Below, piece after piece: positions 1 through 64,000 of a DNA stretch of 64,000 bases. The notes below the pieces were generated by a model. The model ran no database searches and had not been told where the DNA came from. It worked only from the letters and a program-made list of their open reading frames with translations. The DNA lies in the NCBI GenBank assembly GCA_000002435.2, contig CM018790.1. One strand, written 5' to 3'. Both the position numbers and the translations under genes were made by a program. The DNA comes from Giardia intestinalis (lineage: Eukaryota). Numbering within the stretch: the stretch's first letter is position 1; the number at the start of each line of letters is the position of its first letter.

Positions 1-3000
1 CAATCCTCAAGGTGTCGTGTAGTGCTTCAGCTATTGAAGTTTCACAGCTTATGTTATCAATCAGGCTGCAGACACTGGGATCAGTAAGCAAGGACATTGC
101 GGAGAGATAGACGCTATGCTGATATTGTGCATTCTTGCACTTCTCTTCCGTAATAATATTGTATGCATTTTTCTCACGCTCTAGGTCATAAATCTTTTCT
201 ATGATCTCATCATCATGTACAACGGTAAAGCTGTCCACTGAGTCTGACGAGTAAGTGTCATGATCGGTTGTGCTCCCAGTGCATTCCATACTAGGTTCGG
301 TTAATTCTGTGTGTTCCGTGTGTTCCGTGTTATCCTCTGCATCACTTGTAGTTGACCCCTCAACACGACTGCTGGTCAGTTCCTGTACCTCTTCAGATCC
401 CGAGGTTTCAGAGAGAGATGCGCTGATATCAGCTGTACGAGGATTGTGGATAGCTGTCAACTGACGGGGCTTTTTTATCTCGGAAACAATGCTATATGGA
501 TTTGTGGGCAATTTTGGATATGAGGGGAATATGGGATCACAAGTGGAGTGCTCAGCGGAACGTACACCCTGTCTGGCGAGGACTAAAACCTCTTTGTGGC
601 AGGGTTTTCTAAGTTCAATTTTACCCGTGCTGGCATTCAGTCTTTCATAATTTTCTGCATTAAGTTCATGATAAGTAGGATGAGTGTGGCTGTGAAAAGT
701 ACTAGTGTCTAAAGTATCACCGCCCGCACTTGGATGGGATGGATATGTAGCAAGGTTATTGCATATGTCAAAGCCCTCCTGATTGCCTGTTGCTAAAGTA
801 GGGAAGGGCCGGTTTAAGGGGCCAATGTTCAGTTGGAGATCTGTTAACTGAGCTTCTATACCAGCAATACAGCTCGATTCAGCAAAATTGACTCCGGAAT
901 GCATATATTTCTCGCTTGCGTCGAGTCTGTTTCCACTTATAGATGCATCATTTGCACAATCATACATCAAAGATGGCGTTGCTGATGGCAGATGGGATTG
1001 ATCTAACAGCATGTATCGATCCAGGCTTGGTCGATAATTAAAATCTGTGCTACATCCGTCCAGTCTGAACATGGACGTACTGGACGAATAGGGACCTTTA
1101 TTAGTTAGTAGTATAGCCGACCCTTGCTCGATAGACGAATAGAACTCATATCCCGTTGACTTTCTACCCTGTACATGAGGATTGTGAAGCAGCCTGTTAT
1201 TTTGAGCAATTACAATAGCGACATCGTCGTGCTCATCCGCTGAGACAGGCACCAAAGCATTGTGGTGTAGCCCCTGAGTATCACTTTGGTCACTTTGCCC
1301 CATATCAACAAATGATACAAGATTTTTGGCTCCAAGTAGCTGTTGCTGCATTTTCTTAATGAGAGGAGTTGTAGACATGCTTAGTGAGATAGACTCAACG
1401 AGAGACCCTTCTGCCATATTATCTACTTGCGACCTTTCGGTAGGTAATGTGGCAGACAATTGAGTGGTTGGGCTCAGCTCTGCCTGGAGCTCATTCAAAA
1501 TTTCTAATGTATGCCGGATTCTTTTAGTGTGGGCTAGCACTTTGGGGCTTTTAAAGTTTTCCAATGACGGAAATGGTGAGATTGCAGAGCCTAGACCAGA
1601 CAAAGTAATAATAGATCCCGATGGATCTCTGTCCGCACGTCCGTTTTCTGAAGGGATAGGCGCCTGTGCTGGTGAGACAGGGTCGATAGTCATAGACTCC
1701 TCGGGCTCAGTAAAGTAGCACGGCGCTGGGGAAAGATCGCGTGGCTCTTTGGGAGATGCCGATTGCGGTTGTATGGTACAGATATCTAGTGACGACACTG
1801 TCAGGCGAGGGGCACCATTCTCAGTGACTCTGTGCACCTCCATATTTTCAAGCAAATCGGACGATGCAACAGGGAGATCTTGCTGCTGGTATGGACATGT
1901 ATCCAACGGATGGCTCATCAGCATGTCCTGATTTGGGTCTGGGGTCTCTGATGTGTATATGAATGACTCCCTGTCGAGAGCTTTATCAGGTGTTCTGCCT
2001 TCAGAAACTCGGTTATTATCACACTTATTGGAGTAGTAGTACGTCTCACTTGTTGAACTGCAGTAGCTTTCGTTAGCAGAGAAGCTTGGGGTATATTGTC
2101 TCCTTATGGTGGGATCATCTAAGAGAGGAGATTTTAGGGAGTATGATGTCTTTTGGCTATCTACCATAGAAGTGGCACCCTTGAGACTAATCTCGTTAAT
2201 GACCTCCGGATTTATAGGATGCTCGTCGGCCTTGCTTCCAGTGGACAAGTGTTCATTTTCAAAGTCATCAAACGGTGAAGAAGGGCTTTTCAGAGCATGG
2301 TGTACATGCACCCGATAGTCTGGAAACACATTAGAGGACTGCTTTGCTGTAGAAGCCTGTTTGGGAAGTGGAGCTTTGGTGATAGAGGGGAAGGTGCTAG
2401 AAGGAACTGCCGGTGTACATGACTTTGTAAGATCTACAATATGACTAGAATGTCTAGTAGGCTCTCTGACGAAGCTACTGAGTGTGGTATTTGATTGCTG
2501 ATGGGGAGCTTGCCTGCTTGGAGGTGGCCGTTTAACTTGTAACGTATCGTTCAGAGACAAAGAAGCAGATGATTCTGCACGCTCAATAGACGTATTTTTA
2601 TGCATTTCAAAAGATGATAGCTCTGGCGCAATAGGGCAATTCTTGAGATGCGCTTCCGACAGGATCTGTGATGAAACTCTTGTATGAGTCCACACAGATG
2701 TTTTTGATTGTTTCCTTAACGTCCGTGGCTCTTTCGTAACAGATATTGCCGCTAGATCGCCTGAGGTAATCGGTATAGATTTCTTTGTAGAAAACTGAAC
2801 AACTGGTAGTCCTCTTAGCCTCTCCTCATGGGGTTTCTGGCTACCCTGGCTTTGCAGACGATACGCCTCTGTATAGGTAGCACACGTATTATAATTCAAG
2901 AGATCCCCGTCGCTCTCCACTTTCTTACGAGGAAGAGAGTAGAACGATACTGTTTTAGGCGACAGAGAGAGGTTGGTTATAGATAGAAGTGTTGTAGCAA

Positions 3001-5056
3001 TGTCCGGGATGTTTTCTCTTACTCTGCTCCTTGTAGTGTGGAAGAGTGAAGAGTGATCTTGTGGAGCTTCTTTAGAACAGAGACTAGACGTAAAAACAGC
3101 ACTTCGCGTGACAGGCACGGTTGCTTCATTAATAACAGAGGAGGAAGGATCGAAGAAGACATGCTTCATAGGTAAGTGATCAGAATATAACGTTTGAGAT
3201 AACTGCTTTCGCACAGAGTAAGCTGACTGTGCTCGTATATCGGATGCAGTACTAGTAGGTAATCTATCTCTTGCTACGCGTGATGCGGTTAAGGAAGTGC
3301 TACTGGTATCTAAAGGACGATACGTCTTGTTAAGGGTCGGCTGTGCAGAATGAGGACGTGCCAAAGATGTACTCATCAGTATTGGTATTGGACGTTGTGG
3401 AAACCTCATTGCAACTACACTTGTACTGGAATCTGGAGACTGTTCAGGAGTAGTAGCAGGTATAGGTCTCTCTGGATGTAAAACTGGACCAGAGACAGGG
3501 TACTCAGTCGTCTGGACTTCAGACAGTTGCCCCTCAACAGTAGTATTGGTCAACACAACAAGTTCCTCGCCCGATGGCTTGCTTGAATGTTGAAGGCTGT
3601 ACGCAGGAGCGTGAATAGTGTGTCCTTGCTGATCTGAAGATTGTGTAGTTAGTTTCTCCACTCGCCTAGCAACTATAAAAGGTTCTGAGGCCGAGGGCAG
3701 TAGTTTTCTAATAGAAGTAACCGTTGTAGCAATAACTGGAGAAACTAACTGCTCATCTTGCTTAACTGTTTGTGATGTAGATGGAGTCCCCATTGTTGTC
3801 GCCATTGTTGTTAGTGTCGGGCTTAACGTAGGAGATATTGAGGCGGTAGCATGAACGAGATCCTCTGTTAGGGTAACACTTGGAGGCTCAGTAGTGGATG
3901 GAGAAACGGAACCGTGTGCTGATAGAGACTTCGAGATGTCTGCAACATAACAATCTGGGGGCTTTGTCATATTGATTGGCTGGAGCTGGGGTTCCAAGGG
4001 ATCAGGGCATGCATACTGCTTTGGTTCTAGTGTGCTGACAAGCCTACTCAGGTGTGTGTTCCTCTGAGCTATCTCTTCCTTTATCTGTTCCTCGGAAAAG
4101 GTAAGATCGCTCATTGTAGATATTGTAGGTGACACTGTGCTGGATAATGAAACAGAGATGCTAGGAGGCTTGTGTAGATCGGTCCTGCTAGTGTGCCTTG
4201 GCATTACATTAGAGAGTACATCTATACTATGTGGGCCCCCGATAGGATCTTCTAGTGTGCTGCTCTCCTTAACATACAAATCGGCTAATTCCACTAGATC
4301 GTCAGGTCCGCTTGGAAGTTGTATCGATTTTGGTGGATGTTCCGTTACGCACCCATCTAAACCAGTATCTAGGCCATACTCCAAATCTAAATTTGAGGCA
4401 GGATAGCTTCCCAGCAGGTCTTTTTCAACCGACGAGAAGACATTCTGATCAAGGCGTGGCATAGGTGCGGGAACAGGTTCTACAAACTGGAGTGTTTCCA
4501 GCTCTGATGGTTCTCCTGGCTGCAATCTCGACTTCGATATCATGTTGCTGAGCTGAAGGTGCTGCACCTCTCGCTGAAGCGCCTCGATCTGCCTTTGCAT
4601 GGCTTCTGTGGGGTCTTGCATGCTCTGTGCCCCAGTGAAAGAAGCTTCTGCTGACGATAGCAATGAACTATTCGGGTAAATGTGAGCACATGCTAGGGGA
4701 TGTGTCACCCGGCTAGACTGTATCCGTGCGGGTTGACTGGATTGTGCATGTCGAGGAAGCGGTGGGACGCTATGGGGATTTGTTGTTACCCTGCTCTGCT
4801 TGGAATGCGGCCTTGCATGTTTATGCCGTCTACTACTGGACTCTCTACTATTTAAAATGGCCATGTTAATCTCCTGCTCCAATGTAGATGCTTGCTGCAT
4901 CCCATTTTCAACCCGATTCTTACCGCGTACTGACCTGCTCTGGTCTGAACCTATACGATGAGATGAGTGTCGTGTATGTGATGGGGCAGTGGTTAGAATG
5001 AGGTCTTGTATCTGTTTTGTTATAGAGTCTCCAGTCAAATTCGCCCTGTGCGTCAT
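1..5056 (-). CDS. large Ser/Thr/Pro-rich low-complexity protein; start codon in window, stop beyond the left window edge (partial, over 1680 aa visible)
   Basis: Manual minus-strand translation from the ATG at 5056..5054 (MTHRANLTGDSITKQIQDL...) stays open to position 1. An in-frame TAA lies upstream at 5110..5108. The track lists no minus-strand ORFs at all across 1-5100. It is absent from the track because no stop falls in the window. There is an N-terminal coiled-coil-like stretch followed by long S/T/P-rich sequence. Confidence 0.5.
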   Translation of the reverse strand, partial: MTHRANLTGDSITKQIQDLILTTAPSHTRHSSHRIGSDQSRSVRGKNRVENGMQQASTLEQEINMAILNSRESSSRRHKHARPHSKQSRVTTNPHSVPPLPRHAQSSQPARIQSSRVTHPLACAHIYPNSSLLSSAEASFTGAQSMQDPTEAMQRQIEALQREVQHLQLSNMISKSRLQPGEPSELETLQFVEPVPAPMPRLDQNVFSSVEKDLLGSYPASNLDLEYGLDTGLDGCVTEHPPKSIQLPSGPDDLVELADLYVKESSTLEDPIGGPHSIDVLSNVMPRHTSRTDLHKPPSISVSLSSTVSPTISTMSDLTFSEEQIKEEIAQRNTHLSRLVSTLEPKQYACPDPLEPQLQPINMTKPPDCYVADISKSLSAHGSVSPSTTEPPSVTLTEDLVHATASISPTLSPTLTTMATTMGTPSTSQTVKQDEQLVSPVIATTVTSIRKLLPSASEPFIVARRVEKLTTQSSDQQGHTIHAPAYSLQHSSKPSGEELVVLTNTTVEGQLSEVQTTEYPVSGPVLHPERPIPATTPEQSPDSSTSVVAMRFPQRPIPILMSTSLARPHSAQPTLNKTYRPLDTSSTSLTASRVARDRLPTSTASDIRAQSAYSVRKQLSQTLYSDHLPMKHVFFDPSSSVINEATVPVTRSAVFTSSLCSKEAPQDHSSLFHTTRSRVRENIPDIATTLLSITNLSLSPKTVSFYSLPRKKVESDGDLLNYNTCATYTEAYRLQSQGSQKPHEERLRGLPVVQFSTKKSIPITSGDLAAISVTKEPRTLRKQSKTSVWTHTRVSSQILSEAHLKNCPIAPELSSFEMHKNTSIERAESSASLSLNDTLQVKRPPPSRQAPHQQSNTTLSSFVREPTRHSSHIVDLTKSCTPAVPSSTFPSITKAPLPKQASTAKQSSNVFPDYRVHVHHALKSPSSPFDDFENEHLSTGSKADEHPINPEVINEISLKGATSMVDSQKTSYSLKSPLLDDPTIRRQYTPSFSANESYCSSTSETYYYSNKCDNNRVSEGRTPDKALDRESFIYTSETPDPNQDMLMSHPLDTCPYQQQDLPVASSDLLENMEVHRVTENGAPRLTVSSLDICTIQPQSASPKEPRDLSPAPCYFTEPEESMTIDPVSPAQAPIPSENGRADRDPSGSIITLSGLGSAISPFPSLENFKSPKVLAHTKRIRHTLEILNELQAELSPTTQLSATLPTERSQVDNMAEGSLVESISLSMSTTPLIKKMQQQLLGAKNLVSFVDMGQSDQSDTQGLHHNALVPVSADEHDDVAIVIAQNNRLLHNPHVQGRKSTGYEFYSSIEQGSAILLTNKGPYSSSTSMFRLDGCSTDFNYRPSLDRYMLLDQSHLPSATPSLMYDCANDASISGNRLDASEKYMHSGVNFAESSCIAGIEAQLTDLQLNIGPLNRPFPTLATGNQEGFDICNNLATYPSHPSAGGDTLDTSTFHSHTHPTYHELNAENYERLNASTGKIELRKPCHKEVLVLARQGVRSAEHSTCDPIFPSYPKLPTNPYSIVSEIKKPRQLTAIHNPRTADISASLSETSGSEEVQELTSSRVEGSTTSDAEDNTEHTEHTELTEPSMECTGSTTDHDTYSSDSVDSFTVVHDDEIIEKIYDLEREKNAYNIITEEKCKNAQYQHSVYLSAMSLLTDPSVCSLIDNISCETSIAEALHDTLRI

Positions 5057-5147
5057 TTGAAGGAAGATGACTGGAGGGTCCGAGTAAAATTTAAACTGCA
5101 AGGAAATTTACACTGCCTAGTGCTACACGGATGAATGTAGTAAAGTA

Positions 5148-7553
5148 CTAGATAACTTCTTCCATTAGTTGAAGTATTCTACGACACCAATCTGCGAAGA
5201 TTTGCGAACCGGTGCGTCTTTTTGATAGAGTCATTACCATCGAAATCAAATTACTGTCCTTCGCAATCAAGCCAACGGCATACTCTATCACTTCCGATGA
5301 ATCGTACGGGAACCTCTTGTCGAATAACTTGTATATTTGGACCTCTACTGTGTCATGATAGAGAGTGATGTAACCCCGAATATTATCCGGTTGATAGACA
5401 GAGAATAGGTCTAAAAGAGGGAGCAGTACCTTTTCCCGTTTCTTATGAAGCAATATGCCATCTACCAGAAGTGCGCAAACTATATTGGGACTGACGTAAT
5501 CCTGCAGTACCTTGAGAAGAGAACCAAGGAGATCGGCATTAAGGTAAAAGTGCACATCCCTCAGTTTCTCACTAATGGTAGTAGAGAAGGATTTAGTGGT
5601 AATAATAGGGGTGGCTGTAAACCTCATAAGATGCTGCTTGTCAATGGAAGATAGATCTGATAGTATTGATGTCGAAGCGCGCGCACCTGCCTGACTAAGC
5701 TCTTCAGAAGGTTCGCTGGTCACAAGAAAGTATAGGTGTCCGTAGAGATCGAGGGCGCTAGCCTGCACAAGGGCGCTGGAGTCAGCCAGGAGACTGGCCA
5801 AGCAGTGCTTCAAGTCTATCAGCTCGTCCTCCTCCACGGCGGCAATGGCAAAGCACTTCAATGCATTGATGCAAAGCACTCTGTTTCTAGCGTTGATATC
5901 TTGCCGAGCAGTTTGCATAAGAAATTGGCGACCCTCCCGATTCGTGAGACAAATGCACTCTGCAACCAAAAGTTTTGATGACGAGGCAGAGGAGAACAAG
6001 GTTATGAAATGCTGGACATCTTCCTGCTTGAGTAGCAGGTCTTGCGGGCTTATACTAACATTGGAGTACACATACTTTATCGTCAAAAGACAAAAATTTC
6101 GCACCTTTGGGTGTTGGTTAGTAGTAGAAAGATTTAGAATAGAATAAAAAAGGCCCATGGCCACTGTTTTGTGAACGTATTGTAAGTATCTAACAAGAAG
6201 TAATCCCAGGCTGATAACAGCAACTTCCTTCACAGAATCAGATGGGTGGAAGATTGCATCCAGTACACATTCTATAAACTGGATAGCATGTATAGACTGT
6301 AGCCGCTTATACACGCGTGCACTACTTGTACTCGTTGATGAGGAGTCTGCTAGAGAACAAAGGATGCTTGTCATGGCAGAGATGGCAGATGACACGACTC
6401 CTTCGTTAGATGATTGCATAGATGACTTCAAAGAGGTAAGTAACAACAAGTACGTTTTATCGGACAGCGTTCTCAGTTGACAGAAAGAGGAGGTCAAACG
6501 CTTTTCAGACCGATCTAGCTGCTCATCATTCATGGATTGACTCGCAGACACGTTCGTAGTATGCTTAGTAATGTCGAGATCTCCTAGATGAAGAGAGTTT
6601 GCTCTCGAAGTGCGAGAGGATGCACGACGGCTTTCTGAGGGTGATGTTGTCAGATGTGCCTTGTGGGAAGATGGACCTTCTAAGCTCCTCCAGACAGCAT
6701 TCTCACATATGGCCAGCTTTTCATGGAGAAGTTCGAGATAAAGACACAGCTCTTCGTAGCAAAGAACAATTGTGTCATCAGTGATGGTATACGTACACCC
6801 GGATGTGTCAGAGATTGTAATCTTGCAGTTGTAGGGACACTCGATTGAGCATGGAAACTCGCTAGTCGCGCAAACATCGCAGCTAGAGGCATTTATCTTT
6901 ATATCACGAGCTAGTGCCTGCAGACACGCTACTCTGAAACTCCTATCAGCTACTTCACCTCGCTCGTCTTTGATGACAGAGCATAGATGGCGGAACGCAA
7001 AGAGTTTGATGAGGGCGGTGGCCACGAGGTCTTGTTGTGCATAAGTGATAGTGTGATTGTAAGAAGTGCTCGGGTCAAGAAGATCAAGGATCGGCTTGGT
7101 GGCGTGCCGCCGAGCGTTATAGCCCAACTGAATTATCGCTCTAAGGGTCATGGCCCGGTCTATAGCCCACATCTCCATGACCATGGGCGTGACCACATGC
7201 TCCTGAATGCATGGGAAGGAACACAACAACGCTAGCAGTTCGCATCTATGTGGAGTGGGGACGCCTCGCAAAGTTCGCAAAAAACTCCTTAAATAGCCGT
7301 GCCGCAGCAACAGTGACAAAGCTTTAGAGGCTAACTCTCTACAAAACGGATCCTGTGTCAAACCACACAATTGCGTAGTTGAATCACCTGATGAATCCAC
7401 CTGTGTAATGCACGATGGCTCAAGGAGCAGCCTGCATAGAAAAAGATACTCTCTGTCGCCACAGGCACCTTGTTCTAATGTCCAAAGCTCCGAAACAATT
7501 CTAGTGCAATATCCTCTATCACATACATCAGCTTCAGTGAGCGAATTTAGCAT
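5148..7553 (-). CDS. hypothetical protein, 801 aa, helical (HEAT/ARM-like?) Cys-rich
   Basis: Long ATG-initiated ORF (cat at 7551-7553). It sits 91 bp downstream of the neighbouring gene's start. Composition is varied and coding-like. No family recognised. Confidence 0.5.
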   Translation of the reverse strand: MLNSLTEADVCDRGYCTRIVSELWTLEQGACGDREYLFLCRLLLEPSCITQVDSSGDSTTQLCGLTQDPFCRELASKALSLLLRHGYLRSFLRTLRGVPTPHRCELLALLCSFPCIQEHVVTPMVMEMWAIDRAMTLRAIIQLGYNARRHATKPILDLLDPSTSYNHTITYAQQDLVATALIKLFAFRHLCSVIKDERGEVADRSFRVACLQALARDIKINASSCDVCATSEFPCSIECPYNCKITISDTSGCTYTITDDTIVLCYEELCLYLELLHEKLAICENAVWRSLEGPSSHKAHLTTSPSESRRASSRTSRANSLHLGDLDITKHTTNVSASQSMNDEQLDRSEKRLTSSFCQLRTLSDKTYLLLLTSLKSSMQSSNEGVVSSAISAMTSILCSLADSSSTSTSSARVYKRLQSIHAIQFIECVLDAIFHPSDSVKEVAVISLGLLLVRYLQYVHKTVAMGLFYSILNLSTTNQHPKVRNFCLLTIKYVYSNVSISPQDLLLKQEDVQHFITLFSSASSSKLLVAECICLTNREGRQFLMQTARQDINARNRVLCINALKCFAIAAVEEDELIDLKHCLASLLADSSALVQASALDLYGHLYFLVTSEPSEELSQAGARASTSILSDLSSIDKQHLMRFTATPIITTKSFSTTISEKLRDVHFYLNADLLGSLLKVLQDYVSPNIVCALLVDGILLHKKREKVLLPLLDLFSVYQPDNIRGYITLYHDTVEVQIYKLFDKRFPYDSSEVIEYAVGLIAKDSNLISMVMTLSKRRTGSQIFADWCRRILQLMEEVI

Positions 7554-7816
7554 AACACAGCCTTGGGCCCTAAAACTACATGTTGTTTATATGTGCGACA
7601 ATTTCTATAAAAATTGAAGTTTAATTTGAAATTATCATTTTTAATCATATTTGGCAAACAACGACCTAAGATGCTACCTGGGGCTAAACGCTATCACTAA
7701 CGGGCAAATGAGGGCTTCCTTTGATATCCAAGGTTTCTGGGAGATAATGTACCGATTATATTTATGCCATTCAGATAAGATAATTCTTCTTTGTTTAAGG
7801 TGTTCCCTACTTTTCA

Positions 7817-10645
7817 ATGGGCATAGATCTGCTTGATAAATACTACTTCAGTGCTACTCTCCTGTCCAGGTGTCCATACGGTGATCTTTATGTTGCAAAT
7901 TCTAGACGTACACGTCTAAACGTTATTGCACGCGTAATCCACCTTGAATTTATAGAATCAACGGTTATGAAGCAGCTAAAAGATGCATATGAGCAAACAA
8001 AGCGCATCGACCACGCTAATATATTTTTATACACGGCTTTCTATCTGGACGAGAATACCATCATTCTCGAGGCCGATACCGATCAACAGACGGTTGTAGA
8101 CGATCTGGCCATAAGAAAGGACCTGGGAACATCGTACACCACTGACGAGCTGTTTTACTTTGCGTATCAGATTGCCGATGCCCTTTACCATATACATTGC
8201 AAGAGCGTCTACGAGGGCCTTCTGTTTTCTGTCAGAGCTGATAGCGTTGTCATAAAGGGAAGCCCTGTGAACCTTATGGACATGAAGGCTAAGTTGAGTA
8301 TATTCACGGCCAAGTGGCCAGCCCAAAATCAACCTACCACGGCAAGGTTTGAGACTCGCCTAGCGGTGTCCGATATCTTTGAGTTCTCAAAGATGTCTTT
8401 TGAGCAGCATGCCCTTTACAACATTACCATGCTTGGGCATCTACTCCTGGAGATGGCCCTTATGAGGCCTCTGGAAAAGGGAACTGCGAACTCAGTATGT
8501 GCAGAAAATGAAGACTTAATTATTAGCACCCACAACACTACCCTTTTAGACCTAATACGATTCTGCCTAAATTCCACCCAATCTCGGCGGACCATCATAA
8601 TTGACATCAAAGACCTTGCAGCATTTGGTCTGGGATTACGGTATGCAGATCAGGAATTCCGTTTCTATAGCTCTCGAGAGAAGGCGTCTACCGTTGACAA
8701 GCTAATAAAGCAGCTCCAGGCGGAGAAGAAGTTTCTCAGCTCAATTAGAGCGCGGGATATTATCATGCAAGCACTCAGAATGGCCACGATGGCATATGAC
8801 AAGGGCTTGGGGCTCAATTATTACGCAGAGGATGTCAGCATAGTTAAGGACACTATTACCATATACCCTGATGCAAGTGTAGACGGGCACATATATGATC
8901 TCCTGAGGGACATGGCGAAGGTGATCGAGCCAGGATTCTTCGCCCAAGAGTTGAGCAGGCTTACTAATGTGAAGGTGGTTCCATCTCTGCACGATGCTGT
9001 AGCAACACTGGAGCCCTTGCTAGCCAAGATAGGAACTAACCAAATGGTCAAGCTTACTGCAATGGAGCTAGTTCTGAGCGAGCTAGCCAGCAAGATCCCG
9101 GAAGATAGCAACAGCTTTACCATCCTGTATGCTCAGCTGTCCGACCAAGGTTTTAGCATCGCCGAAGCAAACAACATTATCTCGATGCTTCCCCAACTTG
9201 TCCACAGACCAATTCTTCTATCTGTCTTTATGCGATGCTGCATTGAAAAGTCGATCTCCCTAAAGGTGCCCTTTCGCCTCGGCAATGTTCAGCCAACCAT
9301 GTCCAAGTTGATGACGGCGTTGTTAAAGGGCGGCCATGGCGTAACATCCTTGAAAGATTACTTGTGCGATCTTGGGCAGCAATGTCTCGCTCCGATCTGC
9401 TTGCTAGATCGCAATAGTTGCAAACTGTTTTGCACTCACCTTACTGCACTTATGGTGGCAGCATGGTATAACAAGCTGGGAGCTATACGCCTGTTATTAG
9501 CAGAGCTAGGGTACTGCACAGACAACCAGATGACTGCGCTTATGTTTGCTTCTGTTGCTGGAAGTACTGAGTCGGTCCCCTTTTTGACAATGGAAGCCCA
9601 ACACAGGAATTCGCTTGGTCAAACAGCTCTGATGCTTGCTGCCATACGTGGTCATATGAACGTGGCCAAAATACTAGCGCCCCTAGAGGCCGGGATACAG
9701 GACTGCCGGGGAAGAACTGCCCTCATGTATGCAGTGCAGCAGGACAATCCAAAGATGGTGCAGCTCTTGTTAGAGTATGAAAGTGGATACCAAGACAGTG
9801 ATGGCAATACAGCTCTGATGTATGCGATTTATCGCAACTCCCTAATATATACAGAGCTTCTATTTCGTTACGAATCAGCAAAACAAACAAAAGATAACAT
9901 GACCGCACTTCTGTTCGCCATTAGAGGCAACAAGCCCGACCTAATACAGCTACTACTTCCCATGGAGGTATCTCTAACCACGACGACTGGAGAAACGGTC
10001 TTAATGTATGCAGCTCAAGCTGGGAACGAGCAACTTGTTCGTCAGTTGATAAACCTATATCCTAAACTTGCGCTGAACCGACAGGATGGCACAGGATGGA
10101 CTGCTCTAATGAGGGCAGCCCAGATGGGCTATGAGAATATTGTAAAACTGCTTCTACCACATGAGGGTGGTCGACAAACCAACGATGGCACCACAGCACT
10201 TATGATTGCCACCAAAAACCATAGTAACAACATAGTTCTTGTCCTTCGAAAAGAGGAACGGAGGCTTACAGACAAAAATGGAGATACAGCACTAATACAT
10301 GCCGCTAGAAACGGAAACATAAATGCCATTCGCTTGCTAAAGAGTTACGAGGCTGGTCTTCTGAACAATGACGGGTACACTGCTCTGATGGTAGCAGTCA
10401 AACAGGGGTATGTTGATCTTGCAGATGAATTGTTCTTACCGGAATATAAAGTACGTGCATACTCTGGCCTGAGTGCTCTTGGTGTAGCGCATGCAACAAG
10501 GAATCGCGCCATATTAGAACTATTTGCCAAGAAGATGGAAGAGCATTGTTCTTTAAACCCAAAGCACAACCAGGAGATGGAGCTAACTTGGTCACCAATT
10601 CACTATGCTACCCCCTTCACAGCCGTGAATACAGAGCCGCAATGA
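7817..10645 (+). CDS. NEK-family pseudokinase domain plus C-terminal ankyrin repeats (Giardia 'Protein 21.1'-like)
   Basis: The N-terminal region is kinase-like but has no GxGxxG, HRD or DFG motif. The C-terminal half carries more than 10 ankyrin repeats with TALMxAA/NxxG units (TALMFASVAGS, TALMLAAIRGH, TALMYAVQQDN and others). ATG at 7817. Confidence 0.75.
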   Translation: MGIDLLDKYYFSATLLSRCPYGDLYVANSRRTRLNVIARVIHLEFIESTVMKQLKDAYEQTKRIDHANIFLYTAFYLDENTIILEADTDQQTVVDDLAIRKDLGTSYTTDELFYFAYQIADALYHIHCKSVYEGLLFSVRADSVVIKGSPVNLMDMKAKLSIFTAKWPAQNQPTTARFETRLAVSDIFEFSKMSFEQHALYNITMLGHLLLEMALMRPLEKGTANSVCAENEDLIISTHNTTLLDLIRFCLNSTQSRRTIIIDIKDLAAFGLGLRYADQEFRFYSSREKASTVDKLIKQLQAEKKFLSSIRARDIIMQALRMATMAYDKGLGLNYYAEDVSIVKDTITIYPDASVDGHIYDLLRDMAKVIEPGFFAQELSRLTNVKVVPSLHDAVATLEPLLAKIGTNQMVKLTAMELVLSELASKIPEDSNSFTILYAQLSDQGFSIAEANNIISMLPQLVHRPILLSVFMRCCIEKSISLKVPFRLGNVQPTMSKLMTALLKGGHGVTSLKDYLCDLGQQCLAPICLLDRNSCKLFCTHLTALMVAAWYNKLGAIRLLLAELGYCTDNQMTALMFASVAGSTESVPFLTMEAQHRNSLGQTALMLAAIRGHMNVAKILAPLEAGIQDCRGRTALMYAVQQDNPKMVQLLLEYESGYQDSDGNTALMYAIYRNSLIYTELLFRYESAKQTKDNMTALLFAIRGNKPDLIQLLLPMEVSLTTTTGETVLMYAAQAGNEQLVRQLINLYPKLALNRQDGTGWTALMRAAQMGYENIVKLLLPHEGGRQTNDGTTALMIATKNHSNNIVLVLRKEERRLTDKNGDTALIHAARNGNINAIRLLKSYEAGLLNNDGYTALMVAVKQGYVDLADELFLPEYKVRAYSGLSALGVAHATRNRAILELFAKKMEEHCSLNPKHNQEMELTWSPIHYATPFTAVNTEPQ

Positions 10646-11634
10646 TACGGGCATCGATCGTTGCCATTAACAATGTTACACAGCAGGCAGGTGCTATGGA
10701 TCATGTGGGCTTTATGACACTTGAGCTGTGCAACAGAATATCGGGGATCAGAGAGTGGCAGTTGACACAGCACGCAAAGGTCGTCTGAAGCTGCACAGGG
10801 TGTTCCACGGCGGTGACACGTGTCGCACTTTCGGCAGTGTTCCCAGCCGTACTCGGTAGTGAAGACCATGCACTTGGAGCACCCATGGCGAAACAATAAC
10901 CCTCCACACCCTGTACATGGGACCTCGTCTTTATCAGTTTCACAGTTATGGATAGAGTGGTCCAAGTGACAGTGCATGCACTCAATGGTGTCTACTTTGG
11001 TCCAATCAACAGGGTCAATTATCTGGTTATCTAGAAGCACCGTCTCGTAGCAAGCCTTGCAGGACACTTTGGTTGATGATTCAAATCCAAGGGAGGAGTT
11101 TAACCCCTCCACTCTTAGAAGCACACCTGTCATACAGTGATCGCACCCTTGGGTATATCCCATGTAGAGTAGCAAAAACGACGGATTGCCTTCTATGTAG
11201 CTACGCCTTAGCTGTCTGGGATCATTGCACGATTCCAAATGGTTCGAGAGAACGTCCCAAAAGCTCCTCTGAGTTACCTTATCAGCTACGTCACCTGGCA
11301 GAGCGTAAATGACTAGCCCGTGCAGGTAAGTCGAAGCAATGTCTCGCAGCTGCGGCTCGATGATAAAGTATATGTGGGTATCGAGATGCTTGATGCTTTC
11401 AGCAGGCTCGTCATACTGTAAGTGCATAGCCTTCAGAACTGTGCACACACTTGGAAAATGCTTCGTAGAAACCTCTTCAGAAGTAAATGAAACTTCTGTC
11501 ATGCATGCCTCAAAAGATGGGACACTGGCCTGTGCTGCCCGAAACACCCGCTCCCCAAGGGCCTTGTCAACAAACTGCCCCGGCCACAGAAGGTATCCGA
11601 GTGTGCTTTCTTGATACTTGAACAGGTGCTGCAT
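10603..11634 (-). CDS. Cys/His-rich zinc-finger protein, truncated paralog of the CHY/RING (Pirh2-like) gene at 17666-19192
   Basis: C-terminus reads CTGCGGLLFRHGCSKC...EHCRKCDTCH...CVLCQLPL...LKCHKAHMIHSTCLLC...CPYHCG. This parallels the CTCHY plus RING-H2 portion of the downstream paralog. ATG at 11634. Its 3' end overlaps the previous gene by 43 nt. Confidence 0.5.
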   Translation of the reverse strand: MQHLFKYQESTLGYLLWPGQFVDKALGERVFRAAQASVPSFEACMTEVSFTSEEVSTKHFPSVCTVLKAMHLQYDEPAESIKHLDTHIYFIIEPQLRDIASTYLHGLVIYALPGDVADKVTQRSFWDVLSNHLESCNDPRQLRRSYIEGNPSFLLLYMGYTQGCDHCMTGVLLRVEGLNSSLGFESSTKVSCKACYETVLLDNQIIDPVDWTKVDTIECMHCHLDHSIHNCETDKDEVPCTGCGGLLFRHGCSKCMVFTTEYGWEHCRKCDTCHRRGTPCAASDDLCVLCQLPLSDPRYSVAQLKCHKAHMIHSTCLLCNIVNGNDRCPYHCGSVFTAVKGVA

Positions 11635-11654
11635 GTAAGAGGATTTACTAAAGC

Positions 11655-14465
11655 TTACCAGCCGCCGTAGCCCCCGCCAGACGTATTGTCGTACCCACCA
11701 TAACCGCCGGAGGTGTTGTCGTAACCGCCGTACCCACCGGTCGCCCCGGAATCGTAGCCACCGGTTGTCCCAGAGTCATAACCGCCATAGTTCCCGTAGC
11801 CACCATAGCCGCCAGCTCCACTATCGTAGCCTCCGCCGTAGCCAGTATTCTGCGCATTGTATCCGCCGTACCCGTCGTTGTTCTGGCCCCATGCGTTGTA
11901 TCCTGTACCCTCAACCCCCGTGTTATCAACATGGCCTTGCGTGACCTCACCATAACCGCCGGCTGCTTGGGGTGCTGCTTGAGGAATGTGAGGCTGCTGC
12001 TCTGGCATCATTTGCTGTTGCTGCTGTTGCATAGGCTGCTGGTACTGTTGCTGCATTGGTTGCTGCATCTGGTTCTGCTGAACTTGCGGCTGCTGTGCTG
12101 CAGCTTGTGTCTGGGCAGCCGGGTTTGTCGGCGGCTTGAAATTCTGAACCCGAGAATATGCGTCTTTATCTACAAGATTGAAGCATTCGCTGCACGTCCT
12201 GCGGATCTGCTCAAGATCCTGTGCTGTCTCGAGGCCAGGATGATTGATGCCCTTCAGCAGCGCCGGGAGAAACAGCATAGATATCGACTTAGCTGTGCAT
12301 CGCGTGTAGACCTTTTGGGTGAATTCAGCGAAGTATACGACGGCCTTTGGACTCTTGATGATGGGGTCTATCATTCCGTAGATGGCTGGAAGAACTGTTT
12401 CTGCAATATCGTTATCTTGAAGATATGCAATGATGACTGCAAGACATCGGAGACAGGACCCCATCATGGCGTCCGTAGAGGACCCACCCATGAGCCCGAT
12501 GATTTTTGGAGTCAGGGACTTAACAAACGGCTGGGTATACCTGTCAGTGAAGGTCGATATAGTATTGTCCTGCTTCTCTGGGGCTTGCTGAGCCGCCGTA
12601 CCAGCCATCAACGACTCCCTAGAATGGTCCATCATCCAGCACGTGACGTCACCAATGAACGGAGCACACGCAGCAATTGCAGCCAGAGCCTTCTCCTGAA
12701 TCATAGCATTCTTGCTCGAGAGGCAGGAAACCAAAAAGTTAAGATAGCTATAATGCGAGCGAGCCCCAACCTTCTTGTTCGTGAAGAAGGAGGCATACTC
12801 CAGAAGCACGAAGATCACCGTGGTGATTACGCTCTCCTGGTCTGTGTTTATCTGCTTATCGAAGTTGGGAATAAACTTAGTGCGCTCCTTCGTTGACTTA
12901 TCCATGGGTATATCCATATACGGTGTCTGGTACATGAACAGCCTTCCATAGACTTCGATACCCGATGTCCACGCTTGCTGCGTGCTGTGGGTCCCAGGAA
13001 ACTTGGAGCGGTGGTCCGTAAGTGTACATGCAAGAACAATGGGTTCCAGCAGGATGTACAGCTGGTCAGCAGGGATCTCTAACATGTAGGAGTACTGGAT
13101 CAGAAGAGGCACGGTGTATCGATAAATGTCTCTACGAGACAACATGCTAACGATACGAGGCCATATAGCCGCCATGGTGAGATCGACACTCAACATCCGC
13201 TTTTCCAGGCATATGGGGAGCATCTTGGTCAGGAACTGAACCGTTCGTTCCATGATGTTTGAGTCTCCGCTATTCGCTGGGGTCGATGCAGTAAACACCA
13301 TCTCCTTCTTGAGCTCCATGATCTCGTTGGCCACGCGAGCGACGGAGTTCTTGGACAGGAATTCTGTATACATTTGACCGCAATCGCACTCCTCACGAGA
13401 GGCAGCCCACAGGCTTGGCATCGCCGCTTCCATCTGGGAAAGGCAGACCTGCTCGGTGGCATTAATAGTCTGTGTCATGCTATACCATTTCGGAACGGTT
13501 GCCGCATTCTGGGCTGCCGCCGCGGGGCTGATGACGTTTGTAGTGGTCGGTAAACTTGCGCCGAACATCTTGGCACTCTCCTCGCAAAGCTCCTCGGTGC
13601 TCATATGCTGCATGCAGGGGGATGAGCTGCTGTACTTGCACGGGCGTCCACCAAAGATGGTGTAAATGCACGAGGCAAGCTGGAAGGCGTCGGAAACCTT
13701 GCTCGCCTTTTTGTTCTGGAGCATGGACGGACTCATAAAGTGTGCACACGGCCGAGTGAGGGCGCCGGAGTCAGAAGAGAATTCAAAGTTGATCCCCCCT
13801 GGAAGGCAACACGAAAAGCCGACCAGGCGCCACTCCCCGCGCGGAGTGATGGCTATGTTCGCAGGGGTAAGGTTGCCGAAGACGTATCCGTCGTTCTGGA
13901 GAATGCTCAGAGAGCGGAGCAGTGTCATGTACCCATAGGCAATGGAGTCTGGCTGAACATACTGCAGTAGATTTGTGAATGGGTTCGCAGAATAGATGCG
14001 AGGATTAGCGTTGGCAAGCATTTCGTGGTCTGCCTTACGCTTAATGACGTTCAGGCATGTGTGGCCGAACAGCTTATAAAGGGAAGAAAGGGTGCCAACC
14101 AGCGGCTCGGTGACATAGTAGAGGCAATTATTTTCTTCTTGGAGCTGCTCTAGGATGATCAGTATTTCCTTCGCATTCTTCCCGGGAACTGCCGCGTCTT
14201 TGTTGATGAAACTGAAGAACTGCTTAGAGAGGTTGTCTGCCTTCCCGAAGACAAACTTCTCGACGAGCTTCTTCTCTATAACAAAGACCGTCCCGAAGGC
14301 ATTGGACTTCTTGTTCCTTCCAGAGTACATATGCCAGATACCAAAGGTACCTCCAAACCCCAATTGCTTCTCGAGCTCCCACTCCTTGAGTTTAATCTTC
14401 GGCGCATTGGGCGTTGCGCGGGGCTCTATGCGCGATTTGAAGTAGGCTGGAGCTTGTTGCTGCAT
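11655..14465 (-). CDS. SCY1-like pseudokinase with HEAT repeats and a C-terminal polyQ plus Gly/Tyr-rich low-complexity tail
   Basis: N-terminus has LGFGGTFGIWHMYSG...AFGTVFVIEKK...ITPRGEWRLVGFSCCL, compare SCYL1 VSIFVYDVK...AGEWKLGGLDY. A helical-repeat body follows. C-terminus is a Q-rich run followed by (GGYGGYDNTS)-type repeats. ATG at 14465. Confidence 0.7.
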   Translation of the reverse strand: MQQQAPAYFKSRIEPRATPNAPKIKLKEWELEKQLGFGGTFGIWHMYSGRNKKSNAFGTVFVIEKKLVEKFVFGKADNLSKQFFSFINKDAAVPGKNAKEILIILEQLQEENNCLYYVTEPLVGTLSSLYKLFGHTCLNVIKRKADHEMLANANPRIYSANPFTNLLQYVQPDSIAYGYMTLLRSLSILQNDGYVFGNLTPANIAITPRGEWRLVGFSCCLPGGINFEFSSDSGALTRPCAHFMSPSMLQNKKASKVSDAFQLASCIYTIFGGRPCKYSSSSPCMQHMSTEELCEESAKMFGASLPTTTNVISPAAAAQNAATVPKWYSMTQTINATEQVCLSQMEAAMPSLWAASREECDCGQMYTEFLSKNSVARVANEIMELKKEMVFTASTPANSGDSNIMERTVQFLTKMLPICLEKRMLSVDLTMAAIWPRIVSMLSRRDIYRYTVPLLIQYSYMLEIPADQLYILLEPIVLACTLTDHRSKFPGTHSTQQAWTSGIEVYGRLFMYQTPYMDIPMDKSTKERTKFIPNFDKQINTDQESVITTVIFVLLEYASFFTNKKVGARSHYSYLNFLVSCLSSKNAMIQEKALAAIAACAPFIGDVTCWMMDHSRESLMAGTAAQQAPEKQDNTISTFTDRYTQPFVKSLTPKIIGLMGGSSTDAMMGSCLRCLAVIIAYLQDNDIAETVLPAIYGMIDPIIKSPKAVVYFAEFTQKVYTRCTAKSISMLFLPALLKGINHPGLETAQDLEQIRRTCSECFNLVDKDAYSRVQNFKPPTNPAAQTQAAAQQPQVQQNQMQQPMQQQYQQPMQQQQQQMMPEQQPHIPQAAPQAAGGYGEVTQGHVDNTGVEGTGYNAWGQNNDGYGGYNAQNTGYGGGYDSGAGGYGGYGNYGGYDSGTTGGYDSGATGGYGGYDNTSGGYGGYDNTSGGGYGGW
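11658..11960 (-). repeat. imperfect tandem codon repeats encoding (G-G-Y-[G/D]-[S/N/T]) units (prion-like GY-rich tail of the SCY1-like gene)
   Basis: Plus strand shows repeated gtagccaccg/gtaaccgcc/gtacccacc units. The protein reads GYGGYNAQNTGYGGGYDSGAGGYGGYGNYGGYDSGTTGGYDSGATGGYGGYDNTSGGYGGYDNTSGGGYGGW. Confidence 0.8.
11975..12125 (-). repeat. CAG/CAA-rich (polyQ-encoding) tract
   Basis: Plus strand is tgctgctgttgc-rich. The protein reads QQPQVQQNQMQQPMQQQYQQPMQQQQQQMM. On the opposite strand it generates a spurious poly-Leu ORF (11931..12896). Confidence 0.8.
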
Positions 14466-14674
14466 GGGCCTTTTTTGATTCCGTTATTTTTTAAAGGGGC
14501 GACCGCAAAAAATGTGCCGTATCGGCCTCCTCCAAAGGTATATTACTGCTGCGGCGTGATTTAAGTACGCAGTCATCTTAGGCTGGGATTTACTAGGCTA
14601 CTTTATTGATAAAACGTGGCAGCAAAGACTGCATTCTACGAGTATTCAATCTACAAAAACTTTTCATGGAGATA

Positions 14675-16273
14675 TCAACTTTCTATGTCTTTCAAAATAC
14701 TTTCGAGATATTCTGAAAGTTTTTCAATGTCTTCCTTTTTGTGTTTTATTGTGACGGAAACACGAATTGTCTTATCATCAACAATGCCAACAAGGTACCG
14801 GTCACCGCTTCTGTGACAAAGAAGATTGTCTTGAATGGCTGCGCTTGTTATGGATTCCGGGAGCTGAATAAACACGGCAGGAAACCCTGGTATTCCGACA
14901 AACGGTATACCTGCAGAGAGAAGCATTTTGTGCAGGGTCAATGCGGATTCGTGAAGAGCCGGCAGAACGTTGGGTATTTGTCGCAGTGTGTACCTAGCAC
15001 ACTCGCAAAGACCTGGGGGTGCACTAGCGCTGAAGCAGTACCCAAGGCCCATGTTTCTCTGCTGTTCCACTAGATGCAGCGCGCCCGTACAAATGCCTCC
15101 CAGGCCGGAAAATGCATGCTCCAATGAGCTAGCGACAAGATCGAAGTGGTGATAACCCGTGGCATAGCCCATGTCACACCAGAACTCTGGAACCCCGCGC
15201 CCCTCTGAGCCCAGGACACCTAGTCCAAGACCTTCGTTGAGGAAGATCCTCACGTGGTTGGTTTCGCAAACAGACAAGATCTCGGGAAGGCACAATATCC
15301 CATCCTTAGTGATGGTGTCTGCCACCAGCCAGCAGGTGTTTTTGGCTTCTGCTGAAGCTGCTTTGAGAACAGGCTCTACATCCCTTCTGATTTTTCGTAG
15401 CTCTTTCTGTACTTCATCACTTGTTAAGTACTTACACATGGCGTTCTTCAAGCTGCTTGTGCATTCTTTGATGCTACCATCACTGATGTGGAGCTCGTCT
15501 GAGAGTTGTTGTAAGTTGAGGTACGGAAGGTGAAGCGTGACAACCTTCGCGCCACAAAGAGCCGCAGCCCTCGCTATCTCAAGGCTGTGGACCTCTGGAA
15601 TTATGAGAACATCTCCCTTGCCGCAGAGAATTGGTAAAGCAGACGGAATTACCACAGCTGCACTGGGATACAGAATCGCGGGTTGATTGAGAAAAGCAGT
15701 GAATTCGCGCTCAACCATGATGTGCGGCGTTAGCGTGCCGAAGAATCCTCGGGGGCCGCATGAGCCCACGCCATAACGCTCTATAGCTCCTAGCACGTGC
15801 TGCTGTGCTTCTGGATCTGTGGCGATGCATAGAAAGTCGGTTGTTGCGCAGTCTATCACGGACGTATTTACGTCTTCTTGTAGCTTCTTCTCGTCAGTAG
15901 AAGAGTAGTTGTCATTTTTAGGCCAGTCTGGAGGGGCCAGATAGAGCCTTGTGGCATCTCGTCGAATTACCACAATTGGCTTGTTGGGCTGAACCACCGA
16001 AGGGATGGGCTGAAGCCTTCGAGACTCCCTTGACTCTTTTCCATCAGTTGAGCCTTCGTGTATCTTCTGTTTGAGCCTTTTCTTACTTCCAGGGGATTCA
16101 GCTGATCTGCTCAGGAGCATCATTGCAATAGCTGTGCATATGGTAATTGTTAGCACAGGATAGGTGGCCATCTCCGGGCTTTTTTGTCCCATTAGCTGTA
16201 GACCGTACGACAAGCACAGCGGTAGATGTGCCCATTTGATCAAAAAACCGCCAAAAAAACTTAATCCCGACAT
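14675..16273 (-). CDS. serine palmitoyltransferase subunit 1 (LCB1/SPTLC1-like; class II aminotransferase lacking the PLP lysine)
   Basis: Matches SPTLC1 blocks: YGVGSCGPRGFFGT, RIFLNEGLGLGVLGSEGRGV, SSLEHAFSGLGGICTG (no Lys, as in LCB1), GLGYCFSASAPP. There is an N-terminal TM segment. Confidence 0.8.
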   Translation of the reverse strand: MSGLSFFGGFLIKWAHLPLCLSYGLQLMGQKSPEMATYPVLTITICTAIAMMLLSRSAESPGSKKRLKQKIHEGSTDGKESRESRRLQPIPSVVQPNKPIVVIRRDATRLYLAPPDWPKNDNYSSTDEKKLQEDVNTSVIDCATTDFLCIATDPEAQQHVLGAIERYGVGSCGPRGFFGTLTPHIMVEREFTAFLNQPAILYPSAAVVIPSALPILCGKGDVLIIPEVHSLEIARAAALCGAKVVTLHLPYLNLQQLSDELHISDGSIKECTSSLKNAMCKYLTSDEVQKELRKIRRDVEPVLKAASAEAKNTCWLVADTITKDGILCLPEILSVCETNHVRIFLNEGLGLGVLGSEGRGVPEFWCDMGYATGYHHFDLVASSLEHAFSGLGGICTGALHLVEQQRNMGLGYCFSASAPPGLCECARYTLRQIPNVLPALHESALTLHKMLLSAGIPFVGIPGFPAVFIQLPESITSAAIQDNLLCHRSGDRYLVGIVDDKTIRVSVTIKHKKEDIEKLSEYLESILKDIES

Positions 16274-16282
16274 TTAAATGTC
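16269..16282. promoter_or_regulatory. perfect 14-bp palindrome GACATTTAAATGTC containing both divergent start codons (LCB1 minus-strand ATG 16273..16271 and FHA ATG 16278..16280)
   Basis: Read directly: g a c a t t t a a a t g t c is its own reverse complement. The A/T-rich core TTTAAA sits between the two ATGs, consistent with Giardia-type initiator elements immediately at the start codon. Confidence 0.6.
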
Positions 16283-17597
16283 AGCGGAGAACGGCATCAC
16301 AGCCTGGGTTAATTCCCTACGGGAGTCGACTGAGAAGCGCTTTTTCTTAGGACACATTAAAGAGTCTGCTAATACTGACGCAGAATACGACAAGCCGGCA
16401 GCGTTCCGCGTCTGCCTCTTTGGTCGAGCGCACATGGCAGATATTCACCTGGCAGATTGCTATTGCTCCAGGCAGCATGCTCTCATCTATTTCAACGAGG
16501 GAACTCCCATGATAAGGGATCTAGACAGCCGAACAGGCACCACAGTCAACAACATCGTTCTTGTCGGGGGGAGGGATTATCCTCTCACGCATGGAGACAT
16601 CATCTCGGTCGTTGGCCAGAGGTTCGCTTTCATCTACGAAGAGGAGAAGCCACAGGAGCACGACGTCGACCGGAACCTTCCGGTTGTTTCTATGGCCACC
16701 CACTCGTGCCCGTACTGCCAAAAATTCATCCCTGAGTTCTCTGTCGAGCTCGAGGCCTTACAGCAGCAGACAGAGAAGGTTCTGAAGGAGCTGCTGGCGA
16801 TGGAGGTATCCTACAGAACCAGCAGAATTATAACCGAGAAGTTATTCGAAAAGATTGAGCTCGTCAAGCACCATCACGATGCATATCATCACGAGCTTCT
16901 CGTGGAGGCCAAGGAGCGGCGCATACACGAGCTGGAGGCCACAAGGGTGGCCGGGGCGAGCGTCGTAATGGGCCGCTCACGCATTGTCATGGACCCAGAT
17001 GAGGATGACGGCAACGACACAGACAGTCTGTCCAAAACTCACGATGATACAGAGCCCGAACTGAAGAGGCGAGGAAGCCTGAAGGTAGACGATCTGGCCG
17101 TTTCAAAGGCCGCTGAAAAGCAGAAAAAGAAGGTCGCCTTTCTCCAGAAGTCAGAGCACATAGGAGATACAGATAAGGATACAGATAAGAAATCGGGAAT
17201 ACTGAACAGCATTATGTCATCCGTAGCCTTCTGGAAGAAGCCTCTTCCTACTGACAAGAATAAGCAGCCAATAGCAAGCCAAGCAAGTCAAGAGAAGAGT
17301 GACAGTGACTATATAGACAGCCGGGGTGGTAATGATGATCAGAGTGATAGTTATAGCTATAGCTACAGCAGTACTGGCAACAGTGGTAATGGTGATGGCA
17401 ATAGCAGCAGCAGCGAAGATGAGAGCAGCAGCGATAGCGATGCTGGAGAGGAGCGCGTGGAACTGCGTTCTTACAACGGACCAAGCGAACCAAAGCCCGG
17501 GGCGAAGAACGAAGTGATCAAACCTAAGGGAAAGGCCTACGGCAAGGACACTCCTGCTCCTCCACGATATGAGTTCGATGATGAAAGTGAGGACTGA
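16278..17597 (+). CDS. FHA-domain protein with coiled-coil and an acidic Ser/Asp-rich C-terminal tail
   Basis: FHA signature at residues about 45-120: FRVCLFGR...ADIHLADCYCSRQHALIYF...DLDSRTGTTVNNIVL...LTHGDIISVV. ATG at 16278, 4 bp from the divergent LCB1 start. Confidence 0.7.
   Translation: MSAENGITAWVNSLRESTEKRFFLGHIKESANTDAEYDKPAAFRVCLFGRAHMADIHLADCYCSRQHALIYFNEGTPMIRDLDSRTGTTVNNIVLVGGRDYPLTHGDIISVVGQRFAFIYEEEKPQEHDVDRNLPVVSMATHSCPYCQKFIPEFSVELEALQQQTEKVLKELLAMEVSYRTSRIITEKLFEKIELVKHHHDAYHHELLVEAKERRIHELEATRVAGASVVMGRSRIVMDPDEDDGNDTDSLSKTHDDTEPELKRRGSLKVDDLAVSKAAEKQKKKVAFLQKSEHIGDTDKDTDKKSGILNSIMSSVAFWKKPLPTDKNKQPIASQASQEKSDSDYIDSRGGNDDQSDSYSYSYSSTGNSGNGDGNSSSSEDESSSDSDAGEERVELRSYNGPSEPKPGAKNEVIKPKGKAYGKDTPAPPRYEFDDESED
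17296..17450 (+). repeat. AGC/AGT/GAT microsatellite-like tract encoding a Ser/Asp/Gly-rich acidic tail (SDSYSYSYSS...SSSSEDESSSDSD)
   Basis: agtgatagttatagctatagctacagcagtactggcaacagtggtaatggtgatggcaatagcagcagcagcgaagatgagagcagcagcgatagcgat. Spurious antisense ORFs 17217..17735 and 17248..17493 derive from it. Confidence 0.7.
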
Positions 17598-17665
17598 GGC
17601 CTGTACAGTATACCCTACGATGATTGTACGAATGTAAATACTCGCATATATTAAGGTTAATGTAG

Positions 17666-19192
17666 TCAAGTGCTGGCTGGAGGATTGTGCGGCGAGATGC
17701 TGGTGAAGAGAATGGGGTGTGTATAGACCAACCATTCGGTCTCAGCAACGAATTGCATTACAAGCGTGCTTTCGGAATAATTGGGATAATCAGCCCTAGT
17801 GTAAAGAGAGAATGATGATGCGGACATAGCGGTACACGAGGACTGATTGAGCCACCAGGGAATGCTGGCAACTAATGTCTCAACTAAATCAGAAGGCATG
17901 GTGATCCGCTTAAGCTCTATTGTGTTACATCCAAAACAGCAGTGACTGAATTGCATGTCATCAGCGCCCAAGTAAAGGTTGAAGGCCAACTTTCCGCAAT
18001 CTACACACGACACGATGACAATGGTTTTGTAAGAGGTCCAGCTAAATACGTGTTCCCTAAAATACGCGTGAGCATAGGCCGTTATACAGTAGTAGCTGTC
18101 TCGCTCACCAACTATCATCCCATCTAACGGGCACTTTTCCCCACTCTCTACCTCCTCGTTCACCCTATCGTAACACGAAGCATGGAGGAAGTGGCCAGCC
18201 GAACATGAAAGCTTGACAGTGGAGAGGTCTGTGTTTAGGGGAAGGAGACAAATGGGGCAATCTTCTGCATCTCCAGCCCGTGCACAATAATGATTTTCAT
18301 GTTCGTGAACAGAAACACAGCGGTCGCAATGGTCGCAATGAACGAAGGTCTCATAATCGAGGGGCATCAGGGACAAGATTTTGCAAGTGGCACAATATCT
18401 GGTAGTTAGCGCAGCTCCGCAGTTAACGCAGACCTCGCCAATTGGGCCATACTGCTGACATGTCCAGCATATGACTTCTTTGACATCCTTAGAAGAAAGT
18501 GTATGGTGATCCACTTCAAGGTCGTGGCAAAAGTGGCAAGGGAATGCAAACTTCTTGGCTCCATTACTCTTGCAGGTTGAACAAACGGAGCTGCAGGCAC
18601 GCCAATAATGCTGACACCCCGGGGCGGCCTCAAGGCGGTACTGCCCATAAACGAAGGGGTGTTCGCGCTCCCTGGCTGCAAGCACGTCACCGCAGCATCT
18701 GTTCTTGTAGCCATAGTCCCTGGTAACAGAGTACTTTGCATTGTAGTCGTCGCTCAAGCCAGCTATCTCGACCAAGCACGGCTCCGAAGACAGCGTAGCC
18801 GCATTTATCTGTTCCACGCGTTCAAAGTAAGAAAGGGTCTTCTCCGGCATCATATCAAAGAGGTCGTATGCCATGAACGGCAGAAAGTTCTGCAGCGGGT
18901 CGAAGAACTGGTGTCTTGTGGCGCGAAGCTCCATCCTCATCTCTGCATATGACTTGCTGGAATCGTAGAGGTTAAAGGGTATCATAGGCTCTATTGTGCT
19001 GAGCGAATCCTCGTATGCTTCTTTCTCTGCATCTGAGACGGCCAGAATAGGAACCTCACGTAGATAAATCCTATTCGCCTCCAAAAACCCGTGGGAGGGG
19101 TCTTTGAGGCGGAAGAGACTTGCTATTGCAATGGTTGCACCGTTCCAATTACCAGGGCAATTCTGCTGCAACACTCCTCTTCTTTCCGGCAT
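17666..19192 (-). CDS. CHY zinc finger / CTCHY / RING-H2 / zinc-ribbon E3 ubiquitin ligase (Pirh2/RCHY1-like) with a 165-aa N-terminal extension
   Basis: GCQHYWRAC (CHY), KDVKEVICWTCQQ, FVHCDHCDRC (CTCHY), CPICLLPL...LSCSAGHFLHASCY...EKCPLD (RING-H2), and a C-terminal CxxC...HCCFGC ribbon. This is the same domain order as human RCHY1. ATG at 19192. Confidence 0.75.
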   Translation of the reverse strand: MPERRGVLQQNCPGNWNGATIAIASLFRLKDPSHGFLEANRIYLREVPILAVSDAEKEAYEDSLSTIEPMIPFNLYDSSKSYAEMRMELRATRHQFFDPLQNFLPFMAYDLFDMMPEKTLSYFERVEQINAATLSSEPCLVEIAGLSDDYNAKYSVTRDYGYKNRCCGDVLAAREREHPFVYGQYRLEAAPGCQHYWRACSSVCSTCKSNGAKKFAFPCHFCHDLEVDHHTLSSKDVKEVICWTCQQYGPIGEVCVNCGAALTTRYCATCKILSLMPLDYETFVHCDHCDRCVSVHEHENHYCARAGDAEDCPICLLPLNTDLSTVKLSCSAGHFLHASCYDRVNEEVESGEKCPLDGMIVGERDSYYCITAYAHAYFREHVFSWTSYKTIVIVSCVDCGKLAFNLYLGADDMQFSHCCFGCNTIELKRITMPSDLVETLVASIPWWLNQSSCTAMSASSFSLYTRADYPNYSESTLVMQFVAETEWLVYTHPILFTSISPHNPPAST

Positions 19193-19263
19193 CTATCTGA
19201 AATGTCCCAGGTAAATTAAAAGGAAAAAGAGGAGGGGAGACCACTGCGCTGCTTAGCCTTGTA

Positions 19264-21072
19264 GTGCTCTTTATTCTCGCTTTTCTTCAAGCGGGGGACT
19301 GCTTCTACTCTAATGCGAGTATTCTTGCCCTGTGTTACAATCACTCTCTCGAGCTAACTCTTTGGGTCAACGATAAAGATTGCATCCCTCCGCGGCATCC
19401 TCAGTTCATTATTTCCCTGACAAACGGCTCGACCCAACTTAAATACAGTAAGCACCAGCCTATAGTTCTAGACGAGCAGCAATCTCTCATAATCAAAGAC
19501 ATCCCACTAACAGATACGACCCACATCTCAGGCATGGACTATAGAGACTTTCTGCTTCGAGTAATAACAGGAATTGTCACCATTACAGATTCAGCTGTAA
19601 GTGAGTTTGCGGCAACATACACACTTAAGAAGGTGGATATATTGTGCTCAAATTACTCCTCTCTTTGGGCACAAACATACTTAACCTATAGCCTCCCAAT
19701 AACTATGGGTGAAAACCCCCTGGAAGAACCAAAGCTGTGTGTTAAGACATATGGGCCGATTGGCATGTTTCCAGAGTCATCGTTGCTCTACTTTTCTGCC
19801 AGTCTGATATTGCTATCCGAACTATCTGGTACTACTATCACTGTGCCCATTCAGAGGGGCAAGGTCCAAGAGGAGTTCAAATACTGGGGCACGTATTATC
19901 ACGACGCCACCTCTTTCTTCTGCTATAATTGTAGCACCGTTAGTGCAAGCGAAAAAGATTTCTGTGAGAAGCTCATTAGCAATTTTGCTTCACTTGATCT
20001 TCACATCGCTGCCCTTCAACTATCTTCAAAATATGAACGCACTACTAGGTCTCTACCCACGATCCAGTTTCATGCTCACCAGCTTATCGATAATTATTAC
20101 CATTATGGCCTAGACAAGTACCAGCTCTACTCTGATACCAACTATTACCCTATCTTCATAGCGGAGAACGGATTGCACTTCGTAGTCACTGGGCTCGAAT
20201 ACATTTTTGACAAGCCGCAGGGGACCACGTACAGTGTTGTCAGTTTCATTCTCTACTCTCTGGACGGCTATCACCTCAATGATATCCATCTAAAGTTATC
20301 ATATTCATATGTGCATCCCATCACCGGCAAATATCTTTGGTTGTTAGTTCCTAAGGATGTGAACTATAATACGCGCGAGGTAGCTAACCTTGCACTGCAC
20401 AATAAGCTTAAAGGGGAGTTGGTGGTGAAGCATATGAACGGCAAGGACCAAATACAGGGTATCGAAATAGCTAGTTTCTCTCTCATCCTTCCATCTTGCT
20501 TTGATAGAACACTGGTCATCCTTCATCAATCCTCTATTTCTATTCTATTGAACCTGTCCATGACCCCAATGGATACGATGAACTGCTTAATTGCCAACTC
20601 AAACCACACTAGCTTCACATCTGTAGAATACATTGACAATAAGTCAGCTCTCTACATTGATGAGAAGGTCCAAATGTATGCTATCCTCTATTACTTTCCT
20701 CGCAATTCGGATATAAATAGAGACATGCATCTTATAGGCGCGTTCGTCATATCCACTGAAGTGTCAGCGATGGAGACAGAGGTGACCATGGACTGTGCGG
20801 GCAACTGGATAGGATACAGCAAGTATGATTGGCCCATGTCATGCCTGCATCAGCTGAACCAAGCCCGGCACCATATGATGAATGGTGACCTCAGGGCAAT
20901 TGTTCGAGTACATAATGATTATCAGTTGGTGGATCTATTTGTCTATGACGAGATCCGGTCTACCACTCAGTTTATCTACGTCTTGATAATAGTCTCTGTT
21001 TGTTGTATATTTGTAGTTTTTATCTACTACTGTATCTTGTTGTGTAAGTTTTACCGCCGGCTGCTAAGATGA
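19264..21072 (+). CDS. type I membrane glycoprotein (N-terminal signal-like hydrophobic segment, many NxS/T sites, C-terminal TM IYVLIIVSVCCIFVVFIYYCILL)
   Basis: Track ORF begins at GTG 19264. The frame is open back to a TGA at 19198-19200 with no in-frame ATG. The first in-frame ATG is 19534. An out-of-frame ATG lies at 19202. The 5' end is uncertain, see findings. Confidence 0.5.
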   Translation: MLFILAFLQAGDCFYSNASILALCYNHSLELTLWVNDKDCIPPRHPQFIISLTNGSTQLKYSKHQPIVLDEQQSLIIKDIPLTDTTHISGMDYRDFLLRVITGIVTITDSAVSEFAATYTLKKVDILCSNYSSLWAQTYLTYSLPITMGENPLEEPKLCVKTYGPIGMFPESSLLYFSASLILLSELSGTTITVPIQRGKVQEEFKYWGTYYHDATSFFCYNCSTVSASEKDFCEKLISNFASLDLHIAALQLSSKYERTTRSLPTIQFHAHQLIDNYYHYGLDKYQLYSDTNYYPIFIAENGLHFVVTGLEYIFDKPQGTTYSVVSFILYSLDGYHLNDIHLKLSYSYVHPITGKYLWLLVPKDVNYNTREVANLALHNKLKGELVVKHMNGKDQIQGIEIASFSLILPSCFDRTLVILHQSSISILLNLSMTPMDTMNCLIANSNHTSFTSVEYIDNKSALYIDEKVQMYAILYYFPRNSDINRDMHLIGAFVISTEVSAMETEVTMDCAGNWIGYSKYDWPMSCLHQLNQARHHMMNGDLRAIVRVHNDYQLVDLFVYDEIRSTTQFIYVLIIVSVCCIFVVFIYYCILLCKFYRRLLR

Positions 21073-21154
21073 TCCGCTGGGATTTGTTCAAATTTAAATC
21101 GGCCTTATCTTTAAAACAGTCAGGAGTCTGGGTGACCTGGGTATCCACTTAGCC

Positions 21155-21967
21155 ATGTGTCCGGAGCGTACAATAGACGGCTATGGAGGATCTCTAGACA
21201 CAAAAGACACTATGACTAAGGCAGATCAGCCGGATTCGTACGCATTGGCTGCAGAGAATGAATGGCTCGAGCAAGAGATTGCGCAGATGGAAAGGAAGAT
21301 TAATGAGATGGCGCTGCAGGCGAACAGCGAAGCTGAGAGGACCATTGAGCAGCTACACGCATCAGATGCAGCCAAGAAGACATACGAAGCCGAGAAAGCC
21401 ACAACCATCGCGCTCTTGACCTCCGCCCTGAAGACGATGGAAGACCAGAACACACTCATAGAGGGGAATATCGGCCTTACTAAGCAGCAAAGTAAGAGGC
21501 TCCAGGACGAGCTTGCTGACCTTACGAAGGATTATGCTACCCGTAGGAAGCAGCTACTGGATGAGATTGAACAAGAGAAACAGGATGCAGAAAAGTATTC
21601 CAATGCTGCGCGCGATATGGAGGAAAAAATTCGGGCGGTTGAACATAACATCTCGAGTTTGCAGGAGCACGTTGCAAGGCAGCGTGCCGAAAAAGAGAAG
21701 CTGCAAAAGGCTCTTGAACAAATAGACATTCTTGCACAGGATACCAAGAAGGATTATTCTACACCATACACGAAGGACATTGTAGATTCCCTCAAAGAGG
21801 AGCTCATTGAAATTAGAGTAGACATGGTTAAGTTTTTAGTAGAAACCTTTGAAGATCCCTGCTCATTTACTAACCCTGAGCAGGGAAAGCGGTACCGGCA
21901 ACTCCTCTTTCAACTAAAAAGAAAAAAGACGCAGCTGGTGTTAGCGACCCAACAATGTAAATCATGA
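21155..21967 (+). CDS. coiled-coil protein, 270 aa
   Basis: Heptad-rich E/K/Q/L sequence (EQEIAQMERKINEMALQANSEAERTIEQL...). ATG at 21155. No family recognised. Confidence 0.45.
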   Translation: MCPERTIDGYGGSLDTKDTMTKADQPDSYALAAENEWLEQEIAQMERKINEMALQANSEAERTIEQLHASDAAKKTYEAEKATTIALLTSALKTMEDQNTLIEGNIGLTKQQSKRLQDELADLTKDYATRRKQLLDEIEQEKQDAEKYSNAARDMEEKIRAVEHNISSLQEHVARQRAEKEKLQKALEQIDILAQDTKKDYSTPYTKDIVDSLKEELIEIRVDMVKFLVETFEDPCSFTNPEQGKRYRQLLFQLKRKKTQLVLATQQCKS

Positions 21968-21973
21968 GGTGCA

Positions 21974-22570
21974 CTATGTAATGCGGCCGTCAAGCTCTGT
22001 GTCAAATCGTTTGACTTTCTTGTTTCCTTTTCTTCGGAGGAGCTTCCCAACCAGGTACACCATGCCAGTCGATCCATTTGGTAGAAAAAGGCCAACATCT
22101 ACGGACGCCTTAGGCACGAAGACGTGTTTATTGGCCTCGGTCACAAGCTCCATAGTCGCAGCAGTATCTCGGACACATATGCCTTCAACTCCAACGTATG
22201 ACGGCATGGATGAACGAAGCACCCTGATCCGTGCACCATGCAAATCGACTGTCGCGAATGCTTTTTGGTCCAGGCACATTATCTTTTGGCAATAGGCACA
22301 CCAGAGCTCGTGCATTTCGAGAGCGAGCGCATAATCTACCGGCGCCGGGTTGTGTGTCAGTTCATGCAGCTCTCCATGGCCGCTGCGTGGTCGCACAACG
22401 TGGCCCCTAATTCTCTCCTGCCTGCCGTACCGCTTCTGCTGTCGCTCAAGGGTCGTATAGCGCACAATATGAACTCTAGAAGCCACCAATGCGTCTTGAA
22501 CTTCGTTGGCTCGAGAACCGTAGAAGCTCGTTAGGCCGTTGATGAAGGTTAGAGTATCGTTGCTACTCAT
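21974..22570 (-). CDS. RNase P/MRP protein subunit p29 (Pop4/Rpp29-like)
   Basis: LHGARIRVLRSSMPSYVGVEGICVRDTAATMELVTEANKHVFVPK...GKLLRRKGNKKVKRF aligns to human POP4 LHGLIGLHVKVVRSTDPSLVGLSGIVVMETKNTFKII...VIPK...KKFK. ATG at 22570. Confidence 0.65.
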   Translation of the reverse strand: MSSNDTLTFINGLTSFYGSRANEVQDALVASRVHIVRYTTLERQQKRYGRQERIRGHVVRPRSGHGELHELTHNPAPVDYALALEMHELWCAYCQKIMCLDQKAFATVDLHGARIRVLRSSMPSYVGVEGICVRDTAATMELVTEANKHVFVPKASVDVGLFLPNGSTGMVYLVGKLLRRKGNKKVKRFDTELDGRIT

Positions 22571-22660
22571 AGACTACCGGAGATTAGGCTGAAAGTACGA
22601 GTTCGAGATGTGCGGTAGAAGTGTACTGTAGGGTAGTGTAGGTTTCATTTAAAAAAACTC

Positions 22661-23695
22661 ATGAGCAGTAACGATGGCACCGAGCCAGAGCGAAAACGAG
22701 TGTTCGATAGGTCGGATACTTCGGTGACGCCTTCAGTGACGTACACTCAGGTGGCCAGCGCCACCCCCCTACGCAAGTCAAGTACGCACCAGAGTCCCAA
22801 ATCGCTAGTCAGTAAAAAGGAGGAAACATCTGCTGTGCAGTCCCCAAAGAGTGCACTCGATGCCAAAGAGCATGACAAGTCCAGGACGGAGCACAGTCAT
22901 GTAAAGCAGCAGACACCCAAAAAGACTCGCACCCCCAATGCGAGCAGTAACGTCAGCCCGAAAAGCAAGCCATCCAATGTTCCAGTTCAGGAAGGCAACG
23001 AGCTGTCAAATGAATCCATTGACAACAAAGTTCTAGCTGTCATCCAGAGTGCGGTCAACACAAGCAGGAGCTTTCAGGTCCAGGCGACATCCTCGGGGAC
23101 ATCTCCCGCCCAAGAGTCATCCGGTAGCAGCGATGAGAAGAAGGCTATAGACCAATCATCTCTGAATGAGCCCCAAACAATCTATACGGAGCCAATTTCC
23201 ATCGTCATCAACTACATCGAAAAGAACTGCGATAAGGTGGAAAACTATCTACTAGGGGTGGGGGACCATTCCTTCATAGGGGTCTTCAGTGCTATAATGA
23301 AGTCTTTCTACGAGACAGGATTTGTCTCACTCAAGCAACTCTCAATGTACAGGGCTAAGGCGCCTGATTTCTTTGCCAAGCTGTCGCACTTTCTCATGCA
23401 GATGGGGCTGGAGTACGTTAACCAAATGAATAAGCAGAACGACACAACCCCGCAGAATTCGTACTCGGCAGCCTATATTGTCGCCTGCGCCATGGAATGC
23501 ATGACAGATACTCAGCGCAAGCAATATATTTATCAGCTGAGGCGAGACTCCTCAAATAGGTTGAGGCAGAGGCGAGGGTTCAACACGAAGAGGGTCGAGC
23601 TTAACAGACTGAGCCAGAGGAGTGTGCATGGAATCTCTCACTGCAGCTTCTTCCAGCACCACTTTCAGGAAAAGGTTATCAATCTTAGGGGATAA
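22661..23695 (+). CDS. hypothetical protein with S/T-rich N-terminal half and a structured C-terminal domain
   Basis: ATG at 22661 preceded by the A/T initiator tttcatttaaaaaaactc. 344 aa. No family recognised. Confidence 0.45.
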   Translation: MSSNDGTEPERKRVFDRSDTSVTPSVTYTQVASATPLRKSSTHQSPKSLVSKKEETSAVQSPKSALDAKEHDKSRTEHSHVKQQTPKKTRTPNASSNVSPKSKPSNVPVQEGNELSNESIDNKVLAVIQSAVNTSRSFQVQATSSGTSPAQESSGSSDEKKAIDQSSLNEPQTIYTEPISIVINYIEKNCDKVENYLLGVGDHSFIGVFSAIMKSFYETGFVSLKQLSMYRAKAPDFFAKLSHFLMQMGLEYVNQMNKQNDTTPQNSYSAAYIVACAMECMTDTQRKQYIYQLRRDSSNRLRQRRGFNTKRVELNRLSQRSVHGISHCSFFQHHFQEKVINLRG

Positions 23696-23708
23696 AAAAC
23701 AATTGGCC

Positions 23709-24302
23709 ATGCTGTGCTTGCCTTTCTTCAGCGTGTTCGTCTTCGGTGTGCATGCTGTGAGGCTATCTGTTCCCCTTCTTGTCGTTCATAAGGGAGAGGA
23801 ATCTCAAGGCACAGTCTATCTTCTTGACGAGACGGGCCGGTCTGACGTAATAGCAACAACCTTCAAGGGTATTTCAGACTTTTCCACAGCAATCGTCGAG
23901 AAATTTGTCCCACTGCCTGAGAATACGACTCTGGTTGAGACGTTGCCGGACCTAAAGGGCGTTTCTGAGTGCACAAACGACAACTGTCCGACGACTGGTT
24001 CAAGCTGCTATAAGCTTCGAACTACCACCATTGTCAGTACTAACGGTCCACAGGAGCTCCTGGAAGAGATAAAGAAGATAGTCAATAGTAAGCCGGACGG
24101 TCAGGGCTGCACAGTGATTTTCTCTGCCAATAAGATCAACACTACGACGACGCCTTTCAGGAATGCGTGGGCACCTATGGAGGCTACGATGTTTTCAATT
24201 ACGGCTGTGATTGTTGTGATTCTCCTTATCGTTGCTGTGCTTCCGAGTCTGCTCATCAAAGATTCTGACATCATGCCAGAGGCTGATGCCAAGACAGACT
24301 AA
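23709..24302 (+). CDS. small type I membrane protein (signal peptide MLCLPFFSVFVFGVHA, C-terminal TM)
   Basis: Track ORF starts at GTG 23622, overlapping the previous gene. The first sensible ATG is 23709, directly after the upstream stop at 23695 and preceded by aaaaaacaattggcc. AGTGAAT lies just after its stop. Confidence 0.45.
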   Translation: MLCLPFFSVFVFGVHAVRLSVPLLVVHKGEESQGTVYLLDETGRSDVIATTFKGISDFSTAIVEKFVPLPENTTLVETLPDLKGVSECTNDNCPTTGSSCYKLRTTTIVSTNGPQELLEEIKKIVNSKPDGQGCTVIFSANKINTTTTPFRNAWAPMEATMFSITAVIVVILLIVAVLPSLLIKDSDIMPEADAKTD

Positions 24303-24303
24303 A

Positions 24304-24310
24304 AGTGAAT
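24304..24310 (+). promoter_or_regulatory. putative polyadenylation signal AGTGAAT after the stop of the small membrane protein gene
   Basis: taaaAGTGAATttttctc, stop at 24300-24302. Confidence 0.35.
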
Positions 24311-24329
24311 TTTTCTCTGCTTAACTCAG

Positions 24330-24845
24330 TCATAAGTCCGCTGATGTCTGGTTGGCTGCTGCGGTGATATATTGCTCCAATTGCGGCTCTTCGTCAAGAT
24401 CCGATAGAGAGGTATAGTCCACTGGATCCACTGGTACTCGCTGAGGCGCCTGGGACGGGTTGCTATGGTCAGATTCTGCTGCAAGCCGCTGTAAGTTCCG
24501 TACGATCCGACGGATAATGGGGGATGTGTACATGTAGTCCCTGGCCAACTCCAGAGTTATTACAACTGCGAAAACCAGTAGCAAGAGGATCCACACCCAG
24601 GAGAAGAGCCAGAAGACCAGGGCCAACGAGGACCGAAGGCCTTCAGAAGCCTTCAGAATATGAATGGCCACAGATAACATGGCAGCAAGGCAGAGGAGTA
24701 GAATAATGCGTGCGCCCATGCGGATTGTGGAGCTTGATACGGAGGAACTAATGATGGCACAGACATCTTTTACAGCACTCGTGATGGCCGGCCGAATCAC
24801 ATCCAGTTGCGGAAGGATAGCCTCGACGCGGACATCGAATGGCAT
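24330..24845 (-). CDS. small membrane protein with 2 predicted TM helices
   Basis: ATG at 24845. Hydrophobic segments ARIILLLCLAAMLSVAIHIL and LALVFWLFSWVWILLLLVFAVVITL. Acidic C-terminus. Confidence 0.4.
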   Translation of the reverse strand: MPFDVRVEAILPQLDVIRPAITSAVKDVCAIISSSVSSSTIRMGARIILLLCLAAMLSVAIHILKASEGLRSSLALVFWLFSWVWILLLLVFAVVITLELARDYMYTSPIIRRIVRNLQRLAAESDHSNPSQAPQRVPVDPVDYTSLSDLDEEPQLEQYITAAANQTSADL

Positions 24846-24964
24846 TTACTTTCAGAGATGCGAAGGCTGCGAACTTCCGGCACCGGTGCGAAGCTTACCA
24901 ATGTCAGACAGGGAAAGGAAGCCAACCAGCTTGCCAAATAAAAATTTCGGACAAAAGACAGCAG

Positions 24965-26020
24965 TCAAATGACCGGCACATACTTGCGCATCTCCGACAG
25001 CTGATTCTGCTGGAGGGCCTCGTACATCCATACGAGGTTGTTCATTTCGAGCTCTTTCAGCTTGAAGTAGCAATAGATAGACGCAAAGTCGTACTGCGAC
25101 TTGAAACCATCACGGAGGCTGTCGACCTGCTCGAACATGAAGGCGTCCAGAAGGGTCAGGGAAGAGTCCGCAGACATGCGGTCCAAAACCTTCTTGTACT
25201 CCTGGAACTCGGAGATAATCGAGCGAACGCTATCCATGTCGGAGCACTGGGAGAGGCGCTCCTGGTGGTAGGGGTAAAGGGCCCCCAGGCGGGGCATAAT
25301 CTCCATTTTTGCCTCAGGAGTGAAGTTTTCGTTGCCGAGCAGGTTAAAGACCAGCATAATTGTCATGCGGTCAGCTTCAAAGTACAGGAGGTCGTTCATG
25401 GTCTGTGCTGTCTGGCCACCGATGGACAGTGAAAAGTTAAGGAGGTGCTCCAGGTAGAGAGACTCGGCCTTAGCCCTCAGAATCTCAATGTCTTGCTGGC
25501 TCATGGACTCAAGTTGGACACTCTCTACATCCAGCCCGGCCTTGATCAGGAAAGGCCCCGCAGGAGATGCTTCAAGAAGGGTTCCGACAATCTCTGAGAG
25601 GTTCTCGATGCTGACCAACAGCTCGAGGTTCTGGAAGACACCGATAGGATGAAACCGAATGCTTGAATCAGCCGCACGGCCCTTGAGCGCCGCTGAAATG
25701 AGAATAAATGAATTGGACAGGACGTACTGGGTACGCAAGAGTAGAAGAAACTGGAGTAAAAGGCCTTCTGCGCTGGGTAGAAGGTCACGAAATGTCTCCG
25801 CCAACTTGTTGAGAAGCCCACACCGAATATCTGAGCTGCTGGCAATGGTCGGAATACTGATGCCTGTTATGGTTGCAAGTGCACTGCAGAACTCCTCGGG
25901 TGTCTGCAGCTGAGCCAAACTCAGATATTCAGCGTTTGCCACGAACCCCTGTGGATTAGAGCGGAGCTCAGCCTCCACAATGGCGTAGTCGGTGTTATAG
26001 AATGCGATGTTCGAGGCCAT
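24965..26020 (-). CDS. V-type H+-ATPase subunit d (V0 d / AC39)
   Basis: Collinear with ATP6V0D1: NAEYLSLAQLQTPEEF (QADYLNLVQCETLEDL), FEADRMTIMLVFNLLG (FEADRRAFIITINSFG), YCYFKLKELEMNNLVWMYEALQQ ([23 protein letters not shown]), C-terminal KYVPVI (NYIPIF). The track start 26065 is a GTG. The first ATG, MASNIAFYNTDY at 26020, aligns with the V0 d N-terminus MSFFPELYFNVDNGY. Confidence 0.85.
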   Translation of the reverse strand: MASNIAFYNTDYAIVEAELRSNPQGFVANAEYLSLAQLQTPEEFCSALATITGISIPTIASSSDIRCGLLNKLAETFRDLLPSAEGLLLQFLLLLRTQYVLSNSFILISAALKGRAADSSIRFHPIGVFQNLELLVSIENLSEIVGTLLEASPAGPFLIKAGLDVESVQLESMSQQDIEILRAKAESLYLEHLLNFSLSIGGQTAQTMNDLLYFEADRMTIMLVFNLLGNENFTPEAKMEIMPRLGALYPYHQERLSQCSDMDSVRSIISEFQEYKKVLDRMSADSSLTLLDAFMFEQVDSLRDGFKSQYDFASIYCYFKLKELEMNNLVWMYEALQQNQLSEMRKYVPVI

Positions 26021-26223
26021 CTCCAGTTGATTTTGGACGAGCTTCACTTTCAATTGTTTATGCACAACAAAATTTCATGTAATATTGCATCTTACTTCTG
26101 GAATGATAAGTGCAGTATATTGTGCAGACTTTGGTTCGTTACAGACTCTTGCAAGAATCTATACAGCGTCTCATAGTAATCTGAGCACGGTTTATGTAAC
26201 ATATTAGCGAACAATTCACTTTT

Positions 26224-28965
26224 ATGTCTCCGCGGCATGTCCTATCACATAACTTATTTACTTTTGAAAGTTTAAAATTCTTTCCCATGGACTCCAGCAG
26301 ACAGACGGTCAATCAGCAGGAGCTGAATGAGCTTCTTCAGGACTTCGACTTTGTGCTTGGGAAGGGCGCGTACGGCTCTGTGCGAGCGCTAAAAAGCAAC
26401 CCCGACGAGGTGGTCAAGGAGATCAGCACGGTGAATCTTTCTGAGAAGGCGCGGCTTGCGTTGGAGACGGAGCTGGATCTCCTCCCGCGTGTACGGCATC
26501 AGTACATAGTAGATTACAAGCAGGTCATCAAGACAGACACCTTTACATATATTCGCATGCGGCGCTACGCTAAATCGCTCTCAGAGGTGATAGTCCCCAT
26601 GCACCGCAAAAATCAGAAGCCGGAACTCGACATGATCCTCCGGCTGACGGCCCAAATGTGTGAAGCCTTGGCGTACCTGCATAGCCCATTCAAGCCGCAG
26701 GCCATGTCAGAAAACAAGATACCCTCAATTGTCCACAGAGACATTAAGCCAGCCAATATCCTGACGGATGAGAAGGTCGAGAATTTCTATCTGGCTGACT
26801 TCGGCATGTGTCGGACGGTGACCAACACTGTTTGTGCCTCGACGTATGCAGGTTCTCCGGCATACATGGCGCCCGAGGTTATGTTCCATGAGCACTACGA
26901 CGGAAAGGCAGACATCTGGAGCCTCGGAGTGGTGGTGTACGAGATGGCTTACGGCCGGGTCCCTGACTTTCTGCGCGGCATGCCTCCCAAGTCTGTCTAC
27001 GTGAATACGTGGCGGCCTGATCTGACAAAGATAGACTACCCCGAGCTTCACGATGTGATCAAGGCCATGCTTGTTGTGGACCCCCAGAAGCGCTCTTCTG
27101 CAGCCGATATCCTGCGGATTCCCTGTGTGTCAAGCTATGTTAACACTAGGAATGAGACCAGCGAGCCTGGCCGGGAGCTAGAGCAACTGCTCGAGTTCCA
27201 CATCCAGGATGCCGTCAAGGACAGAGAGGCGCACATCAATAGCCTTCAGACCGAGATCTCGCAGCTAAAAACGCAGATTGATGTTCTGAACGAACGGCTA
27301 GCCAAGCAGCAGGATCAACAGCAGACCTTACAGGCAGACTTGGACGCCAAGGCCAAGCTTTTAGAGGATATGTACAGTAACATGCAGAAAACTGGAGATC
27401 CCAGTTCCATGGATGCTGTGTCAGTGCACTTACAAGCATCTGACGCCGCGCTTGCCATGAGGGACAGGTACATCAAGAACCTCATTGAGACCAACAAGAA
27501 GCTTACAATGAAGTTGTCCTACAATGAGACGGCTGTCTACGGGCTCTCATCCATCAGAAGCACGGGAAGCATCCTGTCTAGCAGCACCAAGTTGGAGGGG
27601 AACGTGACCGGCGATACTCACGACAGCTCCGAGAGCCTTATTAGTTTGATTCAGAAATTCGTCACTTCTGTGGATAAAGTACTGATACGGAGGCTGGCGC
27701 AATCCATAATCAACCATCTCGACGAGGCCGGGAATGGCGCTGCTCTCCTTCTCTTGCTTACCGGAAAACTAGAAGGAAGTTATATCTTATCGCCTCAGCG
27801 TGGGGCTCTTATCCGCCTGCTCGCTGATCGCGAAGGTAGTCAGCTCACAAGTTCAGGCTATAGCAACAGCTACATCGAGTGTCTCCAAGGAAAGCCCACC
27901 GTAGAGCAGGTGCTCCAACCAGACGGTTGGAATAGCTGGTTCCGCCACGTGGAGCAAGGGTGCTCCGTAGGCGTGGAGAGTTCCATGTACATGGTGGGCT
28001 CCGTCTTTTCGTCTCCTGTGCTATGTGACGAGATAGCAGATGACGGCTTTACGGCCCTAATGATGGCGGCCGCCCTTGACCATGCTAGCGTTGTTTCCGT
28101 ACTTATGTTCAAGGAGTCTGGGCGTATAACAACTAATAAGCGAAGCGCTCTTATGTTTGCTGCCCACATGGGCAATGTCGGGTCCACCTGCCTGCTCTTG
28201 TCCGTAGAAGCTAAGCTCCGAGACAGTAGGAAGCGGGTGGCCATACACTACGCTGCCGAGGCTGGTCATACAGATGCTGTTCAGGTTCTCATGACCAAGG
28301 AGGGTGGGCTAACTGATGCAGAGGGAATGACGGGCCTCATGCTTGCGGCGAAATCTGGATTTACCAGAATTGTGAGCATTCTCCTCCAGAAGGAAGGGCG
28401 GAAGCTGAACAAGACAGGTGCTACTGCCCTTATGTACTCAAGTAAGTGGGGCCACTTGGAGGCCGTCAAGCTGCTGCTCCCCGTTGAGGGAAGGAAGACC
28501 AATAAGATGGGTCTCTCGGCCTTGATGATCGCAGCGCAATACGGGCAGCTGGAGATAACCGAGGCATTGCTTCCTGTCGAGGACGGGATCGTTTCTAAAA
28601 TGGGAATGACCGCTCTGATGTATGCGGCCCAGGCCGGCCAAAAGGACATCGTAAAGCTCCTGATCCCTAGGCAGGCTAGGATGCGGGATAAGATTCGCGC
28701 TACGGCCCTCATGTACGCTGCGACCAAGGGGCAACATGATGTTGTTGCGCTACTTGCCAACGAGGAGGCCGGAATGGTGGATATAAATGGGCTGTCTGCC
28801 CTGGTGTACGCAGCGTATAAGGGACATTTCAAGTGTGTCGACATCCTAGCTCCTCTGGAGGCGAAGGCGCACGGCGAGAGGGCAATCCAAGAGATGATAA
28901 AATCTCACCGCCAGACGATAATGCCCATCATGAAGAATAAGATAGAGGAGTACATGAACAAGTAG
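26224..28965 (+). CDS. NEK-family Ser/Thr protein kinase (catalytically intact) with coiled-coil and C-terminal ankyrin repeats
   Basis: LGKGAYGSV (G-loop), VVKEI (beta3 Lys), HRDIKPANIL, DFGMCR, GSPAYMAPE. Coiled coil around residues 330-420. ANK repeats TALMMAAALDH...TALMYAAQAGQ. The start could alternatively be the second ATG at 26287 (MDSSRQ). Confidence 0.85.
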   Translation: MSPRHVLSHNLFTFESLKFFPMDSSRQTVNQQELNELLQDFDFVLGKGAYGSVRALKSNPDEVVKEISTVNLSEKARLALETELDLLPRVRHQYIVDYKQVIKTDTFTYIRMRRYAKSLSEVIVPMHRKNQKPELDMILRLTAQMCEALAYLHSPFKPQAMSENKIPSIVHRDIKPANILTDEKVENFYLADFGMCRTVTNTVCASTYAGSPAYMAPEVMFHEHYDGKADIWSLGVVVYEMAYGRVPDFLRGMPPKSVYVNTWRPDLTKIDYPELHDVIKAMLVVDPQKRSSAADILRIPCVSSYVNTRNETSEPGRELEQLLEFHIQDAVKDREAHINSLQTEISQLKTQIDVLNERLAKQQDQQQTLQADLDAKAKLLEDMYSNMQKTGDPSSMDAVSVHLQASDAALAMRDRYIKNLIETNKKLTMKLSYNETAVYGLSSIRSTGSILSSSTKLEGNVTGDTHDSSESLISLIQKFVTSVDKVLIRRLAQSIINHLDEAGNGAALLLLLTGKLEGSYILSPQRGALIRLLADREGSQLTSSGYSNSYIECLQGKPTVEQVLQPDGWNSWFRHVEQGCSVGVESSMYMVGSVFSSPVLCDEIADDGFTALMMAAALDHASVVSVLMFKESGRITTNKRSALMFAAHMGNVGSTCLLLSVEAKLRDSRKRVAIHYAAEAGHTDAVQVLMTKEGGLTDAEGMTGLMLAAKSGFTRIVSILLQKEGRKLNKTGATALMYSSKWGHLEAVKLLLPVEGRKTNKMGLSALMIAAQYGQLEITEALLPVEDGIVSKMGMTALMYAAQAGQKDIVKLLIPRQARMRDKIRATALMYAATKGQHDVVALLANEEAGMVDINGLSALVYAAYKGHFKCVDILAPLEAKAHGERAIQEMIKSHRQTIMPIMKNKIEEYMNK

Positions 28966-29014
28966 TCGGCCTTGTAACCATGTTGAGACCAAAAAATGTC
29001 TAATTCAAAAAATA

Positions 29015-29281
29015 ATGGCGACAAGCGATCTCGATAACGACAGACCGGGTCTCTTCCTCACGGACACCATCAGAGAGCGGGAGCAATTGATGGGGAAGCC
29101 TGTCTACAATGGGGAGCTCATCTACAACGTGAACATAGATGAGCTTCCGGACAAACCGTGGCGCAGCAGAGACTGCACTCCGGCGAAGCTTTCTCAGTAT
29201 TTCAACTATGGGTTCGATGAAGCCACCTGGCGCCTCTATTGTAAGCTACGCAAGGAAGAGGAGGAGAAGCGCTCTAAGTGA
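29015..29281 (+). CDS. Fip1-motif protein (pre-mRNA 3'-end processing factor Fip1 homolog, minimal 88 aa)
   Basis: DELPDKPWRSRDCTPAKLSQYFNYGFDEATWRLYC matches the Fip1 domain consensus [28 protein letters not shown]. ATG at 29015 after caaaaaataat. Confidence 0.7.
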   Translation: MATSDLDNDRPGLFLTDTIREREQLMGKPVYNGELIYNVNIDELPDKPWRSRDCTPAKLSQYFNYGFDEATWRLYCKLRKEEEEKRSK

Positions 29282-29436
29282 CCGGCCTCTCGCCCTTGTG
29301 CACACTCTGGTTAACTGTCATTAGTATTATTGTACTGCTGGACTGGCCCGTCCGGTGAAGTTGTAAATCTGTTCTCTCTTTGTTTTCTGACCAGGTTTTT
29401 TAATTCGCCTCTTTAGCAGGCCTTAGATCTAACTCG

Positions 29437-32400
29437 ATGGCGTCCACTCCGGTAAGCGCGGAACCGGCGCGTCCGTACCTAGAGCCGGTCGCCGTGTATG
29501 GACTTAACCTCGCTGTCCGGACCCCTCTTTTCTTCACCGAGGACCACCAGAAGGTTTGCTTCATTGCGGGCCGGATGATTATTCTGCATAATATTCAGAC
29601 AAACACTTATGACTTCGTTCAATTAGACGGTACTATAAACAATGTTGTCCATCTCGCTTTCTCGGTCACTAGAAGACTCCTGGCATTTGTGGTTAACACG
29701 GATAACATGCCAAAAATACACATATATTCCTTGAGGCACAAGGCACGTGTAGCTATGATAAACGTCCCCGATGGGCAAGGGCTCTCAGGGATAGTCACCA
29801 GCATTTCGTTTTCTCTGGAGGACCGGTTCCTGCTGGTACAGCTGGCGCCGCCAGAATGGCCTATCATTGTCTGGGCAATCCCACCATTTATTAACGAGAA
29901 CGCTTCGATGCATGGAGACATCAAGCCAATCAAAAACGTTTACGTTGTTCCAAAGCCATACGCTCTCTTCAAGTCACAGCGAGAAATTTCAGCTTCTTAT
30001 TTTTCTCCCTTGCAGACTAACGTGATTCACGGGATTGCACCTCAGAACATGCAATTTTTGATACTGCAGGATGGCTTAATCAAGGCCGTGAGCATTTTCA
30101 GTCTCAAGCGGATGGTAGGCACATTTATGGCCCCGGTTGTCATGAGGCACCAAGATAAGGAGTTCAGTTTGCTTCCCATCAAGCAGACAGGAGAGATTCT
30201 GGTGCTTCGAAAGGATCATCTCTGCTGCTTTATTCCCAGCGACATGATATTTGGCCAAATAGTTCTTAGAGATCCTATCTTTGAAACGACCTCGCAGCAA
30301 TACGGCAAGATGACAAGATTCACTATTAGAAATCACCTGGACGTGTTGTCTGCAGATCCCAATGTCAGGGAAGAGATAACGTGTCTTAAGCTCCTACAGG
30401 ATGACATGATCATGGTTGGCTCCTCTTTTGGCCGCATAATCATCTATCAGATATTGAATTTTGAACCCCCGGTCCCATCCGCAATCGGAACTGATTTACC
30501 AGGAGCACAGAGCAGTATCACAGGTTCTTCTGCGGGAGCGCCATCTGACCCTCGCCAAGAACATGCTATAATGATGCCTTGCAAGGCGTCTGGGGGCATG
30601 ACTTTGCGCTTGCCAATCCTTCTTGTTCTACGCTCCATTCTTCTACCATGCAACTTCAACGCAGTTCTCTCTGTAGATATCTGCCCGAAAACAAGACGTG
30701 TGCTTGTATATACAGATGCAGGATACGTATTTGTTTCTAACAGCTTAACTCGTGATTCTATTCTGCACACTCTAGATTGCCAGCAGAGGCTTTTCATGGA
30801 TGAATTCAAGACTGAGCAAGCCAATTTGACAGGCACTAACATCTTAAATGTCACGGTTCCTATGGAATCTCCCAGTCCACTTGGGCTTAACAACAAATCT
30901 TTTGCTTCTGGCAGCGCGCTCAGGCTATCTGCAACATCGCCTCCCAGCTCTTCTACAATGCTCTTCAAGCAAACCATTCAGAATAGCGTTACAACTGAAA
31001 TCTTGGCGTTGGCTTATGAAACGATTAAGAAAATACGCTATCTAATTAGGATTCCTAGATCAATATCTAACGTCTACAATATGATTTCTCTTATCAACCC
31101 GATCAAAGCCTTGACAGGCACGGTTGCAAACGTAAAGCCGCACTCCCAAGCAACTCAGCTAGAGACGGAGTTCTACCAGAGCCCACAGACGTGGCCTTCT
31201 GCAATCATAAGCACATCTATCTTCTGCCCGTTTACCTCGTACTATCAGATACCCTCAACGATAGTTGCGTCGGTCGCGCACCAAGGTGTGACCTTGAACG
31301 GAGTATTGATGGACCCATCCCAGTGCTGCACAGGCTATTCATTTGGCCAGGAGCTACATATGAAGGGTGTCCCTATAACCGCTATTTCTGCTTCGGACGA
31401 GACGGGCTATGTGGCGATTGGAAACGACAATGGAGAAGTCACCGTTTTGAATGCTATCTCTAGCACGTTTGTCGCTGCATGGAGCTGGGCCCTTCCTGCA
31501 ATCTACTTTGAAAATAAGCGCTTTGATACTGTCCCAGAGCCCTCTGTTACTAAGCTTCTCGCGGATAGTCCCGCCACAAATGCACCATGTGCACCCCCGT
31601 CGCAGTTCAACCGCTCCACGCTTCAGTTGACCAATGCGTCTGCCCCTTCAGAGAACGCATTTGATGGATTGGCCGTGACCAACACAACTAACGAGGTGAC
31701 CAAGACAGACCTATTCTCAGCCTCAGCGCAGAATCAGGCTAACACTCCTGATGCAAACAGCCAGGAGACAATGGCGACTACTGACTTTGTTATGAAGACG
31801 GTCGAGAGCCTCAGAGGAATGCCTGCGTTTACCATCACTTCGCTGAAGCTTCACCCCTCTGGAAGGCACCTGTTGGTGTCTGCCCGCAGCAAGCGGGACT
31901 TGGGGTTTTCTCTGGCGCAGGAGAAACCATCCAGAACAGCAAAGGCCAACAAAGGATATTGTGTCTGTATCCTCCACATTGTAGACTCTTATATGGAATG
32001 CATCTCAGTAATAGACTGTGATTCTCCTTGTCTGGGCATTGACTTTGATAAGACGGGCAATTATCTTTACCTTCTATCCTATAGAAGCGTGTACGTGTTC
32101 TCCTTCCTGGAAATTAGGCTTGTCAAACGCATAAATCTGTCTCAGCGGTTCGCCTTCTTGCCCCGTCCTAACGATTTTCCATCGTTTTCGCCACAAGATA
32201 TGCAAAAGTATAAGCAAAGCTTACAGCTCATAAAGCGGGATGCTAAGCCGACCTGCATGGCTATAAGCACAAGGCTTCTTGTTGCGGTGGCCTTTACAGA
32301 CGGCGATGTGTGCCTCTTTAGTTCTCTTGACGGCGCCCTGCTAAACCGCTATCTCACAGGTGGGTTCTTTTTCAATGCCGATCTTGCTCCCAAAGCCCAG

Positions 32401-35400
32401 CAGCCTGTGTATGGCCAGGAGCAGCGTACCAGCCCACTTAGCAACGAAACAGTCACTGAGGCCACACTCCGTGAAGAATTTGATAAATTAGCCGAAATAG
32501 ACTCGGCCCTCGGCGGTAAAGATAGGCGCCAGACAGGAATCAACCCCATTCTTAAGAAAAGGGCGGCGACAATCCTTTCTACATATGTCACTAAGCTGTC
32601 GTTTATAGAAGCATTGAACTTTTCTCCACAGGGCCGTTCAAGATTTACTGCAACGCAGGGTGATAAGCTAGCTTACACGCCACTACTAGCTATCCTAGCA
32701 GACGGAACTGCTGTTGAGTTGGATTTCCTGCAACAGATGTGGACAATTGGACGATTGGGACACAGGCCGGATGATGGGAAGATCGACCTGGTTTCCTTGA
32801 CCGCGGCAAAGCTGATTGGCCAGCTGGTGCCCAGTACTACTTCTACTGAGGATAGAATAAAGTCGGAGGGAAAAGTAAGAGACACGACAAGGGGCTGTGT
32901 TGACGTTCCGGAAAATCCTGCTGATAACCCCCTCTTAGCCGAGTATGATAACAGCCGGTTCTCTGTGACGCCAACCTTCCCTCGCACCATAGCAAGCTCC
33001 AGCCACAATAGCAGTACTGTTTTAAATAATACAGACACACTCGGCATGGTGTCCACGAAGGGGATCCTTGGACGCACCACAGCAACAGTTGGTAGCAGTG
33101 CGACGCATGGAGAAAGACGAGGCGCGTTCTCCCTGCCAGTGACTGCGATTTACCAACTCTATAATTCGCAGTACCCCGTTGCTATCAACGAAGACAATTA
33201 CCTGTCTTTCGAGATGTTCAAGGCCACGTACCTGAACTCATTGTCTCTCACACATGGAATTGAGGCGTACTCTTCTTGGGTTAAGCTAACCCCACCCATT
33301 ATCACAGAGGCGATTAACGAAACAGGCACACGTGCAATGCTGGGGAAGTTTCTCAATGATGAAGGTGTATTCAATAGTTTGCTGATGAATCCTCACCTTT
33401 TGAACGCTACCAGCACGCTGATAGTGTCTGGATCTGTTACCGGGACCGTTGTTCTTCACCCATATCCAGTGATAGATCAAGTTACCGGGGAGTACAAGCC
33501 GACACACTACAACACGAGGCTCCATGGCGCCCCCGTTAGTCACACGGCTATTGTTCGCGGATCGTACATAGTGAGCTGCAGTGTTGACGGTATGATACTG
33601 ATTTCAAGAATCCGCTACCCAGGGCTTCCGTTTATGACCAAGCCGGTTCCGCGTTCTTCCTTGGGGCTCAATCATATCGTCCGCTCGCGGAAGCACCAGG
33701 AGACACTTGATCTCCTTTTCTTCGAGCTTCTGACCCGTACCCTTCTAATGAAGCAGGCGTCCTTGACGTCAATATATGAAATAACTCATGCATCAGAAAC
33801 CCAACTTAAGCAGCTTATGGAAAGGTTCTTTGAGGCGAAGAAGGACAGCGTGAAGGCGCTTTCTGGTGCTTTCATGCGCCGCGACCGCATGCTCAAGAGA
33901 CGAACAGAGATTATGATAGACCGTGACATGAAACAAAATGTATTGCTTCGCGAACTAGTCAAGAGTTTTGAAGAACAGTTGTCATCACTCCAGTATGAGA
34001 AGAACAGATTGATTGAACGCTTAATACACAATGAGGAAAGTCATGGCAATCAGATCAAAGAATTAAAGATAGAAATGGAGGAGTCCGTGCAGAAGGAGAA
34101 GCTGCTCACGAAGAAGACTACGGAAGACCTCCAGGCACAGCTCAATAGCCTTTTCGAAGACGAGAGGCTACTCCGCGATCAAACAGAGCAGTGTGTGGAT
34201 GAAGCCAACAAGTCTCTTGAGACCGAAGTGATGGCATTAAAGATGAAGTTTCTTAAAACGGTCACCGCAGAAGTTTCCAATGTCTCAGACCTACGTGCCT
34301 CCCACAAAGAGTTAGAAAAAGAATTTGCCAATGTGATGAAGGACACATCTAGCAAAAAGACTGCGCTGACTCGAGCCCGAACTGAAAGTGGGCAAGCGCT
34401 ACAAGCTCTCCGCGTCGCCAAGGATACGCTAGAGCACTTGAAGGCAGACATTGTCGACCGAAACGCCACAATAGCTGAAAAGGGGCGCGTCTACCAAAGT
34501 ATCCAAAAGGAGAAGGTTGACCTGGAGAAAGTTGGCATGATCCTAAAGAACAGATCCTCTGAGCTAAAGGAGTGTATTGCTCCCAGAGACAACCTTCTGG
34601 CAGAGCTAGCAACTCAAGCGAACGAGATGGATGCTGAGCTGTTGAGGGATCAACAAAAGAGATACGAAAGCAATCTTACTATCTCGGAGTTGAGGCTACG
34701 TCGCCAAGGTCTGTCAAAGGAGCTGGCCAATAAAAAGGAGAAAATCGTGGCAGCAGAGGAGAGCATACTATTCATTCTCAACGATATACAGAACATATAT
34801 CGCAATGCGCTGTCTAACGAGGCAAAGGGGAAAGAGCTAGAAAGCTTGCGCAATGGATCCAAGGTGAACCATCATATTCTGGCAGAAGCTCTTAAAATAA
34901 GCAATAGTAATAGCAGGAACCACAAACCAAACGTGCCAGGTGAACAAAGGGCATCTAGTACTTCTGATGCGGGATCTCCTTTCAAAAAAGTGCATGTGAG
35001 CACAGCATACACGATGGCAACATCCATCGTAAATTCTGGAAATGTTGGGACAGCGCGGTCTTTCCAGCTGAGTCCTCAGCGCCGATCGGTTTCGTCCATG
35101 AACACCACTAAGTCGTCTGCAAGGTCTGGCACAGGGTCAGGGAGGAGCAGCGTTTTAGAGACGCGGCATCTGGACATGACAGGCAGTGACAAAGACGGCA
35201 CACGCAACCGTCGTACAGCCAGCGCTGCTAGTAGTGCCGTATCTTCCGCCACCAAAGGGTCTGACGACTTCACCATGACAGCTATTGCGCAAGCCCTATC
35301 ACGTACTGGGGAGACTGTCAAGGACATTTACGACACTAGTATAAAGTACATGCAGCTCGTCGAGCAAGAGCGCGAATTTCATACCAAGTGCACCAAGGGC

Positions 35401-36315
35401 ATAAGCAACTCCATCCACTCTCTATACCTTAAGCATTGCTGTGAGAACAGTAAGTCCAGCAAGTCTCTGCTAAGTGAGGCGTTAGAGCTACGAAACGATC
35501 CACTAACACAGGTATCCACTCTGCTATCTACGCAGAAGACCATCATGTCTGACGAGATGCTAGCCAGGCAGAGGACGTATCTAGAGCGTTCTGTAGCAAC
35601 ACTTGAGAAGTCGCTTGAGCGGCAGAAGCTGCAACTCTCCCAGGCAATTGAGAAGGCAAGGCTACACTCCAGCGAGCTACTCGCTCTCTCCAATCTGATG
35701 CGCCGTGAAAACAAGAGGTTACAGCAACAGCTGCGCGCGGCGAAGTTAGAGTTGATCAAAAAGAGGCAGTCTTCGGCATTGTACCAGAGTGCTGACCCTA
35801 GCTTCAGCAAAACTGTTAGCAAGGCCGTGATTCAGATAGAAGATGAGATTAGACAGCAGACAGAGAAGATGGAGACAGATAGCACGGAGGATACGCTTGG
35901 AATATTCGATGAAGCGTTCAAGCGGCCCATCGGAAGTGTATCGTTTACCACCCCTGGAAACATCACCAGCCTTGATGCCTTGCAGCTAGAACCGACAGAA
36001 TTAGAGGAGTATCTGAATACAAACTTTCCCATTTCTCGCTCACCATCACCATCATCAACGTCTCCGCAACCTCCGGGACCCCCTCAGTTTCTTACTGCTG
36101 ATAAGCCTGTAATATTGCCGACGTTACCAGCTCGGGGAAGAGAAGCAAGCGACTCTAGCTCAAACCCGATTGCAATTCAGTCCAGACCCGGCTCAAGGTT
36201 AGAGAACTTAGGTATAGGCGAGCTGCACGAGAGCTCAGAAATAAGTGGGATTTCTTCGAAGCACATAAGTGGAAGCGCAAGGGTGTCCCTGCCTCCGCTG
36301 GCTCGTGTAAAATGA
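29437..36315 (+). CDS. giant protein (2292 aa): N-terminal WD40-like beta-propeller region, long central region, C-terminal coiled coil (about 1400-1900) and Ser-rich tail; possible flagellar/cytoskeletal (CFAP43/44-like architecture)
   Basis: Single uninterrupted ORF from the ATG at 29437. N-terminus looks like propeller repeats (VAVYGLNLAV...IHIYSL...). C-terminus has extended heptad E/K/L/Q-rich sequence. AGTAAAT lies right after the stop. Confidence 0.6.
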   Translation: MASTPVSAEPARPYLEPVAVYGLNLAVRTPLFFTEDHQKVCFIAGRMIILHNIQTNTYDFVQLDGTINNVVHLAFSVTRRLLAFVVNTDNMPKIHIYSLRHKARVAMINVPDGQGLSGIVTSISFSLEDRFLLVQLAPPEWPIIVWAIPPFINENASMHGDIKPIKNVYVVPKPYALFKSQREISASYFSPLQTNVIHGIAPQNMQFLILQDGLIKAVSIFSLKRMVGTFMAPVVMRHQDKEFSLLPIKQTGEILVLRKDHLCCFIPSDMIFGQIVLRDPIFETTSQQYGKMTRFTIRNHLDVLSADPNVREEITCLKLLQDDMIMVGSSFGRIIIYQILNFEPPVPSAIGTDLPGAQSSITGSSAGAPSDPRQEHAIMMPCKASGGMTLRLPILLVLRSILLPCNFNAVLSVDICPKTRRVLVYTDAGYVFVSNSLTRDSILHTLDCQQRLFMDEFKTEQANLTGTNILNVTVPMESPSPLGLNNKSFASGSALRLSATSPPSSSTMLFKQTIQNSVTTEILALAYETIKKIRYLIRIPRSISNVYNMISLINPIKALTGTVANVKPHSQATQLETEFYQSPQTWPSAIISTSIFCPFTSYYQIPSTIVASVAHQGVTLNGVLMDPSQCCTGYSFGQELHMKGVPITAISASDETGYVAIGNDNGEVTVLNAISSTFVAAWSWALPAIYFENKRFDTVPEPSVTKLLADSPATNAPCAPPSQFNRSTLQLTNASAPSENAFDGLAVTNTTNEVTKTDLFSASAQNQANTPDANSQETMATTDFVMKTVESLRGMPAFTITSLKLHPSGRHLLVSARSKRDLGFSLAQEKPSRTAKANKGYCVCILHIVDSYMECISVIDCDSPCLGIDFDKTGNYLYLLSYRSVYVFSFLEIRLVKRINLSQRFAFLPRPNDFPSFSPQDMQKYKQSLQLIKRDAKPTCMAISTRLLVAVAFTDGDVCLFSSLDGALLNRYLTGGFFFNADLAPKAQQPVYGQEQRTSPLSNETVTEATLREEFDKLAEIDSALGGKDRRQTGINPILKKRAATILSTYVTKLSFIEALNFSPQGRSRFTATQGDKLAYTPLLAILADGTAVELDFLQQMWTIGRLGHRPDDGKIDLVSLTAAKLIGQLVPSTTSTEDRIKSEGKVRDTTRGCVDVPENPADNPLLAEYDNSRFSVTPTFPRTIASSSHNSSTVLNNTDTLGMVSTKGILGRTTATVGSSATHGERRGAFSLPVTAIYQLYNSQYPVAINEDNYLSFEMFKATYLNSLSLTHGIEAYSSWVKLTPPIITEAINETGTRAMLGKFLNDEGVFNSLLMNPHLLNATSTLIVSGSVTGTVVLHPYPVIDQVTGEYKPTHYNTRLHGAPVSHTAIVRGSYIVSCSVDGMILISRIRYPGLPFMTKPVPRSSLGLNHIVRSRKHQETLDLLFFELLTRTLLMKQASLTSIYEITHASETQLKQLMERFFEAKKDSVKALSGAFMRRDRMLKRRTEIMIDRDMKQNVLLRELVKSFEEQLSSLQYEKNRLIERLIHNEESHGNQIKELKIEMEESVQKEKLLTKKTTEDLQAQLNSLFEDERLLRDQTEQCVDEANKSLETEVMALKMKFLKTVTAEVSNVSDLRASHKELEKEFANVMKDTSSKKTALTRARTESGQALQALRVAKDTLEHLKADIVDRNATIAEKGRVYQSIQKEKVDLEKVGMILKNRSSELKECIAPRDNLLAELATQANEMDAELLRDQQKRYESNLTISELRLRRQGLSKELANKKEKIVAAEESILFILNDIQNIYRNALSNEAKGKELESLRNGSKVNHHILAEALKISNSNSRNHKPNVPGEQRASSTSDAGSPFKKVHVSTAYTMATSIVNSGNVGTARSFQLSPQRRSVSSMNTTKSSARSGTGSGRSSVLETRHLDMTGSDKDGTRNRRTASAASSAVSSATKGSDDFTMTAIAQALSRTGETVKDIYDTSIKYMQLVEQEREFHTKCTKGISNSIHSLYLKHCCENSKSSKSLLSEALELRNDPLTQVSTLLSTQKTIMSDEMLARQRTYLERSVATLEKSLERQKLQLSQAIEKARLHSSELLALSNLMRRENKRLQQQLRAAKLELIKKRQSSALYQSADPSFSKTVSKAVIQIEDEIRQQTEKMETDSTEDTLGIFDEAFKRPIGSVSFTTPGNITSLDALQLEPTELEEYLNTNFPISRSPSPSSTSPQPPGPPQFLTADKPVILPTLPARGREASDSSSNPIAIQSRPGSRLENLGIGELHESSEISGISSKHISGSARVSLPPLARVK

Positions 36316-36322
36316 AGTAAAT
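36316..36322 (+). promoter_or_regulatory. putative polyadenylation signal AGTAAAT (Giardia AGTRAAY consensus) immediately after the stop of the 2292-aa gene
   Basis: tgaAGTAAATgcgc, stop at 36313-36315. The motif assignment rests on the published Giardia consensus, not verified here. Confidence 0.4.
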
Positions 36323-36338
36323 GCGCTAAATCAAAAAA

Positions 36339-39300
36339 ATGGCTTCGGTGCCCTACCTTCCGCCTCCTCTCACACCCCTGAACATTATCGGAGACACCGC
36401 TTATACCACAGTTTATGAGGCGAAGGACTCTGATACGGGAGCAATACGCGCTTGCAAGGTCGCGAACTACTCGGACGTGGCGGAACTCACCCACGAGGAT
36501 ATGGCACAGATAATGCTAATGTATTGTCACTTCATGGATACCCACGTCGTCCACATCTATTCTGCAACGTCGGACGCGCGTCGTCACTCATACTACCTGG
36601 TCATGGAGGAATGTGTAGGAAACTTAGAAAATCTCGTTCAATATTACCGGCTCCACGAGGAAATCATTCCAGAGCCTCTTATCCTAGAGATCTTGGCACA
36701 GGTAATTTCTGCCACTGCATATCTGCACAACCCTCATAACAAGCAGTTTAAGGGTTATGCTGGAGACGTATACACAATCGGGTGCATAATACATCGTAGT
36801 ATCACTCCGTCGAACGTACTGATAGCTGAGAATGGCTACATTAAGCTGTCAGACATGCCCCCAGTCGAATCCCTCTTCCATCACGGTCTGCTTGCAAACT
36901 TCCGTGCCAAGTGTTCGTTCTGTGCACCAGAGCTCCTGTCAGAGATAGATGAGTACGATGAAAAGGTCGACGTTTGGTCCATTGGAGCCTTAGGTTACTA
37001 CCTATGCTCCCTGGCGCCTGTGGTGTCGGGCTCAGATTCTGCGCTCGTGTACCAGCGCATGAAGAGCTTGACGCCCAAAGACACCGCAATACCCAACGTT
37101 TATTCGAATTCCCTTCGGACACTAATACAAGAACTCTTAACTGTGGACCAGGACAAGAGACCAACTATCTTTGACGTAATCGTGCACCCTCTCATCGTCA
37201 GTGCCGCAGAATCTATTACCTCTGTTGGCCCACAGCCTCTCCCGTTGGAGTCTGTTCCGCGGACCTCACTGGACGCAGATAAGAGTCTCTACCACCAGGG
37301 CCATGACACGAGCATGAGCCAACAGAGCGGTATGTCCTCTGTTAGCCTCTTTAATCAGAGAATCACTGAGTCATACCTGAAAAATTGCGATAGCCCTGAT
37401 AAAGCAAAGATACTCCAGGACCGGCGGCGGCGGGAGTATGAGTTGGAGAAGGAGGAAGATGAAGAGTATGCCAGGCGGCAAGAGCTATATAAGCAATATG
37501 ACGAGGAGGCTAACAGTGAAAAGCGGTTGAAGGAGGAGAGCGCTCGCAGGGCAGATGCCAGCATCAATCCGTACACAGCTGCATTCTATGCCAACGACGC
37601 CTTCAGACAGACAAACAAGGACACAACAAACTACCAGGAGCAACCAGAAAGCCACACACGAGCCTCCCGTGCCCGCACATTTCACGAGATCGAAGTTTCA
37701 CCCAACTACAAGCATACTTGCACGGAGTCTGTCACAGCTCCCCTAAAGCTCACGTCCTTCAAAGCTTCTCTTCCTCAGGATAGTCGTAGTCCTTCCACCT
37801 ATGTCGGAATAGAAACGAACATAAAGGTGGCCGACACTCCGATGGGAGATCAATTCGCTGAGGCACAGCCACAGGACCTGGCCGGGGTGCGGAAGTCTCT
37901 GCTTAGCCAGAAGCGCACATACGACGCTATCAGGGACGAATTACACAATACCCCGCTCATAACGGCTGTGCTAGATGAAGATATCAACGGCGTCATGGCT
38001 AACTTATCATATGCTAAGGAGACCAACGCTCTTGGCAAGACGGCACTAATGTATGCAGCTGAGAGAAACTTCTGCTCGGCAGTTAAAGTCCTTGCGCCAT
38101 TGGAAGCAGGAATGGTTGATCCGAACGGTGTCTCTGCGCTTCAAATGGCCCTCTTGAACAACAGCCTAACTTCTGCCAAGATACTCACCCCGGCCGAAGG
38201 TTTTGATCTAAAGAATCCGGAAGAAGACGTTCTGGGCACGACCGAGCTCATGGTTGCAGCTCAGCGCGGAGATATTGTCACAGCGTGGTGCCTTCTGCCA
38301 TACCAAAGCAACAAGGCAGATCATCTAGGGAAGACAGCGCTGATCTATGCTCTGGAGAACGATTGGCCTGAGCTCGCCCGTATCCTTGCACCGAGAGAGG
38401 GTGGCTTTGCCTATAAACCAGGTTCCCTTACAGCCCTGCACATATGCGCAATGAAGAATTACGCTCCCGTCGCTGTAATACTTAGTGGTAAAGAGGCAGG
38501 CATCCGGACAAAGGACGGAGAAACAGCTCTGCACATAGCAACACGTAACAAGTTCTATGATGTCATGAAAGCGCTTGTAGACATCGAGGGCTGCATCACA
38601 AACGGCGACGGCTACACTGCACTTATGATAGCGGCACTCAACAACGACCCTGTTGGTGCGAACATTCTCGTCGCCAAAGAGGGATCGATATTGACTCCTG
38701 ACGGAAAATCTGCTCTCGAACTCGCCCTTGAGCGTTCTTACTTCGAGGTTGCAGAGGCCATAGCGCCCGAGGAAGCGTATAGATTCAAAAATATGAACGT
38801 AAATACAGATGGGGTAACAGACTTGATGATGGCCATTGAGAATAAGGACATTGTCGCAGCCTATTCTCTTATGCGTCAGAGTCGCCTTATGGACAATGAC
38901 AACACCTCTGCGCTGGTGCGGACTATCCAGACCCAATCAGTGGATGATCTCACTTCGAGCTTTGTGAAGATGCTGGCAGGAAAGGAATCGACGTTACGGC
39001 ATGATGTAATGGATAAGAAGCAGCTGTCCCCTCTTTCTATTGCAGTCCTTTCGGGGAACTACGAGGCTGCTGCGGAGTTGGCGAAGATTGATGGGATGAA
39101 TCCAGATAACTATGAGTGCCGCGGGATGCGCAAGACAGAGCTGATGCAGGTTGCCGAGGTCGGAGACATTGGGAACGTCTGGTGCCTGCGGTCACAAGCA
39201 GGGCTAACCGATAAAGATGGTACCACGGCCCTGATGTTAGCGGCGCAAAATGGACACCTGGAATGCGTCAAGTTGTTGTTTGAGTATGAAAAGGGGATGC

Positions 39301-40040
39301 GGCGCACCACAGATAATAGGAATGCTCTCGAGCTAGCCATAGAAAACGGGCACATAGAGATTTCCAAACTCCTAAACGACGCGGAAGGGACCGTCCCAGA
39401 CAAAGCGAAGTCCTACGGCTATTGTAAGACCGACCTGATCAATGCTGTCATTGCTAACAAGCCAGTCGACGTCTGGAGTTTGGCGGCGATACAAGCGCGG
39501 CTTCACGATGAGTACGGAAAGACTGCGCTGATGTATGCTGCAGAGAGAAACTTCACAAATCTCATCAAAATTCTTGTTGAGCCCGAGGCAGGGATGACCA
39601 TGCTGTCAGAGTGGCGTGGGGCGACTGCGCTAATGTGGGCAGCACGTCTCGGGCACTACGAGGCGTGTGAGCTTCTAGTCTCAGAGGCAGGTGCGCAGGA
39701 TAGCTATGGGATGACAGCCCTGATCTTGGCTGCAGAGGCAAACTTTGATAACGTGGTTCAGCTCCTAGTACAGTACGAGAAGGGAATACGGATGTTCAAC
39801 AGCCGCACTGCGTGCATGCGTGCAGCAGAGAACTTCTGCCTGGAGTCCCTGAGAATACTGTTGCCTGAGGAAGGCCATATGCTGCACCATACGGGAAAGT
39901 CGTGCTTAGACCTGGCTATGGACTCTAAGGTAGCAGTTGAACAGTCGCGTAGGTTTGCGTGTCTTTCGTTGCTCAAGAAGCACTACAAGGAGAATCCCGT
40001 ATCGACCGATAGCATTGAAGAGACAGTGCCTACTGTGTAA
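36339..40040 (+). CDS. NEK-like pseudokinase domain plus about 20 ankyrin repeats (Protein 21.1-like)
   Basis: Kinase fold with degenerate motifs: IGDTAYTTVY instead of GxGxxG, HRSITPSNVL instead of HRDxKxxN, LSDMPP instead of DFG. A long ANK array follows (TALMYAAERN..., TALMLAAQNGH... and others). ATG at 36339 after aaatcaaaaaa. Confidence 0.75.
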   Translation: MASVPYLPPPLTPLNIIGDTAYTTVYEAKDSDTGAIRACKVANYSDVAELTHEDMAQIMLMYCHFMDTHVVHIYSATSDARRHSYYLVMEECVGNLENLVQYYRLHEEIIPEPLILEILAQVISATAYLHNPHNKQFKGYAGDVYTIGCIIHRSITPSNVLIAENGYIKLSDMPPVESLFHHGLLANFRAKCSFCAPELLSEIDEYDEKVDVWSIGALGYYLCSLAPVVSGSDSALVYQRMKSLTPKDTAIPNVYSNSLRTLIQELLTVDQDKRPTIFDVIVHPLIVSAAESITSVGPQPLPLESVPRTSLDADKSLYHQGHDTSMSQQSGMSSVSLFNQRITESYLKNCDSPDKAKILQDRRRREYELEKEEDEEYARRQELYKQYDEEANSEKRLKEESARRADASINPYTAAFYANDAFRQTNKDTTNYQEQPESHTRASRARTFHEIEVSPNYKHTCTESVTAPLKLTSFKASLPQDSRSPSTYVGIETNIKVADTPMGDQFAEAQPQDLAGVRKSLLSQKRTYDAIRDELHNTPLITAVLDEDINGVMANLSYAKETNALGKTALMYAAERNFCSAVKVLAPLEAGMVDPNGVSALQMALLNNSLTSAKILTPAEGFDLKNPEEDVLGTTELMVAAQRGDIVTAWCLLPYQSNKADHLGKTALIYALENDWPELARILAPREGGFAYKPGSLTALHICAMKNYAPVAVILSGKEAGIRTKDGETALHIATRNKFYDVMKALVDIEGCITNGDGYTALMIAALNNDPVGANILVAKEGSILTPDGKSALELALERSYFEVAEAIAPEEAYRFKNMNVNTDGVTDLMMAIENKDIVAAYSLMRQSRLMDNDNTSALVRTIQTQSVDDLTSSFVKMLAGKESTLRHDVMDKKQLSPLSIAVLSGNYEAAAELAKIDGMNPDNYECRGMRKTELMQVAEVGDIGNVWCLRSQAGLTDKDGTTALMLAAQNGHLECVKLLFEYEKGMRRTTDNRNALELAIENGHIEISKLLNDAEGTVPDKAKSYGYCKTDLINAVIANKPVDVWSLAAIQARLHDEYGKTALMYAAERNFTNLIKILVEPEAGMTMLSEWRGATALMWAARLGHYEACELLVSEAGAQDSYGMTALILAAEANFDNVVQLLVQYEKGIRMFNSRTACMRAAENFCLESLRILLPEEGHMLHHTGKSCLDLAMDSKVAVEQSRRFACLSLLKKHYKENPVSTDSIEETVPTV

Positions 40041-40062
40041 ACTATCAAGTGATATAAAATAA

Positions 40063-40533
40063 ATGAGCACACAGGACGCATGGCCTCCGGTCTACTACGA
40101 CTTTCGGCGTTACGGCCTTTCGTTCCATAAGATGAAGACGCCGCGCATAGAGCATCTGGTGGAGCTGTGTGACCACTACCTGGAATGTCTTAAGAGGTAT
40201 GAGGACACCTTTTCTCCCACCAGAACGCGTGCACAAGTGGCAGTTCGACAGACAATCAACGTAATACGTGGCATAGCGCTGCGGCTGATCTCTGTGTCTA
40301 AGACAGCCTCTCTACAGAACAGTGAGAAGTCCCAGGCCGACTATGAGCTTGAAGTGCTTCAAGCGGCAGATTTACCTACGGACCCTGAGCGTACGCCTGA
40401 GAGCATGAAGCAACAACTCCTCGACCTGGAGACGGCATACGTCCTTCGGCTTGACACTGTGGCCTCACTCAAAAGGCGCATAGCCATGCTTGAAGAGTCG
40501 CTGGATCCAGCAATAAGCAAGCACCTATTTTAG
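40063..40533 (+). CDS. hypothetical protein, 156 aa
   Basis: ATG at 40063 preceded by gatataaaataa. Its 3' end overlaps the convergent gene by 9 nt. No family recognised. Confidence 0.4.
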   Translation: MSTQDAWPPVYYDFRRYGLSFHKMKTPRIEHLVELCDHYLECLKRYEDTFSPTRTRAQVAVRQTINVIRGIALRLISVSKTASLQNSEKSQADYELEVLQAADLPTDPERTPESMKQQLLDLETAYVLRLDTVASLKRRIAMLEESLDPAISKHLF

Positions 40534-41886
40534 TGGGGCATAGGGCTTTATGTCTATCGTCTTATAGCGACGTATTAATTGCGCAACTTCATCGGGGTCA
40601 TCACCGTCTTTTTGGCTCTTCTTCTCCATCTCCGAATAATAATCTAGCCCTTCTAGTATTCGTCCTCGGCGGTCCATGTCTGCCAATAGCTGTGCAGGCT
40701 TGAGGTTAAACTTCTCAGGATTTGTCAGAAAAGGTGCACTTGCAGGTCTCGTGGCACGCTCGGGCATGCCGTGGTCACTTTTCTGTATAGTATGTGCGGT
40801 GTTCCTTATGGTAGCTGCGAGGTTAGGATCGTTCTTGAGGCGCTCCCGAGTGTCTGAAGCCAGGAGACTATGCAGATCCCTTTCTATGGCAGTGTCTGGG
40901 GCCTCCTTGCGCACAGAAGAGGTGTGGGGGATGCCGTGTCGACAGCAGTATATTAGCTCGTTTATTTTGAGATAAATGGTGTCATTGGGCTGAAGACGCA
41001 TGATCATGGCAAGCTTTTCTGCTTTGTAAGCATAAAGTTCTGCGTCCCGCTTGCAATTTGTAAATAACAAAACCCGTGATATCAAGTAGTATGTGTTCAG
41101 AAGCCATAACACACGCTCCTGCTGCTCCCAAGAAGGCTCCCCGCTGTCTGCTCGAGAAGCTTTTAGAAGCTGTCGATACACTCTGGCAGCCTTGTCTAGA
41201 AGGCCCAATGCCTTCGTAAAGGTTGCCCTGCTTCCATTGTCAGCACAAATCATACATTCTGCTAGCAGCACAGATGCTCGGGCATGGTCATCTGTTTCGG
41301 GAAAGCATGCTTCCAATCGCCGGTGAACAAATTTTGCATGTATGAGTGCCTCCACAGGCTTTCGAAGTTGGATGTAGCAGCACGACAGAGTGGTGTGAAG
41401 CCCCGCAAGAATAATACTCACATCCCTTGTGATGCTCGCCCGCTCCTCCTCGGATCCTGCTGTATATGTTATGGTAGTAGACATAGCATGCTGTACCCCC
41501 TTCTCTAGATGAGAGATGCCCTCTGAATAACTCCCCAGCTGCAAGTGGCACTTGCCGATACAATTAGCCAAAAACGCAGTTTGGAGTCGCGTTGTAGCGT
41601 TGAGTGTGCGTTGTAGAAGCCTTCGTGCAGTCATGTATTCGCCAAGACTCGCAGTCCACTGTTGCTGCCTGTACAGGATGCTTCCGTTCAGTGTATGTAA
41701 TGATGCCAGCAGCAAGACAGGACCGTTAGAATCTCTGCACTCATATGGATGGCCCCTGGCTCTGCCCGTGGGATGTAGCTCACTGCAGACCCTATAGGCT
41801 TCTTCTAGACCAGATTGCAAGCTTTTACTTGCGGCCTCGTAGTTCTCCTCCTTGGCTGCCAATAACGCCGATGCATACTCATCCAT
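40525..41886 (-). CDS. TPR-like helical repeat protein, 453 aa
   Basis: ATG at 41886. Repeated alpha-helical motifs with A/L/Y spacing typical of TPR (YKAEKLAMIMRLQPNDTIYLKINELIYCC...). Confidence 0.5.
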   Translation of the reverse strand: MDEYASALLAAKEENYEAASKSLQSGLEEAYRVCSELHPTGRARGHPYECRDSNGPVLLLASLHTLNGSILYRQQQWTASLGEYMTARRLLQRTLNATTRLQTAFLANCIGKCHLQLGSYSEGISHLEKGVQHAMSTTITYTAGSEEERASITRDVSIILAGLHTTLSCCYIQLRKPVEALIHAKFVHRRLEACFPETDDHARASVLLAECMICADNGSRATFTKALGLLDKAARVYRQLLKASRADSGEPSWEQQERVLWLLNTYYLISRVLLFTNCKRDAELYAYKAEKLAMIMRLQPNDTIYLKINELIYCCRHGIPHTSSVRKEAPDTAIERDLHSLLASDTRERLKNDPNLAATIRNTAHTIQKSDHGMPERATRPASAPFLTNPEKFNLKPAQLLADMDRRGRILEGLDYYSEMEKKSQKDGDDPDEVAQLIRRYKTIDIKPYAPLK

Positions 41887-42351
41887 AAGTGATTGCTATG
41901 CTGTGAACTGGTCAGACAAAGCGCTAACTCAGGGGTTGTGGTACAGTTTTTTAGTTCCAGCGCAATGCATGTCATTACGTACACACTTCCTACCTTCGGG
42001 AGCGTGGAGTGCCACCTTGCAGACACGGAGTACTTGCATGATATAATAGTGAATCTAAAGTATGTCCTTTCGCATACTTGTACCGTGTATGCAAACAGGG
42101 CGCGTAGTAATGAGAGCTATCTGTTGGGGGCGGAGGCTCTGCTCCTCCCTGCCGTAAGCTTCGTCATATGCGGATCAATCCTGTTGACGTGTACCCTTGA
42201 GCCACCTATGCTCAACTCAACCAGCGTGGTTGATGACACTCATGTTATCGAGTCCGCATTCATCTGCAGGATTCAGGCAAGACGGGCAACTGCGGAGGAG
42301 CTGCTGTCTGGAGGAAAGCTGATGCATCCGTAACTCCACAGCAGAGGATGT

Positions 42352-45300
42352 TCACTGATAAGGTTCATGGCATAAAGGGCAAACACTTAGGTGCGTCTTA
42401 CCCATGGTGGCCAATGAGCGACACATCTGACACAGCACTGTTTTGTCCATTTTGTCCGACTTAATTGGCTGCCCCGTACGGACACAAATGGGTGTTTGCC
42501 AGTGACACTTTTCACACATTCCGCAGTACGGTGGAAGAAGTGTATTGCAGTGACCACAGTTTATCTGATAGTTGTCCTTTCGCTTGCTCGGGACAGATGT
42601 GATATTGTATTCGCTGTATATTAGCACAGACATCTGCTCCAGCTGATCCCGCTCAGACGCCGGGAGCTCTGTGTCTGCTTCGATAAGTTCCAGCAAGTTG
42701 GATGCCAATTCAAAATCACCAAATAACAACGCTGCCTGTGCTGCAATTGGCAGGGCTATGCGGCTTAGGTACTGGATACACGGATCAGCAGAGCTCTGAG
42801 AGTCGTTTGTGCGGTGGTAGTAGTTTGCTGCCTCTATAGCAGGCCAAAGGGCCTGTTCGGGATTGCCTATGTAAAGCATGTACGACGAAAGTACTATGAA
42901 TCTGGTTTGCCTGGCGATGCGCCATATGACAGGGACTGAGCGCAGACGCGACTGGGCGTTCTCGAGCTCATGCTCCAAGGAGCTAGCTTCTTTACCAGTA
43001 TTCTTCGCCTTCACGTCATGGACAGCCTTGGAGTTGTCATCCTCATTAATAAATGTGTCTATCGCAGCATTGGTGGCCTGCTCAGTCAACATGCAATCGG
43101 GCGCTGCAGACGCATGTGCTTGTAGATTCTTTTTTGCTTGCTCTCGCTGCACATAGGTGGCTTCTTTACCAGCTAGGACTATAATGCGACGCAGCTTGCT
43201 AAAAAGGCCCGGTGGCATGGGAAATGTTCTATTGACAAAGATCGTCTGAAGCTCTTTTAATACCAAGTTGATAATCACTGCCGCAATGACCTCCCCCTGT
43301 TTGGTTTTGCGCAGCAACTCTAACGCCCCTTGGTCGTCACCAGCAGCAAGCAACTGCTTTAAGTAGACGGATAGTTCACGATCTATAATGTGTAGAATAT
43401 TGTGCTTTCCGGCTATGGCAGCCGCTATGTCAAACCGTTTGAGCTGCAATGATATGTGGACGGCGCTGTGAGGGTCGTTAACGCGCACAAGAGCTTCAGA
43501 CGCACCCTCTACGTCTCCGAGCCTCGCCAGCATGACAGCCACCTTGGCAATGCAGTTTGCAAATTCATCCACAGGAAGAGAAACCGCTAGCGCCTTAAGC
43601 TCTGCGTATCTTCGTGCAGCAAACAAACTTTCAGCATAAAGATAGGGATCTCCGGACTTCTGAAGAAAGTCACTAGCAATTGCATACTGTTGCTGGCGCA
43701 TGTAGTATAGCCCAATCGACTTGTGCGCTTTTTCGAGAAGCTTGTCGTCTATGAGGAGATTGCCACCTGGAGTGCGGGATAGCTTCGCTGCCCTTATAAT
43801 GGATAGCCACATTTGTAGGTCTGTCTGCGTCTTGACTATCAAGTCAGGACGTCCCAGAACCTGTTTGTATACGTGTTCTGCAGAGCTGAAGTTTCCGATG
43901 AGCATAAGCATTTCAGCACGCCTCTGATCTTGCGACTGCAGCCGTAGGAGCGACTCACAAAAGTTGTATGAGACATAGTCCCCTGCACGAATGTAGAAGT
44001 AGCTTGCTACCTCAAGACGCAAAGTAATTAAGCTGGCCTCCGCCACTATCCGGTAAAGGTGAACGGAGGGATGACTCTTCACGTACTCAACTGCTCCAGC
44101 CAGGTTGATAGATATCTGGCCGTCTTTACTATAGAGAGCCTGGCTGGTTTGTGTACTTGGCTGGCTTGAGTTGCTGGCCGTGACGTCTAGGCCCGAATCA
44201 ACCATATCCCCCACAGGTTGCTGGCCCCGCACGGGTTTGATGGCGATTGTCTTCGGAGCGACTGAGTCGAAGAGAGAGCTGGGGACGCCCGACTTAGAGT
44301 CACTTGTTAGTGATATCATGTTCTTGTTGAGGCAGCCTCTGTTCAGTGCAGCATCGACCAGGGGATTAAAGGACTCCGGTGCTTGCTGCTGTCCAAAGAT
44401 AATCTCTTGTAGCTCCCGCAACATCTGCGTTTCTAAGACGTAGTAGGCATGATCGAGAGACGAAATATTGTGTGAGACCTCATCCAGGTATGATGCAATT
44501 ATTGACAGCCCTGAGAACCCTATGATATGGGCAGAGGTTTGAATCGAGTCCTCTCTTGTCTGCGTATCAAGGTGGAAAACAATTACCTTGTACTGAGAAG
44601 AGACGGCGACGAGGTTGGGGTCCTCTGGGCTAAAGACAAGACCCCAGATTCCAATTAGTTCTGGCGAATAAGGTGGAATCGTAGACACACCTCCTGATCT
44701 GGCCTGAGCAGAGTCCTGAAGAAGCTCTCCTGAGCTCACATTGACATTTTTGAGAACGCTATTCTTAATGACGTATGGGGCGCTTTCTGTCTCCACAACA
44801 GAGTCCTGTCCAAAGCCCAGCGCAGCTGCAGTATCCGCATCTGTGTCCAATAGTGTAAGATGGGCCTGAGCCTGTGGTGGTTTAGGAGCTGGTTGTTGTT
44901 TTTGTTGCTGTTGCTCTGCGGGATTGTGATGGGCATAAAGAAACTCTGAATAGTATGACTGAGTGTAGTAAAAAACAAGGGATCCATCTTCGTGAAGACA
45001 TGCCAATACCGTTCCGTTGCAATTTGTTTGCATGTATTCCTGGTTGGGCTTTATGGTCATTGTTTCTAAAAGCGTAAGAGAAGGGAGGGAGTATCGTTGG
45101 ACTCTCTCATCCTGACGAGCGACGAAGAGGGCCACATCACAGCAGGCAACTCCCACTATCGGATTGTTGACCGTTAGTCGAGCAACTGTCAGCTCACGGT
45201 CTTGTGCTAACGGGTAAGAATCAGCATGCCATTCATAGACGTACGACACGTTTTCAGCATCAACCAAGCCTATCGCTTCATTGGCAAGACCCCGTATATC

Positions 45301-46974
45301 GACTACAGAAATACGACTGGAGCTGGCGCAAACAAGATAGTTCCCAGACCCTGCAGTGTAAAACGGGACGTAGGGGAGATCTATCGAGAAGATCGGGGCA
45401 CATACACTTGTATAAAAGCAGATATGCGTGTGATGTTTCCGCGTGCCACTGGTGTTCGTTTTGAGAGTTAGAATCGCAATGTAGCTCTTGCATCCTACAA
45501 CTGCGATCATCCGTGCCGGCCATCGCTGATAAGGAGCCTGCAAACCGGGCTTCCAGAAGAGTACACACTCGTTACACCGTGCACGATCCAGGATACGCTC
45601 CTCAAAACTAGAGATCGCCGAGCTAGGTGCCTCTTCTGCTGTCTTCTTGCTGAACAAGGCGCCTACATTCATTGGGGGCCGCTGAGTATCGTCTACAAAG
45701 CTTGCTGTGCTTAGAATGGTTGAGGTATAGTTGCTCATAGTAAATGCCATAGTCCCGTCATTCATAAGATAGTGATTGTAGGACGGACGCACCGTGGCGA
45801 TGTATATATTCTTGCCCGCTGCTAACACTAGACGGAGTCCCGTAGAGTCCCAAGAGGAGGAGGTAGCCACTCTTTCTGGCAATCTTAGCCGTGAAATAGT
45901 GGCCAGATCTGCAGTTCTATAGACTACAACAATTGCGGTGTGCTTAGTACTATCTCCAGAGACACCCTGGTTACCTCTAAGCTGATGCAAACCGAAGTTA
46001 GAGTCAGAAGATTGCACAGAACCTGTAATACAGAGCATGTGACTTCCTGGAGACAACTGGACATTAACTGGTATAATCTCGGTTGAAACAGAAGATAGGA
46101 GCTCCCCTGTTAGTACAGAGTAGACGCAGAGCATCCCATTTGAAGTAACGGCGATCAGTGTCATGGAGTCCCCGGAGAAGGAGTTGATCTTAATTTGCGG
46201 CATAGAAGAGCCATTGCATGCAGGATCGCGTGATGGACTCAGAGCCGTGAGCTGAGCAGACTCTGACGAGTGCCCCCAGCAACCATGAACGAAGTGGTTA
46301 TCGCTATTTGTTGCCAGCAATGGAGAGACGCTCCAGACCTCCTCTCCACTGAAATTATAGCAGCAAATAGCGTTTCCCCACGCCAATATAAACACTTCGA
46401 TGGCGTTACTAGCAATTAGCCCAAACTTGGGGGCAGAGCCCTTGTTGATGGTGCCATTGTAAATCCTGTGCCCTGAAGCAGTACCGAGCATCACCAGACC
46501 ATTAACGTAGACCATCAGAATGCGGCTAGCATCCGGGGACCAAGTTGTTGTTACAACTGCTGCTCGATTTGAGTCATTGACCAGATTCCGCACCCACTTC
46601 CCCGTGTCTGTAGAGGAGATAAACACGAGCCCTCGGTTATCGCTTGTTGCTAGTTTTGTTTCTTTCTCATTCCACGCGATGCTTGTTATAAGTGCGTTAT
46701 CGTGAAGGCTGAGCTTCTTATCCATGAGAATCCTTACGTTGCGAGTAGACGTGCGCAGATCAGAGATATTATAGCCCTGCTCCGATAACGAATTGAAGTC
46801 TAGAAGCAGGATGCGAATAGACCCCGTCTGCCCTCCAGCAGCTATATAGTTCTCAGTCTTGTTCCAGGCAACCAGAACGACTTCCTCGCCTGTGTCAGTG
46901 AACTCTAAACACTTTAGAATGAAGGCGGTGGAGGGCATTAGCGCTGGTAATTTGCAAGAGAAATTAAAAAACAT
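42352..46974 (-). CDS. WD40 beta-propeller / TPR alpha-solenoid / C-terminal Cys-His zinc-finger protein, IFT-A-like (IFT140/IFT122 family candidate; HOPS/CORVET-like architecture not excluded)
   Basis: N-terminal WD-like repeats (VVLVAWNKTENYIAAGGQTGSIRIL...ITSIAWNEKETKLATSDNRGLVFIS). Central TPR-like region. C-terminus CGHCNTLLPPYCGMCEKCH...CQMCRSL...VCPLCHEPYQ. There is an internal polyQ/Pro insert (EQQQQKQQPAPKPPQAQ). Confidence 0.55.
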   Translation of the reverse strand: MFFNFSCKLPALMPSTAFILKCLEFTDTGEEVVLVAWNKTENYIAAGGQTGSIRILLLDFNSLSEQGYNISDLRTSTRNVRILMDKKLSLHDNALITSIAWNEKETKLATSDNRGLVFISSTDTGKWVRNLVNDSNRAAVVTTTWSPDASRILMVYVNGLVMLGTASGHRIYNGTINKGSAPKFGLIASNAIEVFILAWGNAICCYNFSGEEVWSVSPLLATNSDNHFVHGCWGHSSESAQLTALSPSRDPACNGSSMPQIKINSFSGDSMTLIAVTSNGMLCVYSVLTGELLSSVSTEIIPVNVQLSPGSHMLCITGSVQSSDSNFGLHQLRGNQGVSGDSTKHTAIVVVYRTADLATISRLRLPERVATSSSWDSTGLRLVLAAGKNIYIATVRPSYNHYLMNDGTMAFTMSNYTSTILSTASFVDDTQRPPMNVGALFSKKTAEEAPSSAISSFEERILDRARCNECVLFWKPGLQAPYQRWPARMIAVVGCKSYIAILTLKTNTSGTRKHHTHICFYTSVCAPIFSIDLPYVPFYTAGSGNYLVCASSSRISVVDIRGLANEAIGLVDAENVSYVYEWHADSYPLAQDRELTVARLTVNNPIVGVACCDVALFVARQDERVQRYSLPSLTLLETMTIKPNQEYMQTNCNGTVLACLHEDGSLVFYYTQSYYSEFLYAHHNPAEQQQQKQQPAPKPPQAQAHLTLLDTDADTAAALGFGQDSVVETESAPYVIKNSVLKNVNVSSGELLQDSAQARSGGVSTIPPYSPELIGIWGLVFSPEDPNLVAVSSQYKVIVFHLDTQTREDSIQTSAHIIGFSGLSIIASYLDEVSHNISSLDHAYYVLETQMLRELQEIIFGQQQAPESFNPLVDAALNRGCLNKNMISLTSDSKSGVPSSLFDSVAPKTIAIKPVRGQQPVGDMVDSGLDVTASNSSQPSTQTSQALYSKDGQISINLAGAVEYVKSHPSVHLYRIVAEASLITLRLEVASYFYIRAGDYVSYNFCESLLRLQSQDQRRAEMLMLIGNFSSAEHVYKQVLGRPDLIVKTQTDLQMWLSIIRAAKLSRTPGGNLLIDDKLLEKAHKSIGLYYMRQQQYAIASDFLQKSGDPYLYAESLFAARRYAELKALAVSLPVDEFANCIAKVAVMLARLGDVEGASEALVRVNDPHSAVHISLQLKRFDIAAAIAGKHNILHIIDRELSVYLKQLLAAGDDQGALELLRKTKQGEVIAAVIINLVLKELQTIFVNRTFPMPPGLFSKLRRIIVLAGKEATYVQREQAKKNLQAHASAAPDCMLTEQATNAAIDTFINEDDNSKAVHDVKAKNTGKEASSLEHELENAQSRLRSVPVIWRIARQTRFIVLSSYMLYIGNPEQALWPAIEAANYYHRTNDSQSSADPCIQYLSRIALPIAAQAALLFGDFELASNLLELIEADTELPASERDQLEQMSVLIYSEYNITSVPSKRKDNYQINCGHCNTLLPPYCGMCEKCHWQTPICVRTGQPIKSDKMDKTVLCQMCRSLATMGKTHLSVCPLCHEPYQ

Positions 46975-47065
46975 GAAAAGAAATCAGCTCACCAGAATTC
47001 AATCTATCCTAAAATTGTGCACTTCTTACAATTAGAATAATATAATAAATAATAGATTTAATCAG

Positions 47066-48931
47066 TCATACCCTATTAATTCGTTCATCTTCCCCTTCGC
47101 TCACAGGAAGAAAGATTGCAGAGGCGCTACAGAGATCGTCTTCGATCTCTCCATCCTCCTCACTGGGGTCAAACTGGGGCGGTAGGAGCTCTGTGGGAAC
47201 TCCCCGGGCAACAAGCTCGTCGATAACAAGGCGAGGTCCAGAGTAAGCACAGACATCCTGGGGAGTCACAGAGCCATAGTATTCGTTGCCAGCGTCTCCC
47301 ATATATGAAGTAATGGACCCTGCTTCTGAATACTCCTCGGAAGCGCTAAGAGCTGCATCGGTGTTCGACAACAACCGATGATGTCTGTGGGTTTCACGGC
47401 CCGCAAGGATCTGATGCATATTGCGATCGTGTAGGATGTTTGCTTGCGAGATCATGCTAGAATTGGACGAGTCCACCACAAGTGATGGCGTCACCATAGA
47501 CGGATAACCCTGCTCTATCTCCTCATCAGTAGTGCTTACTAAGCTTGCAACAGATGTAGAGGTTATTGCACGAAGTTTGGTAGAAGCCGGTGTCTCTGTG
47601 CTGCCATCAGTGCCCTTAACGGATGGAACTGACATAGTGCCTCGTGACAGGTAGTCTGTCAGTAGCAACGTTTTAGAACAAGGATGCTCGTTCTCCCTTT
47701 CTTTCACAGCGCTTGGAGCCTGGTCTGTCGGCCACTCGACTTGGGGCATTATAGGTGTGCGTCTGCCGTTACTGACTGGAATGTCATTTTTGTTGTGCTG
47801 ATTGTTTTTGTCACGAGCTGTGTGGGACTCTTGGTTCGAGCCATACGTAGAGAGAGAAACCCTGCTAGTGAAGATGTGAGTGATTTGTTGCAGCGTTTGC
47901 TTTCCTGTTTGTGTGCTGCCCCCAATGGCTGAGAATTGTGGCTCATGTACCATACTTGCTATTCGCCGGTGCATTATAGCGCCATCCCGGAGGGTGGGGT
48001 GCTTTATAGTGTGTGTAGCCGACCCTAGACTCGTGTACCCCTGGTCATAGAGAGTACAGTAGTGTATGCGGAACCTCTTGAGAAAGTCCCAAACATCGAC
48101 ATAAGACCAGTACAGTATGGGGCACACCCTCATGAACTGCGGCCACGAGGGAGAGCAGTGGGAAAAGATGGTTGTCTTCCCATTAGGGTCTGTAGACCGG
48201 ACGCCCATGAAGACCGCGTCTGAGTGATAGTCGTTATAGAAGTTGACAATGCAGTTCTTGAAGCTCGTGCCCAAATACACCACTGTCCCTAGGTTCTGTT
48301 CGTGATCTATGAGACACATAAACTTCATCACCTGCTTTATCTGAACCTCATTGTGAACGTAGAAGAAAATAAACCGCGAACGAAGCAATTCATGGGGGGT
48401 GATGCTTTCAAAATCTGAGTTTTCCTCTATGACCGCCTGAAGACAGGCTGCACGGATTAGGTACAGAACAACGGTATTGTCCTTTCCTCCGTTGAAGCTA
48501 AATGCCAGTCGTCGGTATTGGCGCATGGCCGCACGAATGACCACAAGGGCTTGGTATATCTTCTGCGCAAACTGAAGCTCTAGGGAATCATTAACCAGAG
48601 GTGTCTCAGTTGATTCAGTGGAGGATGGATTGAGGCGCACGTCATTATTATCAGCCATATGTCTAATTTCATTAGGAGGCCGCACAGGGTTAAGGTCACT
48701 CGTTTGGCGTGGGTTGTTGCTGGCACTAATGGTGGCAGATTGTGGCGATTCTTGGTCACCAGTGGGGCCATTAGTGAAATTGGCCGCCTTCTGGGCAAAT
48801 TCAAGGATACTCTTACACTCGGGGAACCACTCGGAACCCTTGGGAATAACGGAGTCTGGGTTCAAAAGGATAGCCTCTTCCTTCCGCGGGGGTGAAAAGA
48901 GAAACTCGGGATAGGTATGATGAGTGCTCAT
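47066..48931 (-). CDS. FAD synthase (FMN adenylyltransferase, PAPS-reductase-like fold) with a long Ser/Thr-rich C-terminal extension
   Basis: PP-loop FSFNGGKDNTVVLYL. GVRSTDPNGK, WPQFMRVCPILYWSYVDVWDFL, YCTLYDQGYTSLGS match yeast FAD1 (SFSYNGGKDC, IGIRHTDPFGE, HWDLTNIWSFL, CGLYGKGFTSIGG). Confidence 0.75.
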   Translation of the reverse strand: MSTHHTYPEFLFSPPRKEEAILLNPDSVIPKGSEWFPECKSILEFAQKAANFTNGPTGDQESPQSATISASNNPRQTSDLNPVRPPNEIRHMADNNDVRLNPSSTESTETPLVNDSLELQFAQKIYQALVVIRAAMRQYRRLAFSFNGGKDNTVVLYLIRAACLQAVIEENSDFESITPHELLRSRFIFFYVHNEVQIKQVMKFMCLIDHEQNLGTVVYLGTSFKNCIVNFYNDYHSDAVFMGVRSTDPNGKTTIFSHCSPSWPQFMRVCPILYWSYVDVWDFLKRFRIHYCTLYDQGYTSLGSATHTIKHPTLRDGAIMHRRIASMVHEPQFSAIGGSTQTGKQTLQQITHIFTSRVSLSTYGSNQESHTARDKNNQHNKNDIPVSNGRRTPIMPQVEWPTDQAPSAVKERENEHPCSKTLLLTDYLSRGTMSVPSVKGTDGSTETPASTKLRAITSTSVASLVSTTDEEIEQGYPSMVTPSLVVDSSNSSMISQANILHDRNMHQILAGRETHRHHRLLSNTDAALSASEEYSEAGSITSYMGDAGNEYYGSVTPQDVCAYSGPRLVIDELVARGVPTELLPPQFDPSEEDGEIEDDLCSASAIFLPVSEGEDERINRV

Positions 48932-48981
48932 AAAATTAAGTTAAAACAAAGCACGGGACGTGCGGAAGCAACCGTCTGCTA

Positions 48982-49542
48982 ATGGACGTGAACACGCAGA
49001 CATGTGCCCACGCAATCCTCTTCTCGGATCTTGATGACCTGTTTTGGGAAACTGCCACCGAGAACGAGGCTATTTGTCAGACAGACCCTTTTCAGGTTGC
49101 GACCTGGACGGATACACACCTGGATACGGGTGCCAACACACCAGATCTATCTGCTAGTGCTCCACAGCTGCACCGCAACACCCGTAGTACGCCCCTGGAG
49201 CTCAGGTTGAAGGTCGTCCAGCTCCGAGAGCAGCAGTCCCTACCGTTCTCCACGATTTCCTCAATGTTGGCAATGCCTCTGACAACCGTGAAGTCCATAT
49301 GGCAGACGTACCGGCGGGAGGGGCGTGTGAAGCCACTCCAGGGAGGGGGCTGGAACCAGCGGCCAGACCGCATGACAGTCGACGCCCGGGTTTCGGGGCC
49401 TGTCCAAGCCCGGATTCTTGAGCTCCGCGCCGCGCACGCCTCGCTCCGGGCCATCTCGGACAGCGTCTGGCGCGAGTACGGGGTCCGGGTCTCGCGGTCG
49501 GCGTGCGGGGCGTTGCTCCAACGGCTGAAGACCCGTGAGTAA
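48982..49542 (+). mobile_element. truncated Tc1/mariner(IS630)-type transposase: N-terminal bipartite HTH (paired-like) DNA-binding domain only, no DDE domain
   Basis: 186-aa ORF. Residues about 68-186 (LELRLKVVQLREQQSLPFSTISSMLAMPLTTVKSIWQTYRREGRV...GGGWNQRPDRMTVDARVSGPVQARILELRAAHASLRAISDSVWREYGVRVSRSACGALLQRLK) align position-by-position with the Sleeping Beauty/Tc1 N-terminus (ISQDLRKKIVDLHKSGSSLGAISKRLKVPRSSVQTIVRKYKHHGTT...SGRRRYLSPRDERTLVRKVQINPRTTAKDLVKMLEETGTKVSISTVKRVLYRHNL). It ends abruptly after the DBD. Local GC is 65-70% against about 49% background. Confidence 0.5.
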
Positions 49543-51763
49543 ACACACGGAAAATAGAGATAGGAAATCTATCGCCTGGTGTGGGCGACGGGCGCGCTCG
49601 CGTGGTGTAGTTGGTTATCACATTCGTTTCACGTACGAAGGGTCTAGGGTTCGAATCCCTACGCGAGCATCTTCCGTTCACTCTCTCCACGAGCCGGAAC
49701 CCGACGAGGGATCGGGGCACGAACCTGTCCCGGTGCCACGGGGCCGGCGGGAGCTGGATGTTGTAGCGCGGGACGAACGCCGGCCCAGGGGGTTCCTGGT
49801 CCGGCACGGGGGTGTCGGCCTCGTTGGGGGCGCTGAGAAGGCTAATGCTGCTGTAGCTCTCCGCGCGGGCCAACGTCGTGTCGTGCTCGTCCCTATCATC
49901 GAAGAGCGTGGACCAGGGAATCTCGTCCGAGTTAGACGGGCTCGATCCTGCGGGAGCCGCAGACTTGGTCGCAGAAGACGCATCAGGCTTCACTTTCTTC
50001 AGAGAGGGCTCGCAATCTGTGCAGGCCTGCTCGCCTGCGGCAGTGTTAATAGGGTTGTAAGGCTTGTTGAATCGGAGGCTCGGCGGCAAAATGCAGCGCC
50101 TCTTTACCTGCAAAACCCTGGTTAACAGCCTGCTTAAGCAGCAATGCGTCGGTGTGGTGCTTTTGATGTAAGGGTTCAGAAGGGTGCGATATGCTGTGAT
50201 GCTAACGACACTTGTGTAAGAGGTGCCCAAGAGCCCTAACCAGGAAAGGTATGTTCGGGCATCGATACAGGCCGTTTCCTTGATCGGGTAGCCAGACGGT
50301 GCCGCACCCAGCAGCAAATTATCACTAGCCCTGCACGACGCCGTCAGTGTGGCGCTGACCTCTTGAACCGCGGGGTCACTTGCGTCGCAGATGACCTTCA
50401 CGCAGCCAGAAAGCTTTCCAGAGATGTAGGAGAGAGTCGCTAAGAAATCACCGGAAGAGCCCCCTATCAATATGGCATGCTGCAAAATAAAGCTGCACTT
50501 GTAGTTACGGGTGAAGTACATGGGATCGCGCTTGACGAAAAAGAGGTGGTAGAATTTGACATCGCTTCCGTCAGCGGCGTTGAGGCCAGACACCATATTT
50601 ATATTTCTTCTGTATGCATGAGAGAGCTCTGGCGTTCGCCGTATCTGGTCTGTCATGTAAGTGCAGTAGTCGTTTCGACAACCCTCAAAGAGGCTTGAAA
50701 AGGCCTCGGCAAACTCTCCGGTAAGATTGTGCAGGAAGCAGATGGCGTCGATGAGGCTCCAGCAGTAGTAGATTACGTCCCAGATTGGCGTTTTACAGCT
50801 GAAGAGGGAGCATTCATAAAAAGGTTTGTCTATGCCGGTGAAGGCAGGAAAATCGAAGGCATGAGCGGCAGCGGGCGGAGCAGACGCGCTCGTCCTCTCC
50901 TCGCCGGGCCGTTGCTGTATCGTGGGAAGCTTCGGCTCACTCCGTGTAAGGACCTCTGACCTGAGGCCATCTGATGGAGTGCCCGTCGGCTGTAAACGCG
51001 CTACTGCAAGCAGAGTGCTTCTGTTTTGCCTTCCAGAAAGCCTCTCTGAGGGGTCGGATTGCGCCACTACCCTGCTTTCCATAGTGAAGTTGTCCTTCAA
51101 GAATACGGAGCTTGCCGCAACAGGGGCTGTGGTAAGGCGAGGCAGCATCTCTGTAGATGCGGCATCAGTGGCATGCTTTGCTGGCCCGCATTTTGGCCTC
51201 TTCACCTTAGACCCGCTGGGGTCTTGTACAGGTCTGCTCTGGGAGACGACCGACTGCGTCTCTGTCTTGATGCTTCGAGTCTGTGCTTTTTGCGCCGATG
51301 CATGAGCCAGTCGCTCAGCAGAGTCCTTCGTTGAGGAGGATGTCTGCTCTCGAACCATTGGGGGAGAACTTGAGTGATTGGAAAGAGGCCTCGGAAGGCT
51401 TTGGGAGGAACATGCCCCTCCCTTGTGTCCACAGTATGTCTTTTCCGCGCCTTTTATGGTCTGGTCGACCACAAATAGGTCCTTTTGGGAAAGAAAATAC
51501 TCTGTCGCAGCAATGAGGAGGGGCAAAGCCTTGCTAAGCTTCCTGCCGTAGAGGGGGATGACGACCCGTCTGAATAGCAAATGCATAACATCCCCCAGGT
51601 CTGCGTCCGGATCTATACGGGGAATTTGAGGCCTGGGCGCAGGCTTCGCGCCAGGAGGCTCAGAAACAGCCTCCTTGGGTTCTTCAAAGGTTGTCTTGGT
51701 GATATGCTTGGCCTCAAGGTGTCTGATGAGGTTGAAGAAAGAGTTGATGGCATATATTAGCAT
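49202..51763 (-). CDS. hypothetical protein; 5' two-thirds coding-like, 3' about 250 codons (49202-49960) doubtful
   Basis: ATG at 51763. The N-terminal and central parts (FDFPAFTGIDKPFYEC...GTSYTSVVSITAYRTLLNPY...) have normal composition. The C-terminal part is R/P/G-rich, runs antisense through the tRNA (the ...RDSNPRPF... segment is the reverse translation of the tRNA T-arm) and through the transposase-like ORF. Confidence 0.4.
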   Translation of the reverse strand: MLIYAINSFFNLIRHLEAKHITKTTFEEPKEAVSEPPGAKPAPRPQIPRIDPDADLGDVMHLLFRRVVIPLYGRKLSKALPLLIAATEYFLSQKDLFVVDQTIKGAEKTYCGHKGGACSSQSLPRPLSNHSSSPPMVREQTSSSTKDSAERLAHASAQKAQTRSIKTETQSVVSQSRPVQDPSGSKVKRPKCGPAKHATDAASTEMLPRLTTAPVAASSVFLKDNFTMESRVVAQSDPSERLSGRQNRSTLLAVARLQPTGTPSDGLRSEVLTRSEPKLPTIQQRPGEERTSASAPPAAAHAFDFPAFTGIDKPFYECSLFSCKTPIWDVIYYCWSLIDAICFLHNLTGEFAEAFSSLFEGCRNDYCTYMTDQIRRTPELSHAYRRNINMVSGLNAADGSDVKFYHLFFVKRDPMYFTRNYKCSFILQHAILIGGSSGDFLATLSYISGKLSGCVKVICDASDPAVQEVSATLTASCRASDNLLLGAAPSGYPIKETACIDARTYLSWLGLLGTSYTSVVSITAYRTLLNPYIKSTTPTHCCLSRLLTRVLQVKRRCILPPSLRFNKPYNPINTAAGEQACTDCEPSLKKVKPDASSATKSAAPAGSSPSNSDEIPWSTLFDDRDEHDTTLARAESYSSISLLSAPNEADTPVPDQEPPGPAFVPRYNIQLPPAPWHRDRFVPRSLVGFRLVERVNGRCSRRDSNPRPFVRETNVITNYTTRARPSPTPGDRFPISIFRVFTHGSSAVGATPRTPTARPGPRTRARRCPRWPGARRARRGAQESGLGQAPKPGRRLSCGLAAGSSPLPGVASHAPPAGTSAIWTSRLSEALPTLRKSWRTVGTAALGAGRPST
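49596..49669 (+). tRNA. tRNA-Val (anticodon CAC)
   Basis: Manual cloverleaf: acceptor GCTCGCG/CGCGAGC (7 bp), D-arm GTGT-AGTTGGTTA-TCAC, anticodon stem TTCGT/ACGAA with loop TTCACGT (U33, anticodon CAC, G37), variable loop GGGTC, T-arm TAGGG-TTCGAAT-CCCTA, discriminator A. A-box TGGTGTAGTTGG and B-box GGTTCGAATCC are both present. Confidence 0.85.
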
Positions 51764-52553
51764 ATGAATTTTTTAGAAGGCGGATCAAAAATGTTCTCAC
51801 CACAACACATGCATGACGATAATCATTTTTATATTTTCATTTTTTAAGCAATGCAGATTGATACTGTAGATTACTGTATACCATTGAAGGTTGCTGTATG
51901 CTCTTCCATAATTGTTTAGACTGGATTATAGATGCGTTAAACGCACTAGGCAAGTAGTAGGCTCCCTTCGACTCTCAAGTAGGGGTCATTAGCAATCAGC
52001 GTCCACCCGTGATTCCTGCCCACTGGCCCCCCAAGTGTAACCACTGGCCCTGAAGCACGGATCTGCGGCCTGGCACGTTTCGGTTATCTGTGAGACGGGT
52101 TTTCGTCTGTCTATGAGCTGGGAATAATAAAGCTGTCAACGGCACGTGCTCTCAGATTAGAAGACACGCGATTGGGATTAGGAGGCATCGGCACCGGAGC
52201 CCCTGTGCAGAGAGCACAACTAAGGTGTCCACATCTCACATGACTGAGCAAACAAACTAGTAGGAACGGTGGATGGAACTAGAGCCTTTTCCTGATTGAC
52301 AGACACAAAAGGGGAGGCTGATCGATAAAGGCGTTTATGTCTGGATGTGATAGACCCATAGAGCTCAGGTTCTAGGCTGCATGCTTTGCTGTGATGTCCT
52401 TTTGCTGTGATTGCCTGCCTCGGGCCCGATCTGAGGCATCGATCCGCTAATTTGTACTAAATACACATTATTAATATTTTGTGAGAAATTACTCTTTGCT
52501 TCAAAATTAACAAAAAACACGACAAGAACCAGACATCCGTTAACAAAAAGCAA

Positions 52554-54803
52554 ATGGTTTTCGTGCTTCTCCTGGCTGCCTTCGGGGCGCTCCTTTCGGC
52601 TCCGTCGCACTCCCAGCAGCTGCACTGCCTCTACGAGTTCTACGACGCTCTCCAGGGGGATTCGTGGTGGGTCAGAAACAACTGGCCGGCTTCCACCCAG
52701 CGAACAGAGGATGAGGACTATTGCCAGTTCTACGGGATTACGTGCGATTCGTCCGGCAATGTTGAGGGGATCACGATGCCTGGGAACAATCTCTTCGGAG
52801 TCCTTCCCACGTGCATCATCAACTTCCCCTTGAAGGTGCTCTCCGTCCCGCACAATAGGTTGCGAGAGTCCATCCCATATATCAAGAACGGCATCGAGGT
52901 GCTGAACCTGGAGGATACCGAAATCATGGTTCTGGCGACTGACATGCAAGCCTGGACGACTGTCCGTGAGATGAACCTTCACAAGGGCCACTTCGGGCGG
53001 ATGCTCATTCCCAACGACTTCATCTTCTACAGCAATATGGAGAACCTCGACTTCTCTGACGCCGGGATAGGCTTCTACGCCTGGGGCCTCGACTTCACGA
53101 CCATCAGCACTCCAAAGCTCAGCCTCGCCGGCATGGATCTCTCAGAATACATCATGAGCAACGTCGCAAAAGACCAGATGAAGGCCTTGGATGTCTCCGG
53201 GACCTGGGTAAAGTACCGTATAAAGGACTTTAATAAGGACTTCCTGGACGTCTATAACATGGTTCACATGCCCTTCCAGTACACACTCATGTCCTCCATC
53301 ATTAACTTCTCAACGCTTATCGATATGTCAAGCAAGGACGTTCGCTCCATCAACATCCGCGGGACTAACACCACCGGTGTGTTTGACCCGGAGAAGTGGA
53401 TGAACTTTGTCGTGAACCAAACCAGGGATGACTTCTACATGCTCGACATGTCCTACAATGGTCTCAGTGGCTACGGGCCGACCCTGCAGCAGTACGAGAC
53501 GGTTCTCGCACTCAAGCCGAGTGCTCGCTATCTCTCGCTCGAGCTCAACTCGTTCTTCTGCGATTACAAGGAGAGCAGGATGTTCGGGTGCAGTCGCCTC
53601 CGTATTTACGACGCGTATTACCTTGCCAGCTATGAGCGCCTCATGGTCCTTGTTGACTATTCCCACTTCGCATATGCACCCCTCAGGGATCTCCAGTACC
53701 ACATGAGTGTTATCTTCCGCAATATCACGAAGTACAAGACAGAGACAGACCCGATAAAGCGTATCCAGAACATAGAGACATATAATTACATTCACGCCCG
53801 CAGCAGTGCCGGCCTTGGCTACTTCTGTGTTGACGTCACGATACCGTACGACGAGGCAGTGGCTCTTGGGCTCCTCGAGATGAACAAGACATTTGTTGGC
53901 ATTCTCTACGATGGCCATCTGATCAGCGGGCGCTCCTTCAATCTCGTTCATGAAGTAGGCCTCGACAAGGACAGTTCTGCGGTGGACGCCTCTGAGAAAC
54001 CCGGCCGCCGCTGCACAATCCCCTCTGGGTGCACTGTCGACGAAGACTATGACGAGACCAAGGACCCGGTTCCTGTCCCTGCTCTTTCGCATAAGCTGTC
54101 TACGCACGACGAGGACCATAGGAAGGATGTCGCCAAGAGGCTTATTTCTGGCGCCAAGAAGGCGGAGATGAATCTCACGTGGACATACCTTGCTCACGAG
54201 TCTGAGCAGAAGATCGCTGTTGACACCTTTGCGATGTCCAGGTGCGGAGACTTCTATGAGCGCCTTAACACAGTCATCCTGCCCCTTTTCGATAAGTATC
54301 CTGAGATCACTGAAATAGCGCAGTTCAAACACTTCAGTATGTCCGAGTACAATCCTAGGTACTCGAATGGCGGTCTTTCCAAGCACGGGTATGAGGAGGT
54401 TAAGGGTGACATTCAGCTCCTCTGCGCCCAGGAGTACGTCGATACACACACATTCTACGACATCCTCAAGTGCCTCTCGACGGAGGGCGGAAAGACCGCT
54501 CTTCCGCGCAACTTCGAGCACTGCCTGCATCAAGTTGCCTCTGGCAAGGAGCTTCTCAACAAGATAATATACTGCTCCAATGGTGAGTTCGGCAGGGCGC
54601 TTCTTGAGTATTCTTATAAACAGAAGCACAAGATGTCTGTTGCCAACTCTCCCGACATCTTTATTGGCAAGAAGATGGTGTGCCACGGGACCATGGCTTA
54701 CTGTGTGACCACCGACGCGGACTCTTTTGCCCAGCAGATTTGTCAGGCCTTTATCCGCGAGAAGAACTACACACCCGACATCTGTAATAGTATCTTGAGC
54801 TGA
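52554..54803 (+). CDS. secreted leucine-rich-repeat protein (signal peptide, LRRNT-like Cys motif and LRRs) with a Cys-containing C-terminal domain
   Basis: MVFVLLLAAFGALLSAPSHS signal. WxxNWPxxxxxxDYCQFYGITCDSSGNVEGITMPGNNLFGVLP is a plant-type LRRNT/LRR signature, followed by LxxLxLxxN repeats. ATG at 52554 after taacaaaaagcaa. Confidence 0.65.
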   Translation: MVFVLLLAAFGALLSAPSHSQQLHCLYEFYDALQGDSWWVRNNWPASTQRTEDEDYCQFYGITCDSSGNVEGITMPGNNLFGVLPTCIINFPLKVLSVPHNRLRESIPYIKNGIEVLNLEDTEIMVLATDMQAWTTVREMNLHKGHFGRMLIPNDFIFYSNMENLDFSDAGIGFYAWGLDFTTISTPKLSLAGMDLSEYIMSNVAKDQMKALDVSGTWVKYRIKDFNKDFLDVYNMVHMPFQYTLMSSIINFSTLIDMSSKDVRSINIRGTNTTGVFDPEKWMNFVVNQTRDDFYMLDMSYNGLSGYGPTLQQYETVLALKPSARYLSLELNSFFCDYKESRMFGCSRLRIYDAYYLASYERLMVLVDYSHFAYAPLRDLQYHMSVIFRNITKYKTETDPIKRIQNIETYNYIHARSSAGLGYFCVDVTIPYDEAVALGLLEMNKTFVGILYDGHLISGRSFNLVHEVGLDKDSSAVDASEKPGRRCTIPSGCTVDEDYDETKDPVPVPALSHKLSTHDEDHRKDVAKRLISGAKKAEMNLTWTYLAHESEQKIAVDTFAMSRCGDFYERLNTVILPLFDKYPEITEIAQFKHFSMSEYNPRYSNGGLSKHGYEEVKGDIQLLCAQEYVDTHTFYDILKCLSTEGGKTALPRNFEHCLHQVASGKELLNKIIYCSNGEFGRALLEYSYKQKHKMSVANSPDIFIGKKMVCHGTMAYCVTTDADSFAQQICQAFIREKNYTPDICNSILS

Positions 54804-54806
54804 TTT

Positions 54807-55841
54807 ATGAGTAAAAGATCCGTTTTAATTATCCTGTGCTATGAACAGATTGAGGAATTAAAACTGATGAACGCCGTCCCCAGGGAACTGCGATCTCCAG
54901 TCACAGAGGCGATGCTCCTCCACAAGATAATTAGCAAGAAGCGCTTTTCTTTCCTCTACTCCGATAGCTACGAGACTGAGATAGAATTTCGTTTGGGGGT
55001 CTTTGAGGACTTTTTGAAGCAACGGCTTCGACCCCACAATCAACGCCTTGTAAGCGAGGCCCTTGTTCACCGGATTGTCCGCATGCAGGACTATGATATC
55101 ATGGAGGTCGCTGCTCGCCGAGAACCGCGAAATCCAATTTCTGACCCCAAGCAACTCCCTGAAAATAAGATTTACCAACGATTCAACGGAAACATCGGCG
55201 AGGAGACGTACCTGCGACTCATGAAGGCTCTTGTAGCCGCTCATGTTGCAGGAGATTCATCTTCATTTCTTGGAGCGAAGATACTCGGCATCGAGACAAA
55301 ACAGTTCCGGCAGGACTTGTATGACTATAAGGTGGGCGACGTGGTCACAGGTAACTATCGCGTGCGGACAGACGTTCTGACCGGCAAGCTTCTAGAGGAA
55401 GGATGCAAAATACAATTCGATGTGAGCAATATCCACTTTCCGCATACGTATATGTTTGATGTCCGCTTTGCAATAGCCAAAGAGTTCAGCATTGCGGCCG
55501 AAAAGAAGAATGAAATAAAGGAGTCGTCAAAGCCCAACACCTCAATAAGGAAGCGCACCTCCTTTCGGACAGAGGACTTCGTCATCGATCTCACATACGT
55601 GGAGCGCTATAACACTGTTGGGGTTCTCGAGGAAAAGCTCTACCAAGCGGAGCTGGAGGTCCTTCCCAAGACCTTTGGATCTGAGAGCTCAAAGCCTCCG
55701 GGCAGGATATTCGACGAACTCTTGGCAAACGTGAAGGCACTGATAGCTTGTGCTTCTGGTCTAACGACTCTCTATCCTCTTCCGGACAATTGGAAAGAGA
55801 TTATCGATCAATCCAATGCCCACCTCTCAAGTTCTGTGTAG
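54807..55841 (+). CDS. triphosphate tunnel metalloenzyme (TTM) fold protein, candidate Cet1-like RNA 5'-triphosphatase
   Basis: N-terminal YETEIEFRLGVF (ExExE/K beta1 motif, compare Cet1 IEIEMKFG) and C-terminal LYQAELEVLP (compare Cet1 EVELEL). Size is 344 aa. It starts 3 nt after the previous stop, in the same frame. Confidence 0.45.
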   Translation: MSKRSVLIILCYEQIEELKLMNAVPRELRSPVTEAMLLHKIISKKRFSFLYSDSYETEIEFRLGVFEDFLKQRLRPHNQRLVSEALVHRIVRMQDYDIMEVAARREPRNPISDPKQLPENKIYQRFNGNIGEETYLRLMKALVAAHVAGDSSSFLGAKILGIETKQFRQDLYDYKVGDVVTGNYRVRTDVLTGKLLEEGCKIQFDVSNIHFPHTYMFDVRFAIAKEFSIAAEKKNEIKESSKPNTSIRKRTSFRTEDFVIDLTYVERYNTVGVLEEKLYQAELEVLPKTFGSESSKPPGRIFDELLANVKALIACASGLTTLYPLPDNWKEIIDQSNAHLSSSV

Positions 55842-55953
55842 CCGTCAGACGATGCCAAAAGCAAGGGCTGCAGGGCAGGCTGATAGAGTAAATAGCACGG
55901 GGACCGGTAGAGCATTTACAAAAGTCAATTCTTAGATAGAGACGGATGTCGGC

Positions 55954-56760
55954 CTACTTAAGGAGCTTCTCTAGAGTCGTCTTGATGCTGGTAAGCGTTG
56001 AGGCCTGATGGATGATGACCTTGTTGGCAATCATTGCAGGGACATTCCCACACGGATCCGTATGGACCATGAACGTCGCCTTAGTCTTGCCACTCCCGGG
56101 CGCTGTCTCCTCGAAGACAAAGAGCTGGGCATGCACAATGGCGCGGACCCACTTCTCAGCCTTTGTGGCTTCGGGGATGATCTCTGCTAGATTCGCTGGC
56201 TGCCACGAAGTGTTCGCGACGCAGAGACGACGTCTGCCATCGACCTTCTCGACTTCGCGGCAAACCCGCACGGTGATGAACTCGCGTGGAGCGACAATCG
56301 AGGACGGCGAGGCAACAACGTAATGGACCAGGGCAGTGAGGTCGTACTTCGGCTCGCCGCCTTCAACGCTGTCGTACGTCTTTGGGTCGATGTAGTCGTG
56401 GATCTTCTGGGAGTGAGCCTCATCCTCCTTCGAGGACCAGTGTGCCTTGCGAAACGGGTACTTCTCACGAGCCTCGGCCGGTGAACTCTCATCGACATCG
56501 ATGTTCCCGTAGAGGCACGCGATGCAGCTCTGGATGGGGTAGGGAATCTCGAGCTCGGCCTTGAGAGCCACCATCTTGCTGCCCTCGACCTTGGTAGTCG
56601 TCGTCGTAAGCCCCTCCTCGACCTTTGGGTCGCCCCAGGACGATGTGGTGAGGAGCTTCAGCGCATGCTCAAGGCCCTTGGAACCCACGCTCCTGATATC
56701 GGCCCAGCTGTCCTGCGGAATGGTGCCCTTGAAAAGCGGCATTTTATTTAAAGAAAGCAT
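55954..56760 (-). CDS. START (StAR-related lipid-transfer) domain protein
   Basis: AHWSSKEDEAHSQKIHDY...EFITVRVCREVE...VHAQLFVFEE...GKTKATFMVHTDPCGNVPAMIANKV. The C-terminal DPxGxxPxxxxNK helix is typical of START/Bet v1-like domains. ATG at 56760. An alternative start is the second Met at 56742 after the A/T initiator. Confidence 0.55.
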   Translation of the reverse strand: MLSLNKMPLFKGTIPQDSWADIRSVGSKGLEHALKLLTTSSWGDPKVEEGLTTTTTKVEGSKMVALKAELEIPYPIQSCIACLYGNIDVDESSPAEAREKYPFRKAHWSSKEDEAHSQKIHDYIDPKTYDSVEGGEPKYDLTALVHYVVASPSSIVAPREFITVRVCREVEKVDGRRRLCVANTSWQPANLAEIIPEATKAEKWVRAIVHAQLFVFEETAPGSGKTKATFMVHTDPCGNVPAMIANKVIIHQASTLTSIKTTLEKLLK

Positions 56761-57280
56761 GATTTACACTACACCGGGTCAAGTAGTCTCTAGACCCCGC
56801 GCTACTTCACTGCATGGACATGGGGCACCGCACGCGCATGCAGGTGGCAGGCAGAGGATGTTCCACTGCGGCCTATAATCTAGACAGGTGTGCTCGGATG
56901 ACCTAGTCCAAATCCCGCTCTCAGATAGCTCCTTATCTATGCACTAACTAAGACCTGTAGGCAGGCTATCGTATCTACAGTATACTGTACGCGGTTAAAT
57001 GCAGAGTTCTTAGGTTAACATTACCAGTCAAAGGGTTTCTTACTTTCGTTTCATTTAGAGCTCCACGCGTAATGCAAAGACGCCTGCTTCCACCAATAAA
57101 GCAGTTGCATGTTCTTCATGGAAACGCTCTAGCTACCATCTGCAGTTCGCTTGTACGTCAATTTACTCGGAACATCCGTGCTGCATCGGAACGGCGTTAC
57201 CCTCCATCAGGTATAACTCGACAGCAGACTCTGACGGATCAGTGTCCACGACACAGAGCTCAAAACCCTCAGATTTGCAA

Positions 57281-57420
57281 GTAATTTACACAGACCAAAC
57301 CTAACAATATTAATCCATAGACATAACATAATTACTAAGATATTGGCAAGATTGAATATTAAAAACTAAATCCTTCTTCAATAACCGTCAAGAAAAGCCT
57401 TTAAAGAAGTCAAATAAAAA
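57281..57420. other. 140-bp strongly A/T-rich tract (about 25% GC) 3' of the 944-aa gene, inside a roughly 700-bp ORF-poor interval
   Basis: Counted GC is 23% for 57301-57360 and 27% for 57361-57420, against about 49% background. The sequence is ctaacaatattaatccatagacataacataattactaagatattggcaagattgaatattaaaaactaaatcc... Confidence 0.6.
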
Positions 57421-57463
57421 CATGGTGCTGACACTATGGCACCTGTCAGCCAGTGCACAAAAG

Positions 57464-60298
57464 CTAGGACACCGCTTTCATTAGGCCAACTAGGTAGTCA
57501 ATGTTCTGTGTGTGAACCTTAGTCTCCTCTAAGGTATCGTCACCAGGGGTGGGTACTATCATGGGTAATGACGCTGGCGAATCTGTAAGCAAAGGGGCAG
57601 AAACAACAGTGTCATCTCGCGCCTTGAACAGCTGGGCTATATTTGGCTGCTCAGCCTCTCTCCACTGACGCACCAACTCCGCCCCTGCCTCTGAGGACGG
57701 AAGGGTGGCCTGTTCTGAGAGTCTATTTGGCAGATCAGGTGCGTCAGCAAGATGGTCAAATAGTTGTGTTGGAAAGAGTGACCTGATGATTCCCTCTGAC
57801 CATTCATTCGAATCTATGAGTCTTTTGAAGCAGGGCTCTTTTTCTGGAGAAACTGTATTGCCAATGAGATTACTTCCAAGGGAAAGCTTTTGAAGATATC
57901 TAAGTGGGATGCATGGACGCTGTGAATCTATCAATCGAGTCAATCGAGATAGGAGGGCATGAGCATGAGCTTGCAAGTAAGGGCTAGACATGTCGTTAAC
58001 CCATGAGAGGATCTTCTCTGCATGACTCTGTATGTAGACGCATGTGATGCCCAATGAGGGAGGCTTACTGTTCACCTCTGCATCATCATTCAGGTCAGCC
58101 TGAATGCTATCTCCTCTTTGTGTCTGAAGAAGATTAATCACCTTCTCGTATGATAGCAAGGAAGCGTCCCCTTGATTTTCTATAAGTTCATTTATGGGAT
58201 ACGTCAGAAGGCCACCCAGATCTTTGCTTCCCTGAGCAGACCAATCTATAACAACTTTCTCGCCAGATAAAAATACAAGAGTTATCTCTGCACTGAACCT
58301 GGCGTATTCAGGTGTATCTAGATCTGGGTTCCTTTTGGTAGCAAAACAATCAAGAAGCTTATCCTTCTTAGTAATAAACACACCGATTCCTTCGGCTGAT
58401 GCTTTGGCCGACTCTGACATCTGTGGCAGTGGATAGTAACTTGCAAGAGTTGCCATCAGCGACGCAACATCTTCCTCTCTGTAAGCTCTAGAGTTGTGGT
58501 GTGTGGTTGCAGTACAGGTCACAGCTGACCTTCTCTTGGGCCCAGTGGGTTTGAAGTTAATGAATACGCCTGTTATGTAATTATATCCCCGAAGATCTAG
58601 ACTACCAAGTAGAGCGCCATGGGGTGTAAGTGCCCGGAGATGGAGCATTTCACTCTCAACCTTCATTATCATTGGCGTCCGCCATAGCCTCATGCTCCGG
58701 ACAGGCGCTTGCATAAGTAGGTATGGCGGTGAAAACACTATCCCAGCGACATCATTGTTTATGCCAATCACCAGCGATGCTACCTGTGCAGCGGTTAGCA
58801 GCAAGACTAGCTCCAAAGACCTTGTGACATTGACTCCGGAAAAAGTTTCCACAGTGGTATCAGTCTTATTGATACGAAGGAACGGAAGTGTTGGCTCTTG
58901 GATGGACTCATTTGGGGTTAGAGGGAGGCTATGAATAGCACGAACCGGGGCACTTTTATTTAGCGAATGCCGGAGTCTGATGAGTGGCTCAACGAGGTTC
59001 CTCTCCGAAAACACCCACAAAAAATCTGCGTCTGCAACAAGGATGTGGTTGTTTCGGCAATATTGGAGGGCAGTGAAGGAGGTTCTATCTCCAACTTCAC
59101 AGAAGCACTCCCTAGCATTAGAAAATGCAGGTTTTGGTCTCGCCTGCTTTGAGCAGTCTACGAAGCTGTTACCAAGCTTTTTAGATTTGTGCATTGCGCT
59201 GCTTGTGAGGATGTTAGCAGCTATTGGAACTGTTGAGAAGAAGAGCCTGTCTCCATAGGCAACATAAACTCTGTCTGGATAGACTCCGGAGAATAGCACT
59301 AGTGGTTCCGGTGGTAGCACTGGGATATATCCCAATGGCGTTGCTGATGACGAATAGGGCTGTATTCTCGGCAGAGCTAACTCTGCAACCATAGCGACAG
59401 TCGAGTAGTGCCCATAGCTAGGCGCGGGGTCCTTAGTTGCATCCATATCTGCGTTACGTTGGACTACTGCTGCTGCAAGCAAATTGTCACTACTGACAAA
59501 CACCCTGACGGTACCATCCCAATGTGCTACGCAAAAAGCAATCTCTCTGGAAACAGCAGGGACATCCGCCCATGCCCTGCTTATTGCCACGCGACTGATG
59601 GACCGATCCATTCGAACATAGTGTACCACGGGATAGAAGTAAACGTTGGCAGCCTGATAAAAGAGCTTAGCCACATCCTTACAGCCGTAGTGCGACAACT
59701 TTCTTTGTAGTACACACATTTCTATGTCACTAAAGATGATTACTCCATATATCTCATAGATTGTACGCACCACTAGAAGGTGCCTATCCACATGCACGCT
59801 GCAGACTACGCCTGAAAACCTAAAAGTATGTGCTGCTGCTTGGGGTGACCCTGTTTGTACAGAAACAAGGACGTGGCGATAGTTGGAGACTTCTGCCGTA
59901 AGAAACTTAGACGCAGCGTAGTAGCACTCTATATTATAGGCCTCAAATGGGTGTGCAGGATAGCATGCCGTGTTAACAGCCTCTAAATCGACTAGTTCCT
60001 TATACACAGCGGCTGATACTTTAAACGGGCAGGCTTCTATTAACGGCTTTGAAGCCAAGGCGCGTGGAGCAAAAGACCGCATTGGCATATAGACTGTGTT
60101 TTGTGCTTCTCTGCTCGAATCCATGTATGCAGCTAGCTGCGCTTCTTGAGCTATACTTCTTTGATTACTATGTAACATATGTGAGTTTCTAGCCAAAACA
60201 GGTCCCAAGTGCCCAATACCAGAGTATGTCGTCAGAGATCCCAGATAAAGTGGTTCTGGAGGAAAGGAGACATTGGGAGGATGGCTAATGTCCCCCAT
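57464..60298 (-). CDS. hypothetical protein, 944 aa
   Basis: ATG at 60298, 26 bp from the divergent CCCH gene. Long coding-like ORF. No family recognised. Confidence 0.5.
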   Translation of the reverse strand: MGDISHPPNVSFPPEPLYLGSLTTYSGIGHLGPVLARNSHMLHSNQRSIAQEAQLAAYMDSSREAQNTVYMPMRSFAPRALASKPLIEACPFKVSAAVYKELVDLEAVNTACYPAHPFEAYNIECYYAASKFLTAEVSNYRHVLVSVQTGSPQAAAHTFRFSGVVCSVHVDRHLLVVRTIYEIYGVIIFSDIEMCVLQRKLSHYGCKDVAKLFYQAANVYFYPVVHYVRMDRSISRVAISRAWADVPAVSREIAFCVAHWDGTVRVFVSSDNLLAAAVVQRNADMDATKDPAPSYGHYSTVAMVAELALPRIQPYSSSATPLGYIPVLPPEPLVLFSGVYPDRVYVAYGDRLFFSTVPIAANILTSSAMHKSKKLGNSFVDCSKQARPKPAFSNARECFCEVGDRTSFTALQYCRNNHILVADADFLWVFSERNLVEPLIRLRHSLNKSAPVRAIHSLPLTPNESIQEPTLPFLRINKTDTTVETFSGVNVTRSLELVLLLTAAQVASLVIGINNDVAGIVFSPPYLLMQAPVRSMRLWRTPMIMKVESEMLHLRALTPHGALLGSLDLRGYNYITGVFINFKPTGPKRRSAVTCTATTHHNSRAYREEDVASLMATLASYYPLPQMSESAKASAEGIGVFITKKDKLLDCFATKRNPDLDTPEYARFSAEITLVFLSGEKVVIDWSAQGSKDLGGLLTYPINELIENQGDASLLSYEKVINLLQTQRGDSIQADLNDDAEVNSKPPSLGITCVYIQSHAEKILSWVNDMSSPYLQAHAHALLSRLTRLIDSQRPCIPLRYLQKLSLGSNLIGNTVSPEKEPCFKRLIDSNEWSEGIIRSLFPTQLFDHLADAPDLPNRLSEQATLPSSEAGAELVRQWREAEQPNIAQLFKARDDTVVSAPLLTDSPASLPMIVPTPGDDTLEETKVHTQNIDYLVGLMKAVS

Positions 60299-60324
60299 GG
60301 GGATTGAACTTTTTTCAAAGCAGG

Positions 60325-60645
60325 ATGGATGATCTTATGGTGTCGCTTATGAAACTGGAAACCTTGAACTCCAACTATGCACGGAGCATTGTCAAGGACT
60401 ACGCAGTAGAACACAGCCAGGACCCTATCCTGGAGCCCCCCGTCACTGAAGGTCGCTGTCAGATACCCACATGCCCTATACCCCGCCAGACAAAGCTGGA
60501 CAAAGGCACAGTCATCATAGAGGCCTTTCTACCAACAATGTACCTCAAGACTGCCCGGAAATCCATGGTTTGCCGGTTTTACCTTCAAGGCAGCTGCACC
60601 AGGATCAACTGCCCATACATCCACCCGCCGCGGCACGCAGACTGA
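60325..60645 (+). CDS. small CCCH zinc-finger protein
   Basis: The track start 60304 is TTG. The first ATG is 60325 (MDDLMVSL). C-terminal CRFYLQGSCTRINCPYIH is C-x7-C-x4-C-x3-H. Its stop lies 1 nt before the next gene's ATG. Confidence 0.45.
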   Translation: MDDLMVSLMKLETLNSNYARSIVKDYAVEHSQDPILEPPVTEGRCQIPTCPIPRQTKLDKGTVIIEAFLPTMYLKTARKSMVCRFYLQGSCTRINCPYIHPPRHAD

Positions 60646-60646
60646 C

Positions 60647-62626
60647 ATGATAATGGGACACGGTGGGGAGCTTAATGTAAATGACCCAGTCCGGTGTGCT
60701 TTAAAAACTTTGTCGATGGCGTCGCGGCACTGCCCGAGCCCCGAAGACTGGTTTTCTGCAGCCATTAATCAAGAATATGCTAGCGTAAGCAAATGGATCG
60801 GGGCTATGGCTCGATCCGTAGATGGGAATGGAGAAACAGCTCTAATGAAGGCCGTTCGCGCGCAGGATTCCCAAATGGTGAAGATCTTAGCGAAACACGA
60901 AGCAGGAGAAACTAACGACAAGGGATACACGGCTCTTATCATAGCTGCTATCAATAATCTCGGTCCTTTGTGTGCAATCCTTGCTCCTTTAGAATCTAAC
61001 GTCACTCTTTCCGGTGGACGGACTGCTCTTATGATGGCAGCTTCTGTGAGTGCGTGTTCCTCTATAGAGGCCCTAATACCTACTCAATATGGTCGAAGAG
61101 ACGACAACGGCATGACTGCTCTGATGTATGCTGTCACATATGGTAACATAGACGCAGCATCCGCGCTAATAGATTGCGAGAAGCGTATCCTATCCTCTGA
61201 TAACAAGAGCGCGTTGATAATTGCTGCAGAGCACTACCGCAAAGATATGATCCGGCTCCTTTACCCCTACGAGCATGGCCTACTACCAGATGCAGAGAAA
61301 ATAGTGTTAGCTCCTTATGACCTTGTCACTAGTAACACACAGCATGGCAGTGGCTCCACTAGGTCTACGAGCTGCTCTGACGCTAGGCCCGAGTCATGCA
61401 AGCAGCCAAGATCCAAATCGGCATCATTCTACCAGCCGTCTCGGTCAAGCTCCTTGACTTCAGCACCACACTTCGTTCGCACAATCTCTACTAATTTCTT
61501 GTCAGATCGTCAGAGGTGCAGATCTTCTCTCGATTTATCCTGGAGCGAGTCTCATGCGCCTCACAAGATACGCTCAATTCGCATCAAGTTCTCTCCACAA
61601 AGAGGTGGGAAACCCTCACACTTTGGTGCACCACAACCACGACAACAGCGAGCTAAATCCTCAGGTGTCCCTGAGTGCTCTGACCATGCTATATCATTAG
61701 CACAGCGACAACTTAATGCGCCACGGTACGGACAACATGAGAGTCGTAAGCTACTTCGTACAAGTCCTTACAGGAAGGCCTTCTCTAAGTCACCCATTAA
61801 GGCGCTCGTCAAGGCAGACCAGCAGACCGCGGAACGGCAGCATTCTGGTACTTGTCAAAAACCTGCAAAGTCGCGACAATCCAATGAAGAGTTTTGCAAT
61901 CAGTACTTTCCTGAAAAGGGTGAAACCGGCGTGCCACACAATAATATGCATCATCAGTTATCTAGCGACAAACCACAAGGCGCACTGCGAGGGCGCACGG
62001 CATTCACGCCCACCCCTACACCGAAGCCAAGCGGGACGAAGCATGACCTCCTTTCTGCGTTAGGACAACACATTTTAACACTAGAGCGCAGACTGCTGAA
62101 GAAGGAGCAGGAGCTGCAGGCACTTGTTAGCCTTAACAAAGGCCTTCACAGAGCGGCAGTAGCACCACATGGGCAAACCAGCATACAGCCTACGTATGAG
62201 ATAACATTTACACAGTGTGCCACGCAAACAGAAGCAAAAGAAGAATACAATGTCTCACGCGGTGTACAAGACCCTATGCTTTCATGCGCTGCACGCCCTG
62301 ACACCATGAAAAAGCTGCAAGAGAACGCGTACCTAAAGCAGCTCTGCACTAGTCTATCCCTTGTAAAAGAGGATATCCTTTCGCTATGCACTGCCGCTCG
62401 GCAAGAATGTACACCGCAACGACAACTAGCACCTGAGTCATCAAAAGACCCAGGATTCCTTGATCATGAGCTTGAGGACGATACATTTGTAGTTTTTGTT
62501 CCGTGTAACCATCTAATAGACTTAGCATATTTTGTTATGAAAAGCCATGGGGAAAAGAGCATATCTATTACAGAATGCCCGCGCTGTGGCGTTCAGCCAA
62601 CTTCTTTCATTACCGTTAAGATGTAA
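60647..62626 (+). CDS. ankyrin-repeat protein (Protein 21.1-like) with Ser-rich middle and a C-terminal RING/U-box-like Cys-His motif
   Basis: N-terminal ANK units (GETALMKAVRAQD, GYTALIIAAINN, RTALMMAASVS, MTALMYAVTYGN, SALIIAAEHY). C-terminal LCTAARQEC...VPCNHL...ECPRCG. There is no A/T-rich initiator upstream (gcacgcagactgacATG). Confidence 0.65.
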   Translation: MIMGHGGELNVNDPVRCALKTLSMASRHCPSPEDWFSAAINQEYASVSKWIGAMARSVDGNGETALMKAVRAQDSQMVKILAKHEAGETNDKGYTALIIAAINNLGPLCAILAPLESNVTLSGGRTALMMAASVSACSSIEALIPTQYGRRDDNGMTALMYAVTYGNIDAASALIDCEKRILSSDNKSALIIAAEHYRKDMIRLLYPYEHGLLPDAEKIVLAPYDLVTSNTQHGSGSTRSTSCSDARPESCKQPRSKSASFYQPSRSSSLTSAPHFVRTISTNFLSDRQRCRSSLDLSWSESHAPHKIRSIRIKFSPQRGGKPSHFGAPQPRQQRAKSSGVPECSDHAISLAQRQLNAPRYGQHESRKLLRTSPYRKAFSKSPIKALVKADQQTAERQHSGTCQKPAKSRQSNEEFCNQYFPEKGETGVPHNNMHHQLSSDKPQGALRGRTAFTPTPTPKPSGTKHDLLSALGQHILTLERRLLKKEQELQALVSLNKGLHRAAVAPHGQTSIQPTYEITFTQCATQTEAKEEYNVSRGVQDPMLSCAARPDTMKKLQENAYLKQLCTSLSLVKEDILSLCTAARQECTPQRQLAPESSKDPGFLDHELEDDTFVVFVPCNHLIDLAYFVMKSHGEKSISITECPRCGVQPTSFITVKM

Positions 62627-62656
62627 TATCAATTCCAGGCAATTGTACAACTTTAG

Positions 62657-64000
62657 TTAAACTGCAGGGTTGAAGTGGTCGCGGGCCGACTTCATAAGAC
62701 TCAAGTATGTTTGGTCTAGAGATGGCTGCGCCACGGTGAAATCAGTTATTGTTCCATTTTCCTTTTCAGTGATCAATCGTCTGAACAGGGTCGCTAGAGA
62801 AATATTCGCCAGCTGGAGGTTGTAGTACCGTACGCTTGACCACGACTTTTTACTGGGTGCAGTCTCATCGAGGTGTTCTCCGTGTCTACTTCTGAGCTCT
62901 CTGTCCAAGTTATTTGCAGCAGATGTCTCTTCAATTGGATATTTGATAGTAACAAGAATCCTCCCTGTATTCATCATTTTTATTTCTGACGGCTTTCCTA
63001 CGCAGATTACACGGCCTTCATACAAGAACACAAGCTTCTTGCAATATGTGTCGGCATCTTCCAGAGAGTGGGTTGACACTATGATGGTTCGACTGTGTGC
63101 CAGCTCATGGATTGCCGTCCAGACTTTGAGGCGAGCCGTGACGTCCAGTCCAGACGTGGGCTCATCCAAAAGCAGTATGCCAGGGTTGTTACATAAGCTA
63201 CAGGCAACTGATAGACGCCGCTTCCAGCCACCAGAGAGCGTTGACACCTTCTTGTCCAGATGCTGCCTCAGACCGAGAAAGTTGTGGTCCATAACCTGGC
63301 TATATATATTCCACAGGCTTCTGTTGTCCTCTGGAGATGTATGGGAGCTGTTTAGGAGGGAAATCTTGTGATAGCAGATCAGGTTTTCCCGAACAGTGAG
63401 AGGCTCGTAAAGAATGGCATCGTCCTGAAGACAGATGCCTAAGGAAGCTGCCATTCTTGTCCTAGCAGCTGTTGTTGCCTTTACCACCGACTTCCCATTG
63501 ATGTACACGTCTCCAGCTGTGTAGGAATGGAGCATCACTATAGACTTGAAGAGGGTTGATTTTCCGCAGCCGTTAGGACCAACAATGCAGATGATATTTT
63601 CCTCCCTGCTTATAGTAAAGAGTAGACTGACATCTTTGAGTGCTTGGATAAACTGCACGCCTTTCTGACAGCCCTTTCCCTTTACCTCATATGTCTTGGA
63701 TAGATTGCATACAACAATTCGTCCAACAGCATCTGTGGGCGAATGAAATCGCGTCTCGTTAAGCTCTCTTTTAACTGCCTCCATCTCCTTGTGGACATTT
63801 AACATGAAAGGGTCTCTTGCCTGTGTTTCTGGAATGGTAGTGTCTTGCTGCGTGGATGTGCTATGTAACAGGCCGGCGTCGATGGGCTTACCCTTCCTTT
63901 TCGAAGAAAACTTATAGGGCCTGTCAAATATAGTTACTAATAGTGCCATTAGCAATCCATAGATGAGGGTGAAAAGAATGTATAGTAAAAGCTTTTTATC
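62657..64000 (-). CDS. ABC transporter (ABCA-like), C-terminal part: last TM helix plus nucleotide-binding domain; 5' end beyond the right window edge
   Basis: Walker A IVGPNGCGKSTLFKSIV, signature LSGGWKRRLSVACSL, Walker B ILLLDEPTSGLD, H-loop VSTHSL. The track start 63955 is TTG. The frame stays open to position 64000 and encodes a TM segment (LLLYILFTLIYGLLMALLVTIF). Stop at 62657. Confidence 0.75.
   Translation of the reverse strand, partial: DKKLLLYILFTLIYGLLMALLVTIFDRPYKFSSKRKGKPIDAGLLHSTSTQQDTTIPETQARDPFMLNVHKEMEAVKRELNETRFHSPTDAVGRIVVCNLSKTYEVKGKGCQKGVQFIQALKDVSLLFTISREENIICIVGPNGCGKSTLFKSIVMLHSYTAGDVYINGKSVVKATTAARTRMAASLGICLQDDAILYEPLTVRENLICYHKISLLNSSHTSPEDNRSLWNIYSQVMDHNFLGLRQHLDKKVSTLSGGWKRRLSVACSLCNNPGILLLDEPTSGLDVTARLKVWTAIHELAHSRTIIVSTHSLEDADTYCKKLVFLYEGRVICVGKPSEIKMMNTGRILVTIKYPIEETSAANNLDRELRSRHGEHLDETAPSKKSWSSVRYYNLQLANISLATLFRRLITEKENGTITDFTVAQPSLDQTYLSLMKSARDHFNPAV

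Follow-up and report, generated by a model that had tools for sequence, protein, structure and literature searches.

A gene for a SCY1-like pseudokinase in Giardia intestinalis ends in a polyglutamine stretch followed by closely spaced Gly-Tyr units, which raises the question of whether this tail is a FUS/EWS-type prion-like domain, a neutral low-complexity expansion, or a lineage-specific form of a tail that the family carries anyway. The gene lies in the window, i.e., the whole stretch of 64,000 nucleotides of contig CM018790.1 (assembly GCA_000002435.2) analyzed here. The segment singled out by the original prediction (11655-12130, minus strand) corresponds to residues 779 to 936 plus the stop codon of a 936-amino-acid ORF, and the succession of polyQ and Gly/Tyr-rich sequence described in it is present there. 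Table 1 collects the features of the locus.

Table 1. Features of the GL50803_8805 locus, with positions in the window
Feature	Position	Strand	Residues and remarks	Basis
Complete CDS	11655..14465	-	936 aa plus stop	ORF list and exact-sequence look-up
N-terminal, kinase-like (pseudokinase) domain	13446..14396	-	~aa 24-340	Pfam Pkinase, hhalign, catalytic-loop comparison
HEAT-like helical-repeat body	12141..13388	-	~aa 360-775	AlphaFold2 and Foldseek
Pro/Ala/Gln linker with Q-rich core	11961..12140	-	Linker aa 776-835; core aa 785-833 (11967-12113)	
Gly/Tyr-rich acidic low-complexity (GY) region	11658..11960	-	aa 836-936	
Y-N-A-W-G motif	11886..11900	-	aa 856-860, at the start of the dense GY region	Alignments
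C-terminal Trp codon (W936)	11658..11660	-		Invariant alignment column
AGTAAA	11644..11649	-	5 nt past the stop, 9 nt ahead of the ATG of the next gene	Read from sequence

A SCY1-family pseudokinase

By exact-sequence match, the ORF is G. intestinalis WB GL50803_8805 (XP_001707209.1/A8BGL6), whose product bears the name "Kinase, SCY1" in both NCBI and UniProt, and the same look-up found the exact protein on 31 contigs from several sources. The kinome paper, which carries it as ORF number 8805, lists it as the sole SCY1 member of Giardia and classes it as inactive (PMC3218828). Pfam detected Pkinase alone in the protein, at 15.9 bits and thus under its cut-off, with no match in the tail and no RNA-binding domain of the RGG, RRM, or zinc-finger type. 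A diplomonad profile aligned by hhalign with a fish SCY1-like protein 2 at 98.2% probability (residues 24-274 against 27-263). Active kinases carry HRDxKPxN in the catalytic loop, whereas GL50803_8805 reads VFGNLTPANI and fish SCYL2 the similar VHGNLCPENI (SCYL2-type pattern V-H-G-N-[IL]-x-P-E-N-I); both fit the form xGN(L/I)xPxNI; the segment aligned to the "GFDF" of SCYL2 reads VGFSCC.

A profile of residues 1-775 retrieved 355 proteins. The only family-specific names among the matches looked up were "Kinase, SCY1" (Spironucleus) and "SCY1-like protein 2," the others being generic or absent. Sampled matches named SCYL2 scored E ~1e-11 to 1e-12, and a single match named "hypothetical protein" in its source, with W-acidic repeats at its C terminus that we take, as a guess, to mark it as SCYL1-like, scored 4.6e-8. 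GL50803_8805 is a SCY1-family pseudokinase with degraded catalytic motifs and helical repeats, and its sequence suggests a SCYL2/CVAK104-like protein, an assignment made from the catalytic loop and the sampled named matches.

Searches of PDB sequences with the full protein and with a six-sequence profile returned marginal kinase matches alone (E ~0.005-0.02). The search with the full protein gave Cex1p, the yeast SCYL1 orthologue, an E-value of 0.72, and the 60 profile matches listed did not include it. In the AlphaFold2 model, residues 360-775 form stacked helices, mostly with block-mean pLDDT of 70-90; loops of low confidence break the series at about residues 484-542 and 607-645. A Foldseek search of this model against the PDB placed Cex1p on top (3vwa, E 4.6e-6), with a low TM-score owing to the poorly modeled kinase part. 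Source annotation, hhalign, and this fold match thus agree with the family membership originally proposed. Overall, the model is poor (mean pLDDT 51.7, built from six sequences); from residue 776 onwards, it shows pLDDT ~25 and no secondary structure, and the tail is accordingly predicted to be disordered on the strength of a shallow alignment and of composition.

Cex1p reportedly functions in tRNA export and COPI traffic, and it shares with the Giardia protein a pseudokinase domain followed by HEAT repeats. A tail serving pore or coatomer contacts in such processes, and not clathrin-linked ones, would fit the best structural match, although Cex1p is the only SCY1-family structure among the Foldseek matches, and a single SCY1-family gene might merge the roles of paralogues (PMC3218828). 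The two proteins differ, nevertheless, in their marginal sequence similarity, the logic of their C termini, and the functions ascribed to them. The catalytic-loop motif resembles that of SCYL2, the sampled matches with specific names are all SCYL2 and score well ahead of the presumed SCYL1-like one, and the C terminus of GL50803_8805 is devoid of a dibasic COPI motif of the RKLD type. We therefore regard a Cex1p/SCYL1-like role of the tail as very improbable.

Composition of the tail and its DNA

The low-complexity tail spans ~161-164 residues, close enough to the roughly 170 originally given. Its Q-rich core holds 25 Q in 49 residues, and the best 40-residue window contains 23; Q richness is thus real, but the earlier figure of about 30 in 40 was too high. 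The 101 residues of the GY region comprise 40 Gly, 16 Tyr, 2 Trp, 9 Thr, 9 Asn, 7 Asp, and 5 Ser, with neither Lys nor Arg (~40% Gly, 16% Tyr, 9% acidic, net charge -9). They are built of recurrent units (GY[DGN] 15 times, GYD and YGGY five times each) and run out in GGYGGW. Half of the tyrosines (8/16) sit in [GS]Y[GS] triplets, the remainder in GY[DN]. After a first gap of 18 residues, aromatics follow each other at 3-8 residues (median 4); they are never adjacent, and shuffling gave a probability of 0.0002 for a minimum spacing of at least 3. ORFs of at least 250 amino acids in the window average 4.9% Gly, 3.6% Tyr, and 4.1% Gln, and no comparable segment was found in any other ORF of the window. 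Both the Gly/Tyr/Gln composition of the tail and the spacing of its aromatics are far beyond chance.

These traits recall the FET proteins (FUS, EWSR1, and TAF15) and hnRNP A1/A2, in whose G/S/Q/Y-dominated, nearly uncharged domains Tyr "stickers" are set among Gly and polar spacers, as [G/S]Y[G/S] triplets. Evenly spaced Tyr, such spacers, and predicted disorder are common to both sides. Unlike the FET domains, the Giardia tail has no Arg, is far more acidic, keeps its Q in a separate block instead of mixing it with Tyr, and is not accompanied by an RRM, RGG, or zinc-finger domain. The FUS/EWS label of the original prediction applies loosely to composition and not to family, and the likeness appears compositional, with no sign of common descent in the sequences.

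On composition, as the original comparison with phase-separating prion-like domains suggests, one might expect a domain that chiefly phase-separates with itself, Tyr-Tyr contacts and the Q block driving the pseudokinase into condensates without the help of specific partners. An aromatic valence of 0.18 per residue, the even distribution of the aromatics, the Gly/polar spacers between them, the eight [GS]Y[GS] triplets, and the adjoining Q-rich block all point that way, as do the condensates reported for Q-rich prion-like domains on endocytic coat proteins in yeast (PMC8685726). Against it, Tyr-Arg contacts would lack a basic partner, since the tail is free of Arg and Lys; its net charge of -9 over 100 residues should counter self-association, and Pfam finds no RNA-binding domain. 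Conservation weighs on the same side, as set out below, and we consider this reading unlikely.

At the DNA level, the tail is not a clean tandem repeat, contrary to the tandem codon repeat initially described. The only arrays detected by Tandem Repeats Finder are weak and lie in the polyQ DNA (12012-12078); with the minimum score set as low as 30, the GY DNA still yielded none. Codons are mixed, with 16 CAG and 9 CAA in the Q block (the longest CAR run being six codons) and four codons in use for Gly in the tail, and the two terminal 10-residue units have 19 of 30 nucleotides in common. Downstream of the stop codon, AGTAAA resembles a Giardia polyadenylation signal.

Length variation was predicted between isolates; it is found only between assemblages and lineages, mostly in polyQ, and not among the assemblage-A alleles compared. 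Four distinct full-length alleles, that of the window included, are all 936 amino acids long; they are assigned to assemblage A because they are nearly identical to WB. Across assemblages and lineages, the Q/linker block measures 55-66 residues. The GY block counts 100 residues in both A and E and 99 in the lineage with 87% identity; in B, it has lost an 8-residue unit and a Gly and measures 91. Within assemblage A, four of the five amino acid polymorphic sites fall in the tail, where they affect spacer residues only.

Purifying selection on the Gly/Tyr region

An in-frame G/Y-rich tail with a terminal Trp is present in each of the seven Giardia-lineage orthologues compared, the most divergent at 36% identity, and Spironucleus has a short Tyr-rich tail that ends in Trp too. 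Every Giardia-lineage orthologue, as well as Spironucleus salmonicida, has Trp at the position of W936. Down to 36% identity, the tail also keeps an aromatic density of 0.18-0.20 per residue, a negative charge, and the lack of basic residues. At the position of YNAWG, also found in G. muris, two homologues from Logan assemblies (P0004 and P0005) read YNPFG and YDPYG, respectively. A more distant homologue from the same source (P0028) has a short tail only, which ends in AGYY. Orthologues without the tail and a frameshift relative to them, which the original prediction had named as the signature of an artefact, were looked for, and what the orthologues display is an in-frame tail.

That the tail results from sequencing, assembly, or annotation errors such as a frameshift has a practically negligible probability. 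No point in its favor was found; the exact protein recurs on the 31 contigs mentioned above, selection is visible at the codon level, and in-frame tails occur in all orthologues, including one at an independently assembled syntenic locus.

In comparison with L001, the 87%-identical lineage, dN/dS is 0.076 in the GY region, where synonymous sites are near saturation, and 0.028 in the body. All 16 Tyr and both Trp are conserved in this comparison, as are 36 of the 39 Gly. The Q/linker region shows high nonsynonymous divergence (dN 0.24), and the polyQ block evolves faster than the GY region. Q-richness is a trait of the G. intestinalis complex alone; G. muris shows it weakly, and P0004 and P0005 have linkers rich in P/A/S instead. 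These codon and orthologue comparisons indicate that the GY tail is maintained by purifying selection across diplomonads. A search for other proteins with such tails, made with an 82-residue piece of the GY region alone, gave none of 8000 candidates at E <= 0.001, a result uninformative on other Giardia proteins because the composition correction of HMMER removes such matches.

A neutral expansion or an entropic spacer, upheld by mutational bias and with no sequence-specific role, would account for the Q block, with its variable length and high dN. The concentration of assemblage-A polymorphism in the tail and the lack of a confident residue-by-residue alignment between the tails of different species also favor it. 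The GY region argues otherwise, through its low dN/dS, even with synonymous sites near saturation, and through the conservation of every Tyr and Trp in the L001 comparison. Its DNA is nonrepetitive; therefore, slippage cannot maintain the tail. Composition, aromatic density, charge, and terminal Trp persist down to 36% identity, with a reduced form in Spironucleus, and we judge the neutral reading rather improbable. The same data bear on homotypic phase separation: the Q block it invokes is not shared beyond the G. intestinalis complex, and the conserved Y[ND][AP][WFY]G segment, like the invariant Trp at the C terminus, looks like a specific ligand motif and not like bulk composition.

A putative partner-binding tail at clathrin assemblies

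Long low-complexity tails on SCY1-like proteins are not as unusual as originally supposed: S/P/Q/N/G/T/A make up at least 55% of the final 150 residues in 63 of 92 relatives, and Q makes up at least 15% in six. What did prove unusual is the Gly/Tyr richness, which is lineage-specific, with Tyr at 10-15% in diplomonad tails as against a median of 0.7% and a maximum of 5.3% in the relatives. A low-complexity tail would thus be expected in a SCYL2-like family, and it is the Tyr/Gly composition that seems special to diplomonads.

SCYL2/CVAK104 proteins of animals, plants, and others share with the Giardia protein a similar length, a pseudokinase domain, HEAT-like repeats, a disordered C-terminal tail of 150-250 residues, and an aromatic or hydrophobic residue at the C terminus or close to it. 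Their tails, unlike the Giardia one, are S/P/Q/N-rich, with Phe and Leu as hydrophobics and with DPF, NPF, or DLL/DLF motifs; D[LI][LF] occurs in 47 of the 92 relatives and DP[FW] in 28. About half of the 92 have an acidic-hydrophobic terminal motif, and endings of the kind D-L-x-D-L-F-G or F-D-P-F-A are frequent where Giardia has GYGGW. A motif scan of the Gly- and Tyr-dominated G. intestinalis tail found no clathrin box, DPF/DPW, NPF, DLL/DLF, FxDxF, or WxxF. The terminal Trp and YNAWG are the only Giardia features at positions comparable to those of the relatives' motifs, and YNAWG, in our view, resembles NPF/DPW endocytic motifs. A gamma-ear-type aromatic-G-x-aromatic pattern (YGGY five times, plus YGGW) was considered as a conserved motif and discarded: as YGGY/YGGW, it is restricted to G. 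intestinalis and G. muris, and the pattern occurs only once in P0004 and is absent in P0005 and Spironucleus. In mammals, binding of clathrin together with AP1/AP2 has been reported for the C-terminal segment of SCYL2 (PMC4774220).

In the papers searched, GL50803_8805 turned up only in kinome tables, a mitosome-fraction list, and co-immunoprecipitation tables, with no discussion of its tail or function. The protein is present in the co-immunoprecipitates of GlNECAP1, GlPXD3, and GlFYVE, all of them associated with clathrin assemblies, and its spectral counts with GlNECAP1 (15/24) are similar to those of alpha-adaptin (14/19) (PMC7058353, supplementary tables). These lists are weak evidence because they also hold many metabolic enzymes (PMC7058353). 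GL50803_8805 was not found in the accessible part of the supplementary files of the clathrin-centered interactome paper (PMC4954726), and one proteomic study lists it in a mitosome-enriched fraction.

We favor, with about an even chance of being right, the view that this tail represents a diplomonad form of the partner-binding tail of SCYL2/CVAK104, acting as a multivalent aromatic array for clathrin/adaptor assemblies. The folded pseudokinase and HEAT repeats would be followed by a flexible linker, Q-rich in G. intestinalis, and then by ~100 acidic residues bearing 18 evenly spaced aromatics (16 Tyr and 2 Trp) among Gly/Ser/Thr/Asn/Asp spacers. These aromatics would function as an array of weak multivalent stickers, with Tyr/Trp in place of the Phe/Leu motifs of the relatives (DPF, NPF, DLL/DLF, and the C-terminal D-L-x-D-L-F-G). 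By avidity, the array would tether the protein to coat, adaptor, and accessory proteins of the clathrin assemblies at peripheral endocytic compartments, where it may also join condensate-like networks. What we infer beyond the sequence features are the partners bound, a multivalent mode of action, and any condensation. On the debit side, we counted the lack of canonical motifs, the nonconserved YGGY/YGGW pattern, the mitosome-fraction listing, and the short tail of P0028, along with the weak co-immunoprecipitation lists, the accessible interactome files without the protein, and the low-quality model.

Low-complexity domains on clathrin-linked traffic proteins have precedents. In yeast, the endocytic coat proteins Sla1/2, Ent1/2, and Yap1801/2 carry Q-rich prion-like domains that reportedly form condensates (PMC8685726). 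Condensate-like interaction networks at sites of endocytosis have been reported for such domains and for the disordered scaffolds Ede1/Eps15 and AtEH1/Pan1 (PMC8685726, PMC9064294, PMC7615741). GL50803_8805 resembles them in carrying such a domain and in copurifying with clathrin-assembly-associated proteins. Unlike the yeast case, where Gln content is needed, diplomonads conserve the Gly/Tyr block and not Q; the families are unrelated, and the Giardia side of the comparison is sequence-based.

Giardia has a strongly reduced endocytic system, in which clathrin builds long-lived static assemblies and no vesicles; most accessory endocytic proteins are, to our knowledge, missing. A bolder version of the favored reading holds that the diplomonad SCYL2-type tail has exchanged its canonical Phe/Leu motifs for a Tyr/Gly sticker-and-spacer domain ending in Trp that forms condensates and serves as glue or scaffold for these static assemblies at peripheral endocytic compartments. 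We think this quite unlikely; if true, it would mean a lineage-specific organization of the coat in a cell without most accessory endocytic proteins.

Since the gene was already annotated and a low-complexity tail is expected for its family, our findings refine rather than surprise. What holds Giardia clathrin assemblies together is poorly understood, and the tail is a testable candidate for a multivalent organizer because it is Tyr-rich, selectively maintained, and part of the sole SCY1-family protein, which copurifies with clathrin-assembly-associated components. Across eukaryotes, SCYL2-type tails would have kept their position and disorder while the chemistry of their stickers was swapped, with Phe/Leu in most lineages and Tyr/Trp in diplomonads. 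Such a swap may serve as a natural experiment on the grammar of disordered interaction domains.

Identity and family placement of the SCY1 gene

By exact-sequence look-up, the product of GL50803_8805 is letter for letter the 'Kinase, SCY1' of G. intestinalis WB (XP_001707209.1/A8BGL6), and this exact protein occurs on 31 contigs in public data. ORF 8805 has been described as the sole SCY1-family member of Giardia, catalytically inactive, with 1:1:1 orthology across three strains and a SAGE-tag maximum in cysts and excyzoites (PMC3218828). The window is thus assemblage A DNA, and the gene was already annotated.

Features of the SCY1 locus and its neighborhood
Feature	Coordinates	Strand	Remarks
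SCY1 ORF (GL50803_8805)	11655-14465	-	single ORF, 936 codons
Interval of the original prediction	11655-12130	-	residues 779-936 plus stop codon
Antisense ORF, 321 aa	11931-12896	+	opens with poly-Leu
AGTAAA	11644-11649	-	5 nt downstream of SCY1 stop, 9 nt upstream of next ATG
Cys/His-rich ORF, 343 aa	10603-11634	-	many CxxC/HxxC pairs
Ankyrin-repeat protein, 942 aa	7817-10645	+	weak N-terminal kinase-like match; long array, Ank_2 E 1.7e-87

The Cys/His-rich ORF starts 20 nt beyond the SCY1 stop codon, overlaps at its 3' end the convergent ankyrin-repeat ORF by 43 nt and has zero Pfam matches; a 343-aa gene occupies the equivalent place at L001, the syntenic locus of an 87%-identical lineage. 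The kinase-like plus ankyrin architecture of the convergent ORF is that of Giardia's expanded NEK/'protein 21.1' families. The AGTAAA hexamer lies in the extremely short intergenic spacer and resembles a Giardia poly(A) signal.

Pfam returned a kinase match alone, below threshold (15.9 bits), and PDB sequence searches yielded marginal matches. Searching 1.84 billion representative proteins with a profile built on residues 1-775 of five diplomonad sequences gave 355 matches, and the specifically named ones among those looked up were all 'SCY1-like protein 2' (SCYL2; fish, oyster, sponge). Alignment of this profile to fish SCYL2 by hhalign reached 98.2% probability across the pseudokinase domain, with the catalytic-loop segment VFGNLTPANIAITPRGEWRLVGF aligned to fish VHGNLCPENIILNKSGAWKIMGF and Asn replacing the catalytic Asp of HRD in both. 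The AlphaFold2 model from a six-sequence alignment, poor overall (mean pLDDT 51.7), has kinase-like strands and confident helical repeats at about residues 360-775 and is structureless from residue 776 on (pLDDT ~25). Among PDB structures, Foldseek ranked yeast Cex1p, to our knowledge the only solved SCY1-family structure, as the closest match to this model. The named matches, the hhalign result, the catalytic loop and the Cex1p fold match together support SCY1-family membership. Judged from these sequence and fold comparisons, SCYL2 appears to be the best-fitting subfamily, and a Cex1p/SCYL1-like role is highly improbable.

Composition, length variation and conservation of the tail

Counts, the background of the window ORFs and shuffling all bore out the predicted Q-rich, then G/Y-rich tail on the SCY1 gene. 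The Q-rich block (residues 785-833) holds 25 Q in 49 residues, and its richest 40-residue window 23 Q, so that the Q-richness is real and the proposed 'about 30 Q in 40' too high. The GY block (residues 836-936) comprises 40 G, 16 Y, 2 W, 9 T, 9 N, 7 D, 5 S and zero K/R, with a net charge of -9. Across ORFs of at least 250 aa in the window, mean content is 4.9% G, 3.6% Y and 4.1% Q, and none of its other ORFs contains a comparable G/Y segment. After one initial gap, the GY aromatics follow one another at intervals of 3-8 residues, without any adjacent pair; a minimum spacing of at least 3 has a probability of 0.0002 in the shuffled region.

At the DNA level, the expected tandem codon repeat did not materialize. 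Tandem Repeats Finder reported weak arrays alone, within the polyQ DNA (12012-12078), and, down to score 30, none in the GY DNA. CAG and CAA are intermixed in the polyQ codons (longest run, six codons), four Gly codons are in use, and the two terminal GGYGGYDNTS-type units have only 19 of 30 nucleotides in common. The antisense ORF with its poly-Leu simply arises from reading the CAG/CAA run in reverse complement and is without support as a gene.

Variation in repeat length had also been anticipated, and it is found between assemblages and lineages but not among the four assemblage A alleles compared. Four distinct full-length 936-aa cluster members, including that of the window and assigned to assemblage A by near-identity to WB, are of equal length and show five amino-acid differences, of which four fall in the GY block (G865E, G888S, G894S, T901A), all at Gly/Thr spacer positions and none at Tyr. 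Entries of 951 and 961 residues differ solely in N-terminal gene-model extensions. Between assemblages and lineages, the Q/linker block spans 55-66 residues and the GY block 100 (A, E), 99 (87% lineage) or 91 (B), assemblage B having lost one 8-residue GGYDSGxx unit and one Gly. These comparisons show that repeat-number change exists, is slow and mostly affects polyQ.

The homology search yielded a 99% allele, the 87% lineage, the G. muris protein (49%) and a pair of Giardia-like sequences (42% and 36% identity), to which the profile search added the Spironucleus salmonicida 'Kinase, SCY1' and one further relative. All sequences of the Giardia lineage that were compared (those of G. intestinalis assemblages A, B and E, the 87% lineage, G. 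muris and the orthologues P0004 and P0005) carry an in-frame, acidic, G/Y-rich tail that contains 15-24 Tyr and no more than one Phe, has 0.18-0.20 aromatics per position, is nearly devoid of basic residues in its GY part and ends in an invariant Trp. A sequence or annotation artefact, which a frameshift and the absence of the tail from orthologues would have indicated, is refuted by this in-frame retention. A short motif is likewise retained at the head of the GY block: G. intestinalis and G. muris share YNAWG, P0004 has YNPFG and P0005 has YDPYG. The Spironucleus tail is shorter and Tyr-rich (...YGIQQEDTYGYQVEGQYAEQGAY...GGYPTDSNW), also with Trp at its end. Giardia-like or diplomonad SCY1 orthologues from Logan assemblies (L002, a contig from SRR31929897, and proteins P0004 and P0028) show 36-42% identity; P0028, a more distant homologue, has a short tail only, ending ...AGYY.

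Nei-Gojobori comparison with L001, where synonymous sites are near saturation (dS >1), gave a dN/dS of 0.028 for the folded body and 0.076 for the GY region, in which all 16 Tyr, both Trp and 36 of 39 Gly are identical. This low ratio and the kept aromatics indicate protein-level purifying selection on the GY block. The dN/dS value, together with the non-repetitive DNA, also speaks against a neutral low-complexity spacer, a reading that we hold to be quite unlikely. The Q/linker region evolves much faster (dN = 0.24, 70% amino-acid identity). Q-richness is weak in G. muris, with P/A/S-rich linkers instead in more distant sequences, and the polyQ block is a younger, looser trait of the G. intestinalis complex.

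Tails across the SCY1-like family

Among 92 full-length SCY1-like matches outside diplomonads, 63 have at least 55% S/P/Q/N/G/T/A in their last 150 residues, and six have at least 15% Q there, one reaching 35%. D[LI][LF], DP[FW] and NPF motifs are present in 47, 28 and 8 of the 92, respectively, and about half of these proteins end in an acidic-hydrophobic motif (...DLKDLFG in vertebrate SCYL2, ...DLLG, ...DFLK, ...FDPFA, ...EDWLG), which in proteins P0036-P0174, from diverse eukaryotes, has the look of a terminal linear motif common to the family. According to a review of the family, SCYL2 contacts clathrin and AP1/AP2 through its C-terminal segment, its pseudokinase domain mediating membrane association (PMC4774220). 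Thus, tails in this family are as a rule long and of low complexity, sometimes Q-rich, with short aromatic/hydrophobic motifs and a hydrophobic residue at the very end. The original prediction described a real feature roughly correctly and erred on its rarity on SCY1 proteins, as on its tandem repetition in DNA. Diplomonads stand out by the chemistry of this tail: Tyr makes up 10-15% of the last 150 residues in the Giardia lineage (median 0.7% and maximum 5.3% in relatives), Gly amounts to ~20-27% (median 4.7%) and Phe is almost missing. No canonical DPF, NPF, DLL, clathrin-box, FxDxF or WxxF motif was detected in the G. intestinalis tail. The tail is a Tyr/Gly version, particular to diplomonads and maintained by selection, of the SCYL2-type disordered tail; no mention of it was found in the literature searched.

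A putative link to clathrin assemblies

The tail lies where SCYL2 has its partner-binding region, is predicted to be disordered and is constrained at its aromatics. It also retains Trp at the free C-terminus and, at its start, the YNAWG-type motif, which resembles NPF/DPW endocytic motifs. The simplest reading is that the aromatics would form a multivalent array of weak ligands, whose avidity might hold the protein in networks of coat, adaptor and accessory proteins. The tail is plausible as a condensate component; yeast endocytic coat proteins have Q-rich prion-like domains reported to build condensates (PMC8685726). However, with no Arg and a net negative charge, the GY block by itself is not expected to demix strongly through homotypic contacts. 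Phase separation of a purely homotypic, FUS-like kind is considered unlikely.

A possible cellular context comes from a study of phosphoinositide-binding proteins at Giardia clathrin assemblies, where GL50803_8805, not discussed in the main text, is among the bait-specific co-IP matches of three baits: GlNECAP1 (15 and 24 spectral counts, similar to the 14 and 19 of alpha-adaptin), GlPXD3 (13 and 27) and GlFYVE (3 and 7) (PMC7058353, Tables S3, S6 and S7). The same lists include many metabolic enzymes (PMC7058353), a search of supplementary files from a clathrin-centered interactome study (PMC4954726) did not recover the protein, and another study lists it in a mitosome-enriched fraction. The clathrin context is thus only suggestive. 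The SCY1 tail is a candidate organizer of Giardia's unusual clathrin assemblies.

Follow-up and report, generated by a model that had tools for sequence, protein, structure and literature searches.

The stretch of DNA analysed here (the window: 64,000 nucleotides of contig CM018790.1, assembly GCA_000002435.2, Giardia intestinalis WB) carries two divergent open reading frames whose first ATG codons lie almost back to back. Specifically, the minus-strand ORF (14675-16273, 532 aa) has its first ATG at the CAT of 16271-16273, and the plus-strand ORF (16278-17597, 439 aa) begins at the ATG of 16278-16280. The two codons are 4 bp apart, with TTAA between them, and both fall inside GACATTTAAATGTC, a perfect 14-bp palindrome at 16269-16282. 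A previous sequence-only reading had described this palindrome, with CAT and ATG placed symmetrically about TTTAAA, and it is plainly seen in the sequence. The same reading had named the genes as a sphingolipid-synthesis LCB1 and an FHA-domain protein, and both identities are borne out by Pfam, homology and RefSeq records. The minus-strand product is an LCB1-type serine palmitoyltransferase 1 (RefSeq name Serine palmitoyltransferase 1, hereafter SPT1) with the Pfam domain Aminotran_1_2 (PF00155, 25.7 bits against a cut-off of 19.7). It has the class I/II aminotransferase fold, and its best homology is to SPT1/LCB1 proteins, with matches to those of animals, plants and algae at E values of about 1e-30 to 1e-38. 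The features considered below are the following.

14675-16171, minus strand: SPT1/LCB1 gene GL50803_23015, 498 aa with its start at Met35 (MATYPVLT...), XP_001707207.2 / KAE8302158.1
16178-16186, minus strand: CAAAAAAGC block, probable SPT1 initiator, 7-15 nt upstream of the Met35 ATG, invariant in five assemblages
16195-16200, minus strand: conserved block TACAGC (CTACAG in WB only), from the assemblage comparison
16218-16227, minus strand: conserved block ATCTACCGCT, midway along the divergent spacer, invariant in five assemblages
16242-16259, plus strand: AAAAAACCGCCAAAAAAA block, candidate TATA-like upstream AT-rich element, 19-36 nt upstream of the FHA ATG
16172-16273, minus strand: the 34 extra codons of the former 532-aa SPT1 model, non-coding divergent promoter, in frame and open only in assemblage A
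16269-16282, no strand: palindrome GACATTTAAATGTC, unchanged across five G. duodenalis assemblages and lacking in the G. muris clade
16272-16280, plus strand: core ATTTAAATG, similar to an initiator and directly adjoining the FHA start codon, a short form of ATTTTAAAATG and AATTTAAAATG
16278-17597, plus strand: gene for the FHA-domain protein XP_001707206.1, 439 aa, start codon in the palindrome

The SPT1 protein exists in two record versions, of 532 aa (.1) and 498 aa (.2), and the current RefSeq entry XP_001707207.2 begins at Met35, that is, at the CAT of 16169-16171, 102 bases inward of the palindromic ATG. Orthologues from five further lineages, including G. muris, start at or no more than 2 residues from the position of WB Met35, with the exception of an assemblage-B call (P0049), which uses a lineage-specific upstream Met aligned with WB Leu11. 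A conserved hydrophobic N-terminal segment begins immediately at Met35, and it is from this residue that the alignment is conserved, residues 1-34 being unmatched both in G. muris and in the more distant orthologues. On a 3.5-kb Logan contig (L006), the gene caller had picked Met51 for SPT1; the idea that this truncated call marks a transcript end was discarded, since the contig is genomic-like and identical to the window throughout the intergenic region. The most distant SPT1 relative (P0054, locus L007) has no FHA neighbour and is therefore uninformative on the promoter.

The fate of the palindromic ATG in other lineages points in the same direction. Assemblage B, an E-like lineage and two more assemblages have it either outside the SPT1 frame or followed by an in-frame TGA: non-multiple-of-3 indels and an in-frame stop are found across the extension region, the distances from the palindromic ATG to the conserved SPT1 start are 101, 103, 100 and 99 nt in L001 to L004, and the ORFs opened by this ATG on the SPT1 strand are dead ends of 10, 23, 68 and 27 codons, respectively. 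The extension is thus not conserved as coding sequence in the orthologues. Part of it, FFGGFL, is encoded by a T-tract/GGCGG block, and the residues specific to the long form in assemblage A include MSGLSFFGGFLIKWAHLPL..., MSGLSFFGGFLIK and WAHLPLCLSYGLQLMGQK. Among protein variants within assemblage A, residues 1-34 show 0 substitutions, where only about 0.5 would be expected, so that this comparison lacks the power to discriminate. From the comparison of these sequences, the minus-strand palindromic ATG is very probably not the SPT1 start, which most likely lies 102 bases further in, at Met35; a minor long isoform may occur in assemblage A, where a leftward transcript from the palindrome would encode the full 532 aa.

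With the start at Met35, the real start-to-start gap becomes 106 bp. The sequence-only reading had held that the two genes start 4 bp apart; this is true of the two longest ORFs, while for SPT1 the comparative evidence favours the downstream codon. The corresponding spacer, from the FHA ATG to the Met35-type ATG, measures 103-107 bp in the four other assemblages, against 75 bp for the clade of G. muris, and the divergent FHA/SPT1 order is retained in all of them. Other divergent gaps in the window span 78-790 bp, so that 4 bp is an outlier and 106 bp a typical value. Over the five assemblages the spacer is 57% invariant, and the invariant positions fall into discrete blocks, five of them within 106 bp.

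At the other end of the spacer, the FHA start inside the palindrome is solid, because residues 1-40 are near-identical across all assemblages and an in-frame TAA directly precedes the ATG in every lineage. The G. muris protein starts at the equivalent position (MTENDITAW). A search for Giardia relatives by metagenome scan with the FHA N-terminus as query found none.

The sequence abutting this start codon has the form of the AT-rich initiators of Giardia. In the TSS-seq data of Tolba et al. (2013, PMC3792122), ATTTTAAAATG and AATTTAAAATG are among the most frequent initiator variants, and the central A is the TSS. Of the published Giardia initiators, ATTTTAAAATG is the commonest; it is near-palindromic in its own right and lies against the start codon. 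The same paper also quotes the initiator AATTAAAAA of Holberton & Marshall (1995) and the gdh promoter initiator ATTTTAAAAT of Yee et al. (2000). ATTTAAATG equals ATTTTAAAATG minus one T and one A. The extended ACATTTAAATG has the make-up of the TSS-seq variants, which are AT-rich elements of about 8-11 nt with a T-run followed by an A-run, and differs by 2 mismatches from the listed variant AAATTAAAATG, a similarity reached by the top 3.5% or so of random 33-mers from the window. It directly abuts the FHA ATG at 16278 and so falls within the 0-20 nt or so that precede a genuine start codon. Giardia 5' UTRs are 1-14 nt long, and the ribosomes reportedly do not scan. By analogy with the published initiators, we predict that FHA transcription starts at the first A after the T-run (around 16276), which would give a leader of about 2 nt, probably within 1-3 nt. 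The near-zero 5' UTRs proposed by the sequence-only reading therefore remain probable for FHA on the basis of published Giardia biology; its companion proposal, that both genes issue from one initiator, is not supported.

Upstream of this core, the AAAAAACCGCCAAAAAAA block is invariant save for tract length in the assemblages compared, and its position fits the AT-rich element at about -30 of Giardia promoters (PMC1885649). Across the window, TTTTTKGCGG has just two occurrences, each of them in a promoter.

For SPT1, we infer a separate initiator from the CAAAAAAGC block, which is a weaker match than ATTTAAATG to the listed initiator variants. In G. muris, GAAAAAG stands directly before the SPT1 ATG, and the neighbouring SCY1 gene carries CAAAAAAGGCCCATG. 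Within the window, a run of at least five A residues in the 25 nt upstream is found at 8 of 28 gene starts, against 2.3% of all ATGs, and Met35 has one. Scored against the 17 initiator 11-mers that are most frequent among those published, the context of the palindromic ATG has 2 mismatches and the Met35 context 4, the mode of the background; we count this result against the explanation favoured below.

The palindrome itself is not rare. First-order Markov simulations of the window predict 3.96 palindromes of at least 14 bp and 15.96 of at least 12 bp, and 4 and 16, respectively, are observed; rarity was therefore dropped as an argument. In addition, a reverse ATG no more than 12 nt upstream of the initiation codon is present at 4 of the 28 gene starts in the window. 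What distinguishes the element is its conservation: the 14-bp core shows no change across the five G. duodenalis assemblages, in which just 15-29% of the 4-fold degenerate sites have stayed unchanged. The arm that is non-coding (ATGTC) is as invariant as the coding one, and a hypervariable spacer directly adjoins it. The invariance of the palindrome, non-coding arm included, marks it as a constrained promoter element. Beyond the core, WB has an 18-bp palindrome with one mismatched pair (CCGACATTTAAATGTCAG, 16267-16284), the perfect 18-bp version CTGACATTTAAATGTCAG occurs in L001 and L003, and the symmetry extends to 16 bp in L004; the positions at +/-8 are broken in WB and L002. Inverted TGAC cores are present in the outer arms in three assemblages.

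TGAC is the WRKY core, and CTACAG is the Myb2 site. Both leads were abandoned: the left TGAC is not intact in WB, while CTACAG is specific to WB and SPT1 is absent from the reported Myb2 targets.

All together, these data make it likely that the palindrome is the junction between the FHA core promoter and its start codon, that SPT1 is expressed from Met35, and that the two genes form an ordinary head-to-head pair with a 106-bp promoter. The palindrome centre ATTTAAAT would be a short version of the standard near-symmetric Giardia AT-rich initiator, FHA transcription starting at an A inside TTTAAA some 1-3 nt before the AUG at 16278. The right arm would then represent FHA codons 1-3 (ATG TCA G), and the left arm non-coding promoter DNA that mirrors it, hence the reverse ATG. 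In assemblage A, this reverse ATG would happen to share the SPT1 frame, with 34 codons free of stops, and this coincidence would have produced both the old 532-aa model and the apparent 4-bp gene spacing. SPT1 would start at 16171, served by its own conserved A-run CAAAAAAGC, so that one initiator would stand at each end of a block-wise conserved promoter common to both genes. Against this explanation, the constraint on the non-coding arm is greater than the published -5 to +5 initiator consensus alone needs.

The model of the sequence-only reading, in which SPT1 starts at the palindromic ATG and two leaderless-like mRNAs begin 4 bp apart from one mirror-image initiator, is scarcely credible. 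The 532-aa ORF is open in both A1 and A2 isolates and was adopted in the original 2007 annotation, but the current RefSeq model has abandoned it, four other assemblages have the ATG shifted out of frame or cut short by a stop, and residues 1-34, which lack an orthologue counterpart, are encoded by promoter-like T-tracts. Assemblage A alone has the reverse ATG in the SPT1 frame; a stretch of this kind would be open and in frame by chance with a probability of about 0.05 per lineage, so that one open frame in five lineages is unremarkable. Orthologue starts and frameshifts both indicate use of a downstream ATG for SPT1, an outcome that this model had itself named as contrary to it. A true bidirectional initiator could also operate without being the main SPT1 start, with the FHA mRNA running to the right and another capped transcript, its AUG about 2 nt from the cap, to the left; the leftward product would be the 532-aa SPT1 isoform in assemblage A and elsewhere a short, non-conserved uORF on a long-leader or sterile transcript, which could modulate the SPT1 promoter. 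The perfectly symmetric core and the invariant arm with its reverse ATG, set beside a hypervariable spacer, speak for it, as does the better match of the palindromic context than of Met35 to the published variants. Giardia promoters are reported to be inherently bidirectional, and TSS-seq revealed cases of adjacent genes with a symmetrical consensus between them in which a single nucleotide serves for initiation both ways (Tolba et al. 2013, PMC3792122). However, according to the same study, a symmetrical consensus is no predictor of bidirectional transcription, and here the two start codons do not sit beside the same initiator, as they do in its Fig. 6A-B cases. Moreover, an upstream A-run such as gene starts typically have is missing in the leftward direction, and the leftward ORF varies in frame, length and sequence, which indicates that it is under no selection at the protein level. 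Since Giardia ribosomes reportedly do not scan, a leftward transcript would be unable to express SPT1 in four of the five lineages. We regard this reading as unlikely, and more doubtful still the fuller version in which the 14-18-bp palindrome emits a leftward capped RNA (AUG about 2 nt from the cap) that yields the extended isoform in assemblage A and elsewhere, as a uORF or sterile transcript through the SPT1 promoter, tunes SPT1, for example by keeping it low in trophozoites until late encystation.

A further reading, which we hold to be improbable, gives the palindrome a role in FHA regulation separate from that of initiator, either as the site of a dimeric transcription factor or as a hairpin or cruciform. 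It would account for conservation that reaches +/-7 to 9 bp, past the published initiator consensus, and for the inverted TGAC cores of the outer arms. As a factor site, however, the palindrome is broken at +/-8 in two lineages, TGACA-N6-TGTCA has no second occurrence in the window, and no factor of this specificity was found in the literature searched. As a hairpin, its predicted RNA fold is weak (-3.9 kcal/mol for the WB sequence, with a z of about -1.7 in context, not significant), it would be missing from any mRNA starting inside the palindrome, and the invariant arms offer no compensatory changes for a test of pairing.

The favoured explanation, a head-to-head pair with an initiator at each end, agrees with known Giardia systems. 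The genes are divergent, their spacer is within the 250 bp set by Teodorovic et al., and an AT- or A-rich element stands at each start (ATTTAAATG for FHA, CAAAAAAGC for SPT1). Like ran/phd (153 bp; Teodorovic et al. 2007, PMC1885649), they belong to pairs about 100-150 bp apart in which each end has an AT-rich element and one start also has an AT-rich block some 30 bp upstream; the FHA/SPT1 pair, described here at the sequence level, differs in a spacer conserved in discrete blocks. With the typical AT-rich initiator the palindrome shares the T-run and A-run abutting the ATG, the near-symmetry and an implied leader of a few nucleotides. It differs in that both arms carry the symmetry 3-5 bp past the AT core (GAC/GTC, at most CTGAC/GTCAG), the outer non-coding arm is conserved across assemblages, and we infer the TSS from sequence. 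Lastly, 626 start codons of the WB annotation were revised by Xu et al. (2020) with the help of orthologue alignments and an A-rich start motif (PMC7000408), and SPT1 appears to be one of the over-extended 2007 first-ATG models thus corrected: its extension is absent in orthologues, the corrected start follows an A-rich stretch, and the protein shortens from 532 to 498 aa, with no material difference from that class.

In conclusion, Giardia is already known to have very short leaders, AT-rich initiators with symmetry and bidirectional promoters, and the locus opens no new question; its main value is the correction of a gene model. First-ATG ORFs and the 2007 WB models mislead here, suggesting a 4-bp intergenic distance, a common zero-length-leader initiator and a 34-residue hydrophobic SPT1 extension that could pass for a signal peptide when the enzyme is tagged or expressed. 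In addition, the locus offers a clean, well-conserved Giardia divergent promoter and a compact test case for core-promoter dissection.

The products of four neighbouring ORFs are identical to ATCC 50803 proteins, which identifies the window as Giardia intestinalis (duodenalis/lamblia) WB. The sequence-only reading had placed the starts of two divergent genes, coding for serine palmitoyltransferase 1 (SPT1) and an FHA-domain protein (FHA), 4 bp apart in a 14-bp palindrome acting as a bidirectional initiator. The geometry it described, a palindrome holding a minus-strand CAT and a plus-strand ATG, is found in the sequence, the two triplets flanking a TTAA spacer.

Elements of the palindrome
16269-16282: perfect palindrome GACATTTAAATGTC
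16271-16273, minus strand: CAT, first ATG of ORF 14675-16273 (532 aa, serine palmitoyltransferase 1, LCB1-type, GL50803_23015)
16278-16280, plus strand: ATG, start of ORF 16278-17597 (439-aa FHA-domain protein)

Statistically, a perfect palindrome of such length is ordinary in the window: first-order Markov simulations predict 3.96 that are 14 bp or longer and 15.96 that are 12 bp or longer, and the counts observed are 4 and 16. A reverse ATG lies no more than 12 nt upstream at 4 of the 28 gene starts in the window. On the minus strand, the first ATG of the gene-like ORF 49202-51763 sits in the small palindrome CATATG (51761-51766), with CTAAAAAATT before it; reverse ATGs beside start codons thus recur in the Giardia genome.

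The SPT1 RefSeq protein exists in two versions, XP_001707207.1 of 532 aa and XP_001707207.2 (KAE8302158.1) of 498 aa, the latter corresponding to a start at Met35 (CAT 16169-16171). A protein search brought in orthologues of four further G. duodenalis lineages, two lineages of the G. muris clade and one more distant diplomonad-like sequence, and their alignment is conserved from Met35 onward (M[AV][TI]YPVLT...), with the N-terminus of the G. muris proteins lying two residues ahead of Met35. One longer call, P0049 from assemblage B, has a lineage-specific upstream Met aligning with WB Leu11; at its locus (L001, 3001-3072) the called start is a lineage-specific ATG (MIRWAHLPL...), 24 codons ahead of the conserved Met. 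This call is probably another over-extended model running through the same conserved promoter DNA, whose conservation accounts for the amino-acid likeness of the extension to WB residues 11-34.

The DNA of the orthologous loci was also retrieved, and lineages were assigned by comparing the adjacent SCY1 kinase. With 98.5% identity to strain GS, L001 falls in assemblage B; L002 is nearest to P15 (assemblage E), and L003 and L004 are neither A, B nor E. All of these loci keep FHA and SPT1 divergent.

Spacing and frame between the palindromic ATG and the Met35-type ATG, on the SPT1 strand
WB (assemblage A): 102 nt; in frame, 532 codons to stop
L001 (assemblage B): 101 nt; frameshifted, 10 codons
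L002 (E-like): 103 nt; frameshifted, 23 codons
L003: 100 nt; frameshifted, 68 codons
L004: 99 nt; in frame, TGA met, 27 codons

Among these five lineages, the frame from the palindromic ATG into SPT1 is open only in assemblage A; as a non-coding stretch of this composition has a chance of about 5% of being open and in frame, one open lineage in five is unremarkable. The supposed extension is encoded by T-tract/GGCGG promoter-like DNA, FFGGFL being TTTTTTTGGCGGTTTTTT. The frameshift or stop in four lineages and the orthologue conservation from Met35 argue against the minus-strand palindromic ATG as the SPT1 start. The change from 532 to 498 aa fits the work of Xu et al. 2020 (PMC7000408), in which 626 WB start codons were adjusted from orthologue alignments and an A-rich start motif, and our independent analysis points to the same start.

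The plus-strand ATG at 16278, which the sequence-only reading took as the FHA start, has good support: FHA residues 1-40 are near-identical across five assemblages, an in-frame TAA directly precedes the ATG in each of them, and the G. muris protein starts at the equivalent position (MTENDITAW vs MSAENGITAW). In TSS-seq data (PMC3792122), the Giardia initiator is AT-rich and 'somewhat symmetrical', spanning -5 to +5 around a TSS at the central A, and its commonest exact variants, ATTTTAAAATG (21 cases) and AATTTAAAATG (16 cases), are near-palindromes continuing directly into the start codon. The palindrome core ATTTAAATG, equal to the published initiator minus one T and one A and at most 2 mismatches from a listed variant, belongs to this documented class. 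Giardia mRNA leaders measure 1-14 nt and the ribosome reportedly works without scanning (Li & Wang 2004, Adam 2001, as cited); these precedents would by analogy place the 5' end of the FHA mRNA near 16276 and leave it a leader of some 2 nt. FHA codons 1-3 make up the right arm of the palindrome, and the non-coding left arm carries a reverse ATG because it mirrors them.

With SPT1 starting at Met35, the two starts in WB are really 106 bp apart instead of the 4 bp claimed; their spacing is 103-107 bp in the other assemblages and falls to 75 bp in the G. muris clade. The window has seven other divergent gaps, of 78-790 bp (first-ATG models), beside which 4 bp would be an outlier and 106 bp is ordinary. 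Over five assemblages this spacer is 57% invariant, in discrete blocks; the invariant fraction of 4-fold degenerate sites is 15% in SPT1 and 29% in FHA.

Conserved blocks of the divergent spacer
TTAAATGTC: palindrome arm, 9/9 positions invariant, then immediately 8-10 nt hypervariable and indel-rich
TTTTTTGGCGG plus T-tract: invariant block, AAAAAACCGCCAAAAAAA when read along the FHA strand, lying 19-36 nt ahead of the FHA ATG
ATCTACCGCT: conserved block
TACAGC: conserved block
CAAAAAAGC: conserved block 7-15 nt before SPT1 Met35

The AAAAAACCGCCAAAAAAA block is a candidate for the Giardia TATA-like AT-rich element, as it sits where such an element is expected (PMC1885649). Perfect symmetry covers 14 bp in WB and L002, 16 bp in L004, and as much as 18 bp in L001 and L003. 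The palindrome is missing from the orthologous loci of the two G. muris-clade lineages, which keep the same layout, having T/A-tracts close to FHA and a GAAAAAG immediately upstream of the SPT1 ATG. A run of at least five A within 25 nt upstream occurs at 8 of 28 gene starts versus 2.3% of all ATG triplets (p = 1.6e-7), and is present at Met35 and absent at the palindromic ATG read towards SPT1. The WB spacer also contains CTACAG (16196-16201, minus strand), presumably a match to the Myb2-type C(T/A)ACAG site, its first C being WB-specific (others read TTACAG). SPT1 is reportedly up-regulated in late encystation (PMC4807828), and was not found among the Myb2 targets given in PMC9547401.

The palindrome might also fire a leftward transcript, yielding the 532-aa SPT1 form in assemblage A and a short non-conserved ORF elsewhere. 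Its context is closer than that of Met35 to the published top initiator variants (2 vs 4 mismatches, 4 being the background mode), and its outer non-coding arm is conserved beyond what the -5 to +5 consensus requires. Giardia promoters are reportedly inherently bidirectional (PMC1885649), and some symmetric initiators fire both ways from the same nucleotide by TSS-seq; the TSS-seq study also found that initiator symmetry does not predict bidirectionality (PMC3792122). We consider a leftward transcript unlikely. That the palindrome is a site for a dimeric factor is possible but unsupported. An RNA hairpin was rejected: with a predicted -3.9 kcal/mol for WB and an in-context z of about -1.7 it is weak, and it would be missing from any mRNA that starts inside the palindrome.

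Two copies of TTTTT[G/T]GCGG, a motif which we take to resemble an E2F-type site (TTTGGCGG), are present in the 64 kb, against 0.22 expected. Both copies are on the minus strand, one in the SCY1 promoter (14503-14512, 38-47 nt before the gene) and one in that of SPT1 (16248-16257, 77-86 nt before Met35), the two genes being minus-strand neighbours. Each copy is conserved in other assemblages; upstream of SCY1, L003 and L004 read TTTTTTTGGCGGTTT. The SCY1 promoter (14466-14520, minus strand) combines T-tract plus GCGG, a symmetric CCTTTAAAAAAT and CAAAAAAGGCCC directly before the ATG, the same kit as in the FHA/SPT1 spacer, conserved in five assemblages. The SCY1-like kinase ends (11655-12100, minus strand) in a long low-complexity Q-rich tail (…QQPMQQQYQQPMQQQQQQ…) followed by G/Y-rich GGYGGYDN repeats. 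Elsewhere, convergent ORFs 7817-10645 (plus) and 10603-11634 (minus), both long, share their last 43 bp (10603-10645), and ORFs 40063-40533 (plus) and 40525-41886 (minus) share 9 bp. Such overlaps fit the very compact genome of Giardia, where tail-to-tail transcripts reportedly overlap pervasively.

In conclusion, the observed geometry, conservation and reading frames lead us to propose that FHA and SPT1 form an ordinary head-to-head pair of the Giardia type, with a common 106-bp divergent promoter that has one initiator per end. ATTTAAATG would serve FHA and CAAAAAAGC would serve SPT1; a putative upstream element, an A-tract, and two more conserved candidate blocks lie between them. Every part of the locus falls within known kinds: the pair belongs with the documented short divergent promoters such as ran/phd (153 bp; PMC1885649), and the '4 bp apart' appearance with the overlong gene models of 2007, which RefSeq has since corrected. 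Only the symmetry conserved across assemblages beyond the AT core is mildly new. The block kit common to the SCY1 and FHA/SPT1 promoters suggests a recurrent core-promoter grammar.

What the first reader, a model, noticed from the sequence alone, without database searches (positions are those of the whole stretch)
49180..49960. High-GC island (about 70% GC) carrying a truncated Tc1/mariner-type transposase DNA-binding domain fused next to a tRNA-Val gene
Three 60-nt samples inside this segment give 68-73% GC, against about 48% elsewhere in the window. Inside it, a 186-aa ORF encodes a bipartite HTH that aligns residue-for-residue with the paired-like DNA-binding domain of Tc1/Sleeping Beauty transposases, then stops, with no DDE catalytic domain anywhere nearby. 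A canonical tRNA-Val(CAC) begins 53 nt downstream, and the GC-rich sequence continues past the tRNA. tRNA genes are classic integration sites. This looks like a decayed DNA transposon, possibly of foreign origin, or a domesticated HTH gene. DNA transposons are, to my knowledge, essentially unreported in this kind of genome. It also disrupts or extends the 3' end of the overlapping host ORF.
Basis: partly seen in the sequence, partly recalled or inferred. Interest (0 to 1): 0.8.

Follow-up and report, generated by a model that had tools for sequence, protein, structure and literature searches.

The report
Conserved Giardia paired-like DNA-binding gene
The flagged segment is not a dead or foreign transposon: it is an ordinary, expressed, single-copy Giardia gene (GL50803_3786) for a small DNA-binding protein whose binding domain resembles that of Tc1/Sleeping Beauty transposases and Pax proteins, and it lies in a local GC-rich patch around a tRNA-Val gene.

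Summary
The observations hold. GC peaks at 0.66-0.74, the only stretch of the 64 kb above mean + 3 SD. A 186-aa ORF lies at 48982-49542. tRNA-Val(CAC) starts 53 nt downstream, and no DDE domain is nearby.

The window is Giardia intestinalis WB, and the ORF is the annotated hypothetical protein GL50803_3786.
- It is syntenic, head-to-head with FAD synthetase, in four G. intestinalis lineages and in G. muris.
- It is under strong purifying selection (dN/dS 0.06-0.18).
- It is single-copy, has no terminal inverted repeats, and ends in a Giardia dual stop/poly(A) signal.
- Published long-read data show polyadenylated transcripts.

The protein has an acidic N-terminus (charge -11) and a basic C-terminal domain of two three-helix units. 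Profile searches link that domain to Sleeping Beauty/Tc1-type modules, and fold searches to Pax paired domains, with moderate statistics.

So the "decayed or foreign transposon at a tRNA" reading is rejected. "Domesticated or ancient paired-like HTH gene" is the reading that survives.

The GC island is mostly third-codon-position GC (0.8-0.9) in the converging 3' ends of two genes flanking the tRNA. It varies by lineage, so it arose in place.

The last 155 codons of the overlapping 853-aa minus-strand ORF are unselected read-through.

The parts
48932..48946 (.). AT-rich element AAAATTAAGTTAAAA in the 50-nt divergent intergenic region between FAD synthetase (ATG at 48931, minus strand) and GL50803_3786 (ATG at 48982). 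Probably a shared bidirectional initiator/promoter.
   Evidence: Read from the sequence. The block CATAAAATTAAGTTAAAA is invariant in all four G. intestinalis lineages, while the rest of the spacer varies. The head-to-head arrangement is kept in G. muris, where the spacer is 12 nt. The promoter role is inferred.
48982..49542 (+). Coding sequence of GL50803_3786 (XP_001707183.1, A8BGG7; 186 aa, annotated 'hypothetical protein'), stop codon included.
   Evidence: ORF; exact-sequence identification. dN/dS is 0.18, 0.06 and 0.11 in this frame against three lineages, and above 1 in the other + frames. The G. muris orthologue GMRT_15178 matches at E = 6.5e-22. Published long-read data give 32 + 19 polyadenylated ONT reads.
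48982..49176 (+). Acidic N-terminal region (aa 1-65). Predicted helix at about aa 10-32, otherwise low confidence. Possibly an activation or interaction region.
   Evidence: Net charge is -11 with no K or R. This is conserved in all orthologues, G. muris included. dN/dS is 0.07-0.15. AF2 pLDDT is about 30. No Pfam hit. The function is inferred.
49192..49317 (+). First three-helix HTH (aa 71-112), PAI-like.
   Evidence: AF2 places helices at 71-84, 89-96 and 100-112 with pLDDT about 80. Pfam HTH_SB matches aa 72-116 at E 9e-5. The best PDB sequence hit is the Sleeping Beauty PAI subdomain, E 0.011.
49318..49368 (+). Linker (aa 113-129) with the invariant motif GGGW-x-x-RP-x-R. It aligns to the RSGRPRK linker of SB/Tc1-type modules.
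   Evidence: Invariant columns G121, G122, G123, W124, P128 and R130, G. muris included. hhalign alignment.
49369..49536 (+). Second three-helix HTH (aa 130-185), RED-like.
   Evidence: AF2 places helices at 130-150, 155-166 and 172-185 with pLDDT 75-87. Pfam HTH_32 matches aa 102-179 at E 6.7e-4. The G. muris orthologue matches HTH_32 at E 8.5e-7.
49538..49543 (+). AGTAAA poly(A) signal overlapping the TAA stop (49540-49542): a dual stop/poly(A) signal.
   Evidence: Read from the sequence. AGTAAA is conserved in all lineages. NAG-UAA dual use is described for about 15% of Giardia genes (PMC9014877).
49596..49669 (+). tRNA-Val(CAC) gene.
   Evidence: ARAGORN and Rfam RF00005 at 63 bits. The sequence is identical in assemblage E and 96-97% identical in two further lineages.
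49670..51763 (-). Selected coding part (698 codons) of the neighbouring minus-strand gene 'X' (GLP15_140 in isolate P15). It converges on the tRNA and GL50803_3786.
   Evidence: In its frame dN/dS is 0.12-0.21 at 49684-49975 and 0.08 at 49990-50338. Orthologues of 789 and 807 aa exist. A weak homologue lies next to tRNA-Val in G. muris. No Pfam domain.
49202..49669 (-). Unselected read-through of the 853-aa ORF, antisense to the tRNA and to the 3' part of GL50803_3786. Probably not a functional coding extension.
   Evidence: dN/dS is 1.8-4.1 in this frame. The stop position differs between lineages.
49676..49682 (-). Sense-strand AGTGAAC, a Giardia poly(A) signal consensus, at the end of the selected part of gene X.
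   Evidence: It is conserved in three lineages. Sense AGTRAA is otherwise nearly absent inside ORFs of this window. Actual use as a signal is inferred.
49241..49991 (.). GC island. It is mainly a third-codon-position GC rise in the two converging gene ends. The tRNA and the spacer before it are not GC-rich.
   Evidence: GC3 is 0.78-0.90 in the last ~120 codons of GL50803_3786 and 0.85-0.93 in the last ~80 selected codons of X. Other ORFs in the window have GC3 0.44-0.74.

Best explanation
The segment holds a bona fide, vertically inherited Giardia gene, GL50803_3786. It encodes a 186-aa protein with an acidic N-terminal region and a basic C-terminal bipartite helix-turn-helix domain of the paired-like (PAI + RED) type. 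That type is found in Tc1/Sleeping Beauty/IS630 transposases and in Pax proteins.

The protein most likely acts as a sequence-specific nuclear DNA-binding protein, a small transcription regulator. Each three-helix unit would bind one DNA half-site, and the acidic N-terminus would recruit partners. Published work reports a C-terminal paired-like domain of this sort in Giardia Pax1 and Pax2.

The gene is transcribed divergently from FAD synthetase, from a short AT-rich spacer. It ends in a dual stop/poly(A) signal about 50 nt before a tRNA-Val gene.

Its DNA-binding domain is either an ancient domestication of an IS630-Tc1-mariner transposase DNA-binding domain or a descendant of the same ancestral domain pool. 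In either case the catalytic part was already absent in the common ancestor of G. muris and G. intestinalis.

The GC island is not an insertion. It is a local rise in synonymous-site GC, added to an Arg/Gly/Ala-rich composition, in the converging 3' ends of this gene and the minus-strand gene X on either side of the tRNA.

Shown: gene identity, conservation, selection, expression, domain architecture, and the make-up of the island. Inferred: DNA binding, a regulatory role, transposase ancestry, and the cause of the GC3 rise.
For: Identity. The sequence matches GL50803_003786 / XP_001707183.1 exactly, and the neighbour is FAD synthetase XP_001707184.1.

Orthologues. They are 75-87% identical in three other G. 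intestinalis lineages and 33% identical in G. muris. All lie head-to-head with the PAPS_reduct/FAD synthetase gene.

Selection. dN/dS is 0.06-0.18 in the ORF frame, in both the N-terminal and HTH parts, and above 1 in the other + frames.

Copy number and ends. There is no second copy in the window and no paralogue in 1.84 or 5.8 billion proteins. There are no TIRs.

Expression. 32 + 19 polyadenylated ONT reads with a median tail of 56.6 nt. The stop lies inside a conserved AGTAAA.

Domain.
- Pfam gives HTH_SB E 9e-5 and HTH_32 E 6.7e-4; the G. muris orthologue gives HTH_32 E 8.5e-7.
- 15 of the 18 non-Giardia profile hits (E 3e-17 to 8e-4) are proteins made of HTH_SB + HTH_32/HTH_Tnp_Tc3_2 modules.
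- Single modules align to profile positions ~50-180 at 20-31 bits.
- hhalign gives 97.6% probability over 98 columns.
- AF2 predicts two three-helix units.
- The top Foldseek PDB hits for both models are Pax6, Pax5 and Prd paired domains: E 0.01-0.07, 120-127 columns, 22-24% identity.

Charge. -11 for aa 1-62 and +13 for aa 63-186, conserved in G. muris.

GC island. GC3 is 0.84 in assemblages A and E, 0.76 in the L004 lineage and 0.48 in L003, while GC1 and GC2 stay constant. GC3 rises in both converging genes.
Against: - No single-sequence Pfam hit reaches its gathering score.
- The whole-database significance of the profile hits comes from summing several modules of 20-31 bits each.
- AF2 confidence is modest (mean pLDDT 51-57). 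The relative placement of the two units is undefined.
- DNA binding, nuclear localisation and targets are untested.
- No link to Giardia Pax1 or Pax2 was detected. No 302-aa protein (the length of Pax2) is among the 20 profile hits.
- Transposase ancestry cannot be told apart from shared ancient ancestry with these data.
- A parsimony count of recent A/E-branch changes shows more S>W than W>S inside the island (44 vs 15). So there is no evidence for an ongoing GC-biased process. That test is also biased when the outgroup is this distant.
Confidence: 0.8

Rival explanations
1. A decayed, truncated Tc1/mariner DNA transposon, possibly acquired horizontally, that integrated next to a tRNA gene and brought its own GC-rich DNA.
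For: The only recognisable similarity is to the transposase-type bipartite HTH. GC is far above the window mean. A tRNA gene is adjacent.
Against: - dN/dS is 0.06-0.18 over the whole ORF, so it is not evolving neutrally.
- The gene is single-copy.
- It has no TIRs.
- There is no DDE domain and no room for one.
- It sits at the same syntenic locus in G. muris, where the tRNA is 3.8 kb away.
- The GC excess is largely at synonymous sites, varies by lineage, and also covers the neighbouring host gene.
- From general knowledge, Tc1/mariner elements target TA dinucleotides, not tRNA genes.
Confidence: 0.03
2. A lineage-specific HTH protein with no specific relationship to transposase or paired domains. 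On this reading it is a generic pair of three-helix bundles (sigma-70 region 4-like or homeodomain-like), and the SB/Tc1 similarity only reflects the common HTH fold.
Against: - The similarity spans both HTH units and the linker in one collinear alignment, positions ~50-180, to single SB/Tc1-type modules.
- 15 of the 18 non-Giardia hits in 1.84 billion proteins carry HTH_SB above the gathering score.
- Both AF2 models rank full paired domains first in Foldseek.
- Sigma region 4 matches cover only the first HTH.
Confidence: 0.12
3. The GC island reflects a functional or mutational property of the tRNA locus. One option is a GC-biased gene-conversion or recombination hotspot where converging Pol II transcripts meet a Pol III gene. 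The alternative is selection on the codon usage of the two genes.
For: The GC3 rise is roughly symmetric about the tRNA and crosses gene boundaries. It is absent where the arrangement differs: in the L003 lineage the downstream sequence is unrelated, and in G. muris the tRNA lies elsewhere.
Against: - Only one tRNA locus could be examined.
- Recent substitutions on the A/E branches are not W>S biased.
- The tRNA and the spacer are themselves not GC-rich.
- Part of the GC excess comes from amino-acid composition: GC1 is 0.69 and GC2 is 0.55.
Confidence: 0.3

Closest known systems
DNA-binding domain of Tc1/Sleeping Beauty (IS630-Tc1-mariner) transposases: PAI + RED, Pfam HTH_SB / HTH_Tnp_Tc3_2 / HTH_32
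   Same: Both have two three-helix HTH units joined by a basic Gly/Arg/Pro linker. The best Pfam and PDB sequence matches are to it. Profile hits and hhalign cover both units.
   Different: The Giardia gene has no DDE catalytic domain, no TIRs and only one copy. It is fixed and under selection. Its scores fall below the Pfam gathering thresholds. The domain is C-terminal, after an acidic region, rather than N-terminal.
Pax paired domain (Pfam PAX; PDB 6pax, 1k78, 1pdn)
   Same: Same bipartite PAI/RED architecture. These are the top Foldseek hits for both models, over 120-127 columns at 22-24% identity.
   Different: The PAX score is 14.4 bits against a gathering score of 22. No N-terminal beta-hairpin is predicted. 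There is no homeodomain or octapeptide. The organism is not a metazoan.
Giardia Pax-like proteins Pax1 (ORF 32686) and Pax2 (ORF 16640, 302 aa) (PMC3280250)
   Same: Small Giardia proteins with a paired-like domain near the C terminus. They are reported to be nuclear, to bind AT-rich initiators and to activate cwp genes. They are the likeliest functional analogues.
   Different: This is a different gene (ORF 3786). No 302-aa protein (Pax2's length) appears among the 20 profile hits, so no relationship was detected. The published Pax1 and Pax2 have proline-rich N-terminal regions, whereas this protein has an acidic one. No experiments exist for ORF 3786: a full-text search for its identifiers found nothing.
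Domesticated transposase-derived DNA-binding genes (general class; the origin of the paired domain from Tc1-like transposases is from general knowledge)
   Same: Single-copy, syntenic across species, under purifying selection, without TIRs or a catalytic domain, and expressed.
   Different: No related active or fossil transposon is known in Giardia. A review lists only three retroposons for it. So the donor element is hypothetical.
Dual-use NAG-UAA stop/poly(A) signals of Giardia (PMC9014877)
   Same: The gene ends GAG-TAA-AC, which reads AGUAAA across the stop codon.
   Different: Nothing differs. This is an ordinary Giardia gene end.

Membership tests
Tc1/mariner (IS630-Tc1-mariner) DNA transposon, intact or decayed | Bipartite N-terminal HTH DNA-binding domain | tested here: met
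   Pfam HTH_SB E 9e-5 and HTH_32 E 6.7e-4, both below gathering. Profile hits to HTH_SB + Tc3_2 modules. hhalign 97.6%.
Tc1/mariner (IS630-Tc1-mariner) DNA transposon, intact or decayed | DDE/DDD catalytic domain or a recognisable remnant | tested here: not met
   No DDE family in the ORF, in gene X or in the other neighbours. The flanks are occupied by the FAD synthetase start, the tRNA and selected coding sequence.
Tc1/mariner (IS630-Tc1-mariner) DNA transposon, intact or decayed | Terminal inverted repeats flanking the element | tested here: not met
   Within 48400-50600 there are only four short inverted pairs of 13-16 nt, and none brackets the ORF.
Tc1/mariner (IS630-Tc1-mariner) DNA transposon, intact or decayed | Multiple or polymorphic copies; neutral decay of dead copies | tested here: not met
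   Single copy in the window. Only orthologues in the protein collections. Same locus in five Giardia lineages. dN/dS 0.06-0.18.
Pax / paired-domain transcription factors (Pfam PF00292) | PAX profile match at or above the gathering score (22 bits) | tested here: not met
   14.4 bits, E 0.037, aa 66-128.
Pax / paired-domain transcription factors (Pfam PF00292) | PAI + RED fold of two three-helix units | tested here: inconclusive
Pfam HTH_SB (PF25787) | Score at or above the gathering threshold (43 bits) | tested here: not met
   22.6 bits for WB and 23.9 bits for G. muris.
Domesticated transposase-derived host gene | Orthologous single-copy locus across species, purifying selection, loss of TIRs and catalytic domain, expression | tested here: met
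Domesticated transposase-derived host gene | Phylogenetic nesting of the domain within a transposase clade | not testable with these tools
   This needs a curated set of IS630-Tc1-mariner transposase and Pax domains from many eukaryotes. The similarity here (20-31 bits per module) is too weak for a reliable tree.
Giardia Pax-like transcription factors (Pax1/Pax2) | Nuclear localisation and binding to AT-rich initiator elements | not testable with these tools
   Experimental properties reported for Pax1 and Pax2. There are no data for ORF 3786.

The most novel reading that the evidence does not exclude
GL50803_3786 is a molecular fossil of an IS630-Tc1-mariner transposon. The transposon was active in the ancestor of Giardia, a genus in which no DNA transposon is known today. 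Its DNA-binding domain was recruited, independently of the metazoan Pax event, as a genus-specific transcription regulator.

A second, separate possibility concerns the neighbouring gene X. It may have no genome-encoded stop codon and instead gain UAA by polyadenylation exactly at the boundary of the antisense tRNA-Val gene.
Probability: 0.3. Interest if true: 0.5.

Novelty: new member of a known kind. Interest (0 to 1): 0.3.

Why it matters
Giardia has few recognised sequence-specific transcription factors. Its published 'Pax-like' proteins resemble true paired domains only faintly.

GL50803_3786 is an uncharacterised, expressed, genus-conserved protein with a clearer transposase/paired-type DNA-binding domain. 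That makes it a concrete candidate regulator to tag and knock down.

If the domain derives from a transposase, it would be indirect evidence that DNA transposons once lived in this lineage. It would also be another independent case of a paired-like domain being recruited by a host.

For annotation, the result gives two practical points. The gene should not be masked as a repeat. The 853-aa (WB) and 789-aa (P15) models of the neighbouring gene are probably too long at the 3' end.

Tried and rejected
- Transposon signatures. A search for TIRs and direct repeats and for extra copies by blastn and tblastn found nothing. A weak tblastn hit at 56064-55714 lies in a START-domain ORF and is chance.
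- Remote homology. A second word-indexed search with a profile that included G. muris found only the five Giardia clusters.
- Literature. The Pax1 paper (PMID 20699219) is not held, so Pax1 and Pax2 could not be compared directly. Full-text searches for GL50803_3786 and A8BGG7 found no paper. The UTR-length supplement of PMC9014877 is truncated and does not show this gene.
- GC-biased substitution. Polarising A/E differences with the L004 lineage gave S>W 44 vs W>S 15 in the island and 30 vs 51 outside. This does not support an ongoing GC-biased process, but parsimony with so distant an outgroup is unreliable. I treat it as inconclusive.
- Possible tRNA link. A functional link between the HTH protein and the tRNA gene is rejected, because the two are not adjacent in G. 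muris.


Full report
**1. What is in the sequence**

The window averages 49.2% GC. In 100-nt windows GC reaches 0.66-0.74 at 49300-49550 and again at 49650-49900. In 200-nt windows the maximum is 0.735 (z = 5.0). The span 49241-49991 is the only part of the 64 kb above mean + 3 SD.

A 186-aa ORF lies at 48982-49542 (+). A canonical tRNA-Val(CAC) lies at 49596-49669 (+), exactly 53 nt after the stop (ARAGORN; Rfam 63 bits). An 853-aa ORF on the minus strand (49202-51763) runs antisense through the tRNA and into the 186-aa ORF.

**2. Where the window comes from and what the ORF is**

The ORF is an exact match to hypothetical protein GL50803_003786 (XP_001707183.1, UniProt A8BGG7) of Giardia intestinalis WB clone C6. 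The minus-strand gene at 47066-48931 is FAD synthetase, XP_001707184.1 (Pfam PAPS_reduct).

Orthologues of the ORF:
- GLP15_139 in isolate P15, 87% identical.
- Two further G. intestinalis lineages recovered from public read assemblies, 75-77% identical.
- GMRT_15178 in G. muris, 193 aa, 33% identical, profile E = 6.5e-22.

In every case the gene lies head-to-head with the FAD synthetase/PAPS_reduct gene. The wider neighbourhood is shared with G. muris: IFT121/WDR35, FAD synthetase, the HTH gene, a GILT-like gene and the mRNA triphosphatase.

**3. It is a real, selected and expressed gene**

I aligned the locus from four G. intestinalis lineages and ran Nei-Gojobori counts.
- In the ORF frame dN/dS is 0.18 (against P15), 0.06 and 0.11.
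- In the other two + frames it is 1.4-2.2.
- Both the N-terminal 65 codons and the HTH part are constrained.

Other gene features:
- The start codon and the first eight residues are invariant.
- The AT-rich block AAAATTAAGTTAAAA (48932-48946) in the 50-nt divergent spacer is invariant, while the rest of the spacer varies.
- The stop codon sits inside a conserved AGTAAA (49538-49543). Long-read work showed AGURAA to be the Giardia poly(A) signal and NAG-UAA to serve as a dual stop/poly(A) signal in about 15% of genes (PMC9014877).
- The same study's tail-length table lists GL50803_3786 with 32 and 19 polyadenylated nanopore reads and a median tail of 56.6 nt.

**4. It is not a transposon**

- The region has no terminal inverted repeats or direct repeats that bracket the ORF.
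- There is no second copy in the window at DNA or protein level.
- Searches of 5.8 billion and 1.84 billion proteins found only orthologues, no paralogues.
- No DDE domain occurs in the ORF or in neighbouring ORFs.
- There is no unassigned space for one. FAD synthetase starts 50 nt upstream, and the sequence beyond the tRNA is selected coding DNA of another gene.
- In G. muris the orthologue is equally short and is followed after 30 nt by a converging GILT gene. Its tRNA-Val(CAC) lies 3.8 kb away.

So the short form predates the split of the two species, and adjacency to the tRNA is secondary. A review of protozoan repeats lists only three retroposons for Giardia. This locus does not change that.

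**5. What the protein looks like**

Residues 1-62 carry a net charge of -11 and no Lys or Arg. Residues 63-186 carry +13. The split is conserved in G. muris.

Two AlphaFold2 runs predict a disordered or weakly helical N-terminus and then six helices in two three-helix units: 71-84, 89-96, 100-112 and 130-150, 155-166, 172-185. Helix pLDDT is 75-87. The linker holds the invariant motif GGGW-x-x-RP-x-R.

Sequence evidence:
- Single-sequence Pfam matches are all below gathering scores but point one way: HTH_SB 22.6 bits (E 9e-5), HTH_32 (E 6.7e-4), HTH_23, PAX, HTH_28 and HTH_33. In G. muris, HTH_32 gives E 8.5e-7.
- A profile of the G. intestinalis orthologues found 20 proteins at E <= 1e-3 among 1.84 billion. 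Two are the Giardia clusters. Of the other 18, 15 are fish or oomycete proteins built from repeated HTH_SB + HTH_32/HTH_Tnp_Tc3_2 modules.
- Their database-wide significance comes from summing modules. Each module scores 20-31 bits, but it aligns collinearly to profile positions ~50-180, covering both HTH units and the linker.
- hhalign of the Giardia alignment against 18 such modules gives 97.6% probability over 98 columns at 28% identity. The modules were chosen from the hits themselves, so this is supportive rather than independent evidence.
- The best PDB sequence hit is the Sleeping Beauty PAI subdomain, E 0.011.

Fold evidence:
- Foldseek ranks Pax6, Pax5 and Prd paired domains first for both models: E 0.01-0.07, 120-127 columns.

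I conclude, with moderate confidence, that the C-terminal two thirds is a paired-like (PAI + RED) DNA-binding domain of the transposase/Pax superfamily.

**6. Likely function**

An acidic region followed by a basic bipartite HTH is the layout of a small transcription regulator. Two Giardia 'Pax-like' proteins, Pax1 and Pax2, also carry the paired-like domain near the C terminus. They are reported to be nuclear, to bind AT-rich initiators and to activate cyst-wall genes (PMC3280250).

GL50803_3786 is a different ORF. It showed no detectable relationship to them in the profile search, and its identifiers appear in no searchable full text.

The regulator role is an inference. Whether the domain was domesticated from a transposase or shares older ancestry cannot be decided here.

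**7. The GC island**

The excess GC has two layers.
- Amino-acid composition. The region is rich in Arg, Gly and Ala. GC1 is about 0.69 and GC2 about 0.55, and both are constant across lineages.
- Synonymous sites. For codons 100-186, GC3 is 0.84 in assemblages A and E, 0.76 in the L004 lineage and 0.48 in the L003 lineage.

GC3 also climbs to 0.85-0.93 in the last ~80 selected codons of the converging minus-strand gene. All other long ORFs in the window have GC3 0.44-0.74. The tRNA and the spacer before it are not GC-rich.

The island is absent in two settings:
- Around the G. muris tRNA-Val.
- In the L003 lineage, where the sequence beyond the tRNA is unrelated.

The island therefore arose in place in part of the G. 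intestinalis complex. It is centred on the junction of two converging genes and a Pol III gene.

A recombination or GC-biased conversion hotspot is a reasonable guess. However, a parsimony count of recent A/E changes shows no W>S excess (the test is weak). The cause stays unexplained.

**8. The overlapping minus-strand ORF**

In the 853-aa frame dN/dS is 0.08-0.21 down to the tRNA, but 1.8-4.1 across 49205-49540. The stop lies at a different place in each lineage. Annotated or called lengths are 853, 789 (GLP15_140) and 807 aa. The last 155 codons are thus unselected read-through of stop-poor DNA.

No lineage has an in-frame stop before or within the antisense tRNA. A conserved sense AGTGAAC lies at 49682-49676. 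Sense AGTRAA is otherwise almost absent from ORFs in this window.

The next in-frame U is the complement of tRNA base 49669. It lies 13 nt from the start of the signal, and the usual signal-to-cleavage distance is 13-15 nt. Polyadenylation there would create UAA and a 698-aa product.

This is speculation. Stop codons made by polyadenylation are documented for Blastocystis nuclear genes (PMC4159000). The papers I read do not report it for Giardia.

**9. Verdict**

The headline interpretation, a decayed and possibly foreign DNA transposon at a tRNA integration site, is rejected. The fallback, a domesticated HTH gene, is the reading that survives.

The gene is already annotated as a hypothetical protein, so the finding is a new member of a known kind, not a new kind of element. 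Interest is modest: a candidate Giardia transcription regulator, a possible trace of past transposon activity, an unexplained local GC3 island, and a likely over-extended gene model next door.

Noticed in passing
window 49202-49700, minus strand: Gene X (the 853-aa ORF; GLP15_140 in P15) has no in-frame stop before or inside the antisense tRNA-Val in any of three lineages. Selection ends at the tRNA. A conserved sense AGTGAAC poly(A) signal at 49682-49676 is followed 13 nt later by an in-frame U, so polyadenylation could create a UAA stop and give a 698-aa product. The current 853- and 789-aa models are probably too long.
   Followed up: partly
window 49241-49991; L006 10200-10500: The GC3 rise (0.8-0.93) is roughly symmetric about the tRNA-Val gene and spans the 3' ends of two converging genes. 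It is seen in three G. intestinalis lineages. It is not seen in a fourth, whose downstream sequence differs, or in G. muris. The cause is unknown.
   Followed up: partly
window 42352-55841 versus L006 575-11355: There is a local rearrangement relative to G. muris. G. muris has IFT121(-) FADS(-) HTH(+) GILT(-) X(+) tRNA-Val(+) triPase(+). WB has IFT121(-) FADS(-) HTH(+) tRNA-Val(+) X(-) GILT(+) triPase(+). The 3' end of X abuts the tRNA in both, in sense orientation in G. muris and antisense in WB. A single inversion does not explain this. The tRNA 3' trailer CATCTTC(C/T)G is shared.
   Followed up: partly
L006 9191-10432 (+): An uncalled 413-aa ORF in G. muris is a weak homologue of WB gene X (BLASTP E 4e-6 and 3e-5, collinear). 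Its 3' end overlaps the tRNA-Val gene on the same strand.
   Followed up: partly
window 54803-54807: The GILT-like ORF (52554-54803) and the mRNA triphosphatase ORF (54807-55841) are only 3 nt apart on the same strand. This is an example of the extreme gene packing in this genome.
   Followed up: no
window 49092-49454(-), 49261-49548(-), 49535-50125(+), 49678-49983(-): Several further ORFs of 95-196 aa overlap the island on both strands. They are by-products of stop-poor GC-rich DNA. Substitution patterns support only the GL50803_3786 frame and the gene X frame.
   Followed up: yes
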